Assembly: GCA_964603995.1 (NCBI GenBank)
Contig: CAZRXH010000001.1
Span: 1,975 to 65,974, forward strand
Origin: an uncultured Bacteroidota bacterium
Lineage (GTDB): Bacteria > Bacteroidota > Ignavibacteria > Kryptoniales > JAKASW01
Direction: 5' to 3'
DNA: 64,000 nucleotides
Shown: piece after piece, positions 1 through 64,000 of the stretch
Layout of the letters: every line of letters starts with the position of its first letter
Position numbering within the stretch: position 1 is the first letter of the stretch
The notes under the pieces: generated by a model
Seen by the model: the letters and a program-made list of their open reading frames with translations, nothing else
Told to the model about the DNA's origin: nothing
The model's database searches: none
Made by a program: the position numbers and the translations under genes

Positions 1-2
1 TG

Positions 3-602
3 CTGGCGGGGATAAAATTCGAGAACGCCATTGATTCCGTACAGATTGACACGAGCGGCGATAGCCCTCTTCTGTATGTCGACGGCAGCGACTCGAGCGT
101 GATTTTCCGCGGACCGTTTGTTATTCATGTGCGCGATACTGTCGCCATAGACTTCGCGAGCCAGACACTCCCGGCGGGAACTTATACCGGGATCAGGTTC
201 GCGATCCGCAGGCTGGGATTCGGCGAAGGATATCACGACAGTGATCACTTCAACAACCCAAACGCCGCTCCGCCCGATACCTCTGTTCAGAATTACTGCC
301 TGGCCGTCTGGGGCGCGGTCTACAAAGACAGTGCCTGGGTCCCGTTCGAGTTCAAGGAAAACCAGAATCTTGAGTTCAAAGTGAGAGGGAACATAACGAT
401 CCCCAATGCCACAACATCGGTCAACGTCGCTCTCAACTTCAACATGGGTTCGTGGTTCGTGAACCCGGTTACCGGCGCGACCCTTGACCCGACTGACATG
501 ACATGGCAAAACCAGATGATGATCCGCCAGGCGATCAGAGCATCCTTCGGAGATGGGAGCTGCTATCGTGAGATGAACCGTTTCGGCCATCATGGTGGAT
601 GA
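3..602 (+). CDS. hypothetical protein, 5' end outside window (DUF4382-like segment)
   Basis: The frame of ORF 99..602 stays open back to base 3, so the CDS is truncated by the window edge. The segment LPAGTYTGIRF resembles DUF4382-type proteins (from memory). A hairpin plus T-run follows. Confidence 0.55.
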   Translation: MAGIKFENAIDSVQIDTSGDSPLLYVDGSDSSVIFRGPFVIHVRDTVAIDFASQTLPAGTYTGIRFAIRRLGFGEGYHDSDHFNNPNAAPPDTSVQNYCLAVWGAVYKDSAWVPFEFKENQNLEFKVRGNITIPNATTSVNVALNFNMGSWFVNPVTGATLDPTDMTWQNQMMIRQAIRASFGDGSCYREMNRFGHHGG

Positions 603-690
603 TGGCGCTGAGCAACGAGGCAACATGGCAACGCTAGATTGCCGAATAGAGATATTTCAACAGTAGCGCTCCAAGACACAACAGCAGAAG

Positions 691-728
691 CGAAGCCTGT
701 CACCCCCCTCCGGCAGGCTTCGTTTTTT
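691..728 (+). terminator. rho-independent terminator candidate
   Basis: cgaagcctg (691-699) pairs with caggcttcg (714-722) and is followed by tttttt (723-728), 90 bp after the stop at 602. Confidence 0.6.
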
Positions 729-738
729 CATGCCATGG

Positions 739-1083
739 CTATCGATGTCGGGGATATAACTTCGGCGGAGCGAAGGACTTCTTCGGGATCCCCTCCATAT
801 CATCCGCGTTTGGAATGATCCTGAGCATTTTGTAGTCGATCGAAGAATCCGGCTTATGTATCATGATGAAATACTTGATATTGCCGATCACGACACCGTC
901 AGATTCCACCCGCGGATGGGGCGACCGGATTTCATCCCACTGCCTGTTCCATGATGAATCAGACACCTGCGTTGCCGTGCTGTCGGAATGAGTCGAGTCC
1001 GGCAGCGTCGCCGAATTTGTAGAAGCAACCACAAACATAAGCACTAGCATTACAGATGAGACTCGATTGCATACTCTGATCAT
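739..1083 (-). CDS. small hypothetical secreted protein
   Basis: Hydrophobic N-terminus (VMLVLMFVVASTNSA). ATGA start/stop overlap with the upstream TonB-like gene suggests co-translation. Confidence 0.5.
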   Translation of the reverse strand: MIRVCNRVSSVMLVLMFVVASTNSATLPDSTHSDSTATQVSDSSWNRQWDEIRSPHPRVESDGVVIGNIKYFIMIHKPDSSIDYKMLRIIPNADDMEGIPKKSFAPPKLYPRHR

Positions 1084-1769
1084 TTGTCTTTTCCATGCAT
1101 TTTCGAGTATTTCTCAATCATCATCTCTGCATACCGGACCATCTCCTCAGGGCCCATCGGAAACTCCTTCGACTCCGCTACAAACTCTTGATATGACTTG
1201 AGCGCTTTCTCGTATTCCTTCATTCTTTCAAAGTACATAGCAGTGTCGTATTTCTTTATCATGTTCTGGTACGACTGCCAGCCATTTTCCACCCTGATCA
1301 GTTCTTCCCTGTATTTTTCAGGTGGTGACTCAGAGCCGACATCCACCGTGACAGTTTTCATCTCCGGTTTAGATTTATAGCTAAAGGGGATAATAACCCA
1401 CACAGCTACCGGCTTATCGCGGAGAATTGCGGGAGTGAATTTGTACTTCATGGCAGCATCAATGGACGGCCGGTTGAATATCTCATTACTGCTCTTCAAG
1501 ACAACGGCTTTCTTCACATCTCCATTTGCATCGACCCATAGCTTCACGATAACGCGCCCGCCAATTTGTTCCTCTTTTGCCTCTTCCGGATATTCCGGTA
1601 TTGCCTGCGAGACTATCTGAGGCGGTGTATCGACATTTACGAAATCGGGAGACGCTCCTGAAGTATCCTGTGTTGCTATGCTGATGGTAGTCGTATCCTG
1701 CGCCCAAAGAGACGGGGAAAACAAAAAGGACAGGGCAAGCAACAAAACAATATGTTTCCTGGTTTTCAT
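1080..1769 (-). CDS. TonB C-terminal domain protein with signal peptide
   Basis: The segment PEYPEEAKEEQIGGRVIVKLWVDANGDV...AAMKYKFTPA matches the TonB_C fold pattern. I moved the start to the internal ATG at 1769 (MKTRKHIVLLLALSF), which is preceded by AAGGAGGAA. The longer ORF N-terminus (to 1925) is Arg/Ala-rich and looks non-coding. Confidence 0.75.
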   Translation of the reverse strand: MKTRKHIVLLLALSFLFSPSLWAQDTTTISIATQDTSGASPDFVNVDTPPQIVSQAIPEYPEEAKEEQIGGRVIVKLWVDANGDVKKAVVLKSSNEIFNRPSIDAAMKYKFTPAILRDKPVAVWVIIPFSYKSKPEMKTVTVDVGSESPPEKYREELIRVENGWQSYQNMIKKYDTAMYFERMKEYEKALKSYQEFVAESKEFPMGPEEMVRYAEMMIEKYSKMHGKDK

Positions 1770-1866
1770 CTCATTCCTCCTTTCGGTTCGCGCATCGACA
1801 CTGGATAAACGACTTGCGTCGGCATCCCGTATACCACCTGCGACGGCGGCGCTTTCAGGACCGCAT

Positions 1867-2229
1867 TTAATTCTCTCTGGTGCACGTCTTCCTGCATCGT
1901 GAGCCAAACGTGAACGAGAGCACAAGCAGTATCACCGCTGCGGCGGAAACGGCATACACTGGTAGCCTCAGATGGTACCTCAGAGGATTGCTCCTTACTT
2001 CTTTTCTCATCTTCTTCACGATCGTGTCATCAAGGTCGTCCGGGTACGGAAGTTTCCGGTCCTGAGCAAGCGATCGGAATTTCACTGCCAAGTTGAAAAA
2101 GCTCTGACATTGCTCGCATCCGTACAAGTGAGAAAGCACGCCGTCGAAGTCGTCCGCGTTTCCCTCCCTGTCCAGAAATACACTCAATTTCTCCTGTACT
2201 AAGTCGCAGTTCATAAATTCAGTCTCCAT
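1867..2229 (-). CDS. anti-sigma factor, zf-HC2 type, single TM
   Basis: H-x3-C-x2-C motif (HLYGCEQC), a C-terminal TM helix, and an 11-nt overlap with the upstream ECF sigma gene. Confidence 0.7.
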   Translation of the reverse strand: METEFMNCDLVQEKLSVFLDREGNADDFDGVLSHLYGCEQCQSFFNLAVKFRSLAQDRKLPYPDDLDDTIVKKMRKEVRSNPLRYHLRLPVYAVSAAAVILLVLSFTFGSRCRKTCTREN

Positions 2230-2545
2230 ATAACTTCTTGTAAATAGCAGCTGCCTGTCTCCTCGCTTTGAACAGTTTCGATTTCACGGCGGACACGGTG
2301 GTATCAAGCGCCTGTGCGATCTCTTCGTAACTCAACTCCTCCCATTCGCGGAGGATCAGTATCTCCCTGACACGGATTTCCCCGTCAAACCGGGCCGGGC
2401 TTTCGAAGAACCTGATGAAGACTTCCTGAACAACGTCCTTCGCTTCGTCCCCATCGTTCAGCATACGGCAGCAGAAATTGTAGATGCCGGCTTTGTGCCG
2501 GTTATAGACCGCCTCAAACTCCCCGCTCTTCTCTACTACGTGCAA
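2219..2545 (-). CDS. ECF-type sigma-70 family factor, abnormally short (108 aa)
   Basis: A region 2.1/2.2-like N-terminus (DVVQEVFIRFF) joins directly to region 4 (REILILREWEELSYEEIAQALDTTVSAVKSKLFKARR). TTG start preceded by GAGGTGA. Confidence 0.6.
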   Translation of the reverse strand: MHVVEKSGEFEAVYNRHKAGIYNFCCRMLNDGDEAKDVVQEVFIRFFESPARFDGEIRVREILILREWEELSYEEIAQALDTTVSAVKSKLFKARRQAAAIYKKLYGD

Positions 2546-2950
2546 GCTCTCACCTCTTCAGGTTGTGCCGCATTTCGTTCCTCCGACAAGTCCTTCAAAT
2601 CAGTTGCACACCGCGCAGACGTGAAACCATGGACTTCCAGATAACCCGCCAACCGGGCAAAGGTTGCTCTGAAACTTTCGAATTCCGCTCGTGAAATTCA
2701 AGCTTGGAGCGATCACTTCTCAAAGGCGTATATTGGGAATATGCCGGTCAATACTCTTAACCGCGAAGATCGCCGTGAAACGCCAAGACTTTTGATTATG
2801 AATTTTTGCGCCGCTCAGCGTGCTTTGCAGTCAAAAGACACTTTGATTCAGGCTTGCATCACCGGATCCGCGGGATTTCCGTTTTCAACCTTGTCCGACA
2901 TTGTCTTTCATCCCACACGCCGATAAATTGGAAAAAAGGCATGGCATATC

Positions 2951-5443
2951 TTGAAGAATGTAAAGAAGACTTCTGAGAAGACCTCACGCATACGCGAACT
3001 CACTCCAGACGAATTGACATGGCGCTGCCCGGAGAGCGAACTGAAATTCAATTCGACGGCGGAGCTGGAACCAATAGACTCGATCATCGGGCAGGAACGG
3101 GCAGTGAAGGCACTCCAGTTCGGCGTCGAGATAAAGAGCCCTGGATACAACGTCTTTATCAGCGGTCTCGCTGGCACGGGAAGGCTGACGACGATCAAAC
3201 GGCTTCTTGAAGAAATCACAGTAGAATGTACTCCATCGCCGGACAGATGCTATGTCTATAATATCAAAGACCCTGATAACCCAAACCTGCTCGAATTCGA
3301 CCGCGGACACGGGAGAAAATTCAAAGAAGATATTGAAGCGACGGTACGCTATCTGAGAAGAAAAATCCCGGAGCTTCTTACCGGCGAAGCATACACCGAC
3401 GCACGAAACAAAATCGTGGAGTCCTACGAGAAGCGCGAGAAAGCACTTCTGATGGAATTCCAAAAGAAAATTGAGAGCCAGGGATTCGCATTAGTGCCCG
3501 TTCAAGTGGGCCCTATCACGCAGCCGCAGATATTTCCGACGTTTGAAGGGAAACCCATTCAGATCGAGGAGCTCGAGCAGCTGGCAAGTGAAGGAAAGAT
3601 TACCATTAAAGAATATGCCGACGCGGAGGAGAAGCTGCAGGAATTCAGGAAGGAACTCGCCTCGGTCGCAAGGAAAGGATCTGCGCTCGCGGGCGAGTTG
3701 ATGAGAAAAGTCGAAGATATGGAGAAGCAGACAGTCGCCGGTGTGATCGGATTGATTTTTGAAGAATTGGAAAGCCGTTACAGAAGCAATCAGAAAGTGC
3801 TCGATTACCTGAAATCGCTTCAAGAGTATACGCTGGGAAATGTACAGATATTCAAGAAGGGGGATGAACAGGGCGCAGAGGAGGCAATGCTTCCGCCGGG
3901 TAAGATCGAGAGCGATCCGGTTATTGTTTACCGCGTCAACGTTATACAGGATAATACCGATAAAGAACCTTGCCCCGTAGTGATAGAGACAAGCCCGACG
4001 TACACGAACCTGTTCGGGACGATCGAGCGGACGGTGGACGTGCGCGGCTTTTTTCAGACCGATCATACCAAAATAAAAGGCGGCGCGCTGCTGCGGGCAG
4101 ACGGCGGATTCCTTGTCATGAACGCGCTTGACGCCCTGACGGAGCCGGGCGTCTGGAAAGCTCTGAAGAGAACATTGATCTACCGGAAGCTGGAGATACA
4201 GCCTTTAGACACTTTCTTCCAGGTAAACCCGATCGCTTTGAAACCCGAGCCGATCGACGTCAATGTGAAGGTCATCCTGATCGGCGATCCGTATATCTAT
4301 GACATTCTTTACGATTCCGAAGAAGATTTCAAGAAGATATTCAAGGTGAAGGCAGATTTCGACCGCGAAGCGAAGCGCGACGAACAGAAGATCGATGAGT
4401 ATGCGAGGTTCATCGCACGCATCTGTAAGGTCGAGAAGCTGATGCACTTCGACAAGTCGGGAGTCGCGGCGGTAATCGAATACGCGGCGAGACGAGCCGG
4501 GAGACAGGATAAGCTCTGGACACGTTTCAGCGACATCGCAGATCTGCTGCGCGAAGCGAGCTTCTGGGCTTCGAAGAACAGCCACACACTCGTGAACCGG
4601 GAAGATGTATTGAAGAGCCTGGATTCGCTCATCGAGAGGAACAATCTCTACGAAGACAAAGTGCAGGAGATGATCGAAGAGGATCTGCTGATGATCGACA
4701 CGACAGGAGAGCGTGTCGGACAGGTAAACGGTCTGTCGGTTTACGACATCGGCTACTACTCGTTCGGCAGGCCGACGAGGATAACCGCGGCTGTTGGTGC
4801 CGGGAAAACGGGGATCACGAGCATCGAGCGGGATTCTAACTTGTCCGGGAAGATCCACGACAAGGGAGTCGCGACACTCTCGGGCTATCTGCGCGAAAAG
4901 TTTGCGAAAGAGAAGCCGCTGTCACTTTCGGCGAGCATCGCATTCGAGCAGTCGTACAGCGGCGTCGACGGAGACAGCGCATCTTCGACGGAGCTTTATG
5001 CGATACTATCGAGTCTCAGCAATCTTCCCATCAAGCAAGGAATTGCCGTCACCGGGAGCGTGAACCAGAAAGGCGACATACAGCCGATCGGCGGCGTGAA
5101 CCAGAAGATTGAAGGCTTCTTTCAGGTCTGCAAGGCGAAGGGGCTGACCGGCGAACAGGGGGTCATCATACCGACACGGAACGTTAAGGACCTCGTGCTG
5201 CGTGACGAAGTGGTACAGGCGGTGAAGGAAAAGAAGTTTCACATTTATCCTGTCGCGAAGATCGAGGAAGGTATCGAGATACTTACAGGCAGCCCCGCCG
5301 GCGAGCAGAGCGCGAAGGGTGCGTACGAGAAGAAGTCCGTGTTTTATCTCGTTGAGAAGAGACTGAAGGAAATGTCCGGAGAGAAGGAGAAAGAGACACG
5401 GAGAACGGGAAAAAGGAAAACAGGAAAAAGAAGACCGAGATAG
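2951..5443 (+). CDS. Lon-like (LonC/COG1067-type) S16 protease with degenerate AAA module
   Basis: C-terminal Lon protease domain (GDSASSTELYAILSSLSNLPIKQGIAVTGSVNQKGDIQPIGGVNQKIEG, Ser-Lys dyad context). The N-terminal P-loop-like motif GLAGTGRLT has Arg in place of the Walker A Lys. The Walker B position reads FLVMNALD (no DE). There is a long coiled-coil insertion. The TTG start is uncertain. Confidence 0.85.
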   Translation: MKNVKKTSEKTSRIRELTPDELTWRCPESELKFNSTAELEPIDSIIGQERAVKALQFGVEIKSPGYNVFISGLAGTGRLTTIKRLLEEITVECTPSPDRCYVYNIKDPDNPNLLEFDRGHGRKFKEDIEATVRYLRRKIPELLTGEAYTDARNKIVESYEKREKALLMEFQKKIESQGFALVPVQVGPITQPQIFPTFEGKPIQIEELEQLASEGKITIKEYADAEEKLQEFRKELASVARKGSALAGELMRKVEDMEKQTVAGVIGLIFEELESRYRSNQKVLDYLKSLQEYTLGNVQIFKKGDEQGAEEAMLPPGKIESDPVIVYRVNVIQDNTDKEPCPVVIETSPTYTNLFGTIERTVDVRGFFQTDHTKIKGGALLRADGGFLVMNALDALTEPGVWKALKRTLIYRKLEIQPLDTFFQVNPIALKPEPIDVNVKVILIGDPYIYDILYDSEEDFKKIFKVKADFDREAKRDEQKIDEYARFIARICKVEKLMHFDKSGVAAVIEYAARRAGRQDKLWTRFSDIADLLREASFWASKNSHTLVNREDVLKSLDSLIERNNLYEDKVQEMIEEDLLMIDTTGERVGQVNGLSVYDIGYYSFGRPTRITAAVGAGKTGITSIERDSNLSGKIHDKGVATLSGYLREKFAKEKPLSLSASIAFEQSYSGVDGDSASSTELYAILSSLSNLPIKQGIAVTGSVNQKGDIQPIGGVNQKIEGFFQVCKAKGLTGEQGVIIPTRNVKDLVLRDEVVQAVKEKKFHIYPVAKIEEGIEILTGSPAGEQSAKGAYEKKSVFYLVEKRLKEMSGEKEKETRRTGKRKTGKRRPR

Positions 5444-5545
5444 GGTTGAGCAGAGAATAGATATATTCAGCGGGACAAGGCATCGACAGTCAGCAGCCAT
5501 GGTATAAGTTGAGTCATCGATTTCTTATTTCTGCGGGTCAATAGT

Positions 5546-5821
5546 TTGTTGAGTGAAGTGGATGCTTCGGATTGGGCAACTTACCGCTGGGAAGCTGGCG
5601 CAACCCATCCGGCCAGCGGCGCAGGTGATTTGGACGACGGTGCATTTCTTCGGGAGAACGGCGACTCTCGTCTGGCCAACGGAACCTGTCATCCTGCCAA
5701 TGGAACCTGTGGTTCCGCCAAAGGAACCTGTGCTTCTCTCAACGGAACTTGTCTTCCCACCAACGGAACCTGCCGTCCCGTGAATGGAACTTTTGCCTTA
5801 GTTGGCGGAACCTGTCCTTAG
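5546..5821 (+). CDS. candidate small ORF encoding seven x-N-G-T-C-x-P heptads (speculative)
   Basis: The ORF ends exactly at the end of the 21-bp repeat array. Differences between repeats are concentrated at synonymous third codon positions in this frame. There is no SD and only TTG/GTG starts, so coding status is uncertain. Confidence 0.3.
   Translation: MLSEVDASDWATYRWEAGATHPASGAGDLDDGAFLRENGDSRLANGTCHPANGTCGSAKGTCASLNGTCLPTNGTCRPVNGTFALVGGTCP
5675..5821. repeat. 7 x 21-bp tandem repeat
   Basis: The GGAAC core recurs every 21 bp at 5681, 5702, 5723, 5744, 5765, 5786 and 5807. The unit consensus is gccaaYggaacctgYNNtcc. Confidence 0.9.
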
Positions 5822-5940
5822 GCTGAGCGCGCATTTCGTTCGGACGTCGGAGACTATCCTTTGTTCAGACAGCGACGACTGTTGTTCGGACGGAGGCGAC
5901 AGCAGAAATTCGAGAAATCTGAGGGGTTCATCCCTTCTCC

Positions 5941-6051
5941 GTGCCAAGCTCCCGCTTGGCACGGGAGACCGTGGAGCTCTGCTTCTTCTGAGGTGGACAT
6001 AGACTGTGAAGCTGAGCTTCAAGAGCTACTTCCCAAGCAGAGCTTGGGAAG
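5941..6051. repeat. cluster of short GC hairpins (AAGC-N3/4-GCTT family), copy A
   Basis: Three hairpins: gtgccaagc-tccc-gcttggcac (5941-5962), tgaagc-tga-gcttca (6007-6021) and cttcccaagc-aga-gcttgggaag (6029-6051). The ~75-bp stretch 5975-6053 aligns with 7267-7339. Confidence 0.7.
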
Positions 6052-6208
6052 GAAGAGGCGGAGCTTTCATCTTCTGCAACCCGGCGGCGTACCCAGTCAG
6101 GAAATCGGCGGTGATGCCTCGTTCCTGCAGTCTCGCAAGATTGGCTTCTGCTTTTTTCGACAGAGCGCCGTGCTCCTGTTCGAGTCCTTCGGGTGTTGCG
6201 TATGGCAT
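6026..6208 (-). CDS. small hypothetical protein (60 aa)
   Basis: The ATG at 6208 is preceded by AAAGGAGGTGAATCACA (a strong SD at good spacing). I recognise no family. The 3' end runs into hairpin repeat copy A. Confidence 0.35.
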   Translation of the reverse strand: MPYATPEGLEQEHGALSKKAEANLARLQERGITADFLTGYAAGLQKMKAPPLPSQALLGK

Positions 6209-6470
6209 TGTGATTCACCTCCTTTCAGTTGCCTTTTTCAGCGTTAATAAAAGGAGGCAGTAAGGTGGAACAGTAATGGGAGTAGTGCCCTACAGCCCCG
6301 TGATTGCTGCGGAATTTAAAAGAACGTCAAGCCCGGCTTTATTGGAGCGTACCACCATGTCGCATGCGCACAGATGCACGACCATGGGGAGAGGTGATGG
6401 CACGCTGAATATAAGAGAACAGGCTAACTAAATACCGATTACGATGGGCCGCCGCGCAAGACGTTCCGGG

Positions 6471-6868
6471 TTAGAGGAGCTCGGATGGCGTCTTTCGATT
6501 GAGCCCGGTCCGGTCAAAGTCACTGTCAAAGCTGACTATTGTCAGCTTATATCTTTCCGCCACCGAGTAATGGTAGGCATCGTCGAAATCCAGACCGAAT
6601 CGTTCAGCATTATCGGATATACGCGTGATTTCAGCGAGTGGCATCGTCACTATTTCGACCCCTGCGCCGTAAATCATATCAACTATGAATTTGTCGAACA
6701 CTCCCTGCTGCTTGGCGCGAAATAGGAGAACGCCAATCGAATGCATAGAGAAATCGGTAATGTGAAACTCATGGGCGCATGCGTTGAAAGGAGTCTCTTC
6801 ACAATTTCAGAGTTCTCCTGTCGGAGCAAAACCTCGAGAAAAATATTCGTGTCGAGAAGGATTTTCAC
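6471..6868 (-). pseudogene. vapC: PIN-domain toxin VapC, interrupted by a frameshift
   Basis: ORF 6683..6868 gives MKILLDTNIFLEVLL... and ORF 6471..6746 gives ...FDDAYHY...SFDSDFDR. Together they make one PIN domain, but they lie in different frames. The frames switch near 6765-6775, where LSTHAP changes to HEFHITDFSMHSIG. Confidence 0.75.
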
Positions 6869-7074
6869 AATTCACCGATGCGCCACTCGGACACCTTGTG
6901 TTGTAGTTCAACTGAAGTGTATTGCGTTTTCAGGTTTTGCAATGCACCTTCCCAGTCGAATTTCGGTTGACCGTTCCTTTTCTTCGCCTGCTTCTCCACA
7001 AGAGACTGTGCATACTCCATTACTTGCTTCTGGAGATCCTCCGGCAGCTGTTTTATCATTTCCTCGATGCTCAT
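6865..7074 (-). CDS. VapB-type antitoxin (DUF2281-like)
   Basis: MSIEEMIKQLPEDLQKQVMEYAQSLVEK pattern. 4-bp ATGA overlap with the PIN gene. I chose the start at the internal ATG (7074) rather than the ORF start at 7110. Confidence 0.65.
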   Translation of the reverse strand: MSIEEMIKQLPEDLQKQVMEYAQSLVEKQAKKRNGQPKFDWEGALQNLKTQYTSVELQHKVSEWRIGEL

Positions 7075-7121
7075 GAAACTATTCCTTTCAAACCTGTCCG
7101 CAACTCGCAACCTTCAAGATA

Positions 7122-7150
7122 ACTTTATCACAACGTCGTCACTTTTGCAA
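7122..7150 (-). promoter_or_regulatory. sigma-70-like promoter candidate for the vapBC pair
   Basis: On the minus strand: TTGCAA (7150-7145), a 17-bp spacer, then TAAAGT (7127-7122), ~48 bp upstream of the ATG at 7074. Confidence 0.35.
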
Positions 7151-7230
7151 CATCCGGATCGCGGAAACCACAATGACGTAAGATCTACCCGTGTCAATGC
7201 AGCCCATCCTTGTTCCAAAACCTTCCCTTC

Positions 7231-7339
7231 TCCTTACCAGACTCCTGCCTGGTAAGGAAGGCTCAAAGCTCTGCTTCGGTCATGGAAACAGGAAGCGGAG
7301 CTTCCGGGTCGCCTTTCCCAAGCGGAGCTTGGGAAAGGC
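7231..7339. repeat. cluster of short GC hairpins (AAGC-N3-GCTT family), copy B
   Basis: Three hairpins: tccttaccag-N8-ctggtaagga (7231-7258), ggaagc-gga-gcttcc (7291-7305) and gcctttcccaagc-gga-gcttgggaaaggc (7311-7339). Aligns with copy A. Confidence 0.7.
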
Positions 7340-7655
7340 GACAGATATACTTCTTATTCTTCAAAAGGAACTCTAGATGCTTCGCGTTCAGAGTCACGGT
7401 CATAGGTGGTTGCTATGCCGCGAACCAATGCAGCAAATCGAAAATACCCTGCCTTTTCTAGCGCTTCAGCTTTCTTGCGATAATTCTGTCCGAGTCCCCC
7501 TGTAGAGGCCGGATTGCTCAAGTGCTTTTCTTGTTTAGTCATTTTGGCTACCTAGTGAAGGTGTTACCAGCGCATGGACATTTGGGTGAGAAATTAGCAA
7601 TATTGCACATCCTCTTTTTCGGCCCTCTGACATTTCTACCACAGTTCCCTTTCAC

Positions 7656-7712
7656 CGATTCCCTCACTGCCCTTCCTCCGGACCCCGCCCGTCACCCTGA
7701 CCATGGACAGTG
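7656..7712. repeat. 57-bp REP-like repeat, copy 1
   Basis: gattccctcactgcccttcctccggaccccgcccgtcaccctgaccatggacagtgg is ~80% identical to 8794-8850. The termini cactgcc / ggcagtg-like are inverted. Confidence 0.8.
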
Positions 7713-7797
7713 GTACACGACGAACGAATATAGCCGTGCCTGAATATAATGTCAACAAGGTGGGTCATGGCCATCGACATTCGGGAGTAGAACTCCC

Positions 7798-8757
7798 TCA
7801 GAGCTTAGGGCCCTTTTTCTCTTTCAGGTACCTGTCGTAGAAGGCCACGACCTTCTCGAAGAACTCCGGGTATGTTATGAACTCCGGCCCGTTCATGCCG
7901 CCATGCTCGGCGCCAGGCACGACCCACAATTCTTTCGGGCCCTTCAATTCGTCTGCGATCTTCTTCGACATCCAGACCGGAGTGCGGTCATCCTTTTCAC
8001 CGACAATCAGGAATACAGGGATACTGATATTCTTCGCCGCGTTCACCGGCAACAGATCCTGTGGATAATTCTCAGGCGGCAGGAATTTTCGGTCAGGAGA
8101 TTCCTTCTTCAATATCGGGAGGATGTCGTCGAAAGATGTGAGGAGTGCCCTCCCCGCATAAGCGGCGATATCATTTCTCCTGGCGGCAATAGCGAAAGAC
8201 AGGTATGCGCCGGTCGAAAAGCCCATGACGCCAATCCTTCCAGGGTCAACCTCCGGCTGCCGTCTCACAAAATCGATTGCGGCATCGTAGTCTTTAATGT
8301 ATTCCGGGTAGCACAACCGGTCTTGTTCTGTCGGCCAGTCGGCACTCTCTCCAAAGCCGCGCCAATCAAAGAGAAGGATATTGTACCCACTCGTGAAGAA
8401 ATGGTAGGCGTAAAAAATCAGGTCAGTCATATTTCCGGCATCACCGTCGCAGATGATAATTGTGGGCCTCCCGGATTGATCCAACGTCGCATAAGCTCTC
8501 GGTCCTGGCTTAAGCTCTTTGGGAACAGGCACCCAACGCCCGATAACCGAATTGGCAATGCCAGAAGTATCCTGAGCCGGAAAGAACCATCCCTTGAGTT
8601 TTAAACTGTCCGCAGTTTGAAAGACGACTTCCCTGTAAATGACCCCATAATCAGACGGCACCGCTGCATAGTGCCGCTCCGGTTTAAGTGCGTACGCCGA
8701 TGACGTTAAAAAGAACAAAGGAAGTAGAGACAGAATGGCAATTTTAAATTTCACCAC
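7798..8757 (-). CDS. secreted alpha/beta hydrolase (S9/dienelactone hydrolase-like)
   Basis: Signal peptide (ILSLLPLFFLTSSAYA), nucleophile elbow GFSTG, and a downstream D...H context (GEKDDRT, GAEHGG). GTG start. Confidence 0.8.
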   Translation of the reverse strand: MVKFKIAILSLLPLFFLTSSAYALKPERHYAAVPSDYGVIYREVVFQTADSLKLKGWFFPAQDTSGIANSVIGRWVPVPKELKPGPRAYATLDQSGRPTIIICDGDAGNMTDLIFYAYHFFTSGYNILLFDWRGFGESADWPTEQDRLCYPEYIKDYDAAIDFVRRQPEVDPGRIGVMGFSTGAYLSFAIAARRNDIAAYAGRALLTSFDDILPILKKESPDRKFLPPENYPQDLLPVNAAKNISIPVFLIVGEKDDRTPVWMSKKIADELKGPKELWVVPGAEHGGMNGPEFITYPEFFEKVVAFYDRYLKEKKGPKL

Positions 8758-8793
8758 TTGATCATCTCCTGTTCAGTTATGTCTTCTTTCGAT

Positions 8794-8850
8794 GATTCCC
8801 TCACTGCCCTTCCGTAGGATCCCGCCTGTTGCCCCGACCATAGGCAGTGA
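8794..8850. repeat. 57-bp REP-like repeat, copy 2
   Basis: gattccctcactgcccttccgtaggatcccgcctgttgccccgaccataggcagtga, in the same orientation as copy 1, lying just downstream of the yoeB stop. Confidence 0.8.
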
Positions 8851-8890
8851 CTGAGAATCTATTGCGAATACAGATGTTCCAACAGCATAA

Positions 8891-9148
8891 TCAATAATGG
8901 AACTTGCACGAAATTATAATTATCTCCTGATCGGCGACTTTATAAACAAGGCGATTCTTATCATCGATCCTCCGCGACCAAAGCCCCTGCAACTCGTGCT
9001 TCAACGGCTCAGGCTTACCTGCCCCCGAAAACGGATCCCGCTGGACATCCTTGATCAGCCTTATTATCCGTGTGTAGATCTTCTTGTTCCCCGTCGACCA
9101 CCCTGTAAAATCCTCAAACGTACCCGGAACAAACGCGATCCTTCTCAC
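8891..9148 (-). CDS. yoeB: YoeB/Txe family toxin
   Basis: 85 aa. The segments FTGWSTGNKKIYTRIIRLIKDVQRDPFSGAGKPEPLKHELQGLWSRRIDDKNRLVY...ISCKFHY match the YoeB pattern. Confidence 0.85.
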   Translation of the reverse strand: MRRIAFVPGTFEDFTGWSTGNKKIYTRIIRLIKDVQRDPFSGAGKPEPLKHELQGLWSRRIDDKNRLVYKVADQEIIIISCKFHY

Positions 9149-9375
9149 ATCTTATCCGGATCCACGTACTTGTATCCCTTTTTGTTTTCCGATTCCCGCA
9201 AAGACTCGATGAGATGAATCCTGTTGGCTTCAGTAGACAGGAGATATTCCGTTTCGTCATTTTCAGGATTCACCAGAACTATAATCTCCACGACATCACC
9301 CTTGTGAAGTTCGGGGGAATTTACTTCGATGCGCCCTTCTTCACCGACAACGACCTTCTTCCTCAAACCGTTCAT
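9145..9375 (-). CDS. yefM: YefM-like antitoxin with atypical N-terminal segment
   Basis: The C-terminal ETEYLLSTEANRIHLIESLRESENKKG matches the YefM toxin-binding region. 4-bp overlap with yoeB. I chose the start at the internal ATG 9375 (AAGGAGGAA upstream). The ORF extension to 9549 is Arg-rich and implausible. Confidence 0.7.
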   Translation of the reverse strand: MNGLRKKVVVGEEGRIEVNSPELHKGDVVEIIVLVNPENDETEYLLSTEANRIHLIESLRESENKKGYKYVDPDKM

Positions 9376-9552
9376 CTTCTCTTCATTCCTCCTTTCATTT
9401 GCATTGCCATCATGCCTGAAGTTAGTTCTGCCGGGATTCTTTTTCAAGTTTTCTCCTCCCGATACCCCGACCCGCGGACAATGGAACGCCTGAGGTGAAT
9501 AGACCGTCTCCCGACGTGTCATCACACGTCGCCGTTGAGCCTCGTGCAAACA

Positions 9553-9797
9553 AAACCTTATCTATGTTTTCCAACCTTAGTAACATCATACTCCCACAAC
9601 GACAACCTTATTACCTTATTCCGGACCACAACTGCGTGACCTGAGTGATAAGGTAATAAGGTTCGGGAAACGGGGAGACGACTTCCTACTAAGGTTTATG
9701 GAATTTGTCCGAATAAGGTTCTCAAATAAGGTGATAAGGTCGGTGAAAAGGAGGGACGGCTTGTTACTAAGGTTTGTGGAACACCCGTCGATAAGGG
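9553..9797. repeat. three copies (one inverted, two direct) of a ~65-70-bp TAAGG-rich unit
   Basis: Unit A (9648-9720) and unit B (9726-9797) align at roughly 75-80%: ATAAGGTRATAAGGT...TACTAAGGTTTRTGGAA...ATAAGG. The reverse complement of 9553-9622 aligns with the same unit, giving a large imperfect palindrome centred near 9632. Confidence 0.75.
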
Positions 9798-9980
9798 CGA
9801 GCCCGGGAAGTAGAGAGGGAAGAGTCCTTAGGACAACTCCCTCGTAGCTTTGGGGTTTTTCCTGGGAAGAAGGGGATCGCCACGTCCTTCCTTCGTTTGG
9901 ACGGACTCACGATGACGCGTAATTCGGGCCCGGCGAAACTGCGACCCACTTCTGAAGTGAGTCGCAGTTGGCCACGACAT

Positions 9981-12900
9981 TTACTTTAGATTAAATCCTT
10001 CCACAACCACCTCCGGCTTCCCGCCGCGAGTGTCGGAGTTCTGTACCTGCATGTCGATGGTGCGCCGATCACCGGGCATGATGGTTATGAAGTTGTCACT
10101 GTAAATTGCCGGAAGTATCCGCCTGCCGTCCTTGCTTCCGACTACTTTGAGTTTGACGAGGAGCGCGGGATATTTCGTGCGATTGACGAGCGTCGTCTTC
10201 ATGTACCAGCGTCCGCCTCTGCGCGACATCTGCGTGCTGGCGGCGAGCTTGACTTTCGGAATCGTCTTGACGGCTTCCATGCTGCCGCCCTCCTGCGACG
10301 AACCTTTCTCCAAACCGCGCCAGTAAAAGTTTCGTGAGATCACCTTACTGCCCCGCCTGAGCTCGAGACTTATGAAGTAAACGCTGCTCAATCCTTTCGG
10401 ATGGCCGAGCGGAAAGAGGGAAACCATGTCGTCTTCGGGAACATTCACGCGGGCGGTCTTATTCATCTTCACCGCGCCGTTCAAGTCGAGTATTTCCATC
10501 GTCGCGGTCAGACCGGAACCGTCCGGGACGCTGTAGTTCACGACCTCTATGCTGTCGGTGTACGCGTTCCACTGTATATGAAGCGGCTGACATGCCTCCC
10601 TGCATCCGAAGTACGCCGCGGTCGGATCGAAATAGTAGTCGTAAGTTTGCCAGACGAGCGACGGCCACGAAGAATGTGTCATCCATAGAAGGAGCCCCAT
10701 CCTGTTCTTTGCCTGTGCTTCGAACATCGCACGGTAGCCGGTGTATTCCATCCAGTCGGCGAACCAGAGCCATTCTCTCAGACTGTCAGCGGTACCGAAA
10801 GTTTCTTCTATGGCCTTGTTAAACGTCTCTCCTCTTTGCGCACCGCCGAGAGTGAAATCGTGGACCCCCCACATGTTCGATTGCGGCCACATATCTTTGG
10901 CAGGCATCATCCGCTTGAGGCTCGAATATGAGACGATCGCGGGCAATCCCATCTCGCTGTGCAGCCTCTTCGTCGCCCTGTACTGGAAATAGAACTTGAG
11001 GGGCATGAGGCTGTACGGTCCTCCTCCGCTCACCGGACCAAAAGCAGAGTTGGGAATGTACTTGATCCCCGGATCGAGCTCCGAAATCATCTTCACGAGC
11101 GCTGAGTCGATGACCGGCGGCGGGTTCCCTTCGTTCCGCCCGACGAAGATAGCAATTGAAGGATGATTCCGTATGCGCATTACGAAGTCCTCAGCGTTCC
11201 GTATGAACATGTTCGGATGATTCGGGTTCGGCCCGTCGACGGGGTTTGCCAACCAGAAATCCTGCCAGACCATGATACCGTACTTGTCGCATGCATCGAA
11301 GAACGCATCGTCCGCCGTCTGCCCGACCCAGTTGCGGATCATCGTGAAGTTCATCTCTTTGTGATAGCGCACGGCGATGTCGTACTCCCTCGCGCGGTAA
11401 CGGAGCATATCTTCGGGAAATCCCCAGTTGCCGCCTCGGGCGATGAAGCGCCTGCCGTTAACCCAAATTCTCAGCGCTCCTCCTCTTTCCGAATAGGACA
11501 TTTCCCTGACGCCCGTCTCGAAGGATTTCGAATCCGAGATTTTACCGTCTGCGACAAACTCGAGTTTCACCTTGTACAGGTTCTGTGCACCGTAACCGTT
11601 TGGCCACCAGAGTTTCGGATGGCGGAGCTTAAGCTGCGGGTTGGTCGATGGATCGAGCGTGATCGTCTTCGTCTCAGACGGAGTGAGAGACACGTTCTGT
11701 TTGAACGCGACACTGCCGAACTTGCCCCGCAATACTCCATTGACTTCCTTTGCGACATGGTTATGGAGCGTCACTTCAATACTGACATCTGCGACGGTCG
11801 TGTCCGGAAGAGGAATCTTCGTGGTGACGTAAGGATTCAGAATCGTCACCGGTCCGCTTTCAGACAAATAGACATTGCTCCATATGCCGGTATTCCGTCC
11901 GCGAATCGTCGGTATCCAATCCCAGCCGACGGATGCCTCGAACGTCGGATCGTCAGCTCCGAGCTCGCCGCCGTTCGCGTCTGTATTGTACCTGTCCTGT
12001 TCGGTCGGGAAACCCGGTGTCGCGTTCTTGATTATGCGAACCGCGAGGATATTTGTCTCGCCCGGCTTCAGAATGCCGGTGACGTCAAACCTTCCTCTTA
12101 TGAACGCGCCGTCGATGCGGCCGAGATCGTGACCGTTGAGGTACACCTCTGCTTTCCAGTTTATTCCGTCGAAATTGATATATGTCCTTTTCCCCTCGTA
12201 CGAAGCTGGCGCCGTGAACACGTCCCGGTACCAGTAATCGGAATAGAAATACGAGTCGGATATCAGGACCTGGTTGTCGCCAAAGTTCGGATCGGGTATG
12301 GCGCCGTCGTTCAGGTAACTCGTAAGAATTGTTCCCGGAACGGTCGCTATCATCCAGCTCTCGTCGTTGAATCCCGGCTGAGACAGCTCTGCGCCGTCGG
12401 CATGCACGAGCGTCGATCGCTGAAGCCTCCATGAACCGCCGGAGAGTTCCATCTTGCTATGCTTACCCATCGGCGCGAGTGAATGCTGAACCGGAAGTGG
12501 CCCGCCCGTTCCGAAGACTTCAAGCTCGCTCAGAATATATCCATCACTCACATCGGCAGGTTTCGTCATTAAGACACGGACGTATCTTGCCTTCACTTCT
12601 TTGCTCAACCTGATGTTGGCTTCATTGCCGGGATTGTTCGGTAGCGATGCCACATCCTTCCAATTCTCGGCATCGTTAGATACCTGTATCTGACCTTCAC
12701 GCGCCGGACGAATCCAGAAGAGCTTGACGTCGTTGAACGAACACCGCGCTCCTAGGTCGACATACACCCACTCTTCTCCTGATCCGGCACTCTTCCATGC
12801 GCTGGTAAAGTGGTACGGTCCGCCGATCTTTGCAAACTCGCCTTTGCCATAAATCCCGAATATGCCGACGCTCCAGCTCTTCGCGTTAGGCGAACTGACA

Positions 12901-13604
12901 GAGAAGCGATAGTACCTGTAATGAACCGTGGAATCGATTTTGAATGGATAATCGAACACTCTCAGGTTCGGCGGAAAGAACCTTCGGAAGAAACCAGTGA
13001 CTGTATCACCGGGTAAACCGTCTCCACCCACGGTTCCCAGTTTCTCCCAGCCCGCACCATCTTGAGACCCGCTGACACTTATTTCCCAATGCCGGGGCTC
13101 CAGACTGTCGACCAGTACCGTTCCGGCGAGACTGATGCTGTCCACAGCCGGGATGGCGTAGTGACTGGCCATCTCTACCTGTAACCATGCGGTTGACGAG
13201 TCGAGTGTTATCTGGGACATCGCGTGCCGGTCGAGGACCCACTCCCTCTCCGTCTTTGGAAGAATACCTGCGGTACTTGTTGTCGTGACTATCCAGCCGG
13301 GAAGCGTCGTGTCGATTATGCCATCCGTGACAAGCTGCGCCGTCAGATTGTAATCGTATGCGCTCGACTGATACGCCGGTCTGAGCAGCGCTAGGTTGCG
13401 ATAATGTGTAGAGTCGATTCTCGTACCGGGAGAAAAATTCTCCGCCGGGTCGCCGGGATAGACTCCGACCCCGAAATTGTATTGCTGTGCCATAGTGGCA
13501 CATACGGACACTAAAAGAAAAAACACGGCAGAAAGTAATAGCCTTGCCGCAGTCGTGGTCGAGGAAGTGTGATCGGATTGTTTCCGGTGAGCTGAACTAT
13601 TCAT
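9981..13604 (-). CDS. glycoside hydrolase family 2 (beta-mannosidase/exo-glucosaminidase-like) with two N-terminal F5/8 type C (discoidin) domains
   Basis: GH2 sugar-binding pattern (INWKAEVYLNGHDLGRIDGAF...NILAVRI), a catalytic-region NEG motif (FVGRNEGNPP), discoidin-like ends (YILSELEVFG), and an N-terminal signal/TM. Confidence 0.85.
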   Translation of the reverse strand: MNSSAHRKQSDHTSSTTTAARLLLSAVFFLLVSVCATMAQQYNFGVGVYPGDPAENFSPGTRIDSTHYRNLALLRPAYQSSAYDYNLTAQLVTDGIIDTTLPGWIVTTTSTAGILPKTEREWVLDRHAMSQITLDSSTAWLQVEMASHYAIPAVDSISLAGTVLVDSLEPRHWEISVSGSQDGAGWEKLGTVGGDGLPGDTVTGFFRRFFPPNLRVFDYPFKIDSTVHYRYYRFSVSSPNAKSWSVGIFGIYGKGEFAKIGGPYHFTSAWKSAGSGEEWVYVDLGARCSFNDVKLFWIRPAREGQIQVSNDAENWKDVASLPNNPGNEANIRLSKEVKARYVRVLMTKPADVSDGYILSELEVFGTGGPLPVQHSLAPMGKHSKMELSGGSWRLQRSTLVHADGAELSQPGFNDESWMIATVPGTILTSYLNDGAIPDPNFGDNQVLISDSYFYSDYWYRDVFTAPASYEGKRTYINFDGINWKAEVYLNGHDLGRIDGAFIRGRFDVTGILKPGETNILAVRIIKNATPGFPTEQDRYNTDANGGELGADDPTFEASVGWDWIPTIRGRNTGIWSNVYLSESGPVTILNPYVTTKIPLPDTTVADVSIEVTLHNHVAKEVNGVLRGKFGSVAFKQNVSLTPSETKTITLDPSTNPQLKLRHPKLWWPNGYGAQNLYKVKLEFVADGKISDSKSFETGVREMSYSERGGALRIWVNGRRFIARGGNWGFPEDMLRYRAREYDIAVRYHKEMNFTMIRNWVGQTADDAFFDACDKYGIMVWQDFWLANPVDGPNPNHPNMFIRNAEDFVMRIRNHPSIAIFVGRNEGNPPPVIDSALVKMISELDPGIKYIPNSAFGPVSGGGPYSLMPLKFYFQYRATKRLHSEMGLPAIVSYSSLKRMMPAKDMWPQSNMWGVHDFTLGGAQRGETFNKAIEETFGTADSLREWLWFADWMEYTGYRAMFEAQAKNRMGLLLWMTHSSWPSLVWQTYDYYFDPTAAYFGCREACQPLHIQWNAYTDSIEVVNYSVPDGSGLTATMEILDLNGAVKMNKTARVNVPEDDMVSLFPLGHPKGLSSVYFISLELRRGSKVISRNFYWRGLEKGSSQEGGSMEAVKTIPKVKLAASTQMSRRGGRWYMKTTLVNRTKYPALLVKLKVVGSKDGRRILPAIYSDNFITIMPGDRRTIDMQVQNSDTRGGKPEVVVEGFNLK

Positions 13605-14172
13605 ATCATCCTCTATTCAAAGACAGACATGTGACTGAATCGGGACTTATGCTGCCGGACCGAAGCTTGACGAGGCAGCCGAGTGAAATACCGGCATAGT
13701 CGCAGTTCTGACACATTTGTATGGATACTGGCACTGATTTGCTAAGATAATCTGTGAGCCTGTGAACGACAAGCGGAAGTCCCATGCTGAGGGCTACTTC
13801 AGGGGAAGATCTTGTTTCCCGCAGATGACGCAGATTTTCGCCGACTTAATTATCTGTGCAGACCAGTGAAATCTGCGGGGAAGAATTCCATAGAAGTGGC
13901 TGCTCGAAATAGAAGTGGCGCAACACTGAGGCAAGCTGCGAGTGAGGGGATACGCACTCCGGAAAATAAGTTGCATAACTATTCATTCGAATGAGCTATA
14001 TTGTATCAATTAAAGTAACATCCTCTCCCCTCCTGAATAGAAGATCGGGCGACGGTGTTCAGAAGCCGGGATTTGGTCTTCTCCACAGGATAATTAGGAT
14101 AATCGAAAGCCCATACTCCTTCAAAGCGGTTCATCTTCCCAGCAAGTTTATCATATATAATGAAAGGTTTTA

Positions 14173-15468
14173 ATGAAATCACAATCTTTTGTGCTCAGCG
14201 ATCAGATAACTGCTTTGCTTGAAGCACAGGGAATAACTGTGGCAACGCCGGTCCAGGAAGAAATAATACCGGCGATCGCCAACGGCCAGGATGTCCTGGC
14301 ACAGTCTGAAACCGGATCGGGGAAGACGCTGAGCTTCGCGATCCCGATCATCGAGCAGATCCAGAGGCGCGATGGTCTCAAGGCGTTAGTGCTCGTACCT
14401 ACGAGGGAACTCGCCTCACAAGTAGCCGGGGAATTCATAAAGTATTCGGCGGGCAAACATCTCGGTATCGTGCCGGTTTACGGTGGGGTCTCGATAAATA
14501 CTCAGGCTGCGAAACTCCGGCAGGCTAATATCATAGTCGCGACTCCGGGGCGGCTCATCGATCTGCTGAACAGGCACGCAGTCAGGCTGGACTCGGTAAA
14601 GTATTTCGTCTGCGATGAGGCTGACCGCATGCTTGATATGGGATTCATAAGAGATGTCGAGCGCATTGCGGCTCAGCTTCCGAAGCAACATCAGACAATG
14701 CTCTTCAGCGCCACAGTGCCGAAGGAGATCGAGAAACTCGCGGCAAGGTATCTGCACAACCCGAAGAACGTACGGTTCGCTTCAACGGTCAAGCCGATAT
14801 TTCTCCGCCAGACATATTACCGCGTGTCGCCGGAAGGAAAGCTGGACCTCCTCGCCGGCCTATTGGGACAGGAACGTCAGCTTGCGATTGTCTTCTGCAA
14901 CAGGAAGCACATCACGGTGAAGGTATCCAAGAAACTGACGACGATGGGAATAAATGCCCGCGCACTCAACGGCGACATGTCGCAGCCCCAGCGAGAGAAA
15001 GTGACGGAAGATTTCAGAAAAGAAAAATTCACAGTCCTCGTCGCAACAGACGTCGCGGCCCGTGGTCTGCACATCGACGATGTCTCACATGTGTACAACT
15101 ATGAAATCCCCAAAGACGTGGAATCGTATACCCACCGCGTGGGAAGAACGGCTCGGGCCGGCCAGAAAGGCGAGGCGATCTCGCTGGTTGCGGGCGAGGA
15201 GGAGAAGAAATTCTTTCAGCAAATTCTCTTCAAGTACCGCGGTGAGATAACACTCAGGGAATCAGACGAACTGCCAGTGCGGTCCGCGAAACACGCTCCC
15301 GCAAGGCCGGTCAGCAACTCATCCGCGAACCTTCGGGCTGACGGCTCGTCTCGTCGAGCCGATAGACCCGTAGGGACTCGTCGAGACGAGAAGGCTGGTA
15401 AACATGAGACTACTTCCTGGAAGGACAAGTGGCGTCGTCGCATGAATGAGGGGTCGGGGAAAAGGTAA
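14173..15468 (+). CDS. DEAD-box ATP-dependent RNA helicase (RhlE/DeaD-like)
   Basis: Motifs AQSETGSGKT, PTRELA, DEAD (VCDEADRMLD), SAT and HRVGRTARAG, plus a basic C-terminal tail. Confidence 0.9.
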   Translation: MKSQSFVLSDQITALLEAQGITVATPVQEEIIPAIANGQDVLAQSETGSGKTLSFAIPIIEQIQRRDGLKALVLVPTRELASQVAGEFIKYSAGKHLGIVPVYGGVSINTQAAKLRQANIIVATPGRLIDLLNRHAVRLDSVKYFVCDEADRMLDMGFIRDVERIAAQLPKQHQTMLFSATVPKEIEKLAARYLHNPKNVRFASTVKPIFLRQTYYRVSPEGKLDLLAGLLGQERQLAIVFCNRKHITVKVSKKLTTMGINARALNGDMSQPQREKVTEDFRKEKFTVLVATDVAARGLHIDDVSHVYNYEIPKDVESYTHRVGRTARAGQKGEAISLVAGEEEKKFFQQILFKYRGEITLRESDELPVRSAKHAPARPVSNSSANLRADGSSRRADRPVGTRRDEKAGKHETTSWKDKWRRRMNEGSGKR

Positions 15469-15478
15469 GATAAACCCT

Positions 15479-15508
15479 CACACTGCCTGAAGCCCATCGG
15501 GCAGTGTG
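15479..15508 (+). terminator. hairpin terminator candidate after the helicase gene
   Basis: cacactgcc (15479-15487) pairs with ggcagtgtg (15500-15508). Only a short cTTTgg tract follows. Confidence 0.45.
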
Positions 15509-15935
15509 CTTTGGATCAGACCACCGGAGGCACAGAGACTGAAATCCATTCTGGTTCCCTTGAATGCCTGTGCCGCTGTGGTCCGGTTTCTACAACAGAG
15601 TCAGATGGATGAGTTAATCCCACTCTCACGGGTGTACGCCCGGAAAATCGTGGTCTGTCAGACGAACACTATCTTCGCGTGGTTACCTTCTCAAAGACAA
15701 TTTACCAAACGAGAACGGATCTCCGAAATCAGAAACGCCCGATCGCAACTTCTGTCGGCCAGGCAGTACTCGGATCATCTCCGATTTTAGCTTCATGCTT
15801 CCCACTGGGGACTTGACTGAGAAATGACGGAATGACTTTCCCCCATCCTGTCAATTGCGGTGTTTGAGGCCCACCGCTTCACGCCAGAGACAGATGATAA
15901 GTGTCGAAAATTTCTGGCGCGGAGAAAGATGGATA

Positions 15936-16838
15936 TTACTCTTCACCTCTCGATCGAATTTCAAAATCCGGGTAGAGTTTCTTCGCACACTCCGGGCATA
16001 TGCCGTGACTAAACTGTGCCTGAGAGTGATCGTGAATATACGCTTCAAGCTGGTTCCAGTAACCCTTGTCGTCGCGAATTTTCTTGCATGATGAACATAT
16101 CGGCAGAAGTCCGCTCAGGGTCTTCACGTTGCTGAGCGCGTCCTTCAGTTCGATGATCAACTTGTCTTTCTCCACTTGTGCTCGCTCGCGTTCATCCATT
16201 TCAATTCTGATCTTCTCGTTGGCTTCCTGTATTTCGACGTTCTGCAGTCTCAGTCGATGCCTGAGATTCGAGACGAAGCTTCCGAAGAATGTGAACCATG
16301 CAAGTATTACTACGGTGAGAATATACTGGAACAGTTCCACCGACAACTGGAAATGCGGACGATTCCTGAAGAATTCAACCAGCAACACTGCGCCATAGTT
16401 GAACACGATGAAGAGGTCCACCTTAATGTGATCCCGCAAATTCAATCGGAGCATCCCGAAAGTAAATGAAAGCAGGATCAGTAATATGATCAATAGCCGG
16501 GCCCTCGGCATGAAGTAGAGGGGAATTACCCCGGACAGGACGCTATACATCATCTGAGCCAGGGTAAGACTTGGGTCTTTGAGTTTCAAATTACGATTGG
16601 ACTTAATGAGGAAGCCGAATGCCATGTTGCCGAGAAGAACGAATAGGAAGAATACAACAAAGGCTCCCGCCGGCATGGAATCGAGACCTACCAGATTGGC
16701 AACGTAGACTGCCAGGATGACGACGCCGTAAGCACCCAGCGCCATGTACCACCTTGTCAGCCTCGTAAGCTGGGCTTTTCTGACGTGGTCTGTGCCTACT
16801 TCTTCTGCTGCTATGTTTTCTGCCTGGCTTAGAGGCAT
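15936..16838 (-). CDS. polytopic membrane protein with coiled coil and C-terminal Cys-rich (CxxC...CxxC) module
   Basis: About 6 predicted TM helices, a coiled-coil segment, then LLPICSSCKKIRDDKGYWNQLEAYIHDHSQAQFSHGICPECAKKLYP. Confidence 0.7.
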   Translation of the reverse strand: MPLSQAENIAAEEVGTDHVRKAQLTRLTRWYMALGAYGVVILAVYVANLVGLDSMPAGAFVVFFLFVLLGNMAFGFLIKSNRNLKLKDPSLTLAQMMYSVLSGVIPLYFMPRARLLIILLILLSFTFGMLRLNLRDHIKVDLFIVFNYGAVLLVEFFRNRPHFQLSVELFQYILTVVILAWFTFFGSFVSNLRHRLRLQNVEIQEANEKIRIEMDERERAQVEKDKLIIELKDALSNVKTLSGLLPICSSCKKIRDDKGYWNQLEAYIHDHSQAQFSHGICPECAKKLYPDFEIRSRGEE

Positions 16839-17150
16839 CTCTTTCTCATCCTGGCAGAATCGTCATCTGCCTGAAACCATCCTTACCTAATTTTCCCTGT
16901 CATCAAACAAGGATAACATCTCACAAATAAGGGACATATTTATCGGACTCACCACCGGGCGCGCAAGGCGAGTCATAAGCCTCGACGGACCAAAGTGCTG
17001 AGAGGTTCTTGGCAATCATTTCCACGATTCTCCAGATTGCCGTGTAATCATCAGAGCGGCGCGTACATCCGCTATTCAATATGTCGGATGAATATCTTTT
17101 CGACTTGAATTTCGGGAGGCTCATGCCTCCCGCGAGAAGTCAGGTGAGAA

Positions 17151-18287
17151 CTACCTGAAAGACCGCACCGCACTTTTGACGATCCGCCACTTCTCGGAGG
17201 TCATGCTTTGAGCGGCAAAAAGCGAGACGCCGCTCGCGCCCCCAGCGCAGGAGACCCTGATCGCCTCCGCAACCTGTTCGGCGGTCAGTTGCCCTATGGC
17301 TATGCCGCTGTACACTGGCGCGCCGTAACGCTGGGCTTGCACTTCCTCTTTTGTTTTCTCCCCGATCCACTCGATGCCCTTGTTATAATAACCTGCATAA
17401 AGCATCGGCATCGCTCCGTCAAGTTTCCACTGTGACCACTCCTGCCGAACATCCTTCCAGTTTGGGAAGACCGCCGCAGTCATCAGCTTCTTCTGTTTGT
17501 GCGCAACAGGTATCAGGACGTCGTTGACGATGTGAGTTATCCTGTCGTAGCGGAACTGCCTCCATGCCTCGTCGGATGAAGGATCATCGAGTTTCATCGC
17601 GTCGATGCCCGTCAGCTTCCTGAAACTCTCACGGCACACGTCGCAGTAGCAGTAGTCGTATTGAGGATACTCGCGGTCCTGGACGATATGGTAGTGCGGC
17701 TGAAGGGCCGCTGGCAGTATTACATCCGGATAGCGGATGTAATCGAGATGGATCCCGTCGAGACCGTCGATTTGAGAAAGCTCCGAGACTGTTTCCCCCA
17801 CAAACTTCCACACTTCGGGACGCGACGGGCACAAAAACTTATAGTAGCTCACATAAGCTGGTTTCTCCACCACGGATTGGCCAAGACGGTTGACGACGAA
17901 CCATTCAGGATTTTTTTTGACGACCGACTCGACATTGCAGGGCATCGTCCACATCCACGCGTGGACTTCAAGTCCTGCCTCCTTCGCCATCGGGAGAATC
18001 GCCTCGAGCCACGGCTGTCCGACCGGCAGGTGACTGCTTCCGTAAAATGCCTGACGGCTATCGTAAATCTCGAGGAGGATGGCATCGACGCCGGCGTCCC
18101 GCATCGCAGCGAACCGCCCTTTCCACTCATCCACAGAAGTGCGTGTGTCGACTCCTACCCAGACCCACTGCTTGAATTTCTTCGGCTCTCTGCCGCGGGA
18201 CGGCAGCACCATTTCAGGGAGATATCTTCTCGCAGCCAGACTCAGCCCCGCCAAGCCGATTGTCCTGGCAAACTCCCTTCTATTCAT
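17151..18287 (-). CDS. glycoside hydrolase-like family 10 (GHL10/DUF187-type) protein with Tat signal
   Basis: Twin-arginine leader MNRREFARTIGLAGLSLAA. TIM-barrel-like motifs (EVHAWMW, GIHLDYIRYP) typical of GHL10. Confidence 0.75.
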   Translation of the reverse strand: MNRREFARTIGLAGLSLAARRYLPEMVLPSRGREPKKFKQWVWVGVDTRTSVDEWKGRFAAMRDAGVDAILLEIYDSRQAFYGSSHLPVGQPWLEAILPMAKEAGLEVHAWMWTMPCNVESVVKKNPEWFVVNRLGQSVVEKPAYVSYYKFLCPSRPEVWKFVGETVSELSQIDGLDGIHLDYIRYPDVILPAALQPHYHIVQDREYPQYDYCYCDVCRESFRKLTGIDAMKLDDPSSDEAWRQFRYDRITHIVNDVLIPVAHKQKKLMTAAVFPNWKDVRQEWSQWKLDGAMPMLYAGYYNKGIEWIGEKTKEEVQAQRYGAPVYSGIAIGQLTAEQVAEAIRVSCAGGASGVSLFAAQSMTSEKWRIVKSAVRSFR

Positions 18288-18312
18288 GAATTCTTTTCAA
18301 GATGACACACTC

Positions 18313-19104
18313 TCAATCCGTCCCTCTTTCTGCCTTCAGACGCTCATAAGCTTCTTCGGCAGCTGACTGTTCGGCCGCTTTCTTGGTCTTGCCGGAGCCC
18401 ATCCCGTAGTGTGTCTCGTTGACAAGGACTTCAACCGTGAATGTCCTATCATGGTCTGGTCCTTCTTCTTTTATAAGGTTATATCGGGGAGCACCGAGGC
18501 CCACCCCCTGAGCCAATTCAAGGAGTGCGCTCTTGAAGTTCCTGTCCAGCGCTTTGAACATCTCTCTGTCGATTCGAAATTCGGTGGGCATAACCTTGTC
18601 GATCACAAATCTCTTGGCGGCTTTGAGCCCATTGTCAAGGTAAATTGCCGCCACGACTGCTTCGAACGCGTCCGATATGATACTCTCATAGCCTCTCTCG
18701 ATGGTCTGCTGTGCGCTGTTACTCATCGACAGAAAACCGGACAGACTCACGGCAGTCGCTCTTTCCGCCAGCGCATGCTGGTTCACAAGCAGACTTCTGA
18801 GGCGTGTCAATTGCCCCTCGTCGAGTTCCGGGAATCGTTCGAAGAGTATCTCGGCCACGAGAAGATTCAACACCGCATCCCCCAGAAATTCCATCCGTTC
18901 GTTGGAATTCTTCCCGCCGTTCGAAGGTATCGAAAGGGCCGAACGGTGTGTCAGCGCTTCTGCGTAGTAACCTTCGTCTCCGATCTTCACCCCCAAGGCG
19001 CGTTCCAACTCGCTTTTCTTTTTTCCGATAGATCCTGTGGAAAGGACGCCGCGGCGCCGACTGATACGCCGGCCCAGGATCCGTTTCAGCGAGAAGTGCC
19101 TCAT
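18313..19104 (-). CDS. rnc: ribonuclease III
   Basis: Signature NERMEFLGDAVL, ALTHRS, and a C-terminal dsRBD (GPDHDRTFTVEVLV...GSGKTKKAAEQSAA). Confidence 0.9.
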   Translation of the reverse strand: MRHFSLKRILGRRISRRRGVLSTGSIGKKKSELERALGVKIGDEGYYAEALTHRSALSIPSNGGKNSNERMEFLGDAVLNLLVAEILFERFPELDEGQLTRLRSLLVNQHALAERATAVSLSGFLSMSNSAQQTIERGYESIISDAFEAVVAAIYLDNGLKAAKRFVIDKVMPTEFRIDREMFKALDRNFKSALLELAQGVGLGAPRYNLIKEEGPDHDRTFTVEVLVNETHYGMGSGKTKKAAEQSAAEEAYERLKAERGTD

Positions 19105-19350
19105 CGAGATTCCCTTGCCCTCGCCACACGCGGGATTCTCCAGGCGCCTCCGTGGTCCCTTACCTTGAGAGTGATCTCAAAACCTACACGGGTAACGGGA
19201 GATGAAATGGCGCCCTGGCTGCAGAAGGGTGAGAATGAGAGTGTGTGACTCATGGTTTCGTGCATACTCAAATAAGCATCCCCTCAAAGGGCTTGCGAGG
19301 TTTGAGCCGTGATCGACGGGAACTGCGCAACACGCGCAGGCTCTTCCCTG

Positions 19351-20601
19351 TTATTCTCTAAACTTCGTGAAAAGCAGACACGCGTTGTGTCCTCCGAAGC
19401 CAAACGTGTTGCTGATAGCGGCATTCACGGTTTTCTTTATCGGCTTGTTGGGGACATAGTTAAGATCGCATTCAGGATCCGGGAACTCATAATTAATCGT
19501 AGGAGGAATCGTGTCGTTCATGATTGCGAGAATTGTCGCCACTGCCTCGACGCTTCCGGCAGCACCTAGTTGGTGACCAGTCATGGATTTCGTCGAACTC
19601 ACATGGAGTCTATGAGCGTGCTCGCCGAAGACGGTTTTGATCGCTTCCGTCTCGTTCTTGTCATTGAAGGGTGTCGAAGTCCCGTGGGCGTTGATATAGT
19701 CGACATCTTCAGGTTTGAGTTGGGCGTCCTTCAGGGAAAGGCGCATTGCTCTGACGGCTCCTTCACCCCCGGGGGCAGGCTGGGTCAGGTGGTAGGCGTC
19801 CGCGGTGAGCCCGAATCCCCTCAGCTCCGCCAATATCTTCGCGCCGCGCTTAACCGCATGTTCGTAGCTCTCCAGGATGAGGATCCCTCCGCCTTCGCCC
19901 ATCACGAAGCCGTCGCGCTTCGCATCGAAAGGCCTGCTGGCGTGGAGTGGATCGTCGTTGCGTGTCGACAACGCTTTCATGGAATTGAAGCCGCCGATCC
20001 CCATCGGGCAAATCGCGGCTTCCGATCCACCGGTGATGACCATGTCTGCGTCTCCCCGCTCGATCAGCATTGCAGCATCGGCAATCGCGTGGCCTGAGGT
20101 TGCGCACGCCGACGTGGTCGCATAGTTTGGCCCTTTAATCTTGTATCGGATCGAGATATTGCCCGCGGCAATATCGGAAATCATCATCGGGATGAAGAAC
20201 GGGCTGATGTGGTCAGGGCCTCCGACTGTAAAAAGGTTCTCCTGCTGTCTCTGGTAAGTCCACATACCTCCGATCCCGCTTCCAACCACTACCCCGACGC
20301 GGTCTCTGTCGACCTTCTCGAAATCGACACCCGCATCTTCCACCGCCTGAGCGGCAGCGGCTATGGCAAACTGGGCGAACAGGTCCATGCGCTGCACGCT
20401 CTTTCTATCCAAGTATTTCAGCGGATCGAACCCCTTCACTTCGCAAGCGAACCTTGTGTCGAATTTCGAGACATCGAAATACGTGATCGGTCCTGCACCG
20501 CTCTTGCCTTCCATCATGGATTGCCAGAATTCACCTACATTGAGCCCAATCGGTGTCACAACTCCAAGGCCAGTCACTACGACGCGCTTTCCGCTTCTCA
20601 T
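19351..20601 (-). CDS. fabF: beta-ketoacyl-ACP synthase II
   Basis: KRVVVTGLGVVTP N-terminus, active-site Cys context (TTSACATSGHAI), HGTSTP, and GFGGHNA at the C-terminus. Confidence 0.95.
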   Translation of the reverse strand: MRSGKRVVVTGLGVVTPIGLNVGEFWQSMMEGKSGAGPITYFDVSKFDTRFACEVKGFDPLKYLDRKSVQRMDLFAQFAIAAAAQAVEDAGVDFEKVDRDRVGVVVGSGIGGMWTYQRQQENLFTVGGPDHISPFFIPMMISDIAAGNISIRYKIKGPNYATTSACATSGHAIADAAMLIERGDADMVITGGSEAAICPMGIGGFNSMKALSTRNDDPLHASRPFDAKRDGFVMGEGGGILILESYEHAVKRGAKILAELRGFGLTADAYHLTQPAPGGEGAVRAMRLSLKDAQLKPEDVDYINAHGTSTPFNDKNETEAIKTVFGEHAHRLHVSSTKSMTGHQLGAAGSVEAVATILAIMNDTIPPTINYEFPDPECDLNYVPNKPIKKTVNAAISNTFGFGGHNACLLFTKFRE

Positions 20602-20636
20602 ATTTCGCTTCCGCTATGGGTTCTCTTGAGCCGTTA

Positions 20637-20876
20637 TCAGCTTGCCTTTTGTTTGAGATAATTTATCGCATCTCCGACTGTACGGATTTTCTCCGCATCC
20701 TGGTCGGGAATCTGGATGTTGAAGGCTTTTTCAAATTCCATCACTAACTCGACAGTGTCAAGTGAATCTGCACCGAGATCATTCGTGAAAGAAGCTTCCG
20801 GCTTGATCTGTGATTCTTCAGCGCCGAGCTTGTTTACAATAATCTCTTTCACTTTCGCTTCGACATCTACTGCCAT
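20637..20876 (-). CDS. acpP: acyl carrier protein
   Basis: 79 aa with the [16 protein letters not shown] phosphopantetheine-attachment motif. Confidence 0.95.
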
Positions 20877-20900
20877 GGTATTTCCTCCATTTGTTTGATT

Positions 20901-21641
20901 TTAAACTGACATACCGCCATCTACCGAGATCACCTGACCCGTCATATAATCCGCATCAGGTGAGGCGAGAAAAAGCACCACTCTTGCCACCTCATTGGGT
21001 TTCGCAACTCGCTTCAATGGGATCGCATCAATAACCGCCCTTCGTTGTTCTTCTGTCAAAGCCGCGGTCATGTCCGTGTCAATATAACCAGGGGCAACAG
21101 CATTGACAAGTATGTTTCTGCTGGCAAGTTCCCTGGCAATCGACTTGGTGAAACCTACGATACCCGCTTTCGAGGCGGAGTAGTTCGACTGCCCGGCGTT
21201 ACCCTTCAGACCGACAACGGAGCTTAGGTTTATTATCTTCCCGCTCCGCTGTGCCATCATCGTGCGTGCGGCAGCCTTTGTGTAATTGAAAACACTCTTC
21301 AAATTTGTCTGTATAACCGAATCCCAATCGTCCTCACTCATCCGTAGAAGAAGATTGTCCCTGGTTATCCCGGCGTTGTTCACCAGAATATCGAGTCTCC
21401 CGAACTCCGCGACCACCTTCTCGACAACTTCAACGGCTGATTTGGTTGATGTCGCATCCGCTTCGAGGGGAAGGACTCTCCTCCCCATCGACTGTATTTC
21501 GGAAACGAGCGAGTCGACCAGTTGCGCCGAGCTTCTGTAAGTAAAAGCGATGTCCGCTCCGTTTTTCGCGAGCTCCAGAGTAATTGCCCTGCCGATTCCG
21601 CGGGCTCCGCCGGTTATAAGCGCTATTCTACCTTCCAGCAT
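20901..21641 (-). CDS. fabG: 3-oxoacyl-ACP reductase
   Basis: SDR pattern TGGARGIG, NNAG and YSASKAG, plus position in the fab cluster. Confidence 0.9.
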   Translation of the reverse strand: MLEGRIALITGGARGIGRAITLELAKNGADIAFTYRSSAQLVDSLVSEIQSMGRRVLPLEADATSTKSAVEVVEKVVAEFGRLDILVNNAGITRDNLLLRMSEDDWDSVIQTNLKSVFNYTKAAARTMMAQRSGKIINLSSVVGLKGNAGQSNYSASKAGIVGFTKSIARELASRNILVNAVAPGYIDTDMTAALTEEQRRAVIDAIPLKRVAKPNEVARVVLFLASPDADYMTGQVISVDGGMSV

Positions 21642-22266
21642 TTACCGAATCCTTTTGGTTTTCTTTCGAACTCTCTTCCATTCCTGGGTTCTGAAAACTC
21701 TTCCGGTAGTAGTCTAACACCTGTTTGTATTTCGCAGCACCCAACGCATGCTCCAGCTCGATGGAGCACAACTCAACCATCTTCTTCTCACTGACGGGGG
21801 TCGCCGTGCAACACGGGGAGTCGCCCGAGCAAAAGTCATCGTATTCGATAGCCCCATCGACTTTGACAATCGGGAACAGGACACAGTAGAACGGCTTGAG
21901 CGAGAACCTCGGCATTCCTTCTTCCCTCTCGGTGACCTGAAGCGTGCATCTTCCACTGCGGTCGAGGAAAACGCATCTGTCGTGGTACACTTCCGTGCTC
22001 ACGCAGACACCGGACGGAAAATCCTTGTCTTCCTCCTCTGCATTGTTGAACCACCTGCTTCTGTCTCTGGTCTGCGTTTCGTCAAAATATTTTTCGACGA
22101 TGTCAGCATGGGCAAGGATGCGGTCCCGCTCGACGGGATCAAGATAGACACCATGCCTGCAGCACCGCGAGGTACATGCGTTCGGACCGTTCTTGTCCTC
22201 AAAACCTTCGGTGAAGATTCTGAGTTCGAACTTCGTTCCGGCTATTTCTATTTCCTGATCACTCAT
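21628..22266 (-). CDS. Cys-rich putative metal-binding protein (YkgJ/UPF0153/DUF3109-like)
   Basis: Motifs CTSRCCRHG, CVFLDRSGRCTLQ and KPFYCVLFP. 4-bp overlap with the fabD stop and 14-nt overlap with the fabG start. Confidence 0.7.
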   Translation of the reverse strand: MSDQEIEIAGTKFELRIFTEGFEDKNGPNACTSRCCRHGVYLDPVERDRILAHADIVEKYFDETQTRDRSRWFNNAEEEDKDFPSGVCVSTEVYHDRCVFLDRSGRCTLQVTEREEGMPRFSLKPFYCVLFPIVKVDGAIEYDDFCSGDSPCCTATPVSEKKMVELCSIELEHALGAAKYKQVLDYYRKSFQNPGMEESSKENQKDSVNAGR

Positions 22267-23207
22267 TTTGCAGGTATACCCGTTTCGTCCACTTTGTCTA
22301 TTCCGACGACTACGCCGCCGGAGATTATGCGTTTTACGAGTCCCTGCAAAACCTTGCCTGGACCGATTTCAACGAATTTCATTATTCTGTCCGCCGACAT
22401 GTTTGTGACCGATTCCTGCCATCTCACAGGACTGGTCAGTTGCATGACAAGTGCGCTCCGGATCTCACCAGCGAACCTTACGGGTCTCGCAGTGGCATTT
22501 GCGTATACTGGTATCGACGCGTCCCGGATCGGCGCCGCATCGATGGCTTTCTTCAACTCTTCCTTCGCCGCCTCCATGAGCGGCGAGTGAAATGCTCCGC
22601 TAACGACAAGCTCTTTCACAATTTTCGCTCCGCTCCGCTTCGCGAGCTCCATCGCTTTCCTGACGGCTGCGACATCGCCGGAGATCACGATCTGCCCGGG
22701 TGAATTGTAATTCGCCGGCTGGGCAACGCCGTCCACAGATGCTTCCCGGCAAGCCTCTTCCACCTGCTTTTCATCGAGACCGACGACTGCCGCCATCGTT
22801 CCCGGCCTCGCACTGCCGGCATTCTGCATAAGCCTGCCCCGCAGACCGACGAGCATCAGCGCATGTTCGAAATCCAAAGCGCCTGCGGCAAAAAGCGCAG
22901 AGTACTCTCCGAGAGAATGCCCCGCAGCAGCACTGAAGCTTCCGTCCTTGGCGGACAGGCTGAATACGACGGCGCTGTGCAGAAAAATTGCCGGCTGCGT
23001 GACTGAGGTCTGACGAAGCTCATCTTCCGGTCCCTCGAAGCACACTTTCGCAATGTCCAGCCCGAGTATCTCACTTGCCCGGTTGAACATCTTCCTTGTT
23101 TCCGGATTGGAATCGTACCAATCTTTTGCCATTCCGACGTATTGCGATCCCTGTCCGGGAAAGATATAGGCTGTCTTCAACAGACCGCTCTTCTCTTCGA
23201 TTGACAT
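22263..23207 (-). CDS. fabD: malonyl-CoA:ACP transacylase
   Basis: FPGQGSQ and GHSLGEYSAL motifs. Confidence 0.95.
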   Translation of the reverse strand: MSIEEKSGLLKTAYIFPGQGSQYVGMAKDWYDSNPETRKMFNRASEILGLDIAKVCFEGPEDELRQTSVTQPAIFLHSAVVFSLSAKDGSFSAAAGHSLGEYSALFAAGALDFEHALMLVGLRGRLMQNAGSARPGTMAAVVGLDEKQVEEACREASVDGVAQPANYNSPGQIVISGDVAAVRKAMELAKRSGAKIVKELVVSGAFHSPLMEAAKEELKKAIDAAPIRDASIPVYANATARPVRFAGEIRSALVMQLTSPVRWQESVTNMSADRIMKFVEIGPGKVLQGLVKRIISGGVVVGIDKVDETGIPAK

Positions 23208-23427
23208 GTTAGTTACTTAAACGCATCCTTCATGCTCAAACAAAAGTAAATCCTGAATTCCAAACTCTAAACAAGTACGAAATTCGAAAAGCCAAAGGGG
23301 CATGACTGTATCTCGGTAGACACCTGAATCCCGGAAGTGTTTCGAGCCTTATAATTTGAATTTTGGTCATTGTTTAGAATTTCGAGTTTAGTATTTAGAA
23401 TTTCTTTTCGGGAGCGCACGAAACCTC

Positions 23428-24429
23428 TCAACCTTGCTTATCGAACGCCCACTTCACCAGAATTGCCCCCCACGTGTATCCGGCGCCAAATGCCGACAGC
23501 ACGAGATTGTGTCCTTTCTTCAACTGTCCGCTTGAGAAATACTCAGAGAGACAAAGCGGGATCGTGGCCGCGGTCGTGTTGCCGTACCTGTCGATATTCA
23601 GCATCACCTTCGAGCTGTCGAGTTCCATCCTGTGCCCGGTGGCATCGATGATCCGCTTGTTAGCCTGGTGTGGCACAAGCCAGTCGACGTCTTTCCCGGT
23701 GAGGTTATTCCTCTCCATAATCTCATAAGAGACGTCGGCCATCCCGACGACGGCGACTTTGAAAACGGTCTTGCCGTCCTGATAGAGATAGTGCATCTTT
23801 CGATCAACGGTCTCATGAGTCGTGGGGTTCAGGCTGCCGCCGCCGAGCATATTGAGATAGGGCCCGCCCGCACCATCACAATGCACAATGTAATCGAGTA
23901 TCCCGTATTCACTGCCTTCACCTGCTTCGAGGAGAACGGCGGCCCCGGCATCGCCGAAGAGTATGCAGTTTGACCGGTCAGTGTAATCGGTAATGGAGGA
24001 CATCTTGTCCGCCCCCACCACTACGACTTTCTTGTATGCCCCCGTCATCACAAACTGAGACCCGGTCACGAGCGCAAACACAAATCCCGAACAGGCAGCA
24101 GAGAGGTCGAATCCCCACGCCTTCTTCGCGCCGATCTTCTCCTGGACAACACATGCGGTTGAGGGGAAGAACATATCCGGAGTGACTGTCGCGACTATAA
24201 TGAGATCGATCTCATCTACTGACATGTTTTTCTTCTGCAAAAGATCACTGATAGCTCCGGCCGCGAGGTCGCTCGTCGCCCCCTTCCTCAAGATTCTCCT
24301 CTCGACGATTCCCGTCCTTGTCCTGATCCATTCGTCGGTTGTGTCGACCATCTTCTCAAGGTCGGCATTGGTCAGCCTTTCTTCAGGCACATAATGACCA
24401 ACGCCGGTTATCACTGCGCGCTTTGGCAT
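23428..24429 (-). CDS. fabH: beta-ketoacyl-ACP synthase III
   Basis: ITGVGHYVPE N-terminus, active-site AACSGF, and a C-terminal GAGYTWG pattern. Confidence 0.95.
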   Translation of the reverse strand: MPKRAVITGVGHYVPEERLTNADLEKMVDTTDEWIRTRTGIVERRILRKGATSDLAAGAISDLLQKKNMSVDEIDLIIVATVTPDMFFPSTACVVQEKIGAKKAWGFDLSAACSGFVFALVTGSQFVMTGAYKKVVVVGADKMSSITDYTDRSNCILFGDAGAAVLLEAGEGSEYGILDYIVHCDGAGGPYLNMLGGGSLNPTTHETVDRKMHYLYQDGKTVFKVAVVGMADVSYEIMERNNLTGKDVDWLVPHQANKRIIDATGHRMELDSSKVMLNIDRYGNTTAATIPLCLSEYFSSGQLKKGHNLVLSAFGAGYTWGAILVKWAFDKQG

Positions 24430-24432
24430 CGA

Positions 24433-25443
24433 CTAAGCCTTGTTTTCGATTTTTGAGATTGAGTTTTCTATGAGGCTGCTTATGTTGTGATTGACCATCT
24501 CTTCCGCCCGCAGGACCATGTTCTTAACAGCAAGTACAGACGAACTCCCGTGGCCAATTATCGAGACGCCATTGACACCGAGGAGCGGTGCCCCTCCCTG
24601 GACCTCGTAGCTGAAACCCTTCAGTACTTTTCTAAGCGTCTTAGCCATCAATCCCGCCCACACCGTCTTGAATGGATTGCCCGACGCGTATAACCTGAAC
24701 CTTGTCCTCAAAGTCGGGAGAATGCTCTCCGCAAACTTCAGGACTATGTTGCCGACAAATCCATCGCATAGGACGACATCGGCCTTCCCGGCGAAGATGT
24801 CTCTGCCCTCTATGTTGCCGACAAAATTCAGCCCACTCTTCTCGAGAAGAGGATAGGAAGCCTGGGCAAGCTCGTTTCCCTTGGAGCTCTCCTCACCGAT
24901 GTTCAGCAGGCCAACGGTCGGATTGTCCTTCTTCATGATTTCCCTGGCATATATCGAGCCCATCACGCCGAATTCCAGAATGTGCTGCGGCCGGCTATCG
25001 GAGTTCGCACCGGAATCTATGAGGAAACAGACGTCCTTGATGGTTGGAATCGGCGTACCAACCGCAGGTCTACCGACCCCTTTTGCGCGGCCAAGTATCA
25101 GGGTCGACGCCGCCATGAACGCACCGGTGTTGCCTGCGCTGACGAAAGCATCGACCTTTTTATCCCTGTGCAGATTGGCGCCGACAACGATTGACGAGTC
25201 GCGCTTCTGCTTCAAAGCGGTATTGGGGGTCTCGTGCATCTCTATGACTTCGCTGGCGTGGACGACAGAATAGTTCAGACCCGCAGCGGAGTGTTCTGAA
25301 AGCTCTCTCTCGATTTCCTCTTTTCGCCCAACGAGCACCAGCTCGAACCGGTTGCTGGACTCCCTCAGAGCCTGCAGTCCTCCTTCGACGATTTTGAGCG
25401 GGGCCTCATCGCCGCCCATCGCGTCTAGTGCTATTCGCATCAA
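24433..25443 (-). CDS. plsX: phosphate acyltransferase PlsX
   Basis: MRIALDAMGGDEAP N-terminus and position between rpmF and fabH. Confidence 0.95.
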   Translation of the reverse strand: MMRIALDAMGGDEAPLKIVEGGLQALRESSNRFELVLVGRKEEIERELSEHSAAGLNYSVVHASEVIEMHETPNTALKQKRDSSIVVGANLHRDKKVDAFVSAGNTGAFMAASTLILGRAKGVGRPAVGTPIPTIKDVCFLIDSGANSDSRPQHILEFGVMGSIYAREIMKKDNPTVGLLNIGEESSKGNELAQASYPLLEKSGLNFVGNIEGRDIFAGKADVVLCDGFVGNIVLKFAESILPTLRTRFRLYASGNPFKTVWAGLMAKTLRKVLKGFSYEVQGGAPLLGVNGVSIIGHGSSSVLAVKNMVLRAEEMVNHNISSLIENSISKIENKA

Positions 25444-25510
25444 TGAAATTCTAAATGCTAAATTTTAAATTCTGAATTGAAAATTGAGAACCCAAAATTC
25501 TTAATTCGGG

Positions 25511-25693
25511 CTACGCGCCCTTGGGGATGAAGGCCACTCTTCCGCTATAGTAACCGCAGTTCGGGCAAGCGCGGTGCGGAAGCTTCGGTTCGTGACAATG
25601 CGGACACTCCGAGACAGTCGGAGCCGTCGCTTTATAATGCGTACGTCTTTTCGCTCCTCTCGATTTCGAGTGTCGTCTTTTGGGATTTGGCAT
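25511..25693 (-). CDS. rpmF: 50S ribosomal protein L32
   Basis: MPNPKRRHSKSRGAKRR plus a CxxC...CxxC zinc ribbon. Confidence 0.95.
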   Translation of the reverse strand: MPNPKRRHSKSRGAKRRTHYKATAPTVSECPHCHEPKLPHRACPNCGYYSGRVAFIPKGA

Positions 25694-25751
25694 ATATGCT
25701 CCTTAATCCTGATTTTTGTTCGTAATCTTTTTCATTTCTGTCCATCGCCGC

Positions 25752-26279
25752 TCAATTATTCTTGTATGGCATTCGGCGTGGCGCAAAGTGCTCACCGGGA
25801 CCGGCATCATCCTTCGGGCAACTGCACGCTCCGTGATTGAGGTTTGCCCCGCAAGTGCCGCACAATCCCGCACAATCCTCTCTGCACAGAAGCTTCATGG
25901 GAACCGCAAGGAGTATGTACTCTCTAACATCTTCAGCAATGTCAATTTCATTGGTGCTCGCGTGAATCACCGTTATCTCATCTCCCGAATACGGCGTATT
26001 CGACCTGTCCGTCCCGCCGGCGTCACTTGCATTGTACACATAAGCCATCCTGTAATCGACACCGATGTCCTTATCGAAGTCGTCCAGACAGCGGTCACAG
26101 ACAAATTTCCCGGAAGTTTTCACGTGGCCGGTCACAAAAAGTTGTCTTGCGCGCTTTTCAACCTCTACCTTGACAATCACCGGCTCCGAAAAACGATCAT
26201 CCAGCTTAATACTGGAAGGATTTTCCTCGAACTTGTACTCGTGGATTCCTTCCGAGAGGTTCGAAATATTTATCTTCAT
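25752..26279 (-). CDS. yceD: DUF177/YceD family protein
   Basis: Conserved position upstream of rpmF and a C-terminal Cys cluster (CREDCAGLCGTCGANLNHGACSC). Confidence 0.85.
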   Translation of the reverse strand: MKINISNLSEGIHEYKFEENPSSIKLDDRFSEPVIVKVEVEKRARQLFVTGHVKTSGKFVCDRCLDDFDKDIGVDYRMAYVYNASDAGGTDRSNTPYSGDEITVIHASTNEIDIAEDVREYILLAVPMKLLCREDCAGLCGTCGANLNHGACSCPKDDAGPGEHFAPRRMPYKNN

Positions 26280-26500
26280 GCGTCAACAACCATTTAGAAT
26301 GTCGTCCATCCATAAGATTCCAAGACAGACATGCAATATTGAACAACTCTGGGCTGCCTTTCGAGTTCCTCGTTCAGCGTTGTAAAATAACGGAATAGCC
26401 TCAGTATCTGTGAAAAAAGCACGGTAATATAACCTAAGCAGGAATTTTAATCAAGAATAGATGGGGGTAATGGGGAGAGTACCGAGACCCTATGACAGGA

Positions 26501-26752
26501 TCACGATTCGTCTCTTCTTCTCTGATTGAGCGCGTCTTCTATCTTCCGTTTTTCTTCATCGGAAAGGCGCTCATCGGCGGGAAGGTTCTTTACCTGTTCG
26601 GAAACGAGTGTGGTTTCTTTCAGGAACCATCTGCAAAATTTACAGAGGATAAGATGCAGGAGAAGCTTCGGCTTTTCTCCTATACTCAATGCACGTTCCT
26701 CGTCCTTGGAAATCATGGATGTCGCTTCCCGGCAAGTTATCATGAGTCCCAT
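26501..26752 (-). CDS. anti-sigma factor (zf-HC2 type)
   Basis: H-x3-C-x2-C motif (HLILCKFC). Lies immediately downstream of an ECF sigma gene. Confidence 0.6.
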   Translation of the reverse strand: MGLMITCREATSMISKDEERALSIGEKPKLLLHLILCKFCRWFLKETTLVSEQVKNLPADERLSDEEKRKIEDALNQRRRDES

Positions 26753-26766
26753 TTACTCTTGGCCCT

Positions 26767-27357
26767 TCATGCTCTAATCCACTTCCTTTCGAGGCAATCT
26801 CTCAACTGAAGCTTTGCCCGATGAATTATGACCCAATAGTTGGACGTGGAAATCATCAAGGCCTTACATATCTCTTCGAATTCCAGCTCATCGAGGTATT
26901 TCATCATGAAAACGGCCCTGCATTGGGTGGTCAAGCGCGTGAAGCACTGCTGAAGGACGCTGGAAAACTCCTTCGAACGGAGTTGATCTAAATGACCTAC
27001 TCCCCAATCGGTGGGAAGCTCCTCGGGTCTCCATCTGCCGTTTTCTTCAAAATATGGATCTTCATCCCCAAGACCGACAACAGACGCGGACGGGACGGTT
27101 CGTTCTGCAGACTTCTTACGATAGTGATCGATGATCTTGTTCTTCAGAATCGAGAACAACCAGGTCTTCTCCGTGCTCTCTCCCCTGAACGTATCCAGTC
27201 TTTCGAGGGCAGAAAGGAAAGTCTCCTGAACAAGATCTTTAGCAACCTCTCTCTCACCGACTCTGACTACTGTGTAACTGTAGAGAATATCGGAATAGCT
27301 GGTGACCCAATCGGAAGGATTTGCCTTTTCAGTACCGGATGTGTAACCGACGGCCAT
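26767..27357 (-). CDS. ECF sigma-70 family factor (full length)
   Basis: Region 2 (DLVQETFLSALERLDTFRGESTEKTWLFSILKNKIIDHYRKK) and region 4 (CRAVFMMKYLDELEFEEICKALMISTSNYWVIIHRAKLQLR). Confidence 0.85.
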   Translation of the reverse strand: MAVGYTSGTEKANPSDWVTSYSDILYSYTVVRVGEREVAKDLVQETFLSALERLDTFRGESTEKTWLFSILKNKIIDHYRKKSAERTVPSASVVGLGDEDPYFEENGRWRPEELPTDWGVGHLDQLRSKEFSSVLQQCFTRLTTQCRAVFMMKYLDELEFEEICKALMISTSNYWVIIHRAKLQLRDCLERKWIRA

Positions 27358-27416
27358 AGCAATCTAACAGAGAAATGTCCGGAAAAGTTTACCGGCTCAA
27401 TCCACAGCCATCGGTC

Positions 27417-28977
27417 TTAATATCTCCCTGCCAGTGACGGCCACAACTCCTGTGCGGTTTCGATTTCATCCTCGCATAAATAGATGGTCAGGTCCTGTTC
27501 TTCCGGAACTGTCCACCTATTTTCAATGTGGGCCATCGGGGTGACTCGCCGCCAGTTCTTCACGAGGTCAAGCGAATCGAAACCGATGGCGATTGTCATA
27601 GCTCCAGGTTTTTTCCCCGGGCCGAAGAGCCAGTACGATCCGACAAAGCAGATCGAATGCGGAAGTCCAAGGCGAGGGCCGAAGAAATCGATCGCTCCAG
27701 CTTCGCCGTAATTTGATGCAAGGATAACAGCTTGTGCCTGTTGCTTCGGGGTGAGTGAGTGGTAAACGCGAGCAAGTGTATCGACTCTCTCATTCCATCC
27801 GAGCATGTCGGCGTAATCCTGTGGGAGCCTCAGAACCCGTCCGGTATTGGAGGTGTTCGCTGCGGACATTCCGAGAGCAGTGCTGTAGTTAGCCATAGCC
27901 TTTGGAGGGAATATCGGTACACCTAACGGGAGCGCCGCAATACCGCCTGCAATCAATATGATCAACGACGCGGCACGAAAGGCCACTCTCCAATTTCCCG
28001 TTCCCACACGTTCCGCAATGAGAGCTCCGACCGCGAGCATCGCCGGATAGACTGGCCCGAGGTAATACGCTTTTCCATGCATCAGGAACAGAACGGCAAA
28101 CGCGCCCACGTAGACCCACGTCAGGATCCTGAAGCTCTTCAGCCGACCAGACGTAAAGAGAGCCACGATACCGATAACAGAAACGATGAACGAGATCAGA
28201 CCGAGGATAAGAATCTGACCGGTCACGAAATCGAGCCATGATACGTGCGAGAACTGTTGTCTCTACAAATCACGCATGACGCCGAAGAGCGGAAAACCGA
28301 GCGTTATCTGCCCGATTATCGCAGGACTTCCGATCAGGATAGTCAGACCCAGCGCGATCCACGGCCACCGCGACACGATGAGGCGTCTGTCATGCGTGGC
28401 AAGCAATCCGACGAGCACTCCGAAACCAAAAAACAAAAATGCTGAACTTGGTGAAAAGGCCGATACCCATGACAATGCCGAGTGCAATCCACCAGCGAAG
28501 GTTGCCGCTCTCTTTCCACCGTACGATTACCCAGCAGCCGAGCGTCCACCAAAGCTGGTCGAAGATCACGGGTTGAAATAGCGACCCCGGACGAAGGAAA
28601 ATGGGGCTGAAGAAAACGAGCAGCGCCGTCAGAATCTGCGCGAAGGTCCCGCCGCCAAGTCGACGGGAGATGTCGGCCGACAGCAAGACAAGGACTGCTG
28701 CAGCGGCGGCCGGGAAAAATCTAATGGCGGCCAGCGAACTGCCGAGAATCATACGCGTGAAATTCGCAATGAGCGCAATGAACGGGGGAAAATCCATCCC
28801 AAAAAGCCTGAGGTGCTCGCCCATCGCTAAGTACAGGAATTCGTCACGATGAAAACCGTACGGTCCCCAGACATTGACCGCGATGTGGAATATGACAAGC
28901 CCGATTGATATGATCCAAACCCAGAAGGACAGACCGTCCTTGACAGCCGACGGGGTTTCGCGGGAACCAGCCATCAT
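27417..28977 (-). pseudogene. GT39/ArnT-like membrane glycosyltransferase, disrupted by one frameshift and one in-frame TAG
   Basis: Three collinear ORFs (28390..29031, 28263..28487, 27417..28226) form one polytopic GT39/PMT_2-type protein (FHRDEFLYLAMGEHL...). The frame changes near the A/T homopolymers at 28430-28446. An in-frame TAG lies at 28263-28265. Confidence 0.7.
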
Positions 28978-30359
28978 CACTTCAATTCCTCCTTTTCTCC
29001 GGCTTTTCTTTCCGCCCTCGCTATCGACCATTTCAGCATCGGCGGCGAAACGAATGTGGTCACGATAACCATTATGACAACCGCGGAGAAGATTTCGTTA
29101 TCGATGACGCCGAGCCCCTTTCCGATGCTTGCGAAGATCAACCCGACCTCGCCTCTCGGAATCATTCCAATGCCAACAGTCACACGGTCGATATTTTTCT
29201 CACGGACGACAAGACCGCATGCCTGCTTCCCTACCATGGCGGCCACGATCAATCCCGCCGAGATCCCGAGCACCGATGGGACAATGAAGCTCTGAAGGCG
29301 GACTTGGATTCCCATTAGCACGAAGAATATCGGAACAAATATGATGGTGATCGGCTGGATAAGATCTCTGATGCTGACCTTGGCGCCGAATTCCCTGAAA
29401 TGAATCTCTTCCAGAATGAGACCAGCGGCAAAGGCCCCTACGATCGAAGCCAGCCCTGCCTCACTCGCCAGGGCGGACAGCCCGAAGCATATAAGGATAG
29501 CCGATATCAGCATGAGCCCCTGCGTCCGGAACTTAGCCGCGATTTTCATAAGCCTCGGTATGAAGTACACCCCGATGACCAGGGCCCCAAGGAGGAACCC
29601 AACTGCTATCATCGTCAGTTTCACTATTTCGAGGAACGACAAGTCTGTTCCCGTTTCGGCGGAAGAGACGACAGCTGAAACCGTAGCGAGTATAATGAGG
29701 CCCAGCACATCGTCGATGACTGCTGCACCGAGGACGATCCGGGCTTCCGGCATCTGGATTCTTGCCATGTCCTTGAACACTCGGGCAGTGATGCCGACAC
29801 TCGTGGCACAGAGAGTCGCGCCGATAAACATGTGTATGTTGTTGATGTTGAAATTGGGAGATATCGCGAGTATCTCTTTCGGCACCTTCGTGACAAATAT
29901 CGCCGACACGAAATAGCCGAGTATGAAAGGAAGTACCACTCCGACGGTCGCCACGAGAAAGGACGACAGCCCGACACGCCTCATCTCCTTGACGCTGGAC
30001 TCAAGACCGACTTCGAAAAGGAGAATGATTATGCCTATCTTGGCGAGAATGTCGATCCCGATCGCGGCGTGGTCCGTCAGAACCGCGGCCCGAAGCGGCT
30101 CGAAGAAACTCCAGTTCCCGTTGACAAGCACAAGATTTCCGAGGATGACTCCGGCGATCAATTCACCGAGCACGGCGGGTTGTCCGATCCGCTCGAAGAA
30201 CTCCGCCCCAAGCTTCGCAGCGACAAGAATTATCATTATATAAATGAGGACTTTGACAGCCGGATCGGTTCCGCCGACCATGGCGGCTTCATTCAAAACA
30301 AACGGATGTACTAAGGCGGAAAATGTCGCTCCCATGTTCAGCCAAAATAAACAGAACAA
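28977..30359 (-). CDS. cation:proton antiporter (CPA2/Kef-type Na+/H+ exchanger family)
   Basis: About 12 TM helices and the segment AAKLGAEFFERIGQPAVLGELIAGVILG. The start codon is uncertain (ATGs at 30359 and 30335). Confidence 0.85.
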   Translation of the reverse strand: MFCLFWLNMGATFSALVHPFVLNEAAMVGGTDPAVKVLIYIMIILVAAKLGAEFFERIGQPAVLGELIAGVILGNLVLVNGNWSFFEPLRAAVLTDHAAIGIDILAKIGIIILLFEVGLESSVKEMRRVGLSSFLVATVGVVLPFILGYFVSAIFVTKVPKEILAISPNFNINNIHMFIGATLCATSVGITARVFKDMARIQMPEARIVLGAAVIDDVLGLIILATVSAVVSSAETGTDLSFLEIVKLTMIAVGFLLGALVIGVYFIPRLMKIAAKFRTQGLMLISAILICFGLSALASEAGLASIVGAFAAGLILEEIHFREFGAKVSIRDLIQPITIIFVPIFFVLMGIQVRLQSFIVPSVLGISAGLIVAAMVGKQACGLVVREKNIDRVTVGIGMIPRGEVGLIFASIGKGLGVIDNEIFSAVVIMVIVTTFVSPPMLKWSIARAERKAGEKEELK

Positions 30360-30464
30360 CCCGGAGAGACAAGGAGAATTGCCTTTTTCCGAAAGGCCGG
30401 AAAAACCATGACCGGAGTTTTACGCGGCCCCGGCGCAGTGACTCGCATTGTGGGACAGACAGGA

Positions 30465-31238
30465 TTATTCCGCTACGGCTTTCAGGAACTCGGCGAGGCG
30501 CTTCGGATCGACGGGGTTCGGAGTCTTTCGGTCAATCTTGACGGACGTTCCGACGATTACGCTGTCTGCGTACTGGAGGAGCGTTGACACGTTCTGGCTG
30601 TTGGCGCCGCTGCCGATGATTATCTTAGCTTCGGGAAAATCGTTCCGCAGCTGGCGGAGTTGTCCCATATCGACGGCCTGCCCGGTGCGGGAGCCGCTCA
30701 AGACGATAGCATCCACAAGCCCTCTCTCGATCGCGTCAACTGCCTGCACTTCTATGTCATATCTTCCGATCTGCGCGGAGTGCTTGACATCTATATCGGC
30801 AATGATCTGAACGCCGGAATTCAGGCTTTTCCTGAGACGAAGCGTCTCGTATGCCTTACCCTGGATTACACCCTGATCCGCAACGACCGCGCCGACATGA
30901 ACGTTCACGCGGATGAACTCTGCTCCCGCAACGTAAGCGACGCTAAGTGCCGACTCCGCGTCGTTACGGAGGACATTGATGCCGAAGTGAATTCCGGAAA
31001 ACTCCTTCTTCAGCTCCACAGCCGCCCTTGTCATCGACGCGACCGTTACAGGATGAACGCTCCCGGCGGAAAACGGAACATCTCCGAAATTCTCTACTAT
31101 CACCCCTTCGACGCCGCCGTCTCGATAGACCTTGCAGTCGACGAGCGCGCGATCGACGACCCCGTCGAACGAACCGTCAAACCGAGGCGAACCAGGAAGG
31201 GGAAGCAGATGTACTACGCCTATGACCCTGGGGATCAA
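30465..31238 (-). CDS. BtpA/SgcQ family TIM-barrel protein
   Basis: VIGVVHLLPLPGSPRF...GVIVENFGDVPF pattern. TTG start. Confidence 0.8.
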   Translation of the reverse strand: MIPRVIGVVHLLPLPGSPRFDGSFDGVVDRALVDCKVYRDGGVEGVIVENFGDVPFSAGSVHPVTVASMTRAAVELKKEFSGIHFGINVLRNDAESALSVAYVAGAEFIRVNVHVGAVVADQGVIQGKAYETLRLRKSLNSGVQIIADIDVKHSAQIGRYDIEVQAVDAIERGLVDAIVLSGSRTGQAVDMGQLRQLRNDFPEAKIIIGSGANSQNVSTLLQYADSVIVGTSVKIDRKTPNPVDPKRLAEFLKAVAE

Positions 31239-31246
31239 TGTCGTTC

Positions 31247-31396
31247 TTACTCGTGCTGGAGCAACTGTGACTCGATGTCTGCCGAAGTCAGATCTTCTTC
31301 CTCTTCGAACCTTAGCTCTTCCACTGTTTTCACGACTACATACGCGATTCCAGCGGCGACAGCCACGGCGCTAACGATTAGAATTAATCTTTTCAT
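31247..31396 (-). CDS. possible small single-TM protein (49 aa, below the ORF-track cutoff)
   Basis: ATG at 31396 preceded by AAAGGTGGAG. It encodes MKRLILIVSAVAVAAGIAYVVVKTVEELRFEEEEDLTSADIESQLLQHE, a TM helix with an acidic tail. It overlaps the last 26 nt of the ackA ORF. Confidence 0.3.
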   Translation of the reverse strand: MKRLILIVSAVAVAAGIAYVVVKTVEELRFEEEEDLTSADIESQLLQHE

Positions 31397-32654
31397 GCTC
31401 CACCTTTCCGGAAGAAACTCCGTCACCTGGTCTACCGGGACGTGTCGAGGAACGCCATGCCGCCTCGACTATTCTCATGGTGTCAAGAGCGATGACCATC
31501 TCCTCGTTTGTCGGCAGGGCGAATACCTTGACCCTGGAAGAATCTGCGCTGATTACTTTCTCCCTGTCGGCAGAATTATTTCGCTCTGAGTCTATATTCA
31601 CTCCGAGAAACTCAAGCCCTTTGCAGCTCGCCGCGCGGACATCGGGGCTATTCTCTCCGATACCGCCGGTGAACACGATCGCATCCACACCGCCCATGAC
31701 GGCAGCGTAGGAGCCGATGTATTTCTTTATCCTGTAAGTGAAGACTTCAAATGCAAGTTCGGCCTGTCTGTTCCCGGCTTTCAACTCGGTGATGATCTCG
31801 CGCATGTCGCTTGTGAGTCCAGAAATTCCCAGAAGTCCGCTGTGCTTGTTCAGAAGGGTGTTCGCCTCCGCGAGCGACAAGCCTTCCCTGCCGACAATGT
31901 GGAGTATGATCTGCGGGTCCAGGTCGCCACTGCGAGTTCCCATCAACAACCCTTCGAGCGGCGTGAAGCCCATCGAGGTATCGACCGACACTCCGCCATC
32001 GACGGCGGCCATGCTGCAACCGTTGCCGAGGTGGATTGTAATCAGCTTCAGTTTCTCAATCGGCTTTCCCAGCAATTCGGCGGCTCGGTGTGACACGTAG
32101 TAATGCGAAGTGCCGTGGAAGCCGTATCGGCGGATCTTGTAGCGCCTGTAAAGCAGGTAGGGAATTCCGTAGAGAAAAGCGCGCGGCGGCATCTTCTGGT
32201 GAAACGCCGTGTCAAAAACCGCCACCTGCGGAGTACCGGGAAGATGTTTGAGTACAGCCTGTATCCCCCTAAGATTGTGAGGGTTATGGAGAGGCGCCAG
32301 CTCGATGTTCTCCCGAACTTCATCCATGACCTTCTCGTCCACGAGTACACTCTCAGAGAAACTCTCTCCGCCGTGCACTACCCTGTGTCCGACCGCGTCG
32401 ATTTCTGCCTTGTCCTGTATGACGCCGTGGTTCTTGCTGAGGAGAACGGCAAGCACGTATTCTATTGCAGTCTGATGGTCGAGGACTTCCGCGCTAATCT
32501 TAACCTTGTCGCCGTCGTAGCGCTCATGCGTAACAACTGAATCGCTCATCCCGACACGATCAATCAATCCCTTTGCCAAAACGGAGCGATCTTTCAAATC
32601 AATGAATTGGTATTTTACAGATGAACTTCCGGAATTTAAAACAAGTACTTTCAT
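31371..32654 (-). CDS. ackA: acetate kinase
   Basis: MKVLVLNSGSSSVKYQF at the chosen start (ATG 32654). The ORF extension to 32765 would overlap hbd. Body motifs include HRVVHGG and FTGGIGENS. Confidence 0.9.
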   Translation of the reverse strand: MKVLVLNSGSSSVKYQFIDLKDRSVLAKGLIDRVGMSDSVVTHERYDGDKVKISAEVLDHQTAIEYVLAVLLSKNHGVIQDKAEIDAVGHRVVHGGESFSESVLVDEKVMDEVRENIELAPLHNPHNLRGIQAVLKHLPGTPQVAVFDTAFHQKMPPRAFLYGIPYLLYRRYKIRRYGFHGTSHYYVSHRAAELLGKPIEKLKLITIHLGNGCSMAAVDGGVSVDTSMGFTPLEGLLMGTRSGDLDPQIILHIVGREGLSLAEANTLLNKHSGLLGISGLTSDMREIITELKAGNRQAELAFEVFTYRIKKYIGSYAAVMGGVDAIVFTGGIGENSPDVRAASCKGLEFLGVNIDSERNNSADREKVISADSSRVKVFALPTNEEMVIALDTMRIVEAAWRSSTRPGRPGDGVSSGKVEHEKINSNR

Positions 32655-32682
32655 TTCTGCTTTCTTCTTCACAAAAAAAAGA

Positions 32683-33618
32683 CTACGGATTGTTTTCGAT
32701 TCTCTTTCCCGACTCGTCGTACTTGAAGAAACCCTGGCATGTCTTCTTGCCGAGATGCCCCTCACGCACTTTTCTTCTCAGAATCGGACTCGCCCGGTAT
32801 TGAGCGGTCCCCAACTCATGGTACATCGTATCGAGCCATGTCAATACTTCATCCAGCCCCATCGAATCGGCCATCTCCAGCGGCCCGACATTCAAGCCAT
32901 ATCCGAGCTTGATGGCCGTGTCTATTCCTTCAGCGGTGGAGATTCCTTCAAGGAGAACCTGCATGGCCTCGTTAAGAAGAGGGAGAATAACCCTCGTAGT
33001 GACGAAGCCCGGATATTCAAACACTTCGACAACCGTCTTTCCCAAATCTTCGGCAAACTTTTTTATCCGCTTAAAAGTCAAATCGCTTGTCTTCAACGCA
33101 CGAACGACTTCCACCAGCGGTACTCTTGGAACAGGGTTCAGGAAATGCATGCCGATAATCTTGTCGGGCCGCGATGTCGCCTCGGCAAGTTTTGTCAGGC
33201 TGAGAGTCGCCGTATTGGAAACAAAAACGGTATTGGGATCGCAAATCTTGTCGAGTTCCTTGAAGATAGTCTTCTTCAATCCAAACTCTTCCTCCACCGC
33301 CTCGATCACCAGGTCACATTCCGCGACGTCCGAAAGCTCGGTTGTGAATTTGAGCCTCGAGAGAATTGCCTTCTTCTCGCTTTTCGTGAGGGCCCAACGT
33401 TGAATCTCAGAATCGAGAGTTTCGGACAATTTCTGCCTGCATGAGTCAGCTGACTCTTCATCGCGTTCGATAATCAGTACGTTGATGCCGAAGGTTCCTG
33501 CAGTCTCGGCGATACCTCTTCCCATCAATCCGCCTCCGACTATCGCTATATAACCGGCTCTATCCGATTCAGAACGACTAATGTTGAAAATTTCAGTAAT
33601 ATCTTCTTCTCGTGCCAT
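32683..33618 (-). CDS. hbd: 3-hydroxyacyl-CoA (3-hydroxybutyryl-CoA) dehydrogenase
   Basis: Rossmann motif IAIVGGGLMGRGIA and a 3HCDH C-terminal domain pattern. Confidence 0.9.
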   Translation of the reverse strand: MAREEDITEIFNISRSESDRAGYIAIVGGGLMGRGIAETAGTFGINVLIIERDEESADSCRQKLSETLDSEIQRWALTKSEKKAILSRLKFTTELSDVAECDLVIEAVEEEFGLKKTIFKELDKICDPNTVFVSNTATLSLTKLAEATSRPDKIIGMHFLNPVPRVPLVEVVRALKTSDLTFKRIKKFAEDLGKTVVEVFEYPGFVTTRVILPLLNEAMQVLLEGISTAEGIDTAIKLGYGLNVGPLEMADSMGLDEVLTWLDTMYHELGTAQYRASPILRRKVREGHLGKKTCQGFFKYDESGKRIENNP

Positions 33619-33726
33619 AATGCTCGTTTAAGTTAGAATAAACAGCCCTGCGAATCAAGAAACCGCGTTTTGCGCAGGCCGGACACATCCCGCAATATCT
33701 GAATGATAACTACCTCAGCCGCGTGG

Positions 33727-35247
33727 CTACTTGCCAACCGTTTCGACACCAAGCTGATCCTTCGCAGCCCGGATAAACTTGAGTACCCTCGCATTCGTCG
33801 GATCCATCTCAAGGGTCATAGAGAGAGTATCGAGAGCTTCACGAAATTTGAGCAGCTTGAACTGGACCAGCCCGAATAGTTCCAGGCCCTGGGGGGCGCG
33901 GTAGCCAAGATCAACAGCGGCTTTGAAAGCCGACTCGCATCCTTCCAGATCGCCTGTCTTCATCCTGCAATTGGCAAGGCTCGACAGCGACACCGCATCA
34001 TGATCGGTGATCTTGTCGAGCAACCTTGATGCTTCCGCAAAGCGACCTGTGTCTATCAGCGCCGATGAAAAGAGCCTGAGAAACCAGTCTTCATTTTCAA
34101 AGTCCCTGAACTCTTCTGCGACTTCGATCGCCTCCTTATGCATCTTCTGCCTCAGCAGGAATTCAAAATAGGCTGCGACTCTCGGCGCGGTACGCTTCAG
34201 TCTCGCGGCCTTTCCCAGGTACAGGTCTGCCGCCTCAACTTCCCTGGCCAGCGCTGCGGCCCTTCCAATCTTCGTGTACAACACATCGATATCGAAGATC
34301 GGTTCGATCGCCGCGTCGGTTTTCCCTTTTGAGATTCCTGACTCGTATTGCCTGAGCGCGTCCTGGTATGCCCTCAAAGACTCATTATACCTGCCGAGTT
34401 TTATGTATATCTCGCCTCTCAGCATATGGGCGAAAGCCTGTTGTGGCGCCGCTGCGAGAGACATTTCGCAGGCTGCCAGCGCCGCATCTTCGTTTCCTTT
34501 CTTGAACTCGTTTTCCGCGATTATACCGTAGATTGAGGCCTCGACGGATTTTCCGAACCCGCCTGCGGCAAGAGCCTCGCGGAGGTGAGCGAGACCTTCT
34601 TCGATGTCTCCGAGTACCATTTCTGTCTGTCCCAGTTGATACAGGGCATAGCCATAGTTCTGACGCTTTTCAACCTGGGCGAGGAGAAGCCGATGGTTTC
34701 GTCTCGCCTTTTCGCGAATCACATCTTCATCCTGTGCATAGCCAAGGTGATCCACAATCACGTCCGAGTGAATTACTCTCGCGTGGACTTCATTGAGTGA
34801 AGTAGTGATCTGTTCGTGAACTTTTCCCGTGAAGCGGACACCTTTGAGCTTTCTGAAAAGACGCGGATACGCCACCAGATGATACTGCGAATCGTCTTTA
34901 GTCCCGATCTTGCTCTTTAGATTTAGAAGGAACGCGTCAGCCTTTCCGCTCGAAATCATTTTCCGGATCTTCTCGTGGTACGAGATCGCAATTCTCTCGT
35001 CGGCATCAAGATAGAGGATCCAGTCACCCGTCGCATTTCTGAGAGATTCGTTTCTAGCTGCGGAGAAGTCTTCACACCATTGAAAATCAAAAATATGCGC
35101 CCCAAAGCTTTCGGCAATTTCCTTCGTATTGTCCGTCGAACCGGTATCAACAATAACGATCTCATCGACAAGATCCTTAACGCTTTCGAGGCAGCCGGGA
35201 AGGAATCGTGCTTCGTTCTTCACTATCATCGAAAGAGACAACTTCAT
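33727..35247 (-). CDS. family 2 glycosyltransferase fused to TPR repeats
   Basis: N-terminus SMIVKNEARFLPGCLESV...VIVDTGSTDNT...YLDADE (GT2), followed by ~300 aa of TPR-like repeats. Confidence 0.8.
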   Translation of the reverse strand: MKLSLSMIVKNEARFLPGCLESVKDLVDEIVIVDTGSTDNTKEIAESFGAHIFDFQWCEDFSAARNESLRNATGDWILYLDADERIAISYHEKIRKMISSGKADAFLLNLKSKIGTKDDSQYHLVAYPRLFRKLKGVRFTGKVHEQITTSLNEVHARVIHSDVIVDHLGYAQDEDVIREKARRNHRLLLAQVEKRQNYGYALYQLGQTEMVLGDIEEGLAHLREALAAGGFGKSVEASIYGIIAENEFKKGNEDAALAACEMSLAAAPQQAFAHMLRGEIYIKLGRYNESLRAYQDALRQYESGISKGKTDAAIEPIFDIDVLYTKIGRAAALAREVEAADLYLGKAARLKRTAPRVAAYFEFLLRQKMHKEAIEVAEEFRDFENEDWFLRLFSSALIDTGRFAEASRLLDKITDHDAVSLSSLANCRMKTGDLEGCESAFKAAVDLGYRAPQGLELFGLVQFKLLKFREALDTLSMTLEMDPTNARVLKFIRAAKDQLGVETVGK

Positions 35248-35627
35248 TTGCCCGGCTCCACCGCCTTCGAATTGATCACATCCATCACTTTCTGCCGGAA
35301 AGAGATTTGCTCGATCGGTTTGAATATGAATTCGTTCGCACCATACTCTTCGGCTTTCTTGACATTCTCCGAATCGCCATACGCGGTCATTATGATCACG
35401 GGAGTTTCCTTGTTGATCGTCCCCGCACGGACTCTCCTAAGCACTTCCAGACCATCTATTCGCGGCATCATTATGTCGAGCAGTATCAGATCGAACTTCG
35501 AACTGGCCGCGAGTGTGAGCGCTTCCACCCCATCAACAGCATTGGAAATGTCAAACCCGATTCTCTTCAGGTGAAACTCGACGAGTTTCCTGATCATCGG
35601 TACATCATCAGCAACGAGCGCTTTCAT
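35244..35627 (-). CDS. single-domain response regulator (CheY-like receiver)
   Basis: 127 aa receiver with DLILLDIMMP (phospho-Asp context) and a KP motif. Confidence 0.85.
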   Translation of the reverse strand: MKALVADDVPMIRKLVEFHLKRIGFDISNAVDGVEALTLAASSKFDLILLDIMMPRIDGLEVLRRVRAGTINKETPVIIMTAYGDSENVKKAEEYGANEFIFKPIEQISFRQKVMDVINSKAVEPGK

Positions 35628-36358
35628 TTGTTAAGTCTATTCTTCAGTTGGTCCAAGATTCTTTTTGCCTCCCACCAATCTACCGGGGAGGTGTGAACGG
35701 TCTTGTTAAGCCGGGTTGCCAGCGTAGTTGCCTCGTCGTAGCCGAAGGTTCCTCCGGTCCCGCCAATATTGTGCGTTATCTTGCGTATCGTCTCCACATC
35801 CTCATTTCGAACGGCGTCATCGAGTTGCCCGACCTGCTCTTCAAAATACTTTACGAACTCTTCGACCATGCCGCGGACGAAATCTCTGTATTCGTCCTCG
35901 TTGACCCCGAAGGGATTCTCCTTCTCATTCCGATCCAGATCCATTTCCGGATCCCTGGTAATAATCGACTTGACGAATTCATCACCGAAGGTCTGTTTGA
36001 GCTTTTGAAGCAGCACTTCTTCAGTGAGGGGTTTGGTAATGACCGAAGTAGCACCGAGTTTGGTCGCTGACACAACGTTTATTCTGTCCGAATACGCTGT
36101 CATAACAACTACCGGTATGCTCTTCGTCAACTCGTTCGACTTAAGCACTTGAAGCGTTTTGAACCCGTCCAGACGCGGCATCATAAGATCGAGAAAGATC
36201 AAATCGGGTCTCGAGGAGAGTGCTATTTGGAGCCCTTCGTAGCCATCAGAAGCCACGAACACGTTGAGTTTCAGCCTCCTGAAACAATCCTCGGCAAACC
36301 GTTGCACGACTTTCGTATCCTCGATGATCAGGACGGACTTCTTCTGATCCTCAGCCAT
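35624..36358 (-). CDS. response regulator receiver fused to HPt-like domain
   Basis: Receiver ([14 protein letters not shown]) followed by a helical C-terminus with [21 protein letters not shown], an HPt-like His context. Confidence 0.7.
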
Positions 36359-36632
36359 TCTTCTTTCCGCTGCCTTCGGAGTCCGGCGGGTCCTTCGTTG
36401 ACTTCTTTGGGAGAATGTTCTTCAGCACCTTGGCTTTTTCCCTGTCCACCTGCGCCGACGCCCTCTTGTTCTCCGACGCTATCTTCTCGTATACTTCTTC
36501 CCTGTGTACCGGGATCTCGTCAGGTGCTTCAATGCCCAGCTTGACGCTGTTGCCATCGACTGACACCACGACTACTTTGATCTTGTCGCCGATCTTTATT
36601 ACTTCGCCCAACTTCCTTGTCAAGACTAACAT
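36351..36632 (-). CDS. csrA: carbon storage regulator CsrA (C-terminally extended)
   Basis: [48 protein letters not shown]. 93 aa. Confidence 0.9.
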
Positions 36633-36647
36633 AGTTGCCTTCCATGG

Positions 36648-37046
36648 TCAGTTAATTCTGTATGCAGTTGAATATTTGTCCGAATTGAGAACAACTTGCT
36701 TGCCTATTTTTCGTGCGTCGTTAAGAACAATAGGAGCCTTCAGGTTCGCCGTAATCGGTTCCGGGTCGCGGCGAAGGACTATGACGACAAAAGCCGCGGA
36801 CGATCTGTCATCGGCCGGAAGCTCCCTGTAAATCTCCGGGGCGACTATAGACGCCTCCAGTAGTGCCAGGCCGACATTCGGGTCTTCCACGGACAATAGC
36901 CATCTTAGCGGCTCAGTGTCCTTGTCATCAATAATAATGAAGTTGTGAAGTTCTTCAAAACCCGGCAGACCATTCGGAAAATGATAAACAATGTTTTCAT
37001 CAAATTCCAATTCACCGAACTGCCTCGTCACGAGTTTCGCTTTCAC
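36648..37046 (-). CDS. fliW: flagellar assembly factor FliW
   Basis: FGELEFDENIVYHFPNGLPGFEELHNFIII...PLRWLLSVEDP pattern. I chose the GTG start at 37046, preceded by GAGGAG. The ORF extension to 37166 would overlap motB. Confidence 0.85.
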   Translation of the reverse strand: MKAKLVTRQFGELEFDENIVYHFPNGLPGFEELHNFIIIDDKDTEPLRWLLSVEDPNVGLALLEASIVAPEIYRELPADDRSSAAFVVIVLRRDPEPITANLKAPIVLNDARKIGKQVVLNSDKYSTAYRIN

Positions 37047-37083
37047 CTCTATATTCTCCTCAGTATTTTTCCGCGAAGCGGGA

Positions 37084-37785
37084 TCATTTTGGCGTGATGC
37101 CGTTGAGTATGACAATGTCCACTCTCCTGTTTTCTGCTTTGTGCGCCGGAGTATCATTCGGAACAAGAGGGTGATATTCTCCGTATCCGACGATCGCCAC
37201 TTTCTCCGGCCTGATAGGGTAATGCTGCAACAAGTAGTAACCTACATTCAACGCCCGGGCAACGGACAGGTGCCAGTTGGACGGGAATCTCGCATTGTGA
37301 ATAGGGGTGTTGTCAGTATGTCCCTCAATGCGAATGTTGTTGGGTATCGACGCCAGGAGGAAACCGAGCGTGTCAAGGACAGATAGAGCCGCCGGCTTAA
37401 TTCTGTCGTCTCCAGGGTCGAACATAAACTTCTCCAGGAAGTGAATCGTAACGCCGCGCTCGTCTATGGTGACCATAGCTCCGCCCTTCTTGAGAACCTC
37501 TCCAATAGCGGACTTGACCTTTCGCTCCATAGCCTCGGAAGCTTTCATCGGAGGTACCGCCTCAGGCGACTGCATGATTCCCTCGCTGCCTGGCATCGGG
37601 CCCTGCGCCTGGCCGCCGCCGAACACGTTCTCAAAAGCCGATACAAAGGCATGATATTTCTTCATGTCGACCTGTGAGCTGGCGTACAATATCACAAACA
37701 ATCCGAGGAGCAGAGTAATCAGATCCGAATAGGTCAGCAACCATCTTTCAAGATTGTCGTGTTCTCCGCTGTGTTTCTTCCGCAT
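37084..37785 (-). CDS. motB: flagellar motor stator protein MotB
   Basis: N-terminal TM with conserved Asp (WLLTYSDLITLL) and a C-terminal OmpA-like domain. Confidence 0.85.
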   Translation of the reverse strand: MRKKHSGEHDNLERWLLTYSDLITLLLGLFVILYASSQVDMKKYHAFVSAFENVFGGGQAQGPMPGSEGIMQSPEAVPPMKASEAMERKVKSAIGEVLKKGGAMVTIDERGVTIHFLEKFMFDPGDDRIKPAALSVLDTLGFLLASIPNNIRIEGHTDNTPIHNARFPSNWHLSVARALNVGYYLLQHYPIRPEKVAIVGYGEYHPLVPNDTPAHKAENRRVDIVILNGITPK

Positions 37786-38561
37786 CAGATTTCACCCTGG
37801 TCGCTGCTTGGAAGCATGGATCTGAGCTTAGCGGCAACTATCGCCGGTATCTCGCCCGCCTGCAGGGCGAGCACGCCTTCAAGTGTCACTTCCATTATCA
37901 GATTTTCTTCGCCGTGGATTGTCTTCAACTTGTCTGCCAGTGGAAGCCAGATGATGTTGGCAGTGAAAATGCCCCACAACGTTGCGATGAATGCGCTGGC
38001 AATATGATGGATCAGATCGTTCGGATCTCCACCAGCGTTGGCAAGAGTGACAATAAGGCCCATCACAGTACCGATGATTCCCATCGTCGGGGCGTATCCT
38101 CCCATCTTCTGGAACACAAGCGCGTTGGAATTGTGGCGCTCGTTAAGGAATCCCATTTCTGCTTCCGCAACCGCCCGCATTGTTTGCGGATCGGTGCCAT
38201 CGATTGCAAATCTGAGCATCTTTTTTAGAAATGTGTGCTGGATGCCGGCAAGTTCTTTCTCAAGCGCAAGAAGTCCGTCTTTGCGAGCCACCGTGGCATA
38301 TTGGACGATCGTTCCAATTAACCTCTCGACGTCGTGTTTGGGCGGCATGAAAGCTATCAAAGCGAATTTCCATATCCTGCTGAACTGCTTGAACGAAGTC
38401 CCGATCATCGCCGTCGCAAAGGTTCCGCCAAACACGATGGTCATTGCAGGTATCATTATAAGAGCGCCGATTTTCCCGCCTTCCATCAGGAAAGATCCAA
38501 AAATCGAGAACAGGCCGAAGGACAGCCCAACGATGGTGCCTATTTCAAGAGTCTTCTTCAT
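37785..38561 (-). CDS. motA: flagellar motor stator protein MotA
   Basis: MotA/TolQ/ExbB channel pattern (PTMGIIGTVMGLI...ALVATLWG-like) adjacent to motB. Confidence 0.9.
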   Translation of the reverse strand: MKKTLEIGTIVGLSFGLFSIFGSFLMEGGKIGALIMIPAMTIVFGGTFATAMIGTSFKQFSRIWKFALIAFMPPKHDVERLIGTIVQYATVARKDGLLALEKELAGIQHTFLKKMLRFAIDGTDPQTMRAVAEAEMGFLNERHNSNALVFQKMGGYAPTMGIIGTVMGLIVTLANAGGDPNDLIHHIASAFIATLWGIFTANIIWLPLADKLKTIHGEENLIMEVTLEGVLALQAGEIPAIVAAKLRSMLPSSDQGEI

Positions 38562-38562
38562 T

Positions 38563-39447
38563 TTACAGGAAGTTCACGAGTGATAGTTTAATTAGCTGCG
38601 CCCCTGTTTGCAGAGCGGCATTGAGCGCGGTCTGCTGCTGCTGCATCTTGATCACGGCATCGGCAACGTCGGTGTCTCCTAAGTTTGACATCGTCGTCTG
38701 CAGAGATTGAGTCTGCGAAGTGATCTGTGATTGCACAAGTCCTATTCTATTCAGCATCGCACCTGCCTTCGCGTTTGAGCTGACCATCGAGTTGAGATAA
38801 TTGTCTACAGTTGTGATGTCTGCCTGTGTCGGTGCAGTTCCGCTGTTGAGCTCGTTCTGAATCGTGATAAGATCGTTGAACATCTGTCCGCCGTTGAAGG
38901 CCTCCTGACCAGTCACGTTGTACTGTTCGGATATCTGGAATCCTACATCCAGCTTCAGTGCGCCGTCGACGCCATCGGGGTTGGCTAAGACAGCCGTCCC
39001 GCCAGGATTCATATAAAATGGCTGCGTCGTAGTCTGCGTCCCACCGAAAATGTACTTGTTCCCGAATTTCGTGTTCGCCGTATCAAGCAGCTGGCTGATG
39101 TATTGTCCCAACTGTGTCCCGTAATCCTGCTGGTCTTGCGGGTTCGAATCGTTCGCGGCGGAAAGGAGCATCGTCTTGATGTTCGTCAGGCTGGTCACCG
39201 CGCTGCCGAGCGCATTCTCTTGCATCGAAAGAAAACTTTGGGCGTATTGAGCGTTGTCGTTATAAGCGCCGTTCTGATTGATCTGGTTCTGGATAATCAT
39301 GAGCCGCTGGTTGAGCGTGGGATTGTCTGACGGTGTATTGACCACCTTGCCGGATGCTATCTGCTCCTGTAGTTGATCGACGGACTGGCGATCCTGTCCC
39401 AACGAGTACAGGATGTCGTTGACTACCTGTTGTTCATTTACTCTCAT
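38563..39447 (-). CDS. flgL: flagellar hook-associated protein 3
   Basis: Flagellin-like N- and C-terminal helices (SDNPT..., ...LSLVNFL). Follows flgK. Confidence 0.8.
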   Translation of the reverse strand: MRVNEQQVVNDILYSLGQDRQSVDQLQEQIASGKVVNTPSDNPTLNQRLMIIQNQINQNGAYNDNAQYAQSFLSMQENALGSAVTSLTNIKTMLLSAANDSNPQDQQDYGTQLGQYISQLLDTANTKFGNKYIFGGTQTTTQPFYMNPGGTAVLANPDGVDGALKLDVGFQISEQYNVTGQEAFNGGQMFNDLITIQNELNSGTAPTQADITTVDNYLNSMVSSNAKAGAMLNRIGLVQSQITSQTQSLQTTMSNLGDTDVADAVIKMQQQQTALNAALQTGAQLIKLSLVNFL

Positions 39448-39448
39448 A

Positions 39449-40831
39449 TCATCCCACCATTCCGATTATTGTCTGGTACATTTGGTCCGCGGTCGTCACG
39501 ACCTTTGCCGCGGCCTCGAATGAATGCTGATACTGTATCATATTTGTCAGCTCCTGATCCAGCGAGACACCGGAGATCGAGGTCTGGTATGCCGTCATCT
39601 GGTTCTGTTCAAGCTGTAAAGACTGCACGCTGGTGCTCGCTTGTTGTGAATCTGTGCCGACCTGATTCACCAGAGCCTGGTATGCGTTCAGAATGGACTG
39701 GCCGTTACCCATGACAGGAGTATTGAGGACGTTCGCTATCGCAGCAGCATTGCCACCATCTCCGGGATCACCGGACGATGATGCGGCAATATTGTTCAGG
39801 CTCGCCTGTATGTCGGGCGAGATCTGGATGCTCCCGGCCGATGTTCCCTGGAAAAAAGTCTTTCCAGTCTGCGCCGCACTACCGCTCGTCGCAAGGGTAT
39901 ATCCCGTGGAGTTGAACGAATTTACCGTCTTGACGAGAGTATTGGCGATGTTATCCAGCTGTTCGGAATAGGACGGCAACTGATTGTCGAATGAATTGAT
40001 GAGACCGGCAACCTCTCCAGAAGAAATTGTCGCCGGGATGGACGAGTCTGACCTTCCGACGGTTATTCCGGTGGAAGTCTGGGTCATCTTGAACTGGTAC
40101 GCATTCCCTGCGGCGACCAGGACCGCGCCTCCGGCAGTAACGTTTGTTACGCCTGTAGGATCGGTCACAACTTTGACGTTTACAAGATTGCTGAGCTGTG
40201 AGACAGCGCCGTTGAGCTGGTCCTGCAGATCAGACGAGTTCCTGGAGGTTCCAGCGTTTGCCTGGATCTGCTGGTTTATCGATGCGATCGTGGATGCGAG
40301 CTGGTTTATCTGATCCACATCGGATTGTATTTGCTGGCCGACCTGGTACTTGGCATTTTGGAGCTGATTGTTCAGAGCGTTGAACGTTGTCGCCACACTG
40401 ATACCCGTCTGCATCACCGTCTGACGTATTCCTGTGTCCTCGGGGTTCTGAGACAAAGTCTGGAAAGCGTTGAAAAACGCATTGAGCTGTGATATCAGCC
40501 CGCTGGTGGAAGAAGCAGTCTCGTTAAAGATACCTTCGACACTGGAGAGAGTCTGCTGGTTTATGGTAGCCTGACTCAAGTCTGAATTGAGGCTGGTGAC
40601 TTGGGAGTCCACATAAGCGTTCCTTACGCCTTCGATGCGACTTATCTGCACGCCCATTCCGAGGTAACCGTATGTAGTCAGCATCGGCGGCGCCGCCTCA
40701 GTAACGACGCGCTGCCTTGTGTAGCCGTCTGTACTCGCGTTGGCTATATTATGCCCGGTCGTCTCAAGTTCCGCTTGGGAAGTGTTGAGAGCGTCCCGTG
40801 CTATGTTCAATATGCTACCTATGCCGGACAT
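39449..40831 (-). CDS. flgK: flagellar hook-associated protein 1
   Basis: N-terminus LNIARDALNTSQAELETTGHNIANASTDGYTRQ and C-terminus EELTNMIQYQHSFEAAAKV. Confidence 0.9.
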   Translation of the reverse strand: MSGIGSILNIARDALNTSQAELETTGHNIANASTDGYTRQRVVTEAAPPMLTTYGYLGMGVQISRIEGVRNAYVDSQVTSLNSDLSQATINQQTLSSVEGIFNETASSTSGLISQLNAFFNAFQTLSQNPEDTGIRQTVMQTGISVATTFNALNNQLQNAKYQVGQQIQSDVDQINQLASTIASINQQIQANAGTSRNSSDLQDQLNGAVSQLSNLVNVKVVTDPTGVTNVTAGGAVLVAAGNAYQFKMTQTSTGITVGRSDSSIPATISSGEVAGLINSFDNQLPSYSEQLDNIANTLVKTVNSFNSTGYTLATSGSAAQTGKTFFQGTSAGSIQISPDIQASLNNIAASSSGDPGDGGNAAAIANVLNTPVMGNGQSILNAYQALVNQVGTDSQQASTSVQSLQLEQNQMTAYQTSISGVSLDQELTNMIQYQHSFEAAAKVVTTADQMYQTIIGMVG

Positions 40832-40841
40832 CGCTCACCAA

Positions 40842-41285
40842 TCAGGCTTTCTTGTCAACAAGTTTTCTGGTCCCGTTCTCGGTCAGGATTCGAATATTTT
40901 GCTTGATGAATGCAATCGAATGAAGAAGAATGACGTTCGCAATGCCATTCTTCTGTACCACCTCTTCGTAATTTTTCCTGAAACCGGCGTGGATCTTCCT
41001 GTATTCCTCCGCCCATTCCCTGCCGATCTTCTTCGACAGTGCAACAGGGTCGTTCAGATCAGTCTGGGTCAGAGCCATTCTCTTCAGGACTGCACTCCTC
41101 TCCTTCTCGGCAACGTGAATCTTGTTCAACTCGTCGATCTCTTCACTGACAATGTTCTGGATTTCCTCGGTGTTCAGCTCCGCGATAGCGGCGAGCTTTC
41201 TTTTCAGGATAGGAAGCATCTTCTCAAATTCTGCCGCCTCGCGTTCCGTGGTTTCAATAAGGTCCCTGTTGTCATTGTGTGCCAT
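40842..41285 (-). CDS. flgN: FlgN-like flagellar chaperone
   Basis: 147-aa helical protein directly upstream of flgK. The assignment rests mainly on position and composition. Confidence 0.5.
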   Translation of the reverse strand: MAHNDNRDLIETTEREAAEFEKMLPILKRKLAAIAELNTEEIQNIVSEEIDELNKIHVAEKERSAVLKRMALTQTDLNDPVALSKKIGREWAEEYRKIHAGFRKNYEEVVQKNGIANVILLHSIAFIKQNIRILTENGTRKLVDKKA

Positions 41286-42087
41286 CGCTCACCTCGCTTG
41301 CATCAAACATGTTCAAGTAATTCATCACTCTCTTGACGTAGTTCTGCGTCTCGGGATAAGGGGGTACACCGTCATACTGGTCGACTGCTCCTGGTCCGGC
41401 ATTGTAAGACGCCAACGCTAACGTAAGATTTCCTGAATACTTCTCTATCAGACTTTTCAGATACCTGGCACCGCCCATGATATTTTCCCGCGGGTCGAAG
41501 GAGTTCGAGACTCCCATGTCCTTCGCGGTGGAATCGGTAAGCTGCATCAGCCCTTTTGCATTCTTAGAAGACAGTGAATCTGACTTTCCTGCCGATTCCG
41601 CAGCAATTACAGCCTTTATCAGGTTTGGCTGCAGATCATAGGTGCCTGCCGCCTCCTTTATTATATCGGAGTACTTGCCCACATTCTCCAACACCGAGCC
41701 GGAGCTGTAAGCCTTAATTTTTTGCAACACGCGTGCCTGAGCATCGGTCAGCCCCTCAGGCATGATGCTCGATTCAGAAGCCGAGATCCCTGGAGTCTGC
41801 GAGTCTATGTCTTCGCCGGTGAACTCCTTGTAGAGCATATTGCCTATGCCGAGATTGGAATTGTCGGCAATGTATTGCGACAGTTTCATGTTGAACAGAC
41901 CGGTCATGATATCGTTGCCGTAGCCTTGTTCGTTGTCGCTTCCATCTATCTTCTCGGTTTCCTGCATCGATTTCAGCATATACTGCATGAATACAGCTTC
42001 GAAGTCCTTGACAGCAGCTTTCAGCTTTGTCTTTTGCTGTTCGGTAAGCTGAATGTGACCTACCGATGTATTTTGGACTTTATCCAT
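41272..42087 (-). CDS. flgJ: FlgJ rod-binding domain fused to lytic transglycosylase (SLT) domain
   Basis: N-terminal FEAVFMQYMLKSMQE (rod-binding) and C-terminal AAESAG...GLMQLT...SYNAGPGAV (SLT motifs). Confidence 0.8.
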   Translation of the reverse strand: MDKVQNTSVGHIQLTEQQKTKLKAAVKDFEAVFMQYMLKSMQETEKIDGSDNEQGYGNDIMTGLFNMKLSQYIADNSNLGIGNMLYKEFTGEDIDSQTPGISASESSIMPEGLTDAQARVLQKIKAYSSGSVLENVGKYSDIIKEAAGTYDLQPNLIKAVIAAESAGKSDSLSSKNAKGLMQLTDSTAKDMGVSNSFDPRENIMGGARYLKSLIEKYSGNLTLALASYNAGPGAVDQYDGVPPYPETQNYVKRVMNYLNMFDASEVSDGTQ

Positions 42088-42092
42088 CGTAG

Positions 42093-43184
42093 TTACATTA
42101 TTATCAATTCTGCTTTCAATGCGCCTGCGGCTTTCAGCGCCTGGAAGATGGCAATTATGTCACGTGGTCTGACCTTGAGTGAATTCAGTGCGGTCGCGAT
42201 ATCCTGCACCGTTGCCGCACCGTTTATTGCGACCATGGAATTGGTGTCCTGAACCGCCTGTGCCGTTGCCGCCTGCATGACTACAGTCTGTCCTTGTGAG
42301 AACGGCGCAGGTTGCGAGATAACCGGGTACGCCTGAATTTCTATGTTCAGATTTCCATGAGATATCGCCACCGGCAATACCGTCACGTTCTGTCCGACCA
42401 CCACGGTACCGGTTCTTTCGTTTATGACGACACGCGCCACGACATCCGGCACAACCTGCAACATTTCTATTTGAGAAATGAACTGTACCACTTTGTCCTT
42501 CGACTGAAACTGTGCGGGGACCTTCACGTTGATCGTCCCGCCATCAATGGCATCTGCCACAGTATCTCCGACGCTCTTGTTGATTGTGTCGGCGACGCGG
42601 TTCGCGGTCGTGAAGTCTTCCTGCGAGAGGATGATCGACAACACCCAGTTGTTGATGAAATCCACCGGCGGTGTTTCCTGGACCAGGCCACCGTTTGGAA
42701 TTCTTCCGGTTGTCGTGAAGTTCCTCTGTATCTCCGTTCCTGCCGCACGTACGTCGAAACCACCGACCGACAACGGGCCCTGCGCCGTGGCGTAGATCTT
42801 CCCGTCCTGTCCGATCAGGTCCGTCAGCAGAAGCGCGCCGCCCTGCAGGCTTGTGGCATCACCCATCGATGATACGGTGACATCAATTGAAGCGCCCTTG
42901 CTCGAGAACGGAGGAATGGATGCAACAACCATTACTGCAGCCACATTCCTCATCCGCACCTGGGACTGATTTACGGTGATGCCAAATCTCTTCAACATGC
43001 TGGCGACCGACTGCTGCGTGAATATCGACATTTGAGAATCGCCGGTACCGTTCAGACCCACAACAAGACCATAGCCTATCACCTGGTAATCGTTTACGCC
43101 TTTCACGTACGCTATGTCTTTTATCCGCGTAGCGTATGCGACGGACGTAATCAGTATCAATACAGCAATAGTCTTTTTCATCAT
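42093..43184 (-). CDS. flgI: flagellar P-ring protein
   Basis: RIKDIAYVKGVNDYQVIGYGLVVGLNGTGDS and a conserved C-terminus (IFQALKAAGALKAELIIM). Confidence 0.95.
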   Translation of the reverse strand: MMKKTIAVLILITSVAYATRIKDIAYVKGVNDYQVIGYGLVVGLNGTGDSQMSIFTQQSVASMLKRFGITVNQSQVRMRNVAAVMVVASIPPFSSKGASIDVTVSSMGDATSLQGGALLLTDLIGQDGKIYATAQGPLSVGGFDVRAAGTEIQRNFTTTGRIPNGGLVQETPPVDFINNWVLSIILSQEDFTTANRVADTINKSVGDTVADAIDGGTINVKVPAQFQSKDKVVQFISQIEMLQVVPDVVARVVINERTGTVVVGQNVTVLPVAISHGNLNIEIQAYPVISQPAPFSQGQTVVMQAATAQAVQDTNSMVAINGAATVQDIATALNSLKVRPRDIIAIFQALKAAGALKAELIIM

Positions 43185-43189
43185 TCACC

Positions 43190-43753
43190 TCAGAAGAGCC
43201 AGTGGAATAGTTTCGTCAGCCATCCGGGGCTTTGAGATTGGTCGATCGAGCCGGATCCCTCGAAGATTATCTTCGCATCGGAAATCTGGGACGACGAGAT
43301 TGTGTTATCGGGCTGAATGTCTGACGGACGGATAATTCCGCTCAGTTTGATTATCTGATCCTGACCATTCACGGATATCAGTCTGCTTCCCTGTATCTCG
43401 AGATTCCCGTACTGGTCAACCTTCACAACCTGAGCGCTGACCGTGGCCTGCACGCTTCCTTTTTCACTTGTCGAACCGCTTCCCTTGAAATCGTTGTTTG
43501 TTCCGAGCGTCAGGGCACCTGAGGGCGTATTGGCCGCGCCGTATGCCGCCGAACCGTTTGCGCCGATAGTGCTTGCTCTGCTCGTATTTGTGGAGGCATC
43601 CTTCGACGCAGAGTTTTCTTCGACCACGATAACCGTAACTGCGTCACCCACTTTGGAAGCTTTATAGTCCGAAAAGAGCGAGTTCGTCGGACTCTGCATG
43701 ACCTGCCCGTACGACACTCCGGTCATAAGAAATATCAACATCATCTTCTTCAT
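43190..43753 (-). CDS. flgH: flagellar L-ring protein
   Basis: SLFSDYKASKVGDAVTVIVVE pattern. I chose the start at ATG 43753 (MKKMMLIFLMTG signal, GGAG upstream) rather than 43837. Confidence 0.9.
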   Translation of the reverse strand: MKKMMLIFLMTGVSYGQVMQSPTNSLFSDYKASKVGDAVTVIVVEENSASKDASTNTSRASTIGANGSAAYGAANTPSGALTLGTNNDFKGSGSTSEKGSVQATVSAQVVKVDQYGNLEIQGSRLISVNGQDQIIKLSGIIRPSDIQPDNTISSSQISDAKIIFEGSGSIDQSQSPGWLTKLFHWLF

Positions 43754-43846
43754 CAGCTCAACTCCAGTTTTCCAGAAACGGACACAGGTACGAAGCGGTA
43801 ATGCTCTGCGTCTCTGCATCTTTGTTCCTTTGCACATTTCTCATTT

Positions 43847-44557
43847 TCAATTCACCAGGACAACTTCGCCTTTGCCAATGACCTTGGCGCGAAGATTATC
43901 CCTGTACTCGTTTGCTACTCTTATTACGTCGTCCAGCCTGCCATCCTGAAGGGCGCTTCCCTGATCGCGCACCGTGATATTCTTGGTCCTGAAAACGATC
44001 GTTATATCCTGTCCACGCTTGACAATCGGCTCGTCCTCAAACATGTCGAATGTCAGTACCTTGCCGCTCTGGATCCAGCGAGTGGTCCACTTCCCCTTCA
44101 GCTGAGCCAGGCTTGACACAGGATTGGAAAGATCAGTCGTCTCAGTCCTGACCTGGCTGACTTCATCCTGCTCAATTTCACCGTGAGGACTTATTGTCTG
44201 CGCAGCGACCAGGACCTTCTGAAAAGTTCTGATCTTGACCGTCACAGGAATGATCTGGGTAAATCCCTTTTCTCTGCCTGCCGGGCGTGCCTTGACAAGA
44301 AACGTCACTAGGCCTTTCATCGTGGCAGAGTTGGCGGAAGCTACCACCAGGTCACATTTTTCATAGCCGACCGGATAGCTTTGCCTGATGTCCTCGAATT
44401 CGATTGACGTCTCAAGCGATGGAGAGAGCGATTGTTTTATATAGGATCCAACCGCGTCTCTAACAGCAGCTCCGCTCACCGTCTGGGCAGAGGCCGCCGC
44501 CGCCAATACCACTGAAAACAGAAGAGCCAATAATCCCTCCAAGCCAACGCCTTTCAT
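43847..44557 (-). CDS. flgA: flagellar P-ring assembly chaperone FlgA
   Basis: Signal peptide, a SAF-like C-terminal domain (GDVIRV-like DDVIRVAN...), and position upstream of flgH. Confidence 0.8.
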   Translation of the reverse strand: MKGVGLEGLLALLFSVVLAAAASAQTVSGAAVRDAVGSYIKQSLSPSLETSIEFEDIRQSYPVGYEKCDLVVASANSATMKGLVTFLVKARPAGREKGFTQIIPVTVKIRTFQKVLVAAQTISPHGEIEQDEVSQVRTETTDLSNPVSSLAQLKGKWTTRWIQSGKVLTFDMFEDEPIVKRGQDITIVFRTKNITVRDQGSALQDGRLDDVIRVANEYRDNLRAKVIGKGEVVLVN

Positions 44558-44568
44558 CTCAATCCCTC

Positions 44569-45357
44569 CTATTGCTTAAGGTTATTGGCAAGCTGCATCA
44601 TGCTGTCGGCTGTCTGTACAGCCTTTGAGTTCAGCTCGTAAGCTCTCTCGGCTTCTATCATCTTAACCATCTCGTTCACTATCGATACATTCGATGATTC
44701 CAGATATCCCTGCTGGATCGTTCCGAAACCTGTCGTGTTTGCGTCGCCGAGAATCGGAGTCCCTGATGCCGCAGTCTCCGTATAAAGGTTGCTCCCTATG
44801 GCATGCAATCCGTCGGGATTGATGAATTTTGCAAGCTCAATCTGACCGAGAGTCACCGGATTCGTCTGTCCCGAGACGGTCGCCTGGACTGTCCCGTCCA
44901 CACCAACCTGTATTGCAGTAGTGTCCTGCGGAAGTGTGAAGCCCGGCTCGATGAGATAGCCGTTCGAAGTGACGAGATTGCCGTCCGCTGACACCTTGAA
45001 CGATCCGTCACGAGTATATGCTTCGGAACCGTCGGGCATCCTAACTCTAAAAAACCCATCGCCCTGGATCGCAAAGTCGAGCTGGTTCTGCGTAGGACTA
45101 AGATCGCCCTGCCCGAAGTCCCTTGTTGTCGATGACGGAACGGTACCGTCCCCTACCTGAAGCTCGGCGGGCGGCGTCCCTCCCTGTTGATCCGGTATCC
45201 CTGTAGCCCGAAGCGTCTCGTACATGAGATCCTGAAATTCGACCCTGGTTGACTTGAATGAAGTCGTATTCACGTTTGCCAGATTATTTGCAATCGCATC
45301 CACATTCAGTTGCTGCGCGTACATTCCTGTCGCGGCCGTCTTCAACGCTCTGTCCAT
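44569..45357 (-). CDS. flgG: flagellar distal rod protein
   Basis: MDRALKTAATGMYAQQLNVDAIANNLANVNTTSFK and C-terminus GYLESSNVSIVNEMVKMI. ATG 45357 is preceded by GGAGGG, and the GTG at 45369 lies inside that SD. Confidence 0.9.
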   Translation of the reverse strand: MDRALKTAATGMYAQQLNVDAIANNLANVNTTSFKSTRVEFQDLMYETLRATGIPDQQGGTPPAELQVGDGTVPSSTTRDFGQGDLSPTQNQLDFAIQGDGFFRVRMPDGSEAYTRDGSFKVSADGNLVTSNGYLIEPGFTLPQDTTAIQVGVDGTVQATVSGQTNPVTLGQIELAKFINPDGLHAIGSNLYTETAASGTPILGDANTTGFGTIQQGYLESSNVSIVNEMVKMIEAERAYELNSKAVQTADSMMQLANNLKQ

Positions 45358-45523
45358 GTTTCCCTCCACTTATAAATTCTTATTTTGAAACTTCTCGTTA
45401 TCAATTTCACATATGTCTTCGTCAATGCTCCGATAACCGTCTTCGAATCACTTTCGGCGGTGACGATGCCGCTGTCGAGTATGCAGTGGAGCCGGCCCCG
45501 CGAACTGCTCAACGTCACAAGGA

Positions 45524-46273
45524 TCATACCTGCCCCACCTGGTTTGCATCGCCGAGTGAGGTGTCCTGACTCCTGATGGCTTTCTGTCCCGCTTCGAAAT
45601 CCTGCTGGAGCTGAATCATCGCAACCATCTCGTCGATGGGGTTTACGTTGGATCCTTCCAGATAGCCCTGGCGGACACTAACGGCAGAAGGGCTTGCATC
45701 CTGCAGAGCGGCGCCATCGTTCAAAGAGTATAAATTCGCGCCCGCCTTTGAGATGTCGCTGTAACTCGCCGGCACCGCGATCTTGAGCTGGCCATAGACT
45801 TCATTTCCCGCCTTGACGACACCACTGCGATCTACGACAAGCTGGCTTGCCTGAGTTTGCTGTATGTTGCTGATCCTGATAGGGCCGCCAACTCCCATGA
45901 CGGTTGCGCCGTCCCGTGTCTGAAGCGTTCCGTCGGTTGACAATGTGAACGAACCGTCTCGGGTCAGCCGGATTCCGTTCTGAGTCTGAACCTCGAAGAA
46001 TCCCTGACCGTCCAGTGCAAGGTCCAGCGGGTTGTTTGTCTGCTGCAAAGTCCCCTGTGAAAAATCGGTGTAAGTCTGGTCTTTCACGTCTTTCTGGGTC
46101 GGGTCGACGGTTCCGTCGCGGAGCAGAGTGCTCGCGGAGATCAGCTCGTTTGTGAACGCGTCATCCCTCTTGAAGGCGGTGGTATCAACGTTCGCCAGGT
46201 TGTTCGCGATAACCTCCAGCCGTTTCTGAAGAGGAATCAGCCCGAGGGCGCTCGTGTAGATCCCTTTGATCAT
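45524..46273 (-). CDS. flgF: flagellar proximal rod protein FlgF (FlgG paralogue)
   Basis: MIKGIYTSALGL...IANNLANVDTTAFKRD and C-terminus GYLEGSNVNPIDEMVAMI. Confidence 0.8.
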   Translation of the reverse strand: MIKGIYTSALGLIPLQKRLEVIANNLANVDTTAFKRDDAFTNELISASTLLRDGTVDPTQKDVKDQTYTDFSQGTLQQTNNPLDLALDGQGFFEVQTQNGIRLTRDGSFTLSTDGTLQTRDGATVMGVGGPIRISNIQQTQASQLVVDRSGVVKAGNEVYGQLKIAVPASYSDISKAGANLYSLNDGAALQDASPSAVSVRQGYLEGSNVNPIDEMVAMIQLQQDFEAGQKAIRSQDTSLGDANQVGQV

Positions 46274-46941
46274 CGCCGCCCTCCTCCGTTTTGTTGAGCC
46301 GCCCTCGAGTTCGCTATCTTGCTCCTTTTCAGTGCGAGGATCAGTTCTAGCTCTCCCTTGCCCATGTTCAGCTGCCGTGCGAGAATATTGAGATCTGATT
46401 GTTCACTAACGAGAGCGAATGCTTCTTTGAATTTCGTGCCCGACTGTTTCGCTGCCTGAGAAGCATAGGAGATCGCGAAATTCAGCCGCTCGGATTCCAT
46501 CCCGTGTGTCCTCGCCATCTCATGAATTGCAGCGCCGGAATCCAGGTTCCCGTCATAGTCGACGTAGTACTTGCCAGCCGGCCTTTCTGCGGTCTTAATT
46601 TTCTCCCTGGCGATCTCGTTCAGTATCCTTTCGATTTCCCGCTTGGAAATAGTTTGCGGATGCTTCACGCTCATGCGCTGTGCGGAGTTGACCTTCTCCT
46701 TCTGCTCTTTCATCAGGCGCCTGGCACGTATTACCAGAACTATGAGCAGACCGGTCATCGCCAGAATCATGGCAAGCTCCAGGATGAGAACGAAATCCGA
46801 GACTCCGAAAATGCGTTCCGCGAAGCTCTGGGTGGCGTTCGATCCGGTGTTCAGTGCGGCGCGGTCCATATCCCGCGATACCAGCGCTCTAATATTGACT
46901 GCGGTTGTGTCGGAGAACAAAATCATCAACATGCCGAACAT
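46270..46941 (-). CDS. hypothetical single-TM protein inside the flagellar operon
   Basis: 223 aa with one TM (FVLILELAMILAMTGLLIVLVI). I recognise no family. Both ends overlap the neighbouring genes. Confidence 0.6.
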   Translation of the reverse strand: MFGMLMILFSDTTAVNIRALVSRDMDRAALNTGSNATQSFAERIFGVSDFVLILELAMILAMTGLLIVLVIRARRLMKEQKEKVNSAQRMSVKHPQTISKREIERILNEIAREKIKTAERPAGKYYVDYDGNLDSGAAIHEMARTHGMESERLNFAISYASQAAKQSGTKFKEAFALVSEQSDLNILARQLNMGKGELELILALKRSKIANSRAAQQNGGGRR

Positions 46942-48371
46942 CAGTTTATCCCTCCATTGGTTGGAGCGGCGTTTCCTTTTACCGGAAGTGTAATCGTGAA
47001 CGTCGTGCCCCTTCCTTCAACGCTGTCCACCTTCATTTCGCCGCCGAATTTTCTCACAATACCTCTAGTTATCGGGAGCCCAAGCCCGGTTCCCTTTCCC
47101 ACTTCCTTCGTCGTAAAAAACGGCTCGAAGATCTTTGATAGGTTTTCCTTCTTTATGCCTGTGCCGGAATCGGAGAACCTGATATTGATCTTTTCATCAA
47201 CACATTCTGTCAGAATGACCATCTCCCCACCGTCCGGCATGGCGTCCTTCGCATTTATCAGCAGGTTCAGGAAAGCCTGCTGCAAATAGTTCTTGTTGGA
47301 CTCGAGCGGCGGGACATCGTCGGAAAACCGCAGATCGAACTCTATGCCACGGTTCTTGAACTGATAATCCACAAGCGAAATGATCTCGGTCAGCGCCCAG
47401 TTCACATTTACCAGCTCATGCTCCAGCTCCTCCGGAACGCTCCGCGAGAACGAAACAAGTTGTCGGGTGATCTGCGCGATCCGCTGGACCTGGTTCCGGA
47501 CAATCTCGATGCGGTGCTCAATGTCCTTCCCCTGCTGGAGAAGAGCGATGTGACCGAGAAGAATCTGCAGCGGATTATTGATCTCGTGCGCGATACCACC
47601 GGCAAGTTCCCCGAGGGAAGCGAGCTTCGCAGCCTGCAGCATCTGCGCCTGTGATTTCTTGAGCTCTTCTGCAGCATTCATCAGCCTGTCGATGTTGTGA
47701 AGATTCTCAATGGCTACCGCAGCCTGGTTCGCCAGAATTCCAAGAAGCATAAGTTCGTGATCGGAGAGCGTCCTGTGAACTTTCTCTGTGTGGATGATAT
47801 AGACTCCTATCGCCTCATTGCGCAGGACAAGAGGAACCACCACGAAACTCCTGGCACCTGCTTCTCCGACTGAAGTGTTTAGATCCGGAACAACCGTGGT
47901 CTTCTTCTGCTCTATTACCCAGTCCAGAATACCTTCTTCCAGTAGATGTTGGGACGCAGTCAGCATGTGGTCCGAACAGGCTGGAAGGAACGGCTTTGCA
48001 TTCGGCCTGGACTTCTCGACTTCAAATATCATGCTTTCTTCGACCGGAATGACCTGACGCGTAAGCTCGAGGAGCGAATCAAAAACCAACACAGGATCTG
48101 TAGCTGTACTTATCGTGTTCCCCAGCCGTTGCATGGCGACTAACTGATCGACTGTTTGCTTTATGTTGGTTTCGGTTTTTTCATGGAAATCTATCTTTGT
48201 CTTGAGCATCTGGATGGTGGTTTCAAGCGCACGAATGTAGCTTTCGCGCGTCTCCATAAAGCGCTCTATCACGGCGGCAGCATTTTGCATGTCCAACTGG
48301 CCGCTGTCGTTCTGTACTTCCCGTCCTATCATCTCGTCCCTCTTCATCTTCCCCTCCGATAAGCGAATCAT
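46941..48371 (-). CDS. soluble sensor histidine kinase with GAF domain
   Basis: H-box (IAHEINNPLQ), N box (NLLINAKDAM), G boxes (DSGTGI, GTGLGLPI), and an upstream GAF-like region. Confidence 0.85.
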   Translation of the reverse strand: MIRLSEGKMKRDEMIGREVQNDSGQLDMQNAAAVIERFMETRESYIRALETTIQMLKTKIDFHEKTETNIKQTVDQLVAMQRLGNTISTATDPVLVFDSLLELTRQVIPVEESMIFEVEKSRPNAKPFLPACSDHMLTASQHLLEEGILDWVIEQKKTTVVPDLNTSVGEAGARSFVVVPLVLRNEAIGVYIIHTEKVHRTLSDHELMLLGILANQAAVAIENLHNIDRLMNAAEELKKSQAQMLQAAKLASLGELAGGIAHEINNPLQILLGHIALLQQGKDIEHRIEIVRNQVQRIAQITRQLVSFSRSVPEELEHELVNVNWALTEIISLVDYQFKNRGIEFDLRFSDDVPPLESNKNYLQQAFLNLLINAKDAMPDGGEMVILTECVDEKINIRFSDSGTGIKKENLSKIFEPFFTTKEVGKGTGLGLPITRGIVRKFGGEMKVDSVEGRGTTFTITLPVKGNAAPTNGGIN

Positions 48372-49228
48372 ATGATGTTTATGAAAGTTCGTTCGAGGTC
48401 TTCATGGAGTTTCGTGCCAAATGTATCATAGAAGGCCTGAGTTATCTCCGCCTCGGAGATGTTCAGAATCCTAAGCGCTTCCGGGTCGAAGCTATCGATC
48501 TTCTCATAAGAATGTGCCCCCAACCCGAGCTTGTGGCAAAGGTAGTCGACAAAATGAATCAGTGCTGTCAGCTGCGGATTTCTCTCAGCGAGTCCCGGTC
48601 GGTGATGGAATTTTATCGACTCGATAAGCTGATCCGGAAGATTCCACCGTTCGGCGAGCCATGCACCTATGTCGCCATGAGTTGCGAATAGAACTGCCTG
48701 TTCCATGTCCTGGAAAGTCGATTTCCCATCTGTCACGGCCCTCACAATTTGCGCGTAGTCTTCGTGAAAGTACTGGTGTGTCACCAAGATCCCTATGTCG
48801 TGTATGAGTCCGGCGACAAAAGACTCCCCGCTGATCCTGTAGCCAAGCTGCCTCGCCAGAGTACGTGCGGCGATCCCGGTCGCAAGCGAATGTTCCCAGA
48901 ACTCCTTCGAATTGAAGTACTTGTCCTTCTTCTTCTTGAACGCGCTTATCAGAGAGATGCTGATGAGTATCTCCTTCAGCGAGTCGAAACCCAACACCAT
49001 GATCGCAAAGTCCAGCGTAGAGATTTTTCTCTGGAATCCGTAAAACGGGGAATTCGCTATCTTGAGCACCTTGGCCGTCAGAACCTGGTCGGCGGAGATG
49101 ACCTGGGTCAGTTTCGAAATGCTCGTGTTTGGATTATCGATCAGCGAGGCTACTTCGACGGCTATCGTCGGAAGCGCCGGGAGCTGAATTATGTTTTGGA
49201 CTTTTTCTTTTAAAATCGCATTTTCCAT
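48368..49228 (-). CDS. HDOD domain protein
   Basis: LPALPTIAVEV...DQVLTAKVLKIANSPFYG...HDIG pattern. Confidence 0.85.
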   Translation of the reverse strand: MENAILKEKVQNIIQLPALPTIAVEVASLIDNPNTSISKLTQVISADQVLTAKVLKIANSPFYGFQRKISTLDFAIMVLGFDSLKEILISISLISAFKKKKDKYFNSKEFWEHSLATGIAARTLARQLGYRISGESFVAGLIHDIGILVTHQYFHEDYAQIVRAVTDGKSTFQDMEQAVLFATHGDIGAWLAERWNLPDQLIESIKFHHRPGLAERNPQLTALIHFVDYLCHKLGLGAHSYEKIDSFDPEALRILNISEAEITQAFYDTFGTKLHEDLERTFINII

Positions 49229-50373
49229 TGGTCCAACCTATTGGTTAAGATTGCGCGTTCTGCCATCTGCTGAAGCACAGAGACTGCGTTCTTGTAATAC
49301 TCCGCCACCTTCGCTTCATCGTAGCCGAGAACGGTTGCCACCTGTCTTAACTCCAATCCCTCATAAAGCTTCAGGGTGATCACAAGCCTTTCAGTCGCTG
49401 GAAGCAGCTTGATGGCGTCTTTGAAAAACCTCTTGAGTGTTCCGTCATCTATTTCGTCTTCCGTCTCTCCGGAAGGTTCGTTGCTGGGCACCTCAGGTCC
49501 GGCCCCCGGAACGAAATCGGTGGTGGGTACCTTCACCTTCACCAGCGTGGATGAGCCGTCTATGTACTTCGCTGCGAGCGCCTTTGGAGAAATGCCCAGC
49601 TTTTCGATCCCGATCAGCTGAACCGCCGCAACGTCAAACTTGATGGGCTGGTCGGCACATGAATAACCGGTCGACGAAGCGATCCTGCTTGCAACATGGA
49701 CTATCGCAGTGAGCTCCGGGTTGATCTCCGCATAGGCCGGAGTATGATGGAGCCGGATCGCCTCAACGAGGTATCCCGGAAAACTCCACTTCGACGCAAG
49801 CCACGCTCCGACCTCGCTGTGCGTTGTGCCGGCGACCAATACTTCTGCCTGAGACAGCTGCACGCCGTCTTCGCTTACCAATCGCTGTATCTCTTCAAAG
49901 TCCTCCCGGAAGTACTTGTAAAATACCAGTGTGCCGATATCGTGCAGAAGGCCTGCCGCGTATGCTTCACCTGGAATCCGGTACTTCACATCTCTCGCGA
50001 GCGAGCGTCCTGCCGAAGCAGTATCAATCGCGTGCTTCCAGAACTTCCTTGGATCAAAGTTCTTCACGCCGCTCCCCCTGAAGAGATCGATGAGAGTGAG
50101 AGACAGAACGGTCTCACGAAGGGTTTCGAACCCCATCGCCACGATTGCCCACTCGACGGTCGAGATCTTTCTTGCGAAGCCATAGTATGGGGAGTTCGCC
50201 GCTCTGAGTATTTTGGTCGCCAGAGGCGGATCTTTCGAAATTATTCTTGCCAATTCCGCCGCACTGCTTTCGGAATCGCTCGCGAGGCGCATCACTTCAA
50301 GCGCGGTCGTCGGAAATGTCGGCAAGTCTCTTATAGATGTCAATTTTTCAGTCAATTGTCCGACCCCTATCAT
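49210..50373 (-). CDS. HDOD domain fused to C-terminal sigma-70 region 4-like HTH
   Basis: The N-terminus (LPTFPTTALEV...DPPLATKILRAANSPYYG...HDIG) is an HDOD domain. The C-terminus (LLPATERLVITLKLYEGLELRQVATVLGYDEAKVAEYYKNAVSVLQQ) is a region 4-like HTH. 4-bp overlap with fliA. Confidence 0.8.
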   Translation of the reverse strand: MIGVGQLTEKLTSIRDLPTFPTTALEVMRLASDSESSAAELARIISKDPPLATKILRAANSPYYGFARKISTVEWAIVAMGFETLRETVLSLTLIDLFRGSGVKNFDPRKFWKHAIDTASAGRSLARDVKYRIPGEAYAAGLLHDIGTLVFYKYFREDFEEIQRLVSEDGVQLSQAEVLVAGTTHSEVGAWLASKWSFPGYLVEAIRLHHTPAYAEINPELTAIVHVASRIASSTGYSCADQPIKFDVAAVQLIGIEKLGISPKALAAKYIDGSSTLVKVKVPTTDFVPGAGPEVPSNEPSGETEDEIDDGTLKRFFKDAIKLLPATERLVITLKLYEGLELRQVATVLGYDEAKVAEYYKNAVSVLQQMAERAILTNRLDQWKMRF

Positions 50374-51098
50374 GATTCAACAGCCTTTCTCAGCTGCTCT
50401 TTCAGTTTTGAAATCACTTCCGAATGTATCTGGGAGACTCTGGATTCACTGATCCCAAGAGTTTTCCCTATTTCTTTGAAAGTGAGCTCTTCATAGTAGT
50501 AGAGCGTAATAACCATTCTCTCCCTTTCAGGAAGCGATTTGAGGATTTTGACAAGCTGTTCTTTGAGCTCCTCGTCTTCGAATTGTTCAATTACCTCGCT
50601 GTCGCTCCCGATTACATCCTCGAGAGTCATGTCCTCGCCGATTGTCTTAGTCAAAGACACCGCTTCGGCGTTCGCGAGATATCCTTTGATCTGTTCAAAT
50701 TCACCTATGCTCATGTTGATGGCGCGGGTGTATTTTTCGCCGTTGATGCTGTCCATGTTGAGTTCGCTCAGGGACTTGGAGGCTTTCTTATATTTGTCCC
50801 GCACCGATCTCGGAAGCCAGTCCACCTTCCTTATCTCGTCAAGCATGACACCTCGGATCCTCTGAGACGCGAACGTTTCAAATTTCACGCCCCGGTAGGG
50901 GTCGAACCTTTCTATGGCTTCGACCAGCCCGATTATTCCTATGCTTATCAGGTCATCGTTGTTGAAGATGCACTTGGACGGGAGGTTAATCGCACGCGCC
51001 GCGAACTTGACGAGATTCAAATAGGAAAGCACAAGCTCTTTCTTCAGCGTCGTGGTCTTATGCTTGGAGTATTTCTTCCAGAGCTCTTGAGTAGTCAT
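50370..51098 (-). CDS. fliA: flagellar sigma factor sigma-28
   Basis: Regions 2, 3 and 4 of the FliA/SigD type (RFDPYRGVKFETFASQRIRGVMLDEIRK...LPERERMVITLYYYEELTFKEIGKTLGISESRVSQIH), downstream of flhF-flhG. Confidence 0.9.
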   Translation of the reverse strand: MTTQELWKKYSKHKTTTLKKELVLSYLNLVKFAARAINLPSKCIFNNDDLISIGIIGLVEAIERFDPYRGVKFETFASQRIRGVMLDEIRKVDWLPRSVRDKYKKASKSLSELNMDSINGEKYTRAINMSIGEFEQIKGYLANAEAVSLTKTIGEDMTLEDVIGSDSEVIEQFEDEELKEQLVKILKSLPERERMVITLYYYEELTFKEIGKTLGISESRVSQIHSEVISKLKEQLRKAVES

Positions 51099-51364
51099 GC
51101 CTGCATCCCGACTTTCTTCTCCTGCAGCGGCGCGTTCTGCACGCGCTCATCGGCAGCGGAGACTTTCATTGTTTCTGATCTGTTCTTCTGGAGAGTTAGG
51201 AAAAACATAAACAACATCGTAAGGACAAGGATAATGATGGCCACACCGAACGCGAGCATGAAGGACCTTACTATCGCGTCCACGACGTCAAACCCATTTG
51301 AAGCGAAATAGACAACTCCCAGAAAGAATATCAACATGGGTATTTTTATTCCTAGCTTGTCCAT
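51095..51364 (-). CDS. small two-TM hypothetical protein between flhG and fliA
   Basis: 89 aa with two hydrophobic helices. Overlapping start/stop codons with both neighbours. Confidence 0.55.
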   Translation of the reverse strand: MDKLGIKIPMLIFFLGVVYFASNGFDVVDAIVRSFMLAFGVAIIILVLTMLFMFFLTLQKNRSETMKVSAADERVQNAPLQEKKVGMQA

Positions 51365-52188
51365 TACTTTTTCTTTCCAAAAGATCCTTTAGATAGAATT
51401 CTGTCTGCGATAGTCTTCATCGCCTGTGACGATGGCGAATCCGGAAACTCCTGCATGAGCGGTGACTGGACACTTACCGCCTTTTCGACCGAAGAATCCG
51501 AAGGGATGAAACCCGCATAATCTATCTTCATACTGAGAAAATGCTCGCTCACCAGGTCGAACTTTGTCTTGACTTCTTCAGCCTGCGCCGCGTCCTGTGC
51601 TCTGTTGATGAGAAGCTTCAAGTCAGCGCTGGAATCTATTCTCTTGATCGCCTTCACAAGTACATAAGCGTCCATGACCGCCGTCGGCTCGGGTGTCGAC
51701 ACAACCAGCACCTCGTCGGAGAGAAGCGCAAGGGAAATGGATTCCTGAACGATTCCGGCCGCCGTATCGATGACGATATAATGGAACGCCGGTTCGGCAA
51801 GCCTTACTTCACGGAAGAATGTTGCTGCGTCTCCGGAACTCAGCCTCTTCAGCTTTCCGTCTGAGGAGCCTGCGAGCAGGAAGGCATTCCGTGATATCTC
51901 GGCGACTGCATCCCCGAGCCTCACGGAGCCATCGATGACGTCGAACAACCTGTGCGAAGGCGACACACCTGAAAGAATATCAAGGTTGGAAAGATTTACG
52001 TTGCCGTCTACGATAAGGACCCGGGCACCGTCGCGTGCCAGTGCTAATCCGAGATTCAGGGCTATGTTGCTCTTTCCGACGCCGCCCTTTCCGCTGATCA
52101 CCGTTATCTTGTGCGGTTGTGCTCCCAATGGAACGACCGTAGTTTGTGCGTTCACTACTTCTCTCAATCTCACTGCTTGATCAAACAT
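51364..52188 (-). CDS. flhG: MinD/ParA-type flagellar number regulator FlhG
   Basis: Deviant Walker A (SGKGGVGKS), downstream of flhF. Confidence 0.85.
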   Translation of the reverse strand: MFDQAVRLREVVNAQTTVVPLGAQPHKITVISGKGGVGKSNIALNLGLALARDGARVLIVDGNVNLSNLDILSGVSPSHRLFDVIDGSVRLGDAVAEISRNAFLLAGSSDGKLKRLSSGDAATFFREVRLAEPAFHYIVIDTAAGIVQESISLALLSDEVLVVSTPEPTAVMDAYVLVKAIKRIDSSADLKLLINRAQDAAQAEEVKTKFDLVSEHFLSMKIDYAGFIPSDSSVEKAVSVQSPLMQEFPDSPSSQAMKTIADRILSKGSFGKKK

Positions 52189-53416
52189 TCGCCTCGGCTC
52201 CGACTTTGTAAATCATTCTCGAGAGTTTGTCTCCAGATGCCGGTTCTATATCATCCGGCACGCTCTGTCCGTCGGTCACGAAAGAAAACGGAAGCCTCGA
52301 ATCGTGCGCAAGGCTGAGGAGCATCCCGAGCGAAACCGCCTCGTCGATTTTTGTAACGATCAGCCTGTTGGGTTTCAGGCTCTTGAATTTCTTGTATATG
52401 TCACGGACGGTACTGAGCGAGAAGTTTGCGCTCAAAACCAGGTGGACCTCATTAGGATCCGCAGCGTCGATGAACCTGCCGAGCTCCATGATCTTGTCCG
52501 CACTTCGCTGGCTCCTGCCAACCGTGTCGATGTAGATGGTGTCATAAGTTGAATACTTTTTGATCGCAGCTATCATCTCGTCAGGCGTGTACACCACGGA
52601 TAACGGGATCGAGGCTATGTCGGCAAATGCCTTCAACTGGTCTATCGCGCCGATCCTGTATGTGTCCGCAGTGATCAGGGCAACATTCTCTCCTTTCAGG
52701 AGCTTCCCTATCGAGGCTAGCTTTGCCACTGTCGTGGTTTTGCCGACACCGGTAGGCCCTACCAGTGCGATTACATATCCCTTTCTTCCGAGCTTGCGGA
52801 CCGGAGCATCAGGAAGCCGATGCGCTATGGAGTTCAATATGAAGCTATCGACCGCAAGCTGGTTCTCAATTTCGTCTCCATCGAGTTTGTTGTTACATGC
52901 CTGGACTATCTCGAGCGCGAGGTCTTCTTCAACTTCATTTTCAACGAGGGATGTGTACACATTCTTGAGAGTTTCAGAAAGTACGGGCATCTTGAAGTGT
53001 TTGATGTGCTGGGCAATCTCACCCAGTGCGCTTTTCACTTCCGAAATCTCCTGTTTGAGCGCTTCGTTTTCAGCGCTGGAGACCGCCTTTGCGATCGAAA
53101 CCGTGGTGTCTTTCGGACCTCCCTCAGCTCTGCGCTTCTCTTCGAACTTCGAGGCCATCTGACGAAGGCTCCCCAGCATATCCTCGTTTGCCGCGGTGCC
53201 CGGTAGCTGCGGACTGACGACCTTCAGCTTCTGGGCGTTAATCGGCGCTTCATCGTAAGCCGCGGTAACCTCGATATATTCTACGCCGCCTGGCCGAAGG
53301 ACGCCGCCTTTTGAAATACGACGCGTATTTAGAATCACGGCGTCATCGCCAAATTCCTGCCGCATTTTTTCCGCAGCCTCTTTCGCGGTGGCTCCTACGA
53401 ACTTTTTTATTCTCAT
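52181..53416 (-). CDS. flhF: flagellar biosynthesis GTPase FlhF
   Basis: SRP-type GTPase motifs GPTGVGKTTT, DTVGR and TKIDE. Confidence 0.9.
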   Translation of the reverse strand: MRIKKFVGATAKEAAEKMRQEFGDDAVILNTRRISKGGVLRPGGVEYIEVTAAYDEAPINAQKLKVVSPQLPGTAANEDMLGSLRQMASKFEEKRRAEGGPKDTTVSIAKAVSSAENEALKQEISEVKSALGEIAQHIKHFKMPVLSETLKNVYTSLVENEVEEDLALEIVQACNNKLDGDEIENQLAVDSFILNSIAHRLPDAPVRKLGRKGYVIALVGPTGVGKTTTVAKLASIGKLLKGENVALITADTYRIGAIDQLKAFADIASIPLSVVYTPDEMIAAIKKYSTYDTIYIDTVGRSQRSADKIMELGRFIDAADPNEVHLVLSANFSLSTVRDIYKKFKSLKPNRLIVTKIDEAVSLGMLLSLAHDSRLPFSFVTDGQSVPDDIEPASGDKLSRMIYKVGAEANV

Positions 53417-55491
53417 TGTGCTACGATCCTTCCGATAATATCGATCTCAGTCCGCGCCGGCAATTCTGTGTACGACGTGACTGCTACCTGCTGGAAGTTT
53501 GTGTGAATAAGTCTATAGAAATACAATCGGACTGTCGCCGAACAAATAACGACTGCGTCATAGCCGAACGACTGTGCATGTTCGATATTTTGCGAGACAC
53601 TCTTATTGACAGCCCTGGTGACTTCCGGTGAAAGACCAAGAGTGCTCGTAACTTCCTTCTGTGTCTGCAGAGAACTGGCCAGGATTTGCTCTACACTCGG
53701 GTCAAGAGCTATCGCGTGGATCACGCCTGAAGGATCGGCAAAGAGAGCCGCTATTGTCTCGGACAGTGCGTGACGCACGTATTCGGTCAGGACTTCGGTG
53801 TTCTTGGTTACCTTTGAATAATCAAGCAGAGATTCTATTATCGTCACGAGATCGCGAATCGGTATACGTTCCTTCAGAAGATTCTGAAGTACCTTTTGAA
53901 GCGTGCCGAGCGGAAGCACATCCGGATTGATCTCGTCCACAAGAGCCTGGTATTCCTTCTTGAGATTGTCTATGAGCATTTTCACTTCTTGTCTGCTCAG
54001 TATCCTGTCCGCATTCCTTTTGAGTGTTTCTCCGAGGTGCGTCGATAGAACCGCAGCAGCTTCTACGACCGTGTATCCGAGAACCTCCGCGTTATCGCGC
54101 TGCGATTTCTCAATCCACACTGCGGACAATCCGAAAGTCGGATCGGTCACGACGATTCCCGGTAAATCTCCCTCCTTCATCGAAGGGCTCATGGCAAGGT
54201 ATCGATCCATATACAACTCCCCGGATGCCACCTGTACTCCGCGTATCTTCACCACATAGTGGCTGGGTTGCAGTTGCAGGTTATCGCGAACGCGTATAGG
54301 CGGTACGATTAGTCCAAGTTCCAGGGCAATCTGCTTCCTTAGATTCGTGATCCGTTGGAACAGGTCCCCGCCGGCCTCCTCGTCCACCATCGAGATCAGT
54401 CCATATCCGATCTCGACCTCTATCGGATCGACCTGCAGGTACGACTCGACTTTCTCATCTTTCTTTTCCGCCGGAGCGGCCGCTGCTTCTGCCTCTCCCG
54501 GCTTCTGGGCTAAAGTCTGGGATCGCATATATCCTGCGGCGGCCATTATGGAGCCGAGAGCGAGGAACGGCACAGTCGGCAACCCTGGGATAATCGCGAA
54601 GAAGCCGAGCGTTCCGCCCGCTATGTAGAGAGCCTTCGGCCTGGAGAGGAGTTGGCGTTTCAATTCCACGTCGAGCTGGCCACCGGATGCGCTTCTCGTC
54701 ACGATCATGCCTGCCGCCGTCGAGATGACGAGTGCAGGTATCTGCGTCACGAGGCCGTCACCGATGGTGAGCAGAGTATATCGGGCGAGGGACTCGGTGA
54801 AAGTCATGCCAAGCTGCGCCATCCCGATTATGAACCCGCCTATGATGTTCACGAGAATTATGATCACTCCGGCAATCGCATCGCCCTTGACAAACTTGCT
54901 CGCACCGTCCATAGCTCCGAAGAAGTCTGCTTCTCTCTGGAGATTCATCCTGCGTTGTCTCGCCTGTTCCTCCGTGATCAAGCCGGAATTCATGTCGGCG
55001 TCGATACTCATCTGTTTTCCCGGCATCGCATCCAGCGTGAATCTCGCGGTTACTTCAGCAATTCTTCCGGAACCTTTGATGATCACGACGAACTGGATAG
55101 TTGCCAGGATGATAAATATGATGACGCCCACTACGTAATTCCCCTGGACAACGAAGGAACCAAACGCGTGGATGACTTCGCCAGCATATCCCTGGCTGAG
55201 TATCAATCTTGCGGACGCAACGTTAAGCGAAAGCCTGAAGAGAGTCAGAATCAGGAGTAAGCCCGGAAAGGCGGAGAGCTCAAGCGGGCTGGTGACATAC
55301 ATAGCCACCATCAGAAGGACTATCGAGAAGGTAATGTTCGCCGAAATAAGAATATCGAGCATGAAAGGAGGCAGCGGCACTATCATCAACGACAGGATAA
55401 GGAGGACCACCCCCGCCAGGATGAGGTCGGTGTTGCTGCCAACCAGCTTGAACGCTCTGCTATTCGATATTCTCTCTACCGTCGTTGCCAT
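53413..55491 (-). CDS. flhA: flagellar export apparatus protein FlhA
   Basis: 692 aa. Conserved N-terminal TM region with the FHIPEP-like segment (FPGLLLILTLFRLSLNVASARLIL). Confidence 0.95.
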   Translation of the reverse strand: MATTVERISNSRAFKLVGSNTDLILAGVVLLILSLMIVPLPPFMLDILISANITFSIVLLMVAMYVTSPLELSAFPGLLLILTLFRLSLNVASARLILSQGYAGEVIHAFGSFVVQGNYVVGVIIFIILATIQFVVIIKGSGRIAEVTARFTLDAMPGKQMSIDADMNSGLITEEQARQRRMNLQREADFFGAMDGASKFVKGDAIAGVIIILVNIIGGFIIGMAQLGMTFTESLARYTLLTIGDGLVTQIPALVISTAAGMIVTRSASGGQLDVELKRQLLSRPKALYIAGGTLGFFAIIPGLPTVPFLALGSIMAAAGYMRSQTLAQKPGEAEAAAAPAEKKDEKVESYLQVDPIEVEIGYGLISMVDEEAGGDLFQRITNLRKQIALELGLIVPPIRVRDNLQLQPSHYVVKIRGVQVASGELYMDRYLAMSPSMKEGDLPGIVVTDPTFGLSAVWIEKSQRDNAEVLGYTVVEAAAVLSTHLGETLKRNADRILSRQEVKMLIDNLKKEYQALVDEINPDVLPLGTLQKVLQNLLKERIPIRDLVTIIESLLDYSKVTKNTEVLTEYVRHALSETIAALFADPSGVIHAIALDPSVEQILASSLQTQKEVTSTLGLSPEVTRAVNKSVSQNIEHAQSFGYDAVVICSATVRLYFYRLIHTNFQQVAVTSYTELPARTEIDIIGRIVAQ

Positions 55492-55492
55492 A

Positions 55493-56578
55493 TCAGTTTC
55501 TGCCGTAACCGCGTTTTAACTTCTTCATCTGAAAGATATATGCAAGTATCTGGGCGACTGCCTTGAACAGATCCGGCGGGATCTGCTCGTCCACTTCCAC
55601 AGTCTTATAGAGGAGCTGTGCGAGAGGCTTGTCTTCCACGATGGGGATATTATGCTCAGCTGCAATTTCTTTTATTTTCTTCGCGATAAGGTCCTTGCCT
55701 TTCGCGAGGACTTTCGGCGCCGCCATCGTGTTGGGATCGTATTGAAGTGCGACTGCGTAGTGAGTCGGGTTCGTCACGACCACGTCTGCCTTCGGCACAT
55801 TCGTCATCATTCTCATCTTGTGCCGCTTTATCATCTCACGACGGATTCTCCGTTTGACAAGCGGATCGCCTTCTTCCTGCTTCTGTTCTTCCTTGATCTC
55901 CTGCTTCGTCATCCGCGTGTCGCGCTCGAATTTCCTCCGCTGCACGTAGTAGTCAATGAGAGCAAGAACTACAAACGCAGACGACACCTGGATGCTGATT
56001 GAAAACGCGCCCGAACCCATCGAAGCCATGATATCGTTCGGAGAGCTGTCGATGAGTTGTACCGACCTCTCGATGAGTCCTTCTACGGCAACGTAACCGA
56101 TTGTTCCAACGAGGGTTACTTTGAAAATACTCTTGGCAAGCTCCATCATCGCCTGCTGCGAGAAACCCAGCTTCTTTATGCCTTTCAGTGGATTCAATCC
56201 TCCAACATTCGGCGTCAGGGGCTGAAGCGTGAAGAGGAGACCGAACTGCGCCACATTTGAAATGATGCCGATCGCCATGATGACCACGAGGATCGGGGTG
56301 ACTATCACCAGAAACCGATATGTGATCGTACCGGCTAAGCTGGCTATATTCGTCTCGGTCAACTCCGTCCCGAAGGAAAGGGAGAGATATTCTTTCATCA
56401 CAGCTGATATCTGGCTCACGAATTCTCCGCCGAGCATGTAGAGCGCAATGGTACCTCCGAAGAGGACAGCCGCTGATGTGACTTCCATGCTCTTTGCAAC
56501 TTTGCCTTTCCTCCTAAGTTCGCCTCGTCGCTTAGGGGTGGCTGCTTCAGTCCGTTCTTCAAAACTCTGCTCAGCCAT
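55493..56578 (-). CDS. flhB: flagellar export apparatus protein FlhB
   Basis: EERTEAATPKRRGELRRKG N-terminus and the NPTH autocleavage site (VVVTNPTHYAVAL). Confidence 0.95.
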   Translation of the reverse strand: MAEQSFEERTEAATPKRRGELRRKGKVAKSMEVTSAAVLFGGTIALYMLGGEFVSQISAVMKEYLSLSFGTELTETNIASLAGTITYRFLVIVTPILVVIMAIGIISNVAQFGLLFTLQPLTPNVGGLNPLKGIKKLGFSQQAMMELAKSIFKVTLVGTIGYVAVEGLIERSVQLIDSSPNDIMASMGSGAFSISIQVSSAFVVLALIDYYVQRRKFERDTRMTKQEIKEEQKQEEGDPLVKRRIRREMIKRHKMRMMTNVPKADVVVTNPTHYAVALQYDPNTMAAPKVLAKGKDLIAKKIKEIAAEHNIPIVEDKPLAQLLYKTVEVDEQIPPDLFKAVAQILAYIFQMKKLKRGYGRN

Positions 56579-56579
56579 T

Positions 56580-57347
56580 TTACATCAGCCTCAGCAGCTG
56601 TACGGTTTGAGCTTCAAAAGCTTCCAGGAGCTTGCCGAATACAAGGACAAAGAACGGAAGCGATGCGATCAGCAGTATCAGACCGACACCGATAGTCAGC
56701 GGCATTCCGAGGAAGAACACGTTTACCTGCGGAACCATCTTCGCGATTATGCCGAGCAGCACATCGGTCAGGAATAGAGAGACGATGACCGGCGCGCCGA
56801 TTTTTATCGCTGCCACGAACACCATCCCGGTAAGATGGACAAACAAGTTCACTGCCGAACCGGTCAGCTTAAGCCCGGAAATGGGAACCGAGTCGTAGCT
56901 CATCCGCAGCGCTTCTAGAATGAAAAGGTGTCCGTTCATTATCAGGAAAATGAAGATCGCAACGACGGATTCGAACTGGCCGATCACGGGAACATCCACG
57001 CCGCTCTGAGGGTCTATCAGGGAGGATATCGACAATCCCATTTCGATCCCGAACAACTCACCGGCGTAGTTCACCGCGTAAAAGAGTATGCCCATCGTGA
57101 AACCGATCGCCGACCCGACGATCACTTCCTGGATCGCGAGGAGAACGAGCGAGCCGAGGTCCATCGAGATGGAGCCGGTGCTTGCTGCTATCAGCGGGAA
57201 GATCGCGAATGCCACTGCCGCTCCCGCCCATATCTTCATCTGTGCGGGAATCGACTGGTGTCCGTACAGGGGAGCCGTTGAAAACACGGACAGCGTCCTG
57301 ATGAGGACGAGCATGAATATCACGAATTTTTCCGCGTAGAAAGTCAT
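56580..57347 (-). CDS. fliR: flagellar export apparatus protein FliR
   Basis: Polytopic 255-aa protein between fliQ and flhB with a FliR-like pattern. Confidence 0.9.
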   Translation of the reverse strand: MTFYAEKFVIFMLVLIRTLSVFSTAPLYGHQSIPAQMKIWAGAAVAFAIFPLIAASTGSISMDLGSLVLLAIQEVIVGSAIGFTMGILFYAVNYAGELFGIEMGLSISSLIDPQSGVDVPVIGQFESVVAIFIFLIMNGHLFILEALRMSYDSVPISGLKLTGSAVNLFVHLTGMVFVAAIKIGAPVIVSLFLTDVLLGIIAKMVPQVNVFFLGMPLTIGVGLILLIASLPFFVLVFGKLLEAFEAQTVQLLRLM

Positions 57348-57348
57348 T

Positions 57349-57615
57349 TTACTTGAGATTCGGAATTACGTTAAAAATGTGCTGTGTGAATTGGAACATC
57401 TTCTGCATCATGAAAGGAAGCAGGAGAATGGTGACGACTCCGACGGCAATTATCTTTGGCACGAACGAGAGAGTCATTTCATTGATCGACGTCGCGGCCT
57501 GGAAGATAGAGATGAGCAGACCGACAACGATGGAAACAATCAGCGCCGGTGCCGACACGATAAAGACGGTGTAAAACGCGTCTCTCGCTATGCCTATTAC
57601 AAAAGCTTCAGTCAT
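57349..57615 (-). CDS. fliQ: flagellar export apparatus protein FliQ
   Basis: 88-aa two-TM protein. I chose ATG 57615, preceded by GAGGGA. The ORF extension to 57681 would overlap fliP. Confidence 0.9.
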   Translation of the reverse strand: MTEAFVIGIARDAFYTVFIVSAPALIVSIVVGLLISIFQAATSINEMTLSFVPKIIAVGVVTILLLPFMMQKMFQFTQHIFNVIPNLK

Positions 57616-57622
57616 TTTTCCC

Positions 57623-58378
57623 TCAGTGAAAACTCTGGACAAGTGAGCCGACGAGCAGGTACCACCCGTCGACAAGGACAAAAAGGAGTATCTTCATCGG
57701 AAGCGAGATCATCATTGGCGGAAGCATCATCATCCCCATGGACATCAGGATACTTGCCACTATCATGTCTATCATCATGAAGGGGACGAACACCAGGAAC
57801 CCGATCTCGAAACCGATTCGCATCTCGCTGATTGCAAACGCCGGGACGATCACATAAGTCGGTATATCGTCCGGAGTATTTGGGCGGTTCAGGTGGGCAA
57901 GGTGTACCATCATTGCGAGATCTTTCTCGCGAGTCTGTCTCAACATGAAATCCCTGATCGGCTTGACACCCACATTGTACGCGGAATCAAGCGTGATCTT
58001 GTTCTGCATGTACGGCTGAAATGCCGTCTCGTTAACCTTGCTCCACGTGGGAGCCATTATGAAAAATGTCAGGAAGAGCGCAAGTCCGACAAGCAGCTGC
58101 GTCGGCGGCATCGTCTGGGTGCCGAGTGCCTGCCTGATGAAATAGAGAGCTATGATTATGCGTGGAAAGGCCGTTGTCATTATGAGTATGGCCGGAGCCA
58201 GGCTCAGGATAGTCATGAAGAAGAGTATCTGGAGAGTTACCGCGACATCCTGCGGATTCGAGGCCTTGTCGATCCCAAACGTGACCCTCGGGATCGGAAC
58301 GGAAGACTGTGCATGAACAGCCGGGACAACTGCAAAGAAACACGCCAATATCAAGCTGATTATCAGAATCTTCTTCAT
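57623..58378 (-). CDS. fliP: flagellar export apparatus protein FliP
   Basis: Conserved segments ILSLAPAILIMTTAFPRIIIALYFIRQALGTQ and MMMLPP. Confidence 0.95.
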   Translation of the reverse strand: MKKILIISLILACFFAVVPAVHAQSSVPIPRVTFGIDKASNPQDVAVTLQILFFMTILSLAPAILIMTTAFPRIIIALYFIRQALGTQTMPPTQLLVGLALFLTFFIMAPTWSKVNETAFQPYMQNKITLDSAYNVGVKPIRDFMLRQTREKDLAMMVHLAHLNRPNTPDDIPTYVIVPAFAISEMRIGFEIGFLVFVPFMMIDMIVASILMSMGMMMLPPMMISLPMKILLFVLVDGWYLLVGSLVQSFH

Positions 58379-58710
58379 TTCTGGGTGAAGCCTTTCAAGA
58401 TATCTGTGAATCCTTTCATGCGCGATTTCTCGCCGGATGATTCAAGCTGCCGCAGAACTTCGTCATCCGTAATTTCTCCGAGCGAAGCAATCGAATTGTC
58501 GCTCACTCCCACGAGCATCACCTTGTTGAAAACCCTGACGAGGTAGATTGATTTCTTGGGCTGAAGGCTCATGGATGACAGGACCCTCATGTTATCATTG
58601 GCGAACCGGGGCTTGGCGTAGAAGTACCTGCGGACCACCAACATAAGCCCGAACATCAACCCGACGATCAGGAGCATTGTGAGGGATGCCTTTACGATCA
58701 ACCAATCCAT
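58375..58710 (-). CDS. fliO: flagellar protein FliO/FliZ
   Basis: Single TM plus the segment VLSSMSLQPKKSIYLVRVFNKVMLVGVSDNSI. Position between fliN and fliP. Confidence 0.7.
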   Translation of the reverse strand: MDWLIVKASLTMLLIVGLMFGLMLVVRRYFYAKPRFANDNMRVLSSMSLQPKKSIYLVRVFNKVMLVGVSDNSIASLGEITDDEVLRQLESSGEKSRMKGFTDILKGFTQK

Positions 58711-59084
58711 TACTTCCTCAGCCCTTTCAAACGCTCAGATGGATCGACCAGGCTCGTTATGCGAATGCCGAAGTGCTTATCGACGACAACAACTTCACCT
58801 TCCGCCATCTTTCTTCCGTTAACCAGGATATCGACGGGCTCGCTCACCAGTTTGTCAAACTCGATTATTGAGCCGCGACCAAGCTCCAGAATATCCTTTA
58901 TCATCATTGTCGTTTTGCCGAGCTCAACACTCACCGACAGGGTGAGATCCAACAGAAGCTCAAGTTTGTTGTCTTTATCCTCCGCCCTTGATTCAGTCTC
59001 GGTAAGGTTCTCAAACGCAGGATCCTGAACCTGTCTCTGGGCGGGCTTCTCTACTTCCGCGTTCTGGACTACTTCATCTGCCAT
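58710..59084 (-). CDS. fliN: flagellar motor switch protein FliN
   Basis: SpoA domain (LLLDLTLSVSVELGKTTMMIKDILELGRGSIIEFDK...VDILVNGRKMAEGEVVVVD). Confidence 0.9.
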   Translation of the reverse strand: MADEVVQNAEVEKPAQRQVQDPAFENLTETESRAEDKDNKLELLLDLTLSVSVELGKTTMMIKDILELGRGSIIEFDKLVSEPVDILVNGRKMAEGEVVVVDKHFGIRITSLVDPSERLKGLRK

Positions 59085-59086
59085 TG

Positions 59087-60097
59087 CTAATCTCCGCTTT
59101 GTTCCTCTTCTGTGGCGCTTCTTATGATTTTTATCGCCTTGTGCCCGTCATGTGTCCCGGCCTTCGCAAAAAACTTTGTCCGCGATGCGATTCTCACTGG
59201 ATGAAGGCTGTCCTTCCTGCTGTCAAGGATTATCACATCTCCCAGCTGCAGCTCCATCAGGTCTCTCAACGTGATATTGGCTTTGCCAAGCATGACACTC
59301 ACGGGCAATTCAGTGGTTGAAATACTCCTGACTGCCGCTCTGGATTTTGACCTCTGGTTACCGTCTCCGCTCACCATCGGGGCAACGTGCTGCAGGTTCA
59401 GGCGTTGTATGATTTCCTCCAGGGAAAACGTGGGGAAGCACAGATTCATGAGATAACTTCCTCCAGCTATCTGGACGTCGAATGAAACGACGAGGACTAT
59501 TTCGCTTGCGGGAGCTATCTGAAGAAAATCCGCCTCGCTCTCGAACCGATCCAATTTGAACTTCAGGTTGCTTATCGATTTCCATGCTCCCTGAAGATCC
59601 TGCAGTGCCTTTTCGATTGTACCTTTGACAAGACTCTTCTCAATCTCCGTGACTGCACGGATCTTGCTCGTAGCCTCCGAACCTCCTCCGCCCAGAAGCC
59701 GCTCGACTATCGCAAACACCAGCATCGGGGAAAGCTCCAGGACTCCCCTTCCTTCCGAGGGGTCCATGTCGAAGACGTACAGACAGGTTGGGCTTCCGAT
59801 AGAGAGCTGGTATTCCGAATAGAAAAGCTGATCCACCGAACTGACCGTGATAGCGACTTGGGCTTGGAGCTTAGAGGCGAGGTAGAAGCCGAACAGTTCA
59901 GCGAAAGTCTCGTGAACCGCCTGGAAAATTCGCAACTGGTTCTTAGAAACGCGATTAGGCCTTCGAAAATCAAAACCCTGGATATCACGCACCTCTTCTT
60001 TCGGCTGTTGCTGGCCTGCCGGTGAAGCCGCGGTGGGCTCTTTGCCGATTCCCGCAAGAAGGCTATCTATCTCGGATTGCGAAAGGACTTCTGGCAT
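59087..60097 (-). CDS. fliM: flagellar motor switch protein FliM
   Basis: N-terminal LSQSEIDSLL CheY-P binding motif and a FliM middle domain. Confidence 0.9.
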   Translation of the reverse strand: MPEVLSQSEIDSLLAGIGKEPTAASPAGQQQPKEEVRDIQGFDFRRPNRVSKNQLRIFQAVHETFAELFGFYLASKLQAQVAITVSSVDQLFYSEYQLSIGSPTCLYVFDMDPSEGRGVLELSPMLVFAIVERLLGGGGSEATSKIRAVTEIEKSLVKGTIEKALQDLQGAWKSISNLKFKLDRFESEADFLQIAPASEIVLVVSFDVQIAGGSYLMNLCFPTFSLEEIIQRLNLQHVAPMVSGDGNQRSKSRAAVRSISTTELPVSVMLGKANITLRDLMELQLGDVIILDSRKDSLHPVRIASRTKFFAKAGTHDGHKAIKIIRSATEEEQSGD

Positions 60098-60106
60098 TCT
60101 ATCGGC

Positions 60107-60619
60107 TCACTGGATTATGAATTTGCTGAAGTACACGTTCAGCACGGTTCCGGTGGTCAAGTCCTTGTTGATCTGACTCTTGATATCTACCTTGAGGCTA
60201 TCGCGTGAATTGATGTCGTCAAGTTGGGGAAGGGTCATACTGGTCAGGATGTTTATTATCGCGTCATGGACCTGTACATCACGTTTCTCGAGCTCCTTCA
60301 CTGTCTCCTCCGAGGTCACTTCCAGACCAATTGTCGTGAGCAGAAATCTCAATCCGTTCGTCCCCGCAGGATTCACGATCAGATCCTTCACTACGTAAAC
60401 ATGGTCGAAATTCGGATCTGTCCCAGGATTCACGGCTGCCTTCACTGCCGGCGTGCTTACGGGCTGAGGCGTTGAATCATTCCCCCCGTGCTTCATGAAG
60501 AAACCTATCAGGAAGTAAGCTACTACAAGCTGCGCGACGACCACGGCAAGTATCACAACGAGCTTCTTTGATTTGCTGGCGGGTTTTTCTGCCACTGTCT
60601 GCTGAACTGTCTCTGCCAT
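60107..60619 (-). CDS. fliL: flagellar basal body-associated protein FliL
   Basis: Single TM plus the segment LIVNPAGTNGLRFLLTTIGLEV. Upstream of fliM. Confidence 0.8.
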   Translation of the reverse strand: MAETVQQTVAEKPASKSKKLVVILAVVVAQLVVAYFLIGFFMKHGGNDSTPQPVSTPAVKAAVNPGTDPNFDHVYVVKDLIVNPAGTNGLRFLLTTIGLEVTSEETVKELEKRDVQVHDAIINILTSMTLPQLDDINSRDSLKVDIKSQINKDLTTGTVLNVYFSKFIIQ

Positions 60620-60883
60620 CTTAACTAAGCCTCTTGTTCATTCTTATTGGGTTTCACGATTCTACTAAACTCAAGGACTATGCCGCCGTTAAGCTTCGAA
60701 TCTGGGCTGTTTTTCAATATTTCGAAAAGAATCGAGATAATTCCTGAACAATATTGGTCAAGTGGATAATATTGTCAGACAAGACAAATCGCGGAGGAAC
60801 AGCCCCTCACAAAGAGGAGCGAAGTAGAGAGTAAGACAGGACGAGCCGCACCCGGAAGGCGGCACTAGCCCCGTGTGAAGAGG

Positions 60884-61111
60884 TCAGTTCTCCGGGCTAT
60901 CCAGGGAGGTCGAGACTGTGGGTGGAATTGGCGAGCTTATTCGCCTCCTGTATTCGACGACTTTGTCTATAATCTCCTCGATCCCCTCCTGGACCCTTAT
61001 CCTGCGAGTAGTCGTCAGCGTAATTATCGTGTCGTGTGCTTTCTCCATAGTTTCGATCAACTCAGCATTGACGACGATCTCATCACCGTTGATTTGCCTC
61101 AAACGTATCAT
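60884..61111 (-). CDS. flbD: flagellar protein FlbD
   Basis: MIRLRQINGDEIVVNAELIETMEKAHDTIITLTTTRRIRVQEGIEEIIDKV matches the FlbD pattern. Follows flgE. Confidence 0.85.
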   Translation of the reverse strand: MIRLRQINGDEIVVNAELIETMEKAHDTIITLTTTRRIRVQEGIEEIIDKVVEYRRRISSPIPPTVSTSLDSPEN

Positions 61112-61191
61112 GCGAGTCTCCTTCTATAATGCCTTTCATAAGGACCGGGGGCGCAGGTTCAACTGCACCCCCGTTCTGCTATCTGATTTTC

Positions 61192-63294
61192 CTATCTCGC
61201 AATGTTAACCAAGTCACTGAGCAGTGTGTTGCTCGTTGTAATCACCTGAGCGTTTGCTTCAAACCCGCGTTCTGCTACGATCATATTGGAGAATTCAGTC
61301 GCGAGGTCCACGTTCGATTGCTCCAGCGCACCGCTGACGACCTGAGTCGGAATGGCGGTTCCGGCTTCACCGATGATTGCATTCCCGGTGCTGGCAGAAG
61401 CGGTGTACAAATTACCGCCTTCGCGGACGAGACCACCGGGATTGTCGAATGTCGCGACCATTACCTCACCAAGCACTCGCGTAGTGCCGTTTGAGAATTG
61501 GCCGTTTATCTTTCCATTCTTGTCGATATCGACGCTGTTGAGTATGCCGAGGCCGTAGCCGTCCTGCTGACCGGACACAGTTGTTGAAGCTCCGCTCATC
61601 TGTGTCAGCCCCGCAAAATCGCCGGTTGAGCCTGCATTGAGATTCAGGCTTATCAAATTAGCGCTGAGGTTCGCCGAGTCTCCGACCCTTCGCGGATTGA
61701 TTTGAAGAGTCGTAGATCCGTCATCGAACGTGAATGTGTTGAGAGAACCGTCATTGTTGAACACGGCTGTCCCGGAGCCGCCTCCGGTGATTTGAGCGGG
61801 ATCGTCGACAGACGCCTTCCAAGTCCACGTATTCGGACGCGTTACATCACGCGTAAAAGCCAGTGTGACGTTGTATTGATCTCCGAGCGAATCATAAATC
61901 GTTGTCGAGATATTCTGTTGCACGTCGGTAGCGGCCTGCGTCTGGCTCCAGTTTCCCGGACTACCGCCGAAGACGCCGTTGAACGTAGTAGAGGAGGCAT
62001 CTGTGATGTCGACGTTCGTGATCGCGTGGGCTGTGCCACCATCACCGTTGATAGTCAGGGCACCGGTCTGAGAATCTATGGTTGCACCTGTGGAATTCGA
62101 AATCCCGAATGCACTGCTTGTCTGCTTTGCCAAATCACCATATGTCGAAGTCCCCGTTACGCTATAAGGCAACATCGTTACGGAACTGCCGTTTACCTTT
62201 CCGTTTATGTCAATAGTATCACCGGAAGTCACACCCAGATTAGCACCCTGGGCATTCCGCAAATCCGTAAGGAGGTCTGAGGCGGTGGCAACATGGGAGA
62301 ACTGTTGGGTATCCTGAGTACCACTCGCAGCAAGGGTCACAATACTTGAAAAGCCCATGGCAGCCTGCAAGACCGGGTTAGTGCTGGTTATCTGGAGCGC
62401 TTCAGAACCTGTCGTCGCATTCGTGAATGTCACTGCACCCCCCGCTCCGTTTGACGCGAGATTCGTATTGTTATTCAGCGTCTTGAAATCGTAGTTTATC
62501 TCACCGATCAGGTCGTTCATTGTGTGGAAATCGCCTTTGCCTACACCGGCGTCGGTTGTGACGTATGTATAGGTTTTCGTCGTTCCACCATATGAAACTG
62601 TCAGTGTGGTCGAATCCGGCACCATACCAGTGATCACATGGTTATTGCCTCCACCGCTGTCTGCAGCAAGAAGGCCGTTGACATCGGAGTTTCCGGCATC
62701 GACCGCGTACACCGAGTTGGACTCAACAACAGTGCCGAGCGGGGTCTGCGAGGAATCGAGATTCCCAGTCAGCTTGATGTACGATGAGGCCTTGGCGGGA
62801 GACTTCTGTCCGAACGGGATAGTGATATCCGAGACGGCCGATCCGACCGACAGGTTTCCCTGCGAGTCGGCGATCTTTCCCTGTACTATGGCGCCTGTCC
62901 CAGGATCGACGAGCCTTCCATTCGCGTCAAACTGAAAAGCACCGGCTCGTGTGTAGTACTGGTTACCGTTCAGATTGACGATGAAGAAGCCATCGCCCTG
63001 AAGTGCCAGGTCGGTATTCTGGCCGGTTGTTTCCAGATTCCCCTGGCCCATCAGGCTGTCGATGGACTGGACGGTCATTCCGAGTCCGAGTTGAATTGGA
63101 TTCGTTCCGCCACTCAATGCGGTCGGCCCGCTGCCGTTGCGCAGCACCTGGTCGAAGGCTTCGCTGAAGGTGACGCGCTGGGATTTGTAACCGATCGTAT
63201 TGATGTTTGCGATGTTGTTTCCGATTGCATCCATCATGATCTGATGGTTTATAAGTCCGGAAACACCAGAGACGAGAGAGCCACTGAAAGGCAT
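61192..63294 (-). CDS. flgE: flagellar hook protein FlgE (long form, 700 aa)
   Basis: N-terminus GLINHQIMMDAIGNNIANINTIGYK and C-terminus ALEQSNVDLATEFSNMIVAERGFEANAQV. The central region is a large Thr/Gly/Asn/Ser-rich insertion. Confidence 0.9.
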   Translation of the reverse strand: MPFSGSLVSGVSGLINHQIMMDAIGNNIANINTIGYKSQRVTFSEAFDQVLRNGSGPTALSGGTNPIQLGLGMTVQSIDSLMGQGNLETTGQNTDLALQGDGFFIVNLNGNQYYTRAGAFQFDANGRLVDPGTGAIVQGKIADSQGNLSVGSAVSDITIPFGQKSPAKASSYIKLTGNLDSSQTPLGTVVESNSVYAVDAGNSDVNGLLAADSGGGNNHVITGMVPDSTTLTVSYGGTTKTYTYVTTDAGVGKGDFHTMNDLIGEINYDFKTLNNNTNLASNGAGGAVTFTNATTGSEALQITSTNPVLQAAMGFSSIVTLAASGTQDTQQFSHVATASDLLTDLRNAQGANLGVTSGDTIDINGKVNGSSVTMLPYSVTGTSTYGDLAKQTSSAFGISNSTGATIDSQTGALTINGDGGTAHAITNVDITDASSTTFNGVFGGSPGNWSQTQAATDVQQNISTTIYDSLGDQYNVTLAFTRDVTRPNTWTWKASVDDPAQITGGGSGTAVFNNDGSLNTFTFDDGSTTLQINPRRVGDSANLSANLISLNLNAGSTGDFAGLTQMSGASTTVSGQQDGYGLGILNSVDIDKNGKINGQFSNGTTRVLGEVMVATFDNPGGLVREGGNLYTASASTGNAIIGEAGTAIPTQVVSGALEQSNVDLATEFSNMIVAERGFEANAQVITTSNTLLSDLVNIAR

Positions 63295-63389
63295 AGTATA
63301 ACCCTCCTATGTTTTTAGCTTTAGCGCTTCAGTCAGTCGGCGCTAAGAGAGGGCTTCTCCGTCAGTGAACGGAGGCCAGCCCTGAATTA

Positions 63390-63776
63390 TTATTTGTTAA
63401 TTAAAACAGCACTGTCGATGTTCGTGAAAACATTCTGGTTCAGATTCTCGCCGTCAACTGCAGTTACGACAGTGCGATTCTTTACGTTGACGACAAAAGC
63501 CACATTCTTCATAATGACAAGCGAATCGCGTGAACCCTTCTGGCTCGCCTGGTCCACCGCGTCAGAGATCTGCTTCACGTCCTCGTTAGAAAGCTGAATG
63601 TTCCTGGACTCAAGACGGGTCTGCGCGTGACGGGAAAACTTCAAGCCATCCAGTTCCCCTCTGAGAACTTCTTCGAAGGATTTTCCCTGCGGTGTCTTGA
63701 GCTGGGGAGTACTCCTTAACCCGTCGACTCCGCCTATCGGCACAAATGGGATCTTCACGCCGTCGACTTCGCTCAT
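63390..63776 (-). CDS. flagellar operon protein (TIGR02530-like, between flgD and flgE)
   Basis: FSRHAQTRLESRNIQLSNEDVKQI...VAFVVNVKNRTVVTAVDGENLNQNVFTNIDSAVLI resembles the small protein found at this position in Firmicutes and spirochaetes (from memory). Confidence 0.75.
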   Translation of the reverse strand: MSEVDGVKIPFVPIGGVDGLRSTPQLKTPQGKSFEEVLRGELDGLKFSRHAQTRLESRNIQLSNEDVKQISDAVDQASQKGSRDSLVIMKNVAFVVNVKNRTVVTAVDGENLNQNVFTNIDSAVLINK

Positions 63777-63778
63777 CT

Positions 63779-64000
63779 TCAGTTTCCTACAACTTCCTGT
63801 ACGTCAGAGAAATTGATTTCGGAACCGTTTACCAGCAGGGTCGCACCGCTGGAGCTGTATCTGACTCCCTGCACCACACCGAGAACAAACGGTGTAGATG
63901 TGACCGCGTTGCCGCTGGAATCGGTTGCGCTTACCTGGAATGTGTAATTGCCCGTCGAGACCGCGTTACCGGAGTCATCTTTGCCGTCCCAGGTGAGGTC
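63779..64000 (-). CDS. flgD: flagellar hook capping protein FlgD, C-terminal part (5' end outside window)
   Basis: My own translation of the minus strand gives DLTWDGKDDSGNAVSTGNYTFQVSATDSSGNAVTSTPFVLGVVQGVRYSSSGATLLVNGSEINFSDVQEVVGN*, with the stop at 63779-63781. It is not in the ORF track because no start codon lies in the window. Confidence 0.8.
   Translation of the reverse strand, partial: DLTWDGKDDSGNAVSTGNYTFQVSATDSSGNAVTSTPFVLGVVQGVRYSSSGATLLVNGSEINFSDVQEVVGN

Follow-up and report, generated by a model that had tools for sequence, protein, structure and literature searches.

What kind of sequence is the TAAGG-rich block that fills the gap between a YefM-like antitoxin gene and a GH2 gene in the 64-kb stretch of DNA analysed here (the window)? 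An initial annotation had described it as a unit of 65-70 bp in three copies, one inverted and two in tandem, and had suggested binding sites for a DNA-binding protein, a nested MITE or a structured noncoding RNA.

Organization of the locus

The block consists of an inverted unit (C), a forward unit (A) and a second forward unit (B). Each carries a double heptamer site (D), an internal site (c) and a distal site, those of unit C being read directly from the sequence. Bit scores of the units refer to the profile R1 introduced below.

8891-9148, minus strand: yoeB (PF06769, E 3.8e-34), with the YefM-like gene directly upstream of it
9145-9378, minus strand: YefM-like antitoxin gene, a neighbour outside the element (from the ORF list; also called as a gene in the identical contig L001)
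9550-9621, minus strand: unit C, inverted arm (R1 match of 41.5 bits, E 6.6e-12; inverted repeats I1, I5 and I7)
9554-9561: distal site of unit C, AACCTTAT on the plus strand
9573-9583: internal c site of unit C, AACCTTAGTAA on the plus strand, which is TTACTAAGGTT on the minus strand
9604-9619: D site of unit C, AACCTTATTACCTTAT on the plus strand
9620-9647, no strand: spacer of 28 nt between the facing D sites of C and A, the place of the ~450-nt Y1 gene in gene-containing copies
9647-9722, plus strand: unit A, forward arm (R1 match of 39.4 bits, E 2.9e-11)
9648-9663, plus strand: D site of unit A, ATAAGGTAATAAGGTT, followed by a 22-nt spacer
9686-9696, plus strand: c site of unit A, CTACTAAGGTT, followed by a 15-nt spacer
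9712-9720, plus strand: distal site of unit A, AATAAGGTT
9724-9797, plus strand: unit B, a tandem, slightly degenerate duplicate of A (R1 match at 9724-9781, 26.1 bits, E 4.1e-7)
9726-9741, plus strand: D site of unit B, ATAAGGTGATAAGGTC
9764-9774, plus strand: c site of unit B, TTACTAAGGTT
9790-9797, plus strand: distal site of unit B, degenerate, GATAAGGG
9937-9969, minus strand: terminator-like hairpin just past the GH2 stop, outside the element (inverted repeat I4: 16 nt, 94% complementary, 1 nt between the arms)
9981-13604, minus strand: GH2 gene, with its stop at 9981

The description given in the initial annotation agreed well with our measurements. Units A and B, which it had judged to be 75-80% alike, are 80% identical over 56 nt (9648-9703 against 9726-9781) and lie 78 nt apart from start to start; because this identity includes the spacer, B is a recent local duplication. 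The inverted third copy is evident from the D sites of C and A (9604-9619 and 9648-9663), which are complementary at all 16 positions and 28 nt apart (inverted repeat I1), and from the internal and distal sites of unit C. TAAGG(T) had been said to occur more than 10 times in 250 bp, and we count 12 sites in 245 bp (TAAGGT/ACCTTA plus TAAGGG). The heptamer ATAAGGT is found 11 times in the 64-kb window, eight of them within 9555-9740, against a mean of 3.5 in shuffled sequence (none of 100 shuffles reached 11), and the 17-mer TACTAAGGTTTRTGGAA occurs in the window only at 9687 and 9765. The block does lie between the GH2 stop (9981) and the yefM start (9375), and the ORF list of the window contains no ORF of note across the units. 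The start codon of the YefM-like gene (9375-9377) is ~175 nt from unit C, so that the units lie upstream of yefM; a Pfam search with its product gave no match. No tRNA or tmRNA gene was found in the 64-kb window.

The unit itself had to be redrawn. The repeat is real, in three copies, but it is not conserved throughout: it is composed of four heptamer sites with length-constrained spacers and measures ~75 bp. In the window the spacers are 20-22 nt from D to c and 11-15 nt from c to the distal site, in keeping with the architecture of the family described next.

Two Logan contigs of the same strain, recovered in a look-up with YoeB, are identical to the window here and hence carry no comparative information.

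A heptamer array found across phyla

The pattern ATAAGGTNATAAGGTN{18,34}TAAGGT, scanned over one genome per GTDB species, gave at least 120 matches where ~18 were expected (rough arithmetic, equal base frequencies). The module is present in more than 117 GTDB genome loci, contrary to the complete lack of conservation that the initial annotation had considered as one outcome. Hosts among the matches listed are mostly Bacteroidota, together with Ignavibacteriota, KSB1, Planctomycetota, Desulfobacterota and Gemmatimonadota MAGs, and include a 4.8-Mb Desulfobacterales contig. Complete genomes that scored include those of Ferruginibacter paludis, Terrimonas pollutisoli H1YJ31 and Melioribacter roseus and a Prolixibacteraceae chromosome (OY761460.1). 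Several positions that the pattern leaves free are conserved among the 158 matches listed: the base between the first two heptamers is A in 154, the second heptamer is followed by T in 127, and the third comes after CTAC or TTAC in 124. The matches are thus not due to chance.

The consensus of 325 units reads (A)ATAAGGTAATAAGGTT, 21-25 nt (mode 23), (TT)YTACTAAGGTT, 10-14 nt (mode 12), AATAAGGTT(T). An arm is thus a series of four heptamers in the same orientation, comprising an abutting pair (ATAAGGT-A-ATAAGGTT), a tagged heptamer (YTAC-TAAGGTT) and a distal AATAAGGTT, the last found in about half of the 325 units. Variants of the unit fall into CTAC, TTAC and D-spacer-D subfamilies. Among units of the family the sequence of the spacers is unconserved and their length is held, and judging from this pattern the heptamers and the spacer lengths alone appear to be under constraint.

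The units are nearly always extragenic: an ORF of at least 150 aa overlaps three of 166 units (1.8%), compared with 71% of random spans from the same loci. Units cluster in alternating orientation, with 34 inverted-forward (<>) groups among the unit-anchored loci, and the order seen in the window (<>>, or its mirror image <<>) recurs at six other loci. No assembly among the matches listed has more than two loci. Viral contigs yielded mostly 8-nt tandem arrays and chance matches, and one convincing unit (L009).

Inverted arms around an HUH/Y1 gene

From one locus to the next the units have unrelated genes beside them, with one recurrent exception among the loci listed. When the ORFs flanking the units were clustered all-against-all, the one family that recurred was a ~150-aa protein with the features of an HUH/Y1 enzyme (Pfam Y1_Tnp, E 4.7e-18; NCBIfam IS200, 56.8 bits with a cut-off of 55). 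The closest structures in a PDB search were the IS200-type TnpA proteins of Sulfolobus and ISDra2 (E ~1e-4), and no RAYT structure was matched. The HUH motif (H55, H57), Y115, WQ and Y---Q--HH (YI..QP.HH) are invariant; the proteins are 147-152 aa long, with the motifs YILNQPEHH and AWQ and a conserved tail, EEY..F.KFYQKT.

These features fit subclass 1.2 of the TnpA_Y1 proteins, which are ~148 aa long, carry WQ and Y---Q--HH, occur at low copy number in Bacteroidetes and Cyanobacteria and are listed with no associated repeat (Quentin et al. 2018, PMC6006769). Our assignment, made by comparison with the published table, relies on length, WQ, Y---Q--HH, Bacteroidetes hosts and the C-terminal tail, whereas the HuH motif differs (EH[VAM]H[FI] here, DH[IV]H as published). 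We found no description of heptamer-array arms or gene-less doublets in that paper or in any other found by a literature search for the motif, and no later literature on subclass 1.2.

Of ~115 unit-anchored loci among the matches listed, 12 contain the Y1 gene or part of it; ~90% of the loci are gene-less. Where present, the gene is framed exactly by an inverted and a forward unit, whose double sites adjoin its start and stop codons. The reciprocal test, in which loci were picked by the Y1 protein alone, gave the same arrangement. At least 424 metagenome loci, from at least 600 candidate stretches, encode a relative, and in the best 80 of these an inverted unit lies within 130 nt upstream of the gene in 64 of the 73 testable loci and a forward unit within 130 nt downstream in 69 of 78. 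Offsets from the gene are stereotyped (D at -27 and at +12 to +21; c at -60 and at +50 to +60). The gap between facing D sites is accordingly bimodal, either 9-53 nt (41 gene-less doublets) or 434-488 nt (gene inside), and the 28 nt between C and A place the window copy among the gene-less doublets.

The profile R1 was built purely from sequence, using 108 units that directly flank a Y1 gene in metagenome loci. Run on the 64-kb window, it returned three matches, exactly units C, A and B, and nothing else up to E = 10; tblastn found no Y1 gene in the 64-kb window. The units in the window therefore belong to a repeat family that forms inverted arms around the subclass-1.2 Y1 clade, and this family is tightly and symmetrically tied to an IS200-like Y1 gene fitting that subclass. 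Gene-less copies are the majority, mostly extragenic, and spread over several phyla.

The Y1 protein had only two distant matches in plasmid records and none in phage records. A distant relative (44% identity) on a Bernardetia megaplasmid is preceded by REP-like palindromes, GTTGCnnnGCAAC, which themselves follow the TTCTAC tag also seen in the heptamer arrays. These data suggest that the heptamer array is a clade-specific substitute for a hairpin.

Folding, ends and flanking duplications

Single units fold no better than shuffled sequence (mean z +0.19, 116 units), and RNAalifold predicted no pairs in an alignment of 108 units. The initial annotation had pointed out that the first two units could form an imperfect hairpin, and the C+A doublet does fold in this manner as single-stranded DNA (-29.1 kcal/mol, z -4.9), the paired heptamer blocks providing the three helices of the hairpin. 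When arms pair in this way the helices are of 16, 11 and 8 bp, with internal loops between them. Between the two arms, spacer similarity is at the level of random pairs (0.53, with 0.50 for the latter), so that the copies are old and do not stem from recent transposition; nor are the spacers complementary as in a long palindrome.

No short target duplication is seen at the doublets: the frequency of direct repeats (3-10 nt) around the ends does not exceed that of mismatched controls, and the longest of them averages 2.21 as observed and 2.36 in controls. A scan of the locus for sigma-70 promoters, which are distinct from the Bacteroidota type, and for terminators stayed at chance level.

Of 29 isolated doublets, eight lie between long imperfect direct duplications (~18-80 nt) of the flanking DNA, with scores beyond the 99th percentile of controls of the same geometry. 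Three of these eight doublets are paralogous copies in one locus (L062), so the number of independent events is smaller. The window copy has no flanking duplication, long or short.

A syntenic relative and the variable segment

A syntenic counterpart of the locus is in an uncultured Bacteroidetes MAG (contig CAWEBD010000109.1, here L087/L214), which is collinear with positions 1120-7223 of the window. The two share genes for a TonB-like protein, an ECF sigma factor, a LonB-like protease (80-92% amino acid identity) and a DUF2281 antitoxin. Immediately beyond the antitoxin gene, in the same variable region, L087/L214 has a cluster ordered [<>][<>][<Y1 gene>][<>] that fits within 1.4 kb. The nearest relatives of unit C are found here, and the likeness (75% over 73 nt, 88% over 33 nt) extends to the spacers. 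The DUF2281 gene and the units of the window are separated by 2.3 kb with genes for an alpha/beta hydrolase, YoeB and YefM, and synteny with L087 stops before this block. On the far side of the units the window has GH2, as against an AAA_13 ATPase gene in L214. A ~107-nt segment that follows the L087 doublets is lineage-specific, with no match in the window, and neither the flanks nor the 28-nt spacer of the window copy have a homologue in the other loci.

The units are absent from two contexts of GH2 orthologues (77% and 74% amino acid identity), neither of which offers an "empty site" with sharp boundaries. This absence is compatible with insertion or with loss and falls short of proving mobility. 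Together with the differences from L087/L214, it indicates that the segment holding the units is variable and that they do not belong to the conserved part of the GH2 locus. The only presence/absence difference that we found is between two orthologous loci with 98% identical flanks, L156 and L164, one of which has an extra gene-less doublet of ~230 nt bracketed by a direct repeat matching at 16 of 18 nt.

A probable gene-less copy of a Y1 element and its alternatives

We conclude that the locus is probably a copy, non-autonomous and without its gene, of a mobile-element-type repeat, the full form of which is an inverted unit, a ~150-aa HUH/Y1 gene and a forward unit. Our verdict is a REPIN/MITE-like derivative of a Y1 element with a putative mechanism of mobilization; in kind it resembles REPIN and TIRtron systems. 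Two of the proposals of the initial annotation survive in part. A nested MITE comes closest, the locus being an inverted doublet that lacks the gene, with one further unit in tandem, in a family that elsewhere brackets a transposase gene; it is not the ordinary DDE type, since short target-site duplications are missing and the enzyme is HUH/Y1. Sites for a DNA-binding protein are in line with the conservation of heptamers and spacer lengths only, and a candidate protein can now be named, although iterons and integrase arm sites do not fit.

The main rival for the window copy is that the units are an inert relic formed in situ, by deletion of the Y1 gene from a cluster like that of L087/L214, and were never mobilized in gene-less form. 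We regard this as unlikely. It would account for the Y1 gene and doublets of L087/L214 in the same variable region beside the DUF2281 antitoxin, with units resembling unit C, for the unrelated spacers of C and A, as expected of old copies, and for the lack of a Y1 gene in the 64-kb window. Yet the D sites of C and A match perfectly (16/16) and the c sites are intact next to spacers that have diverged to the random level, which speaks for continued constraint on the heptamers, even if a relic might still look this way. Repeated loss in situ is also not an easy explanation for gene-less loci that make up ~90% of those listed and lie in unrelated contexts; an entire doublet sets L156 and L164 apart, and the 2.3-kb block parts the window units from the end of the L087 synteny. 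A function for the host, which we consider rather improbable, would have the arrays bind a nucleoid or regulatory protein or act like BIMEs on genome structure or transcript ends, perhaps with an effect on yefM-yoeB, the Y1 protein being only a maintenance enzyme or passenger. Heptamers and spacer lengths kept across phyla around free spacer sequence are typical of protein-binding arrays, and the extragenic location, the BIME-like clusters in alternating orientation and the position ~175 nt upstream of yefM are all in its favour. It is harder to reconcile with neighbours that are unrelated between the loci listed, among which a regulator gene never co-occurs, and with units that contain no sigma-70-type promoter (again as distinct from Bacteroidota-type promoters). 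Above all, one gene bracketed symmetrically at fixed offsets is the signature of element ends, not of a regulon.

The remaining alternatives have little to recommend them. Inverted arms with several subterminal repeats recall Tn7/Mu/Tn402-type ends with multiple transposase sites, and the copies are dispersed and non-coding, as in an ordinary MITE of a DDE transposon. We nevertheless think this origin very unlikely: no recurrent DDE transposase was found near the units in the loci listed, and the sole associated gene is HUH/Y1, exactly filling the space between the arms. Dispersed copies with target-site duplications, named in the initial annotation as the mark of an ordinary MITE, are thus found as far as dispersal goes, but short duplications around the doublets (2.21 against 2.36 in controls) are not. 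A structured noncoding RNA, or a set of sibling small RNAs, would be a natural reading of tandem, similar, intergenic units of which one pair, C+A, can form a long hairpin, and it is just as improbable. The Rfam scan that the initial annotation had suggested gave no match at gathering score in the whole window (at E <= 10, only chance-level miRNA and snoRNA matches with E 0.86-9.2), the folding results above reveal neither a conserved pair in 108 units nor single units that fold better than shuffles, and the units occur in both orientations relative to their neighbours, symmetrically around a gene and with no terminator of their own. Replication-origin iterons or integrase arm-type (att) sites share with the units a short, directly repeated motif at fixed spacing. 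They are scarcely credible here, where rep, integrase and tRNA genes are absent nearby, GC skew is monotonic through the region, and the Y1 protein appears in just two plasmid records and no phage record.

The adjacent toxin-antitoxin genes also brought integron attC sites to mind. This candidate was rejected, as no integrase or other recombinase recurs as a neighbour in the loci listed and the units depart, by eye, from the attC R''/R' consensus.

Possible mechanism and significance

On this reading, C and A would be the two arms of a Y1 element minus the gene, with the 28-nt spacer left in its place, and B a tandem duplicate of A. It is possible that a Y1 protein encoded elsewhere in the genome recognizes the heptamer array and processes or mobilizes the doublet in trans, by analogy with RAYTs, which are thought to act on REPINs in this way. 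On single-stranded DNA the arms may pair block by block, which would bring the ends together. The best candidate for a cleavage site would be the YTAC beside the third heptamer, a suggestion made purely by analogy with the TTAC carried by IS608 and the GTAG/CTAC tag carried by REPs. To our knowledge, all characterized Y1 transposases need a hairpin. As single arms have none, a paired-arm structure or another mode of recognition must be assumed. We offer, tentatively and as a possibility that we doubt more than we believe, that subclass-1.2 Y1 enzymes read four heptamers of the same orientation and fixed spacing instead of a hairpin at each end, a mode of recognition not known to have been described for HUH/Y1 transposases, that they thereby maintain REPIN-like doublets across phyla, and that insertion may sometimes leave target duplications of 18-80 nt. 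Were this true, single-strand (or perhaps double-strand) transposition or domestication would have a separate branch in the FCB group and other bacteria.

The repeat family is apparently undescribed, crosses phyla and is linked to a Y1 subclass for which we found no published DNA partner. For a large clade, with at least 424 metagenome loci, it supplies a candidate partner, and one that is not a hairpin. It now becomes possible to ask which DNA the subclass-1.2 enzymes bind and cleave, whether populations like those of REPINs occur beyond Proteobacteria, and why the same 7-mer array is kept across phyla. Moreover, a profile of the R1 type would annotate conserved intergenic blocks, now unexplained, in environmental genomes.

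Comparison with known systems

HUH/Y1 enzymes, namely the TnpA proteins of IS200/IS605 and the RAYTs, are the textbook cases of hairpin-guided single-stranded DNA transposition and of transposase domestication. The ends of IS200/IS605 elements are not inverted repeats; a subterminal hairpin is present at either end, and the copies in any one genome hardly differ. Gene-less derivatives exist (PATEs). The family described here resembles IS608 and ISDra2 in its nearest structures and HMM, which are IS200-type, in its small gene, in the lack of a target duplication and in the existence of non-autonomous derivatives. It differs in that its ends are inverted and hairpin-free and its spacers have diverged.

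TIRtrons are Y1 genes flanked by non-REP terminal inverted repeats, which also form small families as dimers or clusters (Di Nocera et al. 2013, PMC3733652). Most of the TIRYT proteins (20 of 26) belong to subclass 2.1, and an HTH-type C-terminal domain is included in all TIRYT proteins (Quentin et al., PMC6006769); most of the repeats carry a GGGGWSAS motif and the proteins are of class 2 (PMC3733652, PMC6006769). The likeness to our family lies in a Y1 gene with inverted repeats other than REP hairpins, and in the dimers or clusters. Here, by contrast, the enzyme is a 150-aa class-1 protein and the arm is a 75-bp array of TAAGGTT heptamers.

A close parallel in organization is with REPINs and RAYTs. 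REP units, imperfect palindromes of 20-40 nt headed by GTAG or CGTC, are reported to be lineage-specific, and classical REPINs are reported to reach far higher copy numbers, tens to hundreds per genome. The unit described here is no palindrome, although the CTAC/TTAC tag is present, its sequence is common to several phyla, and its copy number is apparently low, at no more than two loci per assembly among the matches listed. Nor is the protein a RAYT: it scores 20.5 bits against NCBIfam REP_Tyr_transpos, which has a cut-off of 80, and its tyrosine motif is YILNQPEHH, not Y..NP. What the two have in common, set against the REP and REPIN-RAYT literature (Nunvar 2010; Bertels & Rainey 2011; Ton-Hoang 2012), is an HUH/Y1 gene bracketed by inverted extragenic repeats, dispersed gene-less doublets with a short variable spacer, BIME-like alternating clusters, no short target duplication, and a CTAC/GTAG tetranucleotide beside a conserved block.

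Long duplications around gene-less doublets

Long imperfect direct duplications of flanking DNA (18-80 nt) bracket about one quarter of the isolated gene-less doublets, in which two inverted units face each other across a short spacer. The duplications exceed the 99th percentile of controls in 8 of 29 such doublets, three of the eight being the L062 copies, and how far they lie from the doublet arms varies. Insertion may have left them as scars, or the element may have promoted duplication locally.

Doublets with long flanking duplications (L-numbers denote loci from other genomes or metagenomes, with their own coordinates)
L035:236-348, doublet
L062, doublets, three copies
L065:1096-1220, doublet
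L073:1563-1678, doublet
L138:3644-3771, doublet
L164:2084-2211, doublet

Clusters, attached segments and a palindrome inside the heptamer

Among the loci listed, unit density is highest in a 3-kb array (L058:1770-4800) comprising about 10 forward units, partial inverted partners and one Y1 transposase gene (3287-3730), with a 506-aa ORF and a second ORF as its flanks. Several doublets of the L087 lineage carry a segment of ~107 nt 3' of the forward arm, with copies that are 75-83% identical and contain a stem, CGAGGC..GCCTCG; no copy of this segment was found in the window.

Copies of the ~107-nt segment
L087:6944-7050
L087:7898-8000
L141:1192-1294

In two unrelated loci the ~21-nt palindrome CCTGCCTGGYCRGNCAGACAGG lies precisely within a TAAGGTT heptamer, with ATAAG on one side and GTT on the other; further loci have it free-standing. 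It has the look of a second, very small hairpin element whose target is the heptamer.

Occurrences of the CCTGCCTGGYCRGNCAGACAGG palindrome
L193, ~2940-2965, in a unit upstream of a Y1 gene
L030, ~2220-2245
L094
L062:925

Other features of the window

A Pfam search with the antitoxin beside YoeB (9145-9378, minus strand) gave no match at E <= 0.01; judged by eye only, the protein resembles YefM in its C-terminal half and AbrB/MazE in its N-terminal half. A second toxin-antitoxin module is present at 6471-7110.

Second toxin-antitoxin module
6471-6746 and 6683-6868, PIN-domain toxin, two overlapping ORFs, a split that is probably a frameshift
6865-7110, DUF2281 antitoxin

The ECF sigma-factor ORF at 2219-2545 encodes 108 aa, versus 168 aa for its homologue in the syntenic locus L087; about 60 internal residues are absent, and regions 2 and 4 are kept in part. 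Within a 2-kb stretch that has no convincing genes, positions 5675-5792 form a tandem repeat with a period of 21 nt (or 42 nt), ~5 copies and 73% matches. Between the yefM start and unit C lies a perfect 8-bp hairpin, CGACGTGT-CATC-ACACGTCG (9513-9532), for which no counterpart was found in the other loci.

A distant relative on a Bernardetia plasmid

The Bernardetia sp. plasmid NZ_CP147018.1 (L217) carries a subclass-1.2 gene that is distantly related (44% identity). Upstream of this gene, the REP-like palindrome GTTGCAGAGCAAC occurs as two inverted pairs (L217:1280-1460). This palindrome and the window family have in common a TTCTAC tag, which in the window family stands 5' of the third heptamer.

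Follow-up and report, generated by a model that had tools for sequence, protein, structure and literature searches.

An HDOD protein carrying a sigma-28-type region 4 domain lies next to fliA in a conserved flagellar gene module

Gene organization around fliA

The DNA analysed here, a stretch of 64,000 nucleotides from an uncultured Bacteroidota bacterium that we call the window, contains a series of genes on the reverse strand in which flhG and flhF (51364-53416) form the upstream context of a fliA-HDOD-kinase module, and the structural flagellar genes restart downstream of it (Table 1). The fliA product contained intact regions 2 and 4, including the recognition helix SESRVSQIH, and scored 220.6 bits against the FliA_WhiG model TIGR02479 (cut-off 189.6). 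The ATG of the following gene, which encodes an HDOD protein fused to a region-4-like domain, was embedded in the 3' end of fliA, which terminates in ...GAATCATGA, resulting in a 4-bp overlap with the fliA stop codon, as given in a preliminary description of this DNA. Further overlaps were identified between the genes for the fusion and the second HDOD protein, here called HDOD2 (19 bp), HDOD2 and the kinase (4 bp), the kinase and the membrane protein (1 bp), and the membrane protein and flgF (4 bp). From the gene overlap alone, we infer that the fusion protein may be co-expressed stoichiometrically with sigma-28.

Table 1. Features of the fliA locus in the window
Feature	Position	Strand	Evidence
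flhF	52181-53416	-	ORF; orthologues with SRP54 Pfam family
flhG	51364-52188	-	ORF; orthologues with ParA-type Pfam family
Small ORF between flhG and fliA, 89 aa	51095-51364	-	phmmer homologues
fliA (sigma-28), 242 aa	50370-51098	-	ORF; TIGR02479, Pfam Sigma70_r2 and Sigma70_r4
HDOD and sigma-28 region-4-like fusion (P0001), 387 aa	49210-50373	-	ORF, Pfam, NCBIfam, BLASTP
Fusion, HDOD domain, aa 1-272	49558-50373	-	PF08668; AF2 helices residues 5-272
Fusion, variable linker, predicted disordered, aa 273-309	49447-49557	-	pLDDT <50
Fusion, sigma-28-type region-4-like domain, aa 310-387	49213-49446	-	Profile against PDB, fold search
HDOD2, stand-alone HDOD protein, 286 aa	48368-49228	-	PF08668
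Soluble GAF-HisKA-HATPase histidine kinase, 476 aa	46941-48371	-	Pfam GAF, HisKA, HATPase_c; synteny
Single-pass membrane protein, distant similarity to DUF6115/DUF2802 (FipA-like), 223 aa	46270-46941	-	jackhmmer, homologue profiles
flgF, restart of structural flagellar genes	45524-46273	-	ORF; orthologues with Flg_bb_rod Pfam families

The HDOD domain (PF08668) was recognized with scores far above the Pfam cut-off of 22.9 bits both in residues 17-212 of the fusion protein (204.8 bits, E = 1.2e-60) and in HDOD2 (220.2 bits, E = 2.3e-65), and the helices of the fused domain extended over residues 5-272, in good agreement with the approximately 280 residues and the second HDOD protein described previously. 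The 2 HDOD sequences were 41% identical.

The kinase contained GAF (44.8 bits), HisKA (37.4 bits), and HATPase_c (87.9 bits) domains, and inspection of its sequence revealed no hydrophobic segment, which is consistent with its earlier description as a soluble protein. Also as described, no receiver gene was found next to the kinase gene; genes for 2 receiver proteins, REC-Hpt (35624-36358) and REC (35244-35627), were located 10 kb downstream.

The next protein was previously noted as an unknown membrane protein. A membrane protein it is, with an N-terminal anchor and a C-terminal GxGE..L..L motif, but it belongs to a family with DUF6115/DUF2802 (FipA-like) similarity: a jackhmmer search linked 44 ORFs at the same locus position, and matches to DUF6115 and DUF2802 were obtained for 10 (best E = 6e-7) and 6 (best E = 7e-5) of 21 family members, respectively. 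FipA of the gamma-proteobacteria, a DUF2802 protein, likewise has an N-terminal anchor, a cytoplasmic G..E..L motif, and a flhF-flhG-fliA neighbourhood (PMC11620751), although the window protein itself scored below the DUF2802 cut-off (15.3 vs. 33.5 bits). The 89-amino acid ORF upstream of fliA matched no Pfam family, but phmmer homologues of 64 to 110 amino acids were conserved at the same position in most related loci. Its product is probably a two-pass membrane protein.

Identity of the C-terminal domain

The C-terminal domain of the fusion protein consists of 4 helices and a clade-specific tail (AERAILTNRLDQWKMRF), and is separated from the HDOD domain by a linker with pLDDT values below 50 in the AF2 monomer model, which carried no information on contacts between domains. 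In the domain scan, the window protein did not reach the gathering cut-offs of Sigma70_r4_2 (PF08281; 22.2 bits, E = 1e-4, cut-off 25.7) or Sigma70_r4 (PF04545; 17.9 bits, cut-off 24.1), but more distant homologous fusions (P0124, P0136, and P0245) scored above the Pfam Sigma70_r4 cut-offs with 35 to 39 bits. The best NCBIfam match of the C-terminus was FliA_WhiG (TIGR02479, E = 1e-7), which was covered only at positions 154-222 of 224 and with 31.9 bits, below the cut-off of 189.6. Neither Pfam nor NCBIfam identified a sigma region 2 or 3 in the protein. A BLASTP comparison with the neighbouring FliA yielded 31% identity over 74 amino acids (E = 2e-10).

A profile built from 17 homologous C-termini was searched against the PDB, and the top 7 matches were all WhiG or FliA proteins (E = 7e-14 to 1e-7), including WhiG in 6pfj and 6pfv (both E = 7e-14) and 7lq4 (E = 1e-11), and FliA of E. 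coli (E = 1e-12), whereas the values for sigma families other than sigma-28 were 4.5e-4 at best. The last 80 amino acids were modelled by AF2 with a pLDDT of 87, and a Foldseek search with this model retrieved sigma region-4 structures only, with TM scores of 0.64 to 0.76 and rmsd values of 0.8 to 1.8 Å for most of the top matches. Both the profiles and the fold thus confirmed the previous assignment to region 4, which is however not of a generic sigma-70 type but of the sigma-28 (FliA/WhiG) type, and is paralogous to region 4 in FliA itself.

Distribution and conservation of the module

To place the locus in context, we retrieved 80 genome loci from Kryptoniota, Ignavibacteria, Calditrichia, and KSB1, all of which shared the gene order fliA, HDOD, GAF kinase, membrane protein, and flgF. 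An HDOD2 orthologue was present in every related locus, and the kinase was found at the same position in nearly all of those reaching that far. A second sigma-4 domain was encoded in 35 of the 79 species loci in which it was counted, as a fusion with a full HDOD domain in 28 loci, as a fusion with half an HDOD domain in 4, and as a free protein of 89 to 134 amino acids in 3. All 35 genes adjoined fliA, at distances of -65 to +68 nucleotides from its stop codon; none was unlinked to it. The fusion beside fliA is hence not unique to the genome in which it was noticed, and the arrangement represents a conserved module of the whole clade. Single HDOD proteins from other lineages scored higher against HDOD2 than against the fused HDOD domain. 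Judged by these comparisons, the fused domain is a duplicated, fast-evolving paralogue of HDOD2, and the sigma-4 copy is an accessory that was added to an ancestral, conserved core of HDOD2 and GAF kinase.

The linkage of fliA, HDOD, and kinase genes was observed in 80 of 80 loci, including the 44 that lacked a second sigma-4 domain, which suggests that the function of the HDOD proteins is tied to FliA. The core HDOD proteins might thus bind region 4 of FliA, with the fused copy, tethered as it is to a duplicated and fast-evolving HDOD domain, filling its own HDOD domain as an auto-inhibitory intramolecular pseudo-substrate. Another version is that the copy grips regions 2-3 of FliA in trans and keeps sigma-28 compact and inactive, reminiscent of the sigma-28/FlgM complex, in which region 4 is packed on regions 2 and 3 (PMC12784957). 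The free forms of about 90 amino acids indicate, on the other hand, that tethering of the sigma-4 copy is dispensable, and a contact between an HDOD protein and a sigma factor would be without a known example. Taken together, we consider these 2 versions rather improbable.

About 41 full-length orthologues of the fusion protein were identified, at 61% to 100% identity. In a set of 19 orthologues, the fraction of identical positions was 82% in the C-terminal domain, 75% in the HDOD part, and 30% in the linker. Since the region-4 domain is the best-conserved part of the protein, has been kept in 3 architectures, and is always located beside fliA, it is under selection. Decay of a functionless leftover from a partial duplication of fliA would fit the fast divergence of the recognition helix (see below) but not a confidently folded (AF2) and best-conserved domain that has been kept in at least 35 species and in all 3 architectures, and this explanation is strongly disfavoured.

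Loss of DNA-reading residues and candidate functions

In a column analysis, 38 region-4 copies were compared with 85 FliA/WhiG sequences, onto which the residues of sigma-28 in P. aeruginosa were mapped and the mapping checked, with residue roles according to PMC12784957. The -35 contact residues found experimentally to be important in P. aeruginosa include the base-contacting residues S224 and Q228 (PMC12784957). The S224 column was 93% serine in FliA, but contained 24% serine, 17% alanine, and 16% tryptophan in the copies, and the Q228 column, 100% glutamine in FliA, contained 29% glutamate, 16% alanine, and 10% arginine. At the arginine that is invariant in FliA (of SRVSQ), the copies had aspartate (32%), threonine (22%), or arginine (20%). 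The corresponding residues in the window fusion were A354 (S224), E358 (Q228), and K355 (arginine). The information content of these 3 columns was 1.3 to 1.8 bits in the copies compared with 3.9 to 4.3 bits in FliA/WhiG, and the recognition-helix positions were the least constrained family-wide (1.1 to 1.8 vs. 3.1 to 4.3 bits in FliA). On average, the helix-turn-helix carried a net charge of -1.47 in the copies as against +2.30 in FliA, and the basic positions conserved in FliA at columns 20, 36, and 61, which we take to be DNA-backbone contacts, were relaxed in the copies. As far as can be told from these alignments, the DNA-reading residues of the region-4 copy have been lost.

Region 4 is nevertheless a DNA-binding fold, and the recognition helix is well conserved inside the clade of the window protein, the sigma-4 domain of which has an overall net charge of +2 and retains a lysine (K355) at the arginine position. 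These features would fit a helix-turn-helix of new specificity, in which case the fusion would control flagellar genes as a one-component transcription factor of the HDOD-HTH type. This seems quite unlikely in view of the loss of the experimentally relevant P. aeruginosa -35 contacts (PMC12784957), the weak constraint on the recognition helix, the acidic average of the helix-turn-helix, and the relaxed basic columns.

The hydrophobic residues of P. aeruginosa sigma-28 that contact the anti-sigma factor FlgM, L187, I191, L200, A203, L204, and L210 (PMC12784957), were preserved as F317, I321, L330, T333, L334, and L340 in the fusion. The helices of region 4.1 and early region 4.2 (LPxxERLVxxLxYYEGL) were as strongly conserved in the copies as in FliA. 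We suggest that the region-4 copy is a mimic, or decoy, of sigma-28 region 4 that tunes flagellar gene expression in analogy with PhyR. This is a tentative proposal, but the most likely one, because the DNA-reading residues were lost and the protein-binding groove was kept. The preliminary description had put forward a decoy, a promoter competitor, or a signal-responsive co-regulator; the decoy fits best with the preserved FlgM-contact hydrophobics. A promoter competitor is disfavoured by the loss of S224, Q228, and the invariant arginine and by a helix-turn-helix that is acidic on average (PMC12784957).

According to this proposal, the copy would no longer read the -35 element but would retain the hydrophobic groove by which an anti-sigma factor holds region 4 of sigma-28. 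It would thus be a competitor of FliA for a regulator that binds region 4, which could be either an anti-sigma factor of the FlgM type with its gene at another site or the core HDOD protein of the same module. The threshold for the release of sigma-28 would be set by this competition. The fused HDOD domain would gate or localize the decoy; pairing with HDOD2 is conceivable, as is a response to the GAF kinase or a nucleotide signal.

Several observations speak against a decoy. Its obvious target was not found: in the window, 102 small ORFs were scanned (92 at E <= 0.05 and 10 further at E <= 1) and none matched FlgM (PF04316), consistent with the absence of flgM next to flgN and flgK noted previously, and the Pfam gene tables of the loci L002 and L004 of relatives (within ±10 kb) did not contain it either. 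We also know of no report of any interaction between an HDOD protein and a sigma factor. Two polar FlgM contacts were changed in the fusion (Y206 to L336 and E209 to G339), and the net charge of +2 and K355 make weak DNA binding conceivable. Moreover, the retained hydrophobics double as the domain core and do not point specifically to an anti-sigma partner; presumably, they are also part of the docking surface for the RNA polymerase beta-flap.

Given the established structure of sigma-28/FlgM, the sites of FlgM and the beta-flap on region 4 are expected to overlap, and the retained groove would therefore fit equally well with a domain that sits on the beta-flap tip of RNA polymerase, where it would compete with sigma factors for the core enzyme or tether an HDOD sensor. 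Conservation of the helices in region 4.1 and early region 4.2 at the level of FliA is in line with this alternative. Core binding is however expected to be weak for a lone region 4 that lacks regions 2 and 3, and a general sigma competitor is not expected to be so strictly tied to fliA and flagellar genes, which makes binding to RNA polymerase unlikely.

Comparison with known systems

An HDOD protein fused to a copy of the last domain of FliA, and encoded beside fliA, has to our knowledge not been described before. HDOD domains are related to the c-di-GMP phosphodiesterase domain HD-GYP, and the HDOD protein SadB binds c-di-GMP (PMC6543031). The link to motility is shared with other members of the class, since SadB, GsmR, PSPTO_4229, and Cj0248 have genetic effects on motility or flagellar gene expression (PMC6543031, PMC11813219, PMC11004494). 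These are however stand-alone or receiver-linked HDOD proteins, none of which has been reported with a sigma-domain fusion or in a fliA operon.

In comparison with the FliA/FlgM checkpoint, the fusion domain is paralogous to region 4 of FliA, is encoded beside fliA, and has kept the FlgM-contact hydrophobics (PMC12784957), but with neither regions 2 and 3 nor the residues that read the -35 element, the protein is not a sigma factor, and flgM was not found near it. The best structural sequence match of the domain was WhiG, and the matched PDB entries are titled as RsiG-WhiG-c-di-GMP complexes.

In Streptomyces and Rubrobacter, c-di-GMP arms an anti-sigma factor that sequesters the sigma-28-family factor WhiG. 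The anti-sigma factor, RsiG, is a helical protein unrelated to HDOD, and no RsiG-like gene was seen in our analysis.

A close parallel in logic is the PhyR-NepR-sigma(EcfG) system of the Alphaproteobacteria, where the sigma-like domain of PhyR serves as an anti-anti-sigma decoy (PMC4551977). Both PhyR and the fusion are non-sigma proteins in which a sigma-derived domain is joined to a signalling domain (PMC4551977). PhyR combines a receiver domain with ECF-type sigma-2- and sigma-4-like parts, and its partner is NepR, whereas a sigma-28-type region 4 is the only sigma part here, joined to HDOD or, in the free forms, to no other domain. The fusion contained no Response_reg domain (Pfam), and its NCBIfam match to PhyR was weak (E = 0.0025). 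A decoy for the inhibitor of a sigma factor, which is a proposal only for the fusion, would be the logic common to both, and PhyR-type sigma-factor mimicry would thereby be transferred to a flagellar sigma factor.

Flagellar gene array of the window

The minus strand of the window carried one long flagellar gene array, in which flhB, flhA, flhF, flhG, an ORF for 89 amino acids and fliA were followed by ORFs for 387, 286, 476, and 223 amino acids and then by flgF. Beyond flgF, the array continued with flgG, flgA, flgH, flgI, flgJ, flgN, flgK, flgL, motA, motB, fliW, csrA, and the genes for 2 receiver proteins. The overlap between fliA and the 387-aa gene, pointed out in the preliminary description, was confirmed, with a common ATGA holding both the stop codon of fliA and the start codon of the next gene. 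The junctions downstream of the 387-aa gene overlapped by 19, 4, 1, and 4 bp, so that the genes look translationally coupled.

Coordinates of the features discussed in the text (window positions unless a related locus is named)
Feature	Position	Strand	Remark
flhF	52181-53416	-	array member
flhG	51364-52188	-	array member
small ORF, 89 aa	51095-51364	-	probably two-pass membrane protein; overlaps both flhG and fliA
fliA	50370-51098	-	array member
HDOD + sigma-4 fusion, 387 aa	49210-50373	-	Pfam, NCBIfam, BLASTP
C-terminal tail of the fusion, aa 369-387	49213-49270	-	window clade
HDOD2, 286 aa	48368-49228	-	Pfam HDOD
GAF-HisKA-HATPase kinase, 476 aa	46941-48371	-	Pfam
single-pass membrane protein, 223 aa	46270-46941	-	between kinase and flgF; family at same position in relatives
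61-aa ORF	45342-45527	-	flgF-flgG spacer, overlaps ends of both genes
fliW	36648-37166	-	downstream of motB, overlapping its end
csrA	36351-36632	-	after fliW
REC-Hpt protein	35624-36358	-	downstream of csrA
single-domain receiver (REC)	35244-35627	-	downstream of csrA
glycosyltransferase-TPR protein	33727-35247	-	end of array, with the two receivers
ECF-type sigma factor (Sigma70_r2 + r4_2)	26767-27357	-	outside the array, unrelated to the finding
YoeB-family toxin gene	8891-9148	-	outside the array, unrelated to the finding
free sigma-4-like protein	L050:5719-6000		between fliA and HDOD gene, Ignavibacteria-type MAG
free sigma-4-like protein	L055:5572-5976		between fliA and HDOD gene, Ignavibacteria-type MAG
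free sigma-4-like protein	L062:1204-1473		between fliA and HDOD gene, Ignavibacteria-type MAG

The 286-aa protein, here called HDOD2, was identified by Pfam as the second HDOD protein that had been recognized from the sequence (E = 2.3e-65). The 476-aa protein had been described as a soluble kinase lacking an adjacent regulator, and this agrees with its GAF-HisKA-HATPase domains in Pfam, with sequence inspection, which revealed no hydrophobic segment, and with its neighborhood, which contained no adjacent receiver gene. The 2 receivers at 35244-36358 are candidate partners of this orphan kinase. The 223-aa protein, previously listed as an unknown membrane protein, is a single-pass membrane protein from a family that occupies the equivalent place in 44 related loci and of which 10 of the 21 members scanned matched DUF6115 (best E = 6e-7) and 6 of the 21 matched DUF2802 (best E = 7e-5), with the window's own member falling below the Pfam cut-off. 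In gamma-proteobacteria, FlhF is bound by FipA, whose domain is DUF2802 (PMC11620751).

It was also noted that most related loci encode, in the equivalent place, a homolog (64 to 110 amino acids) of the 89-aa ORF, which belonged to no known family. For the 61-aa spacer ORF, phmmer detected homologs in 13 loci within the same clade (E = 1.7e-23 to 2e-5), and no Pfam family was matched. The ORF may encode a genuine small flagellar protein, or the segment may be conserved for a regulatory function. The presence of fliW and csrA after motB indicates post-transcriptional control of flagellin by FliW-CsrA in the window's lineage.

The fusion protein and its sigma-28-type C-terminus

The combination of HDOD and Sigma70_r4 expected from the sequence was recovered by Pfam in its first part, with HDOD at residues 17 to 212 of the 387-aa protein (E = 1.2e-60), but the C-terminus remained below threshold for both Sigma70_r4_2 (22.2 bits) and Sigma70_r4 (17.9 bits). 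The best NCBIfam match of the C-terminus was the FliA/WhiG model (E = 1e-7), and BLASTP aligned it with the neighboring FliA at 31% identity over 74 residues (E = 2e-10). We compared a profile built from 17 C-termini with every PDB sequence, and its seven best matches were to sigma-28-family region 4 only, with E-values of 7e-14 for WhiG 6pfj/6pfv, 1e-12 for Escherichia coli FliA 6pmi, 1e-11 for WhiG 7lq4, 9e-11 for Pseudomonas aeruginosa FliA 9wsf, and 1e-7 for Aquifex FliA 1rp3. SigF was the next best sigma family (E = 4.5e-4), and an origin of the domain from a generic sigma-70 or ECF factor was rejected because even the weakest sigma-28 match outscored the non-sigma-28 families by a factor of 10^3 or more.

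The AF2 model of the whole protein consisted of a helical HDOD body (1-272), a linker with pLDDT <50 (273-309), and four helices (310-376), while the last 80 residues modeled alone reached a pLDDT of 87 and retrieved only sigma region-4 domains in a Foldseek search of the PDB (TM 0.64-0.76). The resemblance to sigma-70 region 4 claimed initially was thus upheld and could be narrowed to the sigma-28 type.

Public data contained about 41 full-length orthologs with 61% to 100% identity, one of which carries the automatic label "RNA polymerase sigma factor (sigma-70 family)" in one source, as well as more distant fusions. Across 19 orthologs, identity with the window protein extended to a fraction of 0.75 of the positions in the HDOD part, 0.30 in the linker, and 0.82 in the C-terminal 78 residues. 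Searching the same profile against 1.84 billion representative proteins yielded the further fusions P0124, P0136, and P0245, all three above the Pfam cut-offs for HDOD and Sigma70_r4. The window clade has in addition a highly conserved, predicted helical tail after region 4, QMAERAILTNRLDQWKMRF, in which W383 and K384 are near-invariant; neither FliA nor the distant fusions possess this tail.

Distribution and origin of the second region 4

Scanning a single genome for each species gave 80 loci, which were annotated by phmmer and by a sigma-4 HMM made for the purpose. Some of these loci came from MAGs with generic or evidently loose taxon labels. The labels were Candidatus Kryptoniota, Kryptonia, Kryptonium, Chrysopegis, Thermokryptus, Ignavibacteria, Ignavibacteriales, Ignavibacterium album, Melioribacteraceae, Calditrichia, and KSB1. 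As far as the contigs reached, the gene order in all 80 was flhF - flhG - (small ORF) - fliA - HDOD gene(s) - GAF kinase - (membrane protein) - flgF - flgG.

Among the 79 classifiable loci, 44 contained one to three plain HDOD genes without a second sigma-4 domain, 28 encoded a full HDOD + sigma-4 fusion (342-398 aa), 4 a half-HDOD + sigma-4 protein (229-231 aa), and 3 a free sigma-4 protein (89-134 aa; for example MKALQKQEHVNPIMLMPKKVWREYIGPKTSLFDQIENLPDDEKLVLALHYYEGLSFTEIGRLMDMNEWDAVVFHAQALKKLQNKLEELL), which is the minimal form of the element. The fusion was thereby found beside fliA in other genomes, as the preliminary description had proposed to check: the start of every one of the 35 second-sigma-4 genes fell within -65 to +68 nt of the fliA stop, and in each case the HDOD gene of about 290 aa and the kinase came next. 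The metagenomic loci L003 and L008 had the identical arrangement.

Apparent fusions in L036, L038, L040, L041, L043, L045, L051, and L057 (tblastn, query residues 1-368) were artifacts, since the C-terminal match was the neighboring FliA and each contained a single HDOD. Two or three tandem plain HDOD genes and no sigma-4 copy were present in L063, L067, L069, L071, L073-L083, L085, and L087, which are labeled Melioribacteraceae, Ignavibacteriales, or Ignavibacteriaceae and have a shorter FliA of 205 to 212 aa.

HDOD2 and the fused HDOD were 41% identical. Single HDODs from lineages lacking the copy scored 210 to 344 bits against HDOD2 and 180 to 251 bits against the fused HDOD, and these higher scores identify HDOD2 as the core ortholog and the fused HDOD as a fast-evolving duplicate. 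In a neighbor-joining tree of the region-4 segments (59 columns), 34 of the 38 copies formed a single clade that excluded every FliA. The remaining four, the half-HDOD proteins, grouped separately and lay nearer their own FliA (49% to 57% identity), which suggests that a second duplication may have occurred. A single origin of all copies is tentative, as only 59 columns were compared and long-branch effects are possible.

Residues lost and kept, and a possible role

In P. aeruginosa sigma-28, S224 and Q228 make base-specific -35 contacts, and S224A and Q228A impair transcription and flagellation (PMC12784957). The FlgM interface on region 4 comprises L187, I191, L200, A203, L204, Y206, E209, and L210, and L204R weakens FlgM binding about 190-fold (PMC12784957). 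We mapped these residues by HMMER alignment to 9wsf (chain index = published number + 5, checked on four residues) and compared columns between 85 FliA/WhiG region-4 sequences (effective number 39) and 38 copies (effective number 18.6). Serine occupied position 224 in 93% of FliA/WhiG (3.9 bits), as against S 24%, A 17%, and W 16% in the copies (1.3 bits; A354 in the window protein). At a position that is Arg in 100% of FliA/WhiG (4.3 bits), the copies had D 32%, T 22%, and R 20% (K355), and at Q228, likewise Q in 100% (4.3 bits), they had E 29%, A 16%, and R 10% (E358). The basic positions conserved in FliA (columns 20, 36, and 61) were relaxed, and the helix-turn-helix of the copies had a mean net charge of -1.47, compared with +2.30 for FliA. 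Conservation as strong as in FliA was seen at F317, I321, L330, T333, L334 (invariant), and L340, which are hydrophobic positions of the interface and the core, and two polar FlgM contacts were changed (Y206 to L336 and E209 to G339).

The loss of the -35 contacts together with the retained hydrophobic positions implies that the domain still folds as a region 4 and is maintained by selection, but no longer reads promoters in the sigma-28 manner. With such selection, a functionless relic is highly improbable, and we also consider it quite improbable that the domain with its exchanged -35 residues is a helix-turn-helix regulator of new specificity.

From the homology, fold, fliA linkage, selection, and loss of -35 contacts, all of which are established, we tentatively infer that the copy may be a protein mimic of FliA region 4 that competes for a region-4-binding regulator. 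Candidates for this regulator are the core HDOD protein and an anti-sigma factor of the FlgM type, and the HDOD part would gate or localize the mimic. Among the rival readings, we think binding to the RNA polymerase beta-flap unlikely, and we give little credence to the copy acting as an intramolecular pseudo-substrate or binding to FliA itself. It is doubtful, but conceivable, that the mimics, free or HDOD-fused, form with the fliA-linked HDOD protein and the GAF kinase a partner-switching circuit, not recognized before, by which Kryptoniota, Ignavibacteria, and relatives control their flagellar sigma factor.

FlgM is short and poorly conserved. No FlgM (PF04316) was detected among 92 small ORFs of the window or 10 further candidates, in line with the earlier remark that none lies near flgN and flgK; flgJ adjoins flgN directly. 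Nor was FlgM present in the relatives' gene tables from fliL to flgL, and no paper found in the literature search mentions FlgM together with Ignavibacteria or Ignavibacterium. The canonical sigma-28 promoter consensus sequences TAAA-N14-16-CCGATA and TAAA-N14-16-GCCGAT had 0 matches each in the 64-kb window, which contained no flagellin gene except flgL, and the sigma-28 targets presumably lie outside the window or use a different consensus.

Significance and precedents

HDOD is a very common bacterial signaling domain whose mechanism is not yet known, and mutants in several species have motility defects. A full-text literature search found no description of an HDOD-sigma fusion, or of a link between HDOD and a sigma or anti-sigma factor or role. 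The loci described here connect HDOD genetically with the flagellar sigma factor in no fewer than 4 candidate phyla or classes, and many species carry it as a physical fusion to a copy, now defunct, of the domain through which that factor binds promoters and is regulated. We regard the anatomy as solid and offer the mechanism as a testable hypothesis for HDOD contacts, with sigma-28 region 4 or its inhibitor as the target and the free sigma-4 proteins of about 90 aa as a minimal reagent for testing the mimicry idea.

To our knowledge, PhyR in the stress response of Alphaproteobacteria (PhyR/ECF) has so far been the sole case of sigma-factor mimicry. If our reading is true, mimicry would be extended to flagellar gene control, the first case outside PhyR/ECF, and an HDOD domain would gain its first molecular role, as a sigma or anti-sigma regulator. 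A related precedent is WhiG-RsiG (structures 6pfj and 7lq4), in which a sigma-28-family factor is under c-di-GMP control. SadB binds c-di-GMP, and HD-GYP is a relative of the HDOD domain (PMC6543031); several HDOD proteins affect motility by means not known (PMC11813219, PMC11004494). PhyR, whose sigma-like domain titrates NepR (PMC4551977), provides the precedent for a titrating mimic, whereas here the copy is of sigma-28 type and the partner domain is HDOD. Sigma mimicry as a concept is known, and what would be new are the sigma-28 target, the HDOD partner domain, and the free mini-proteins.
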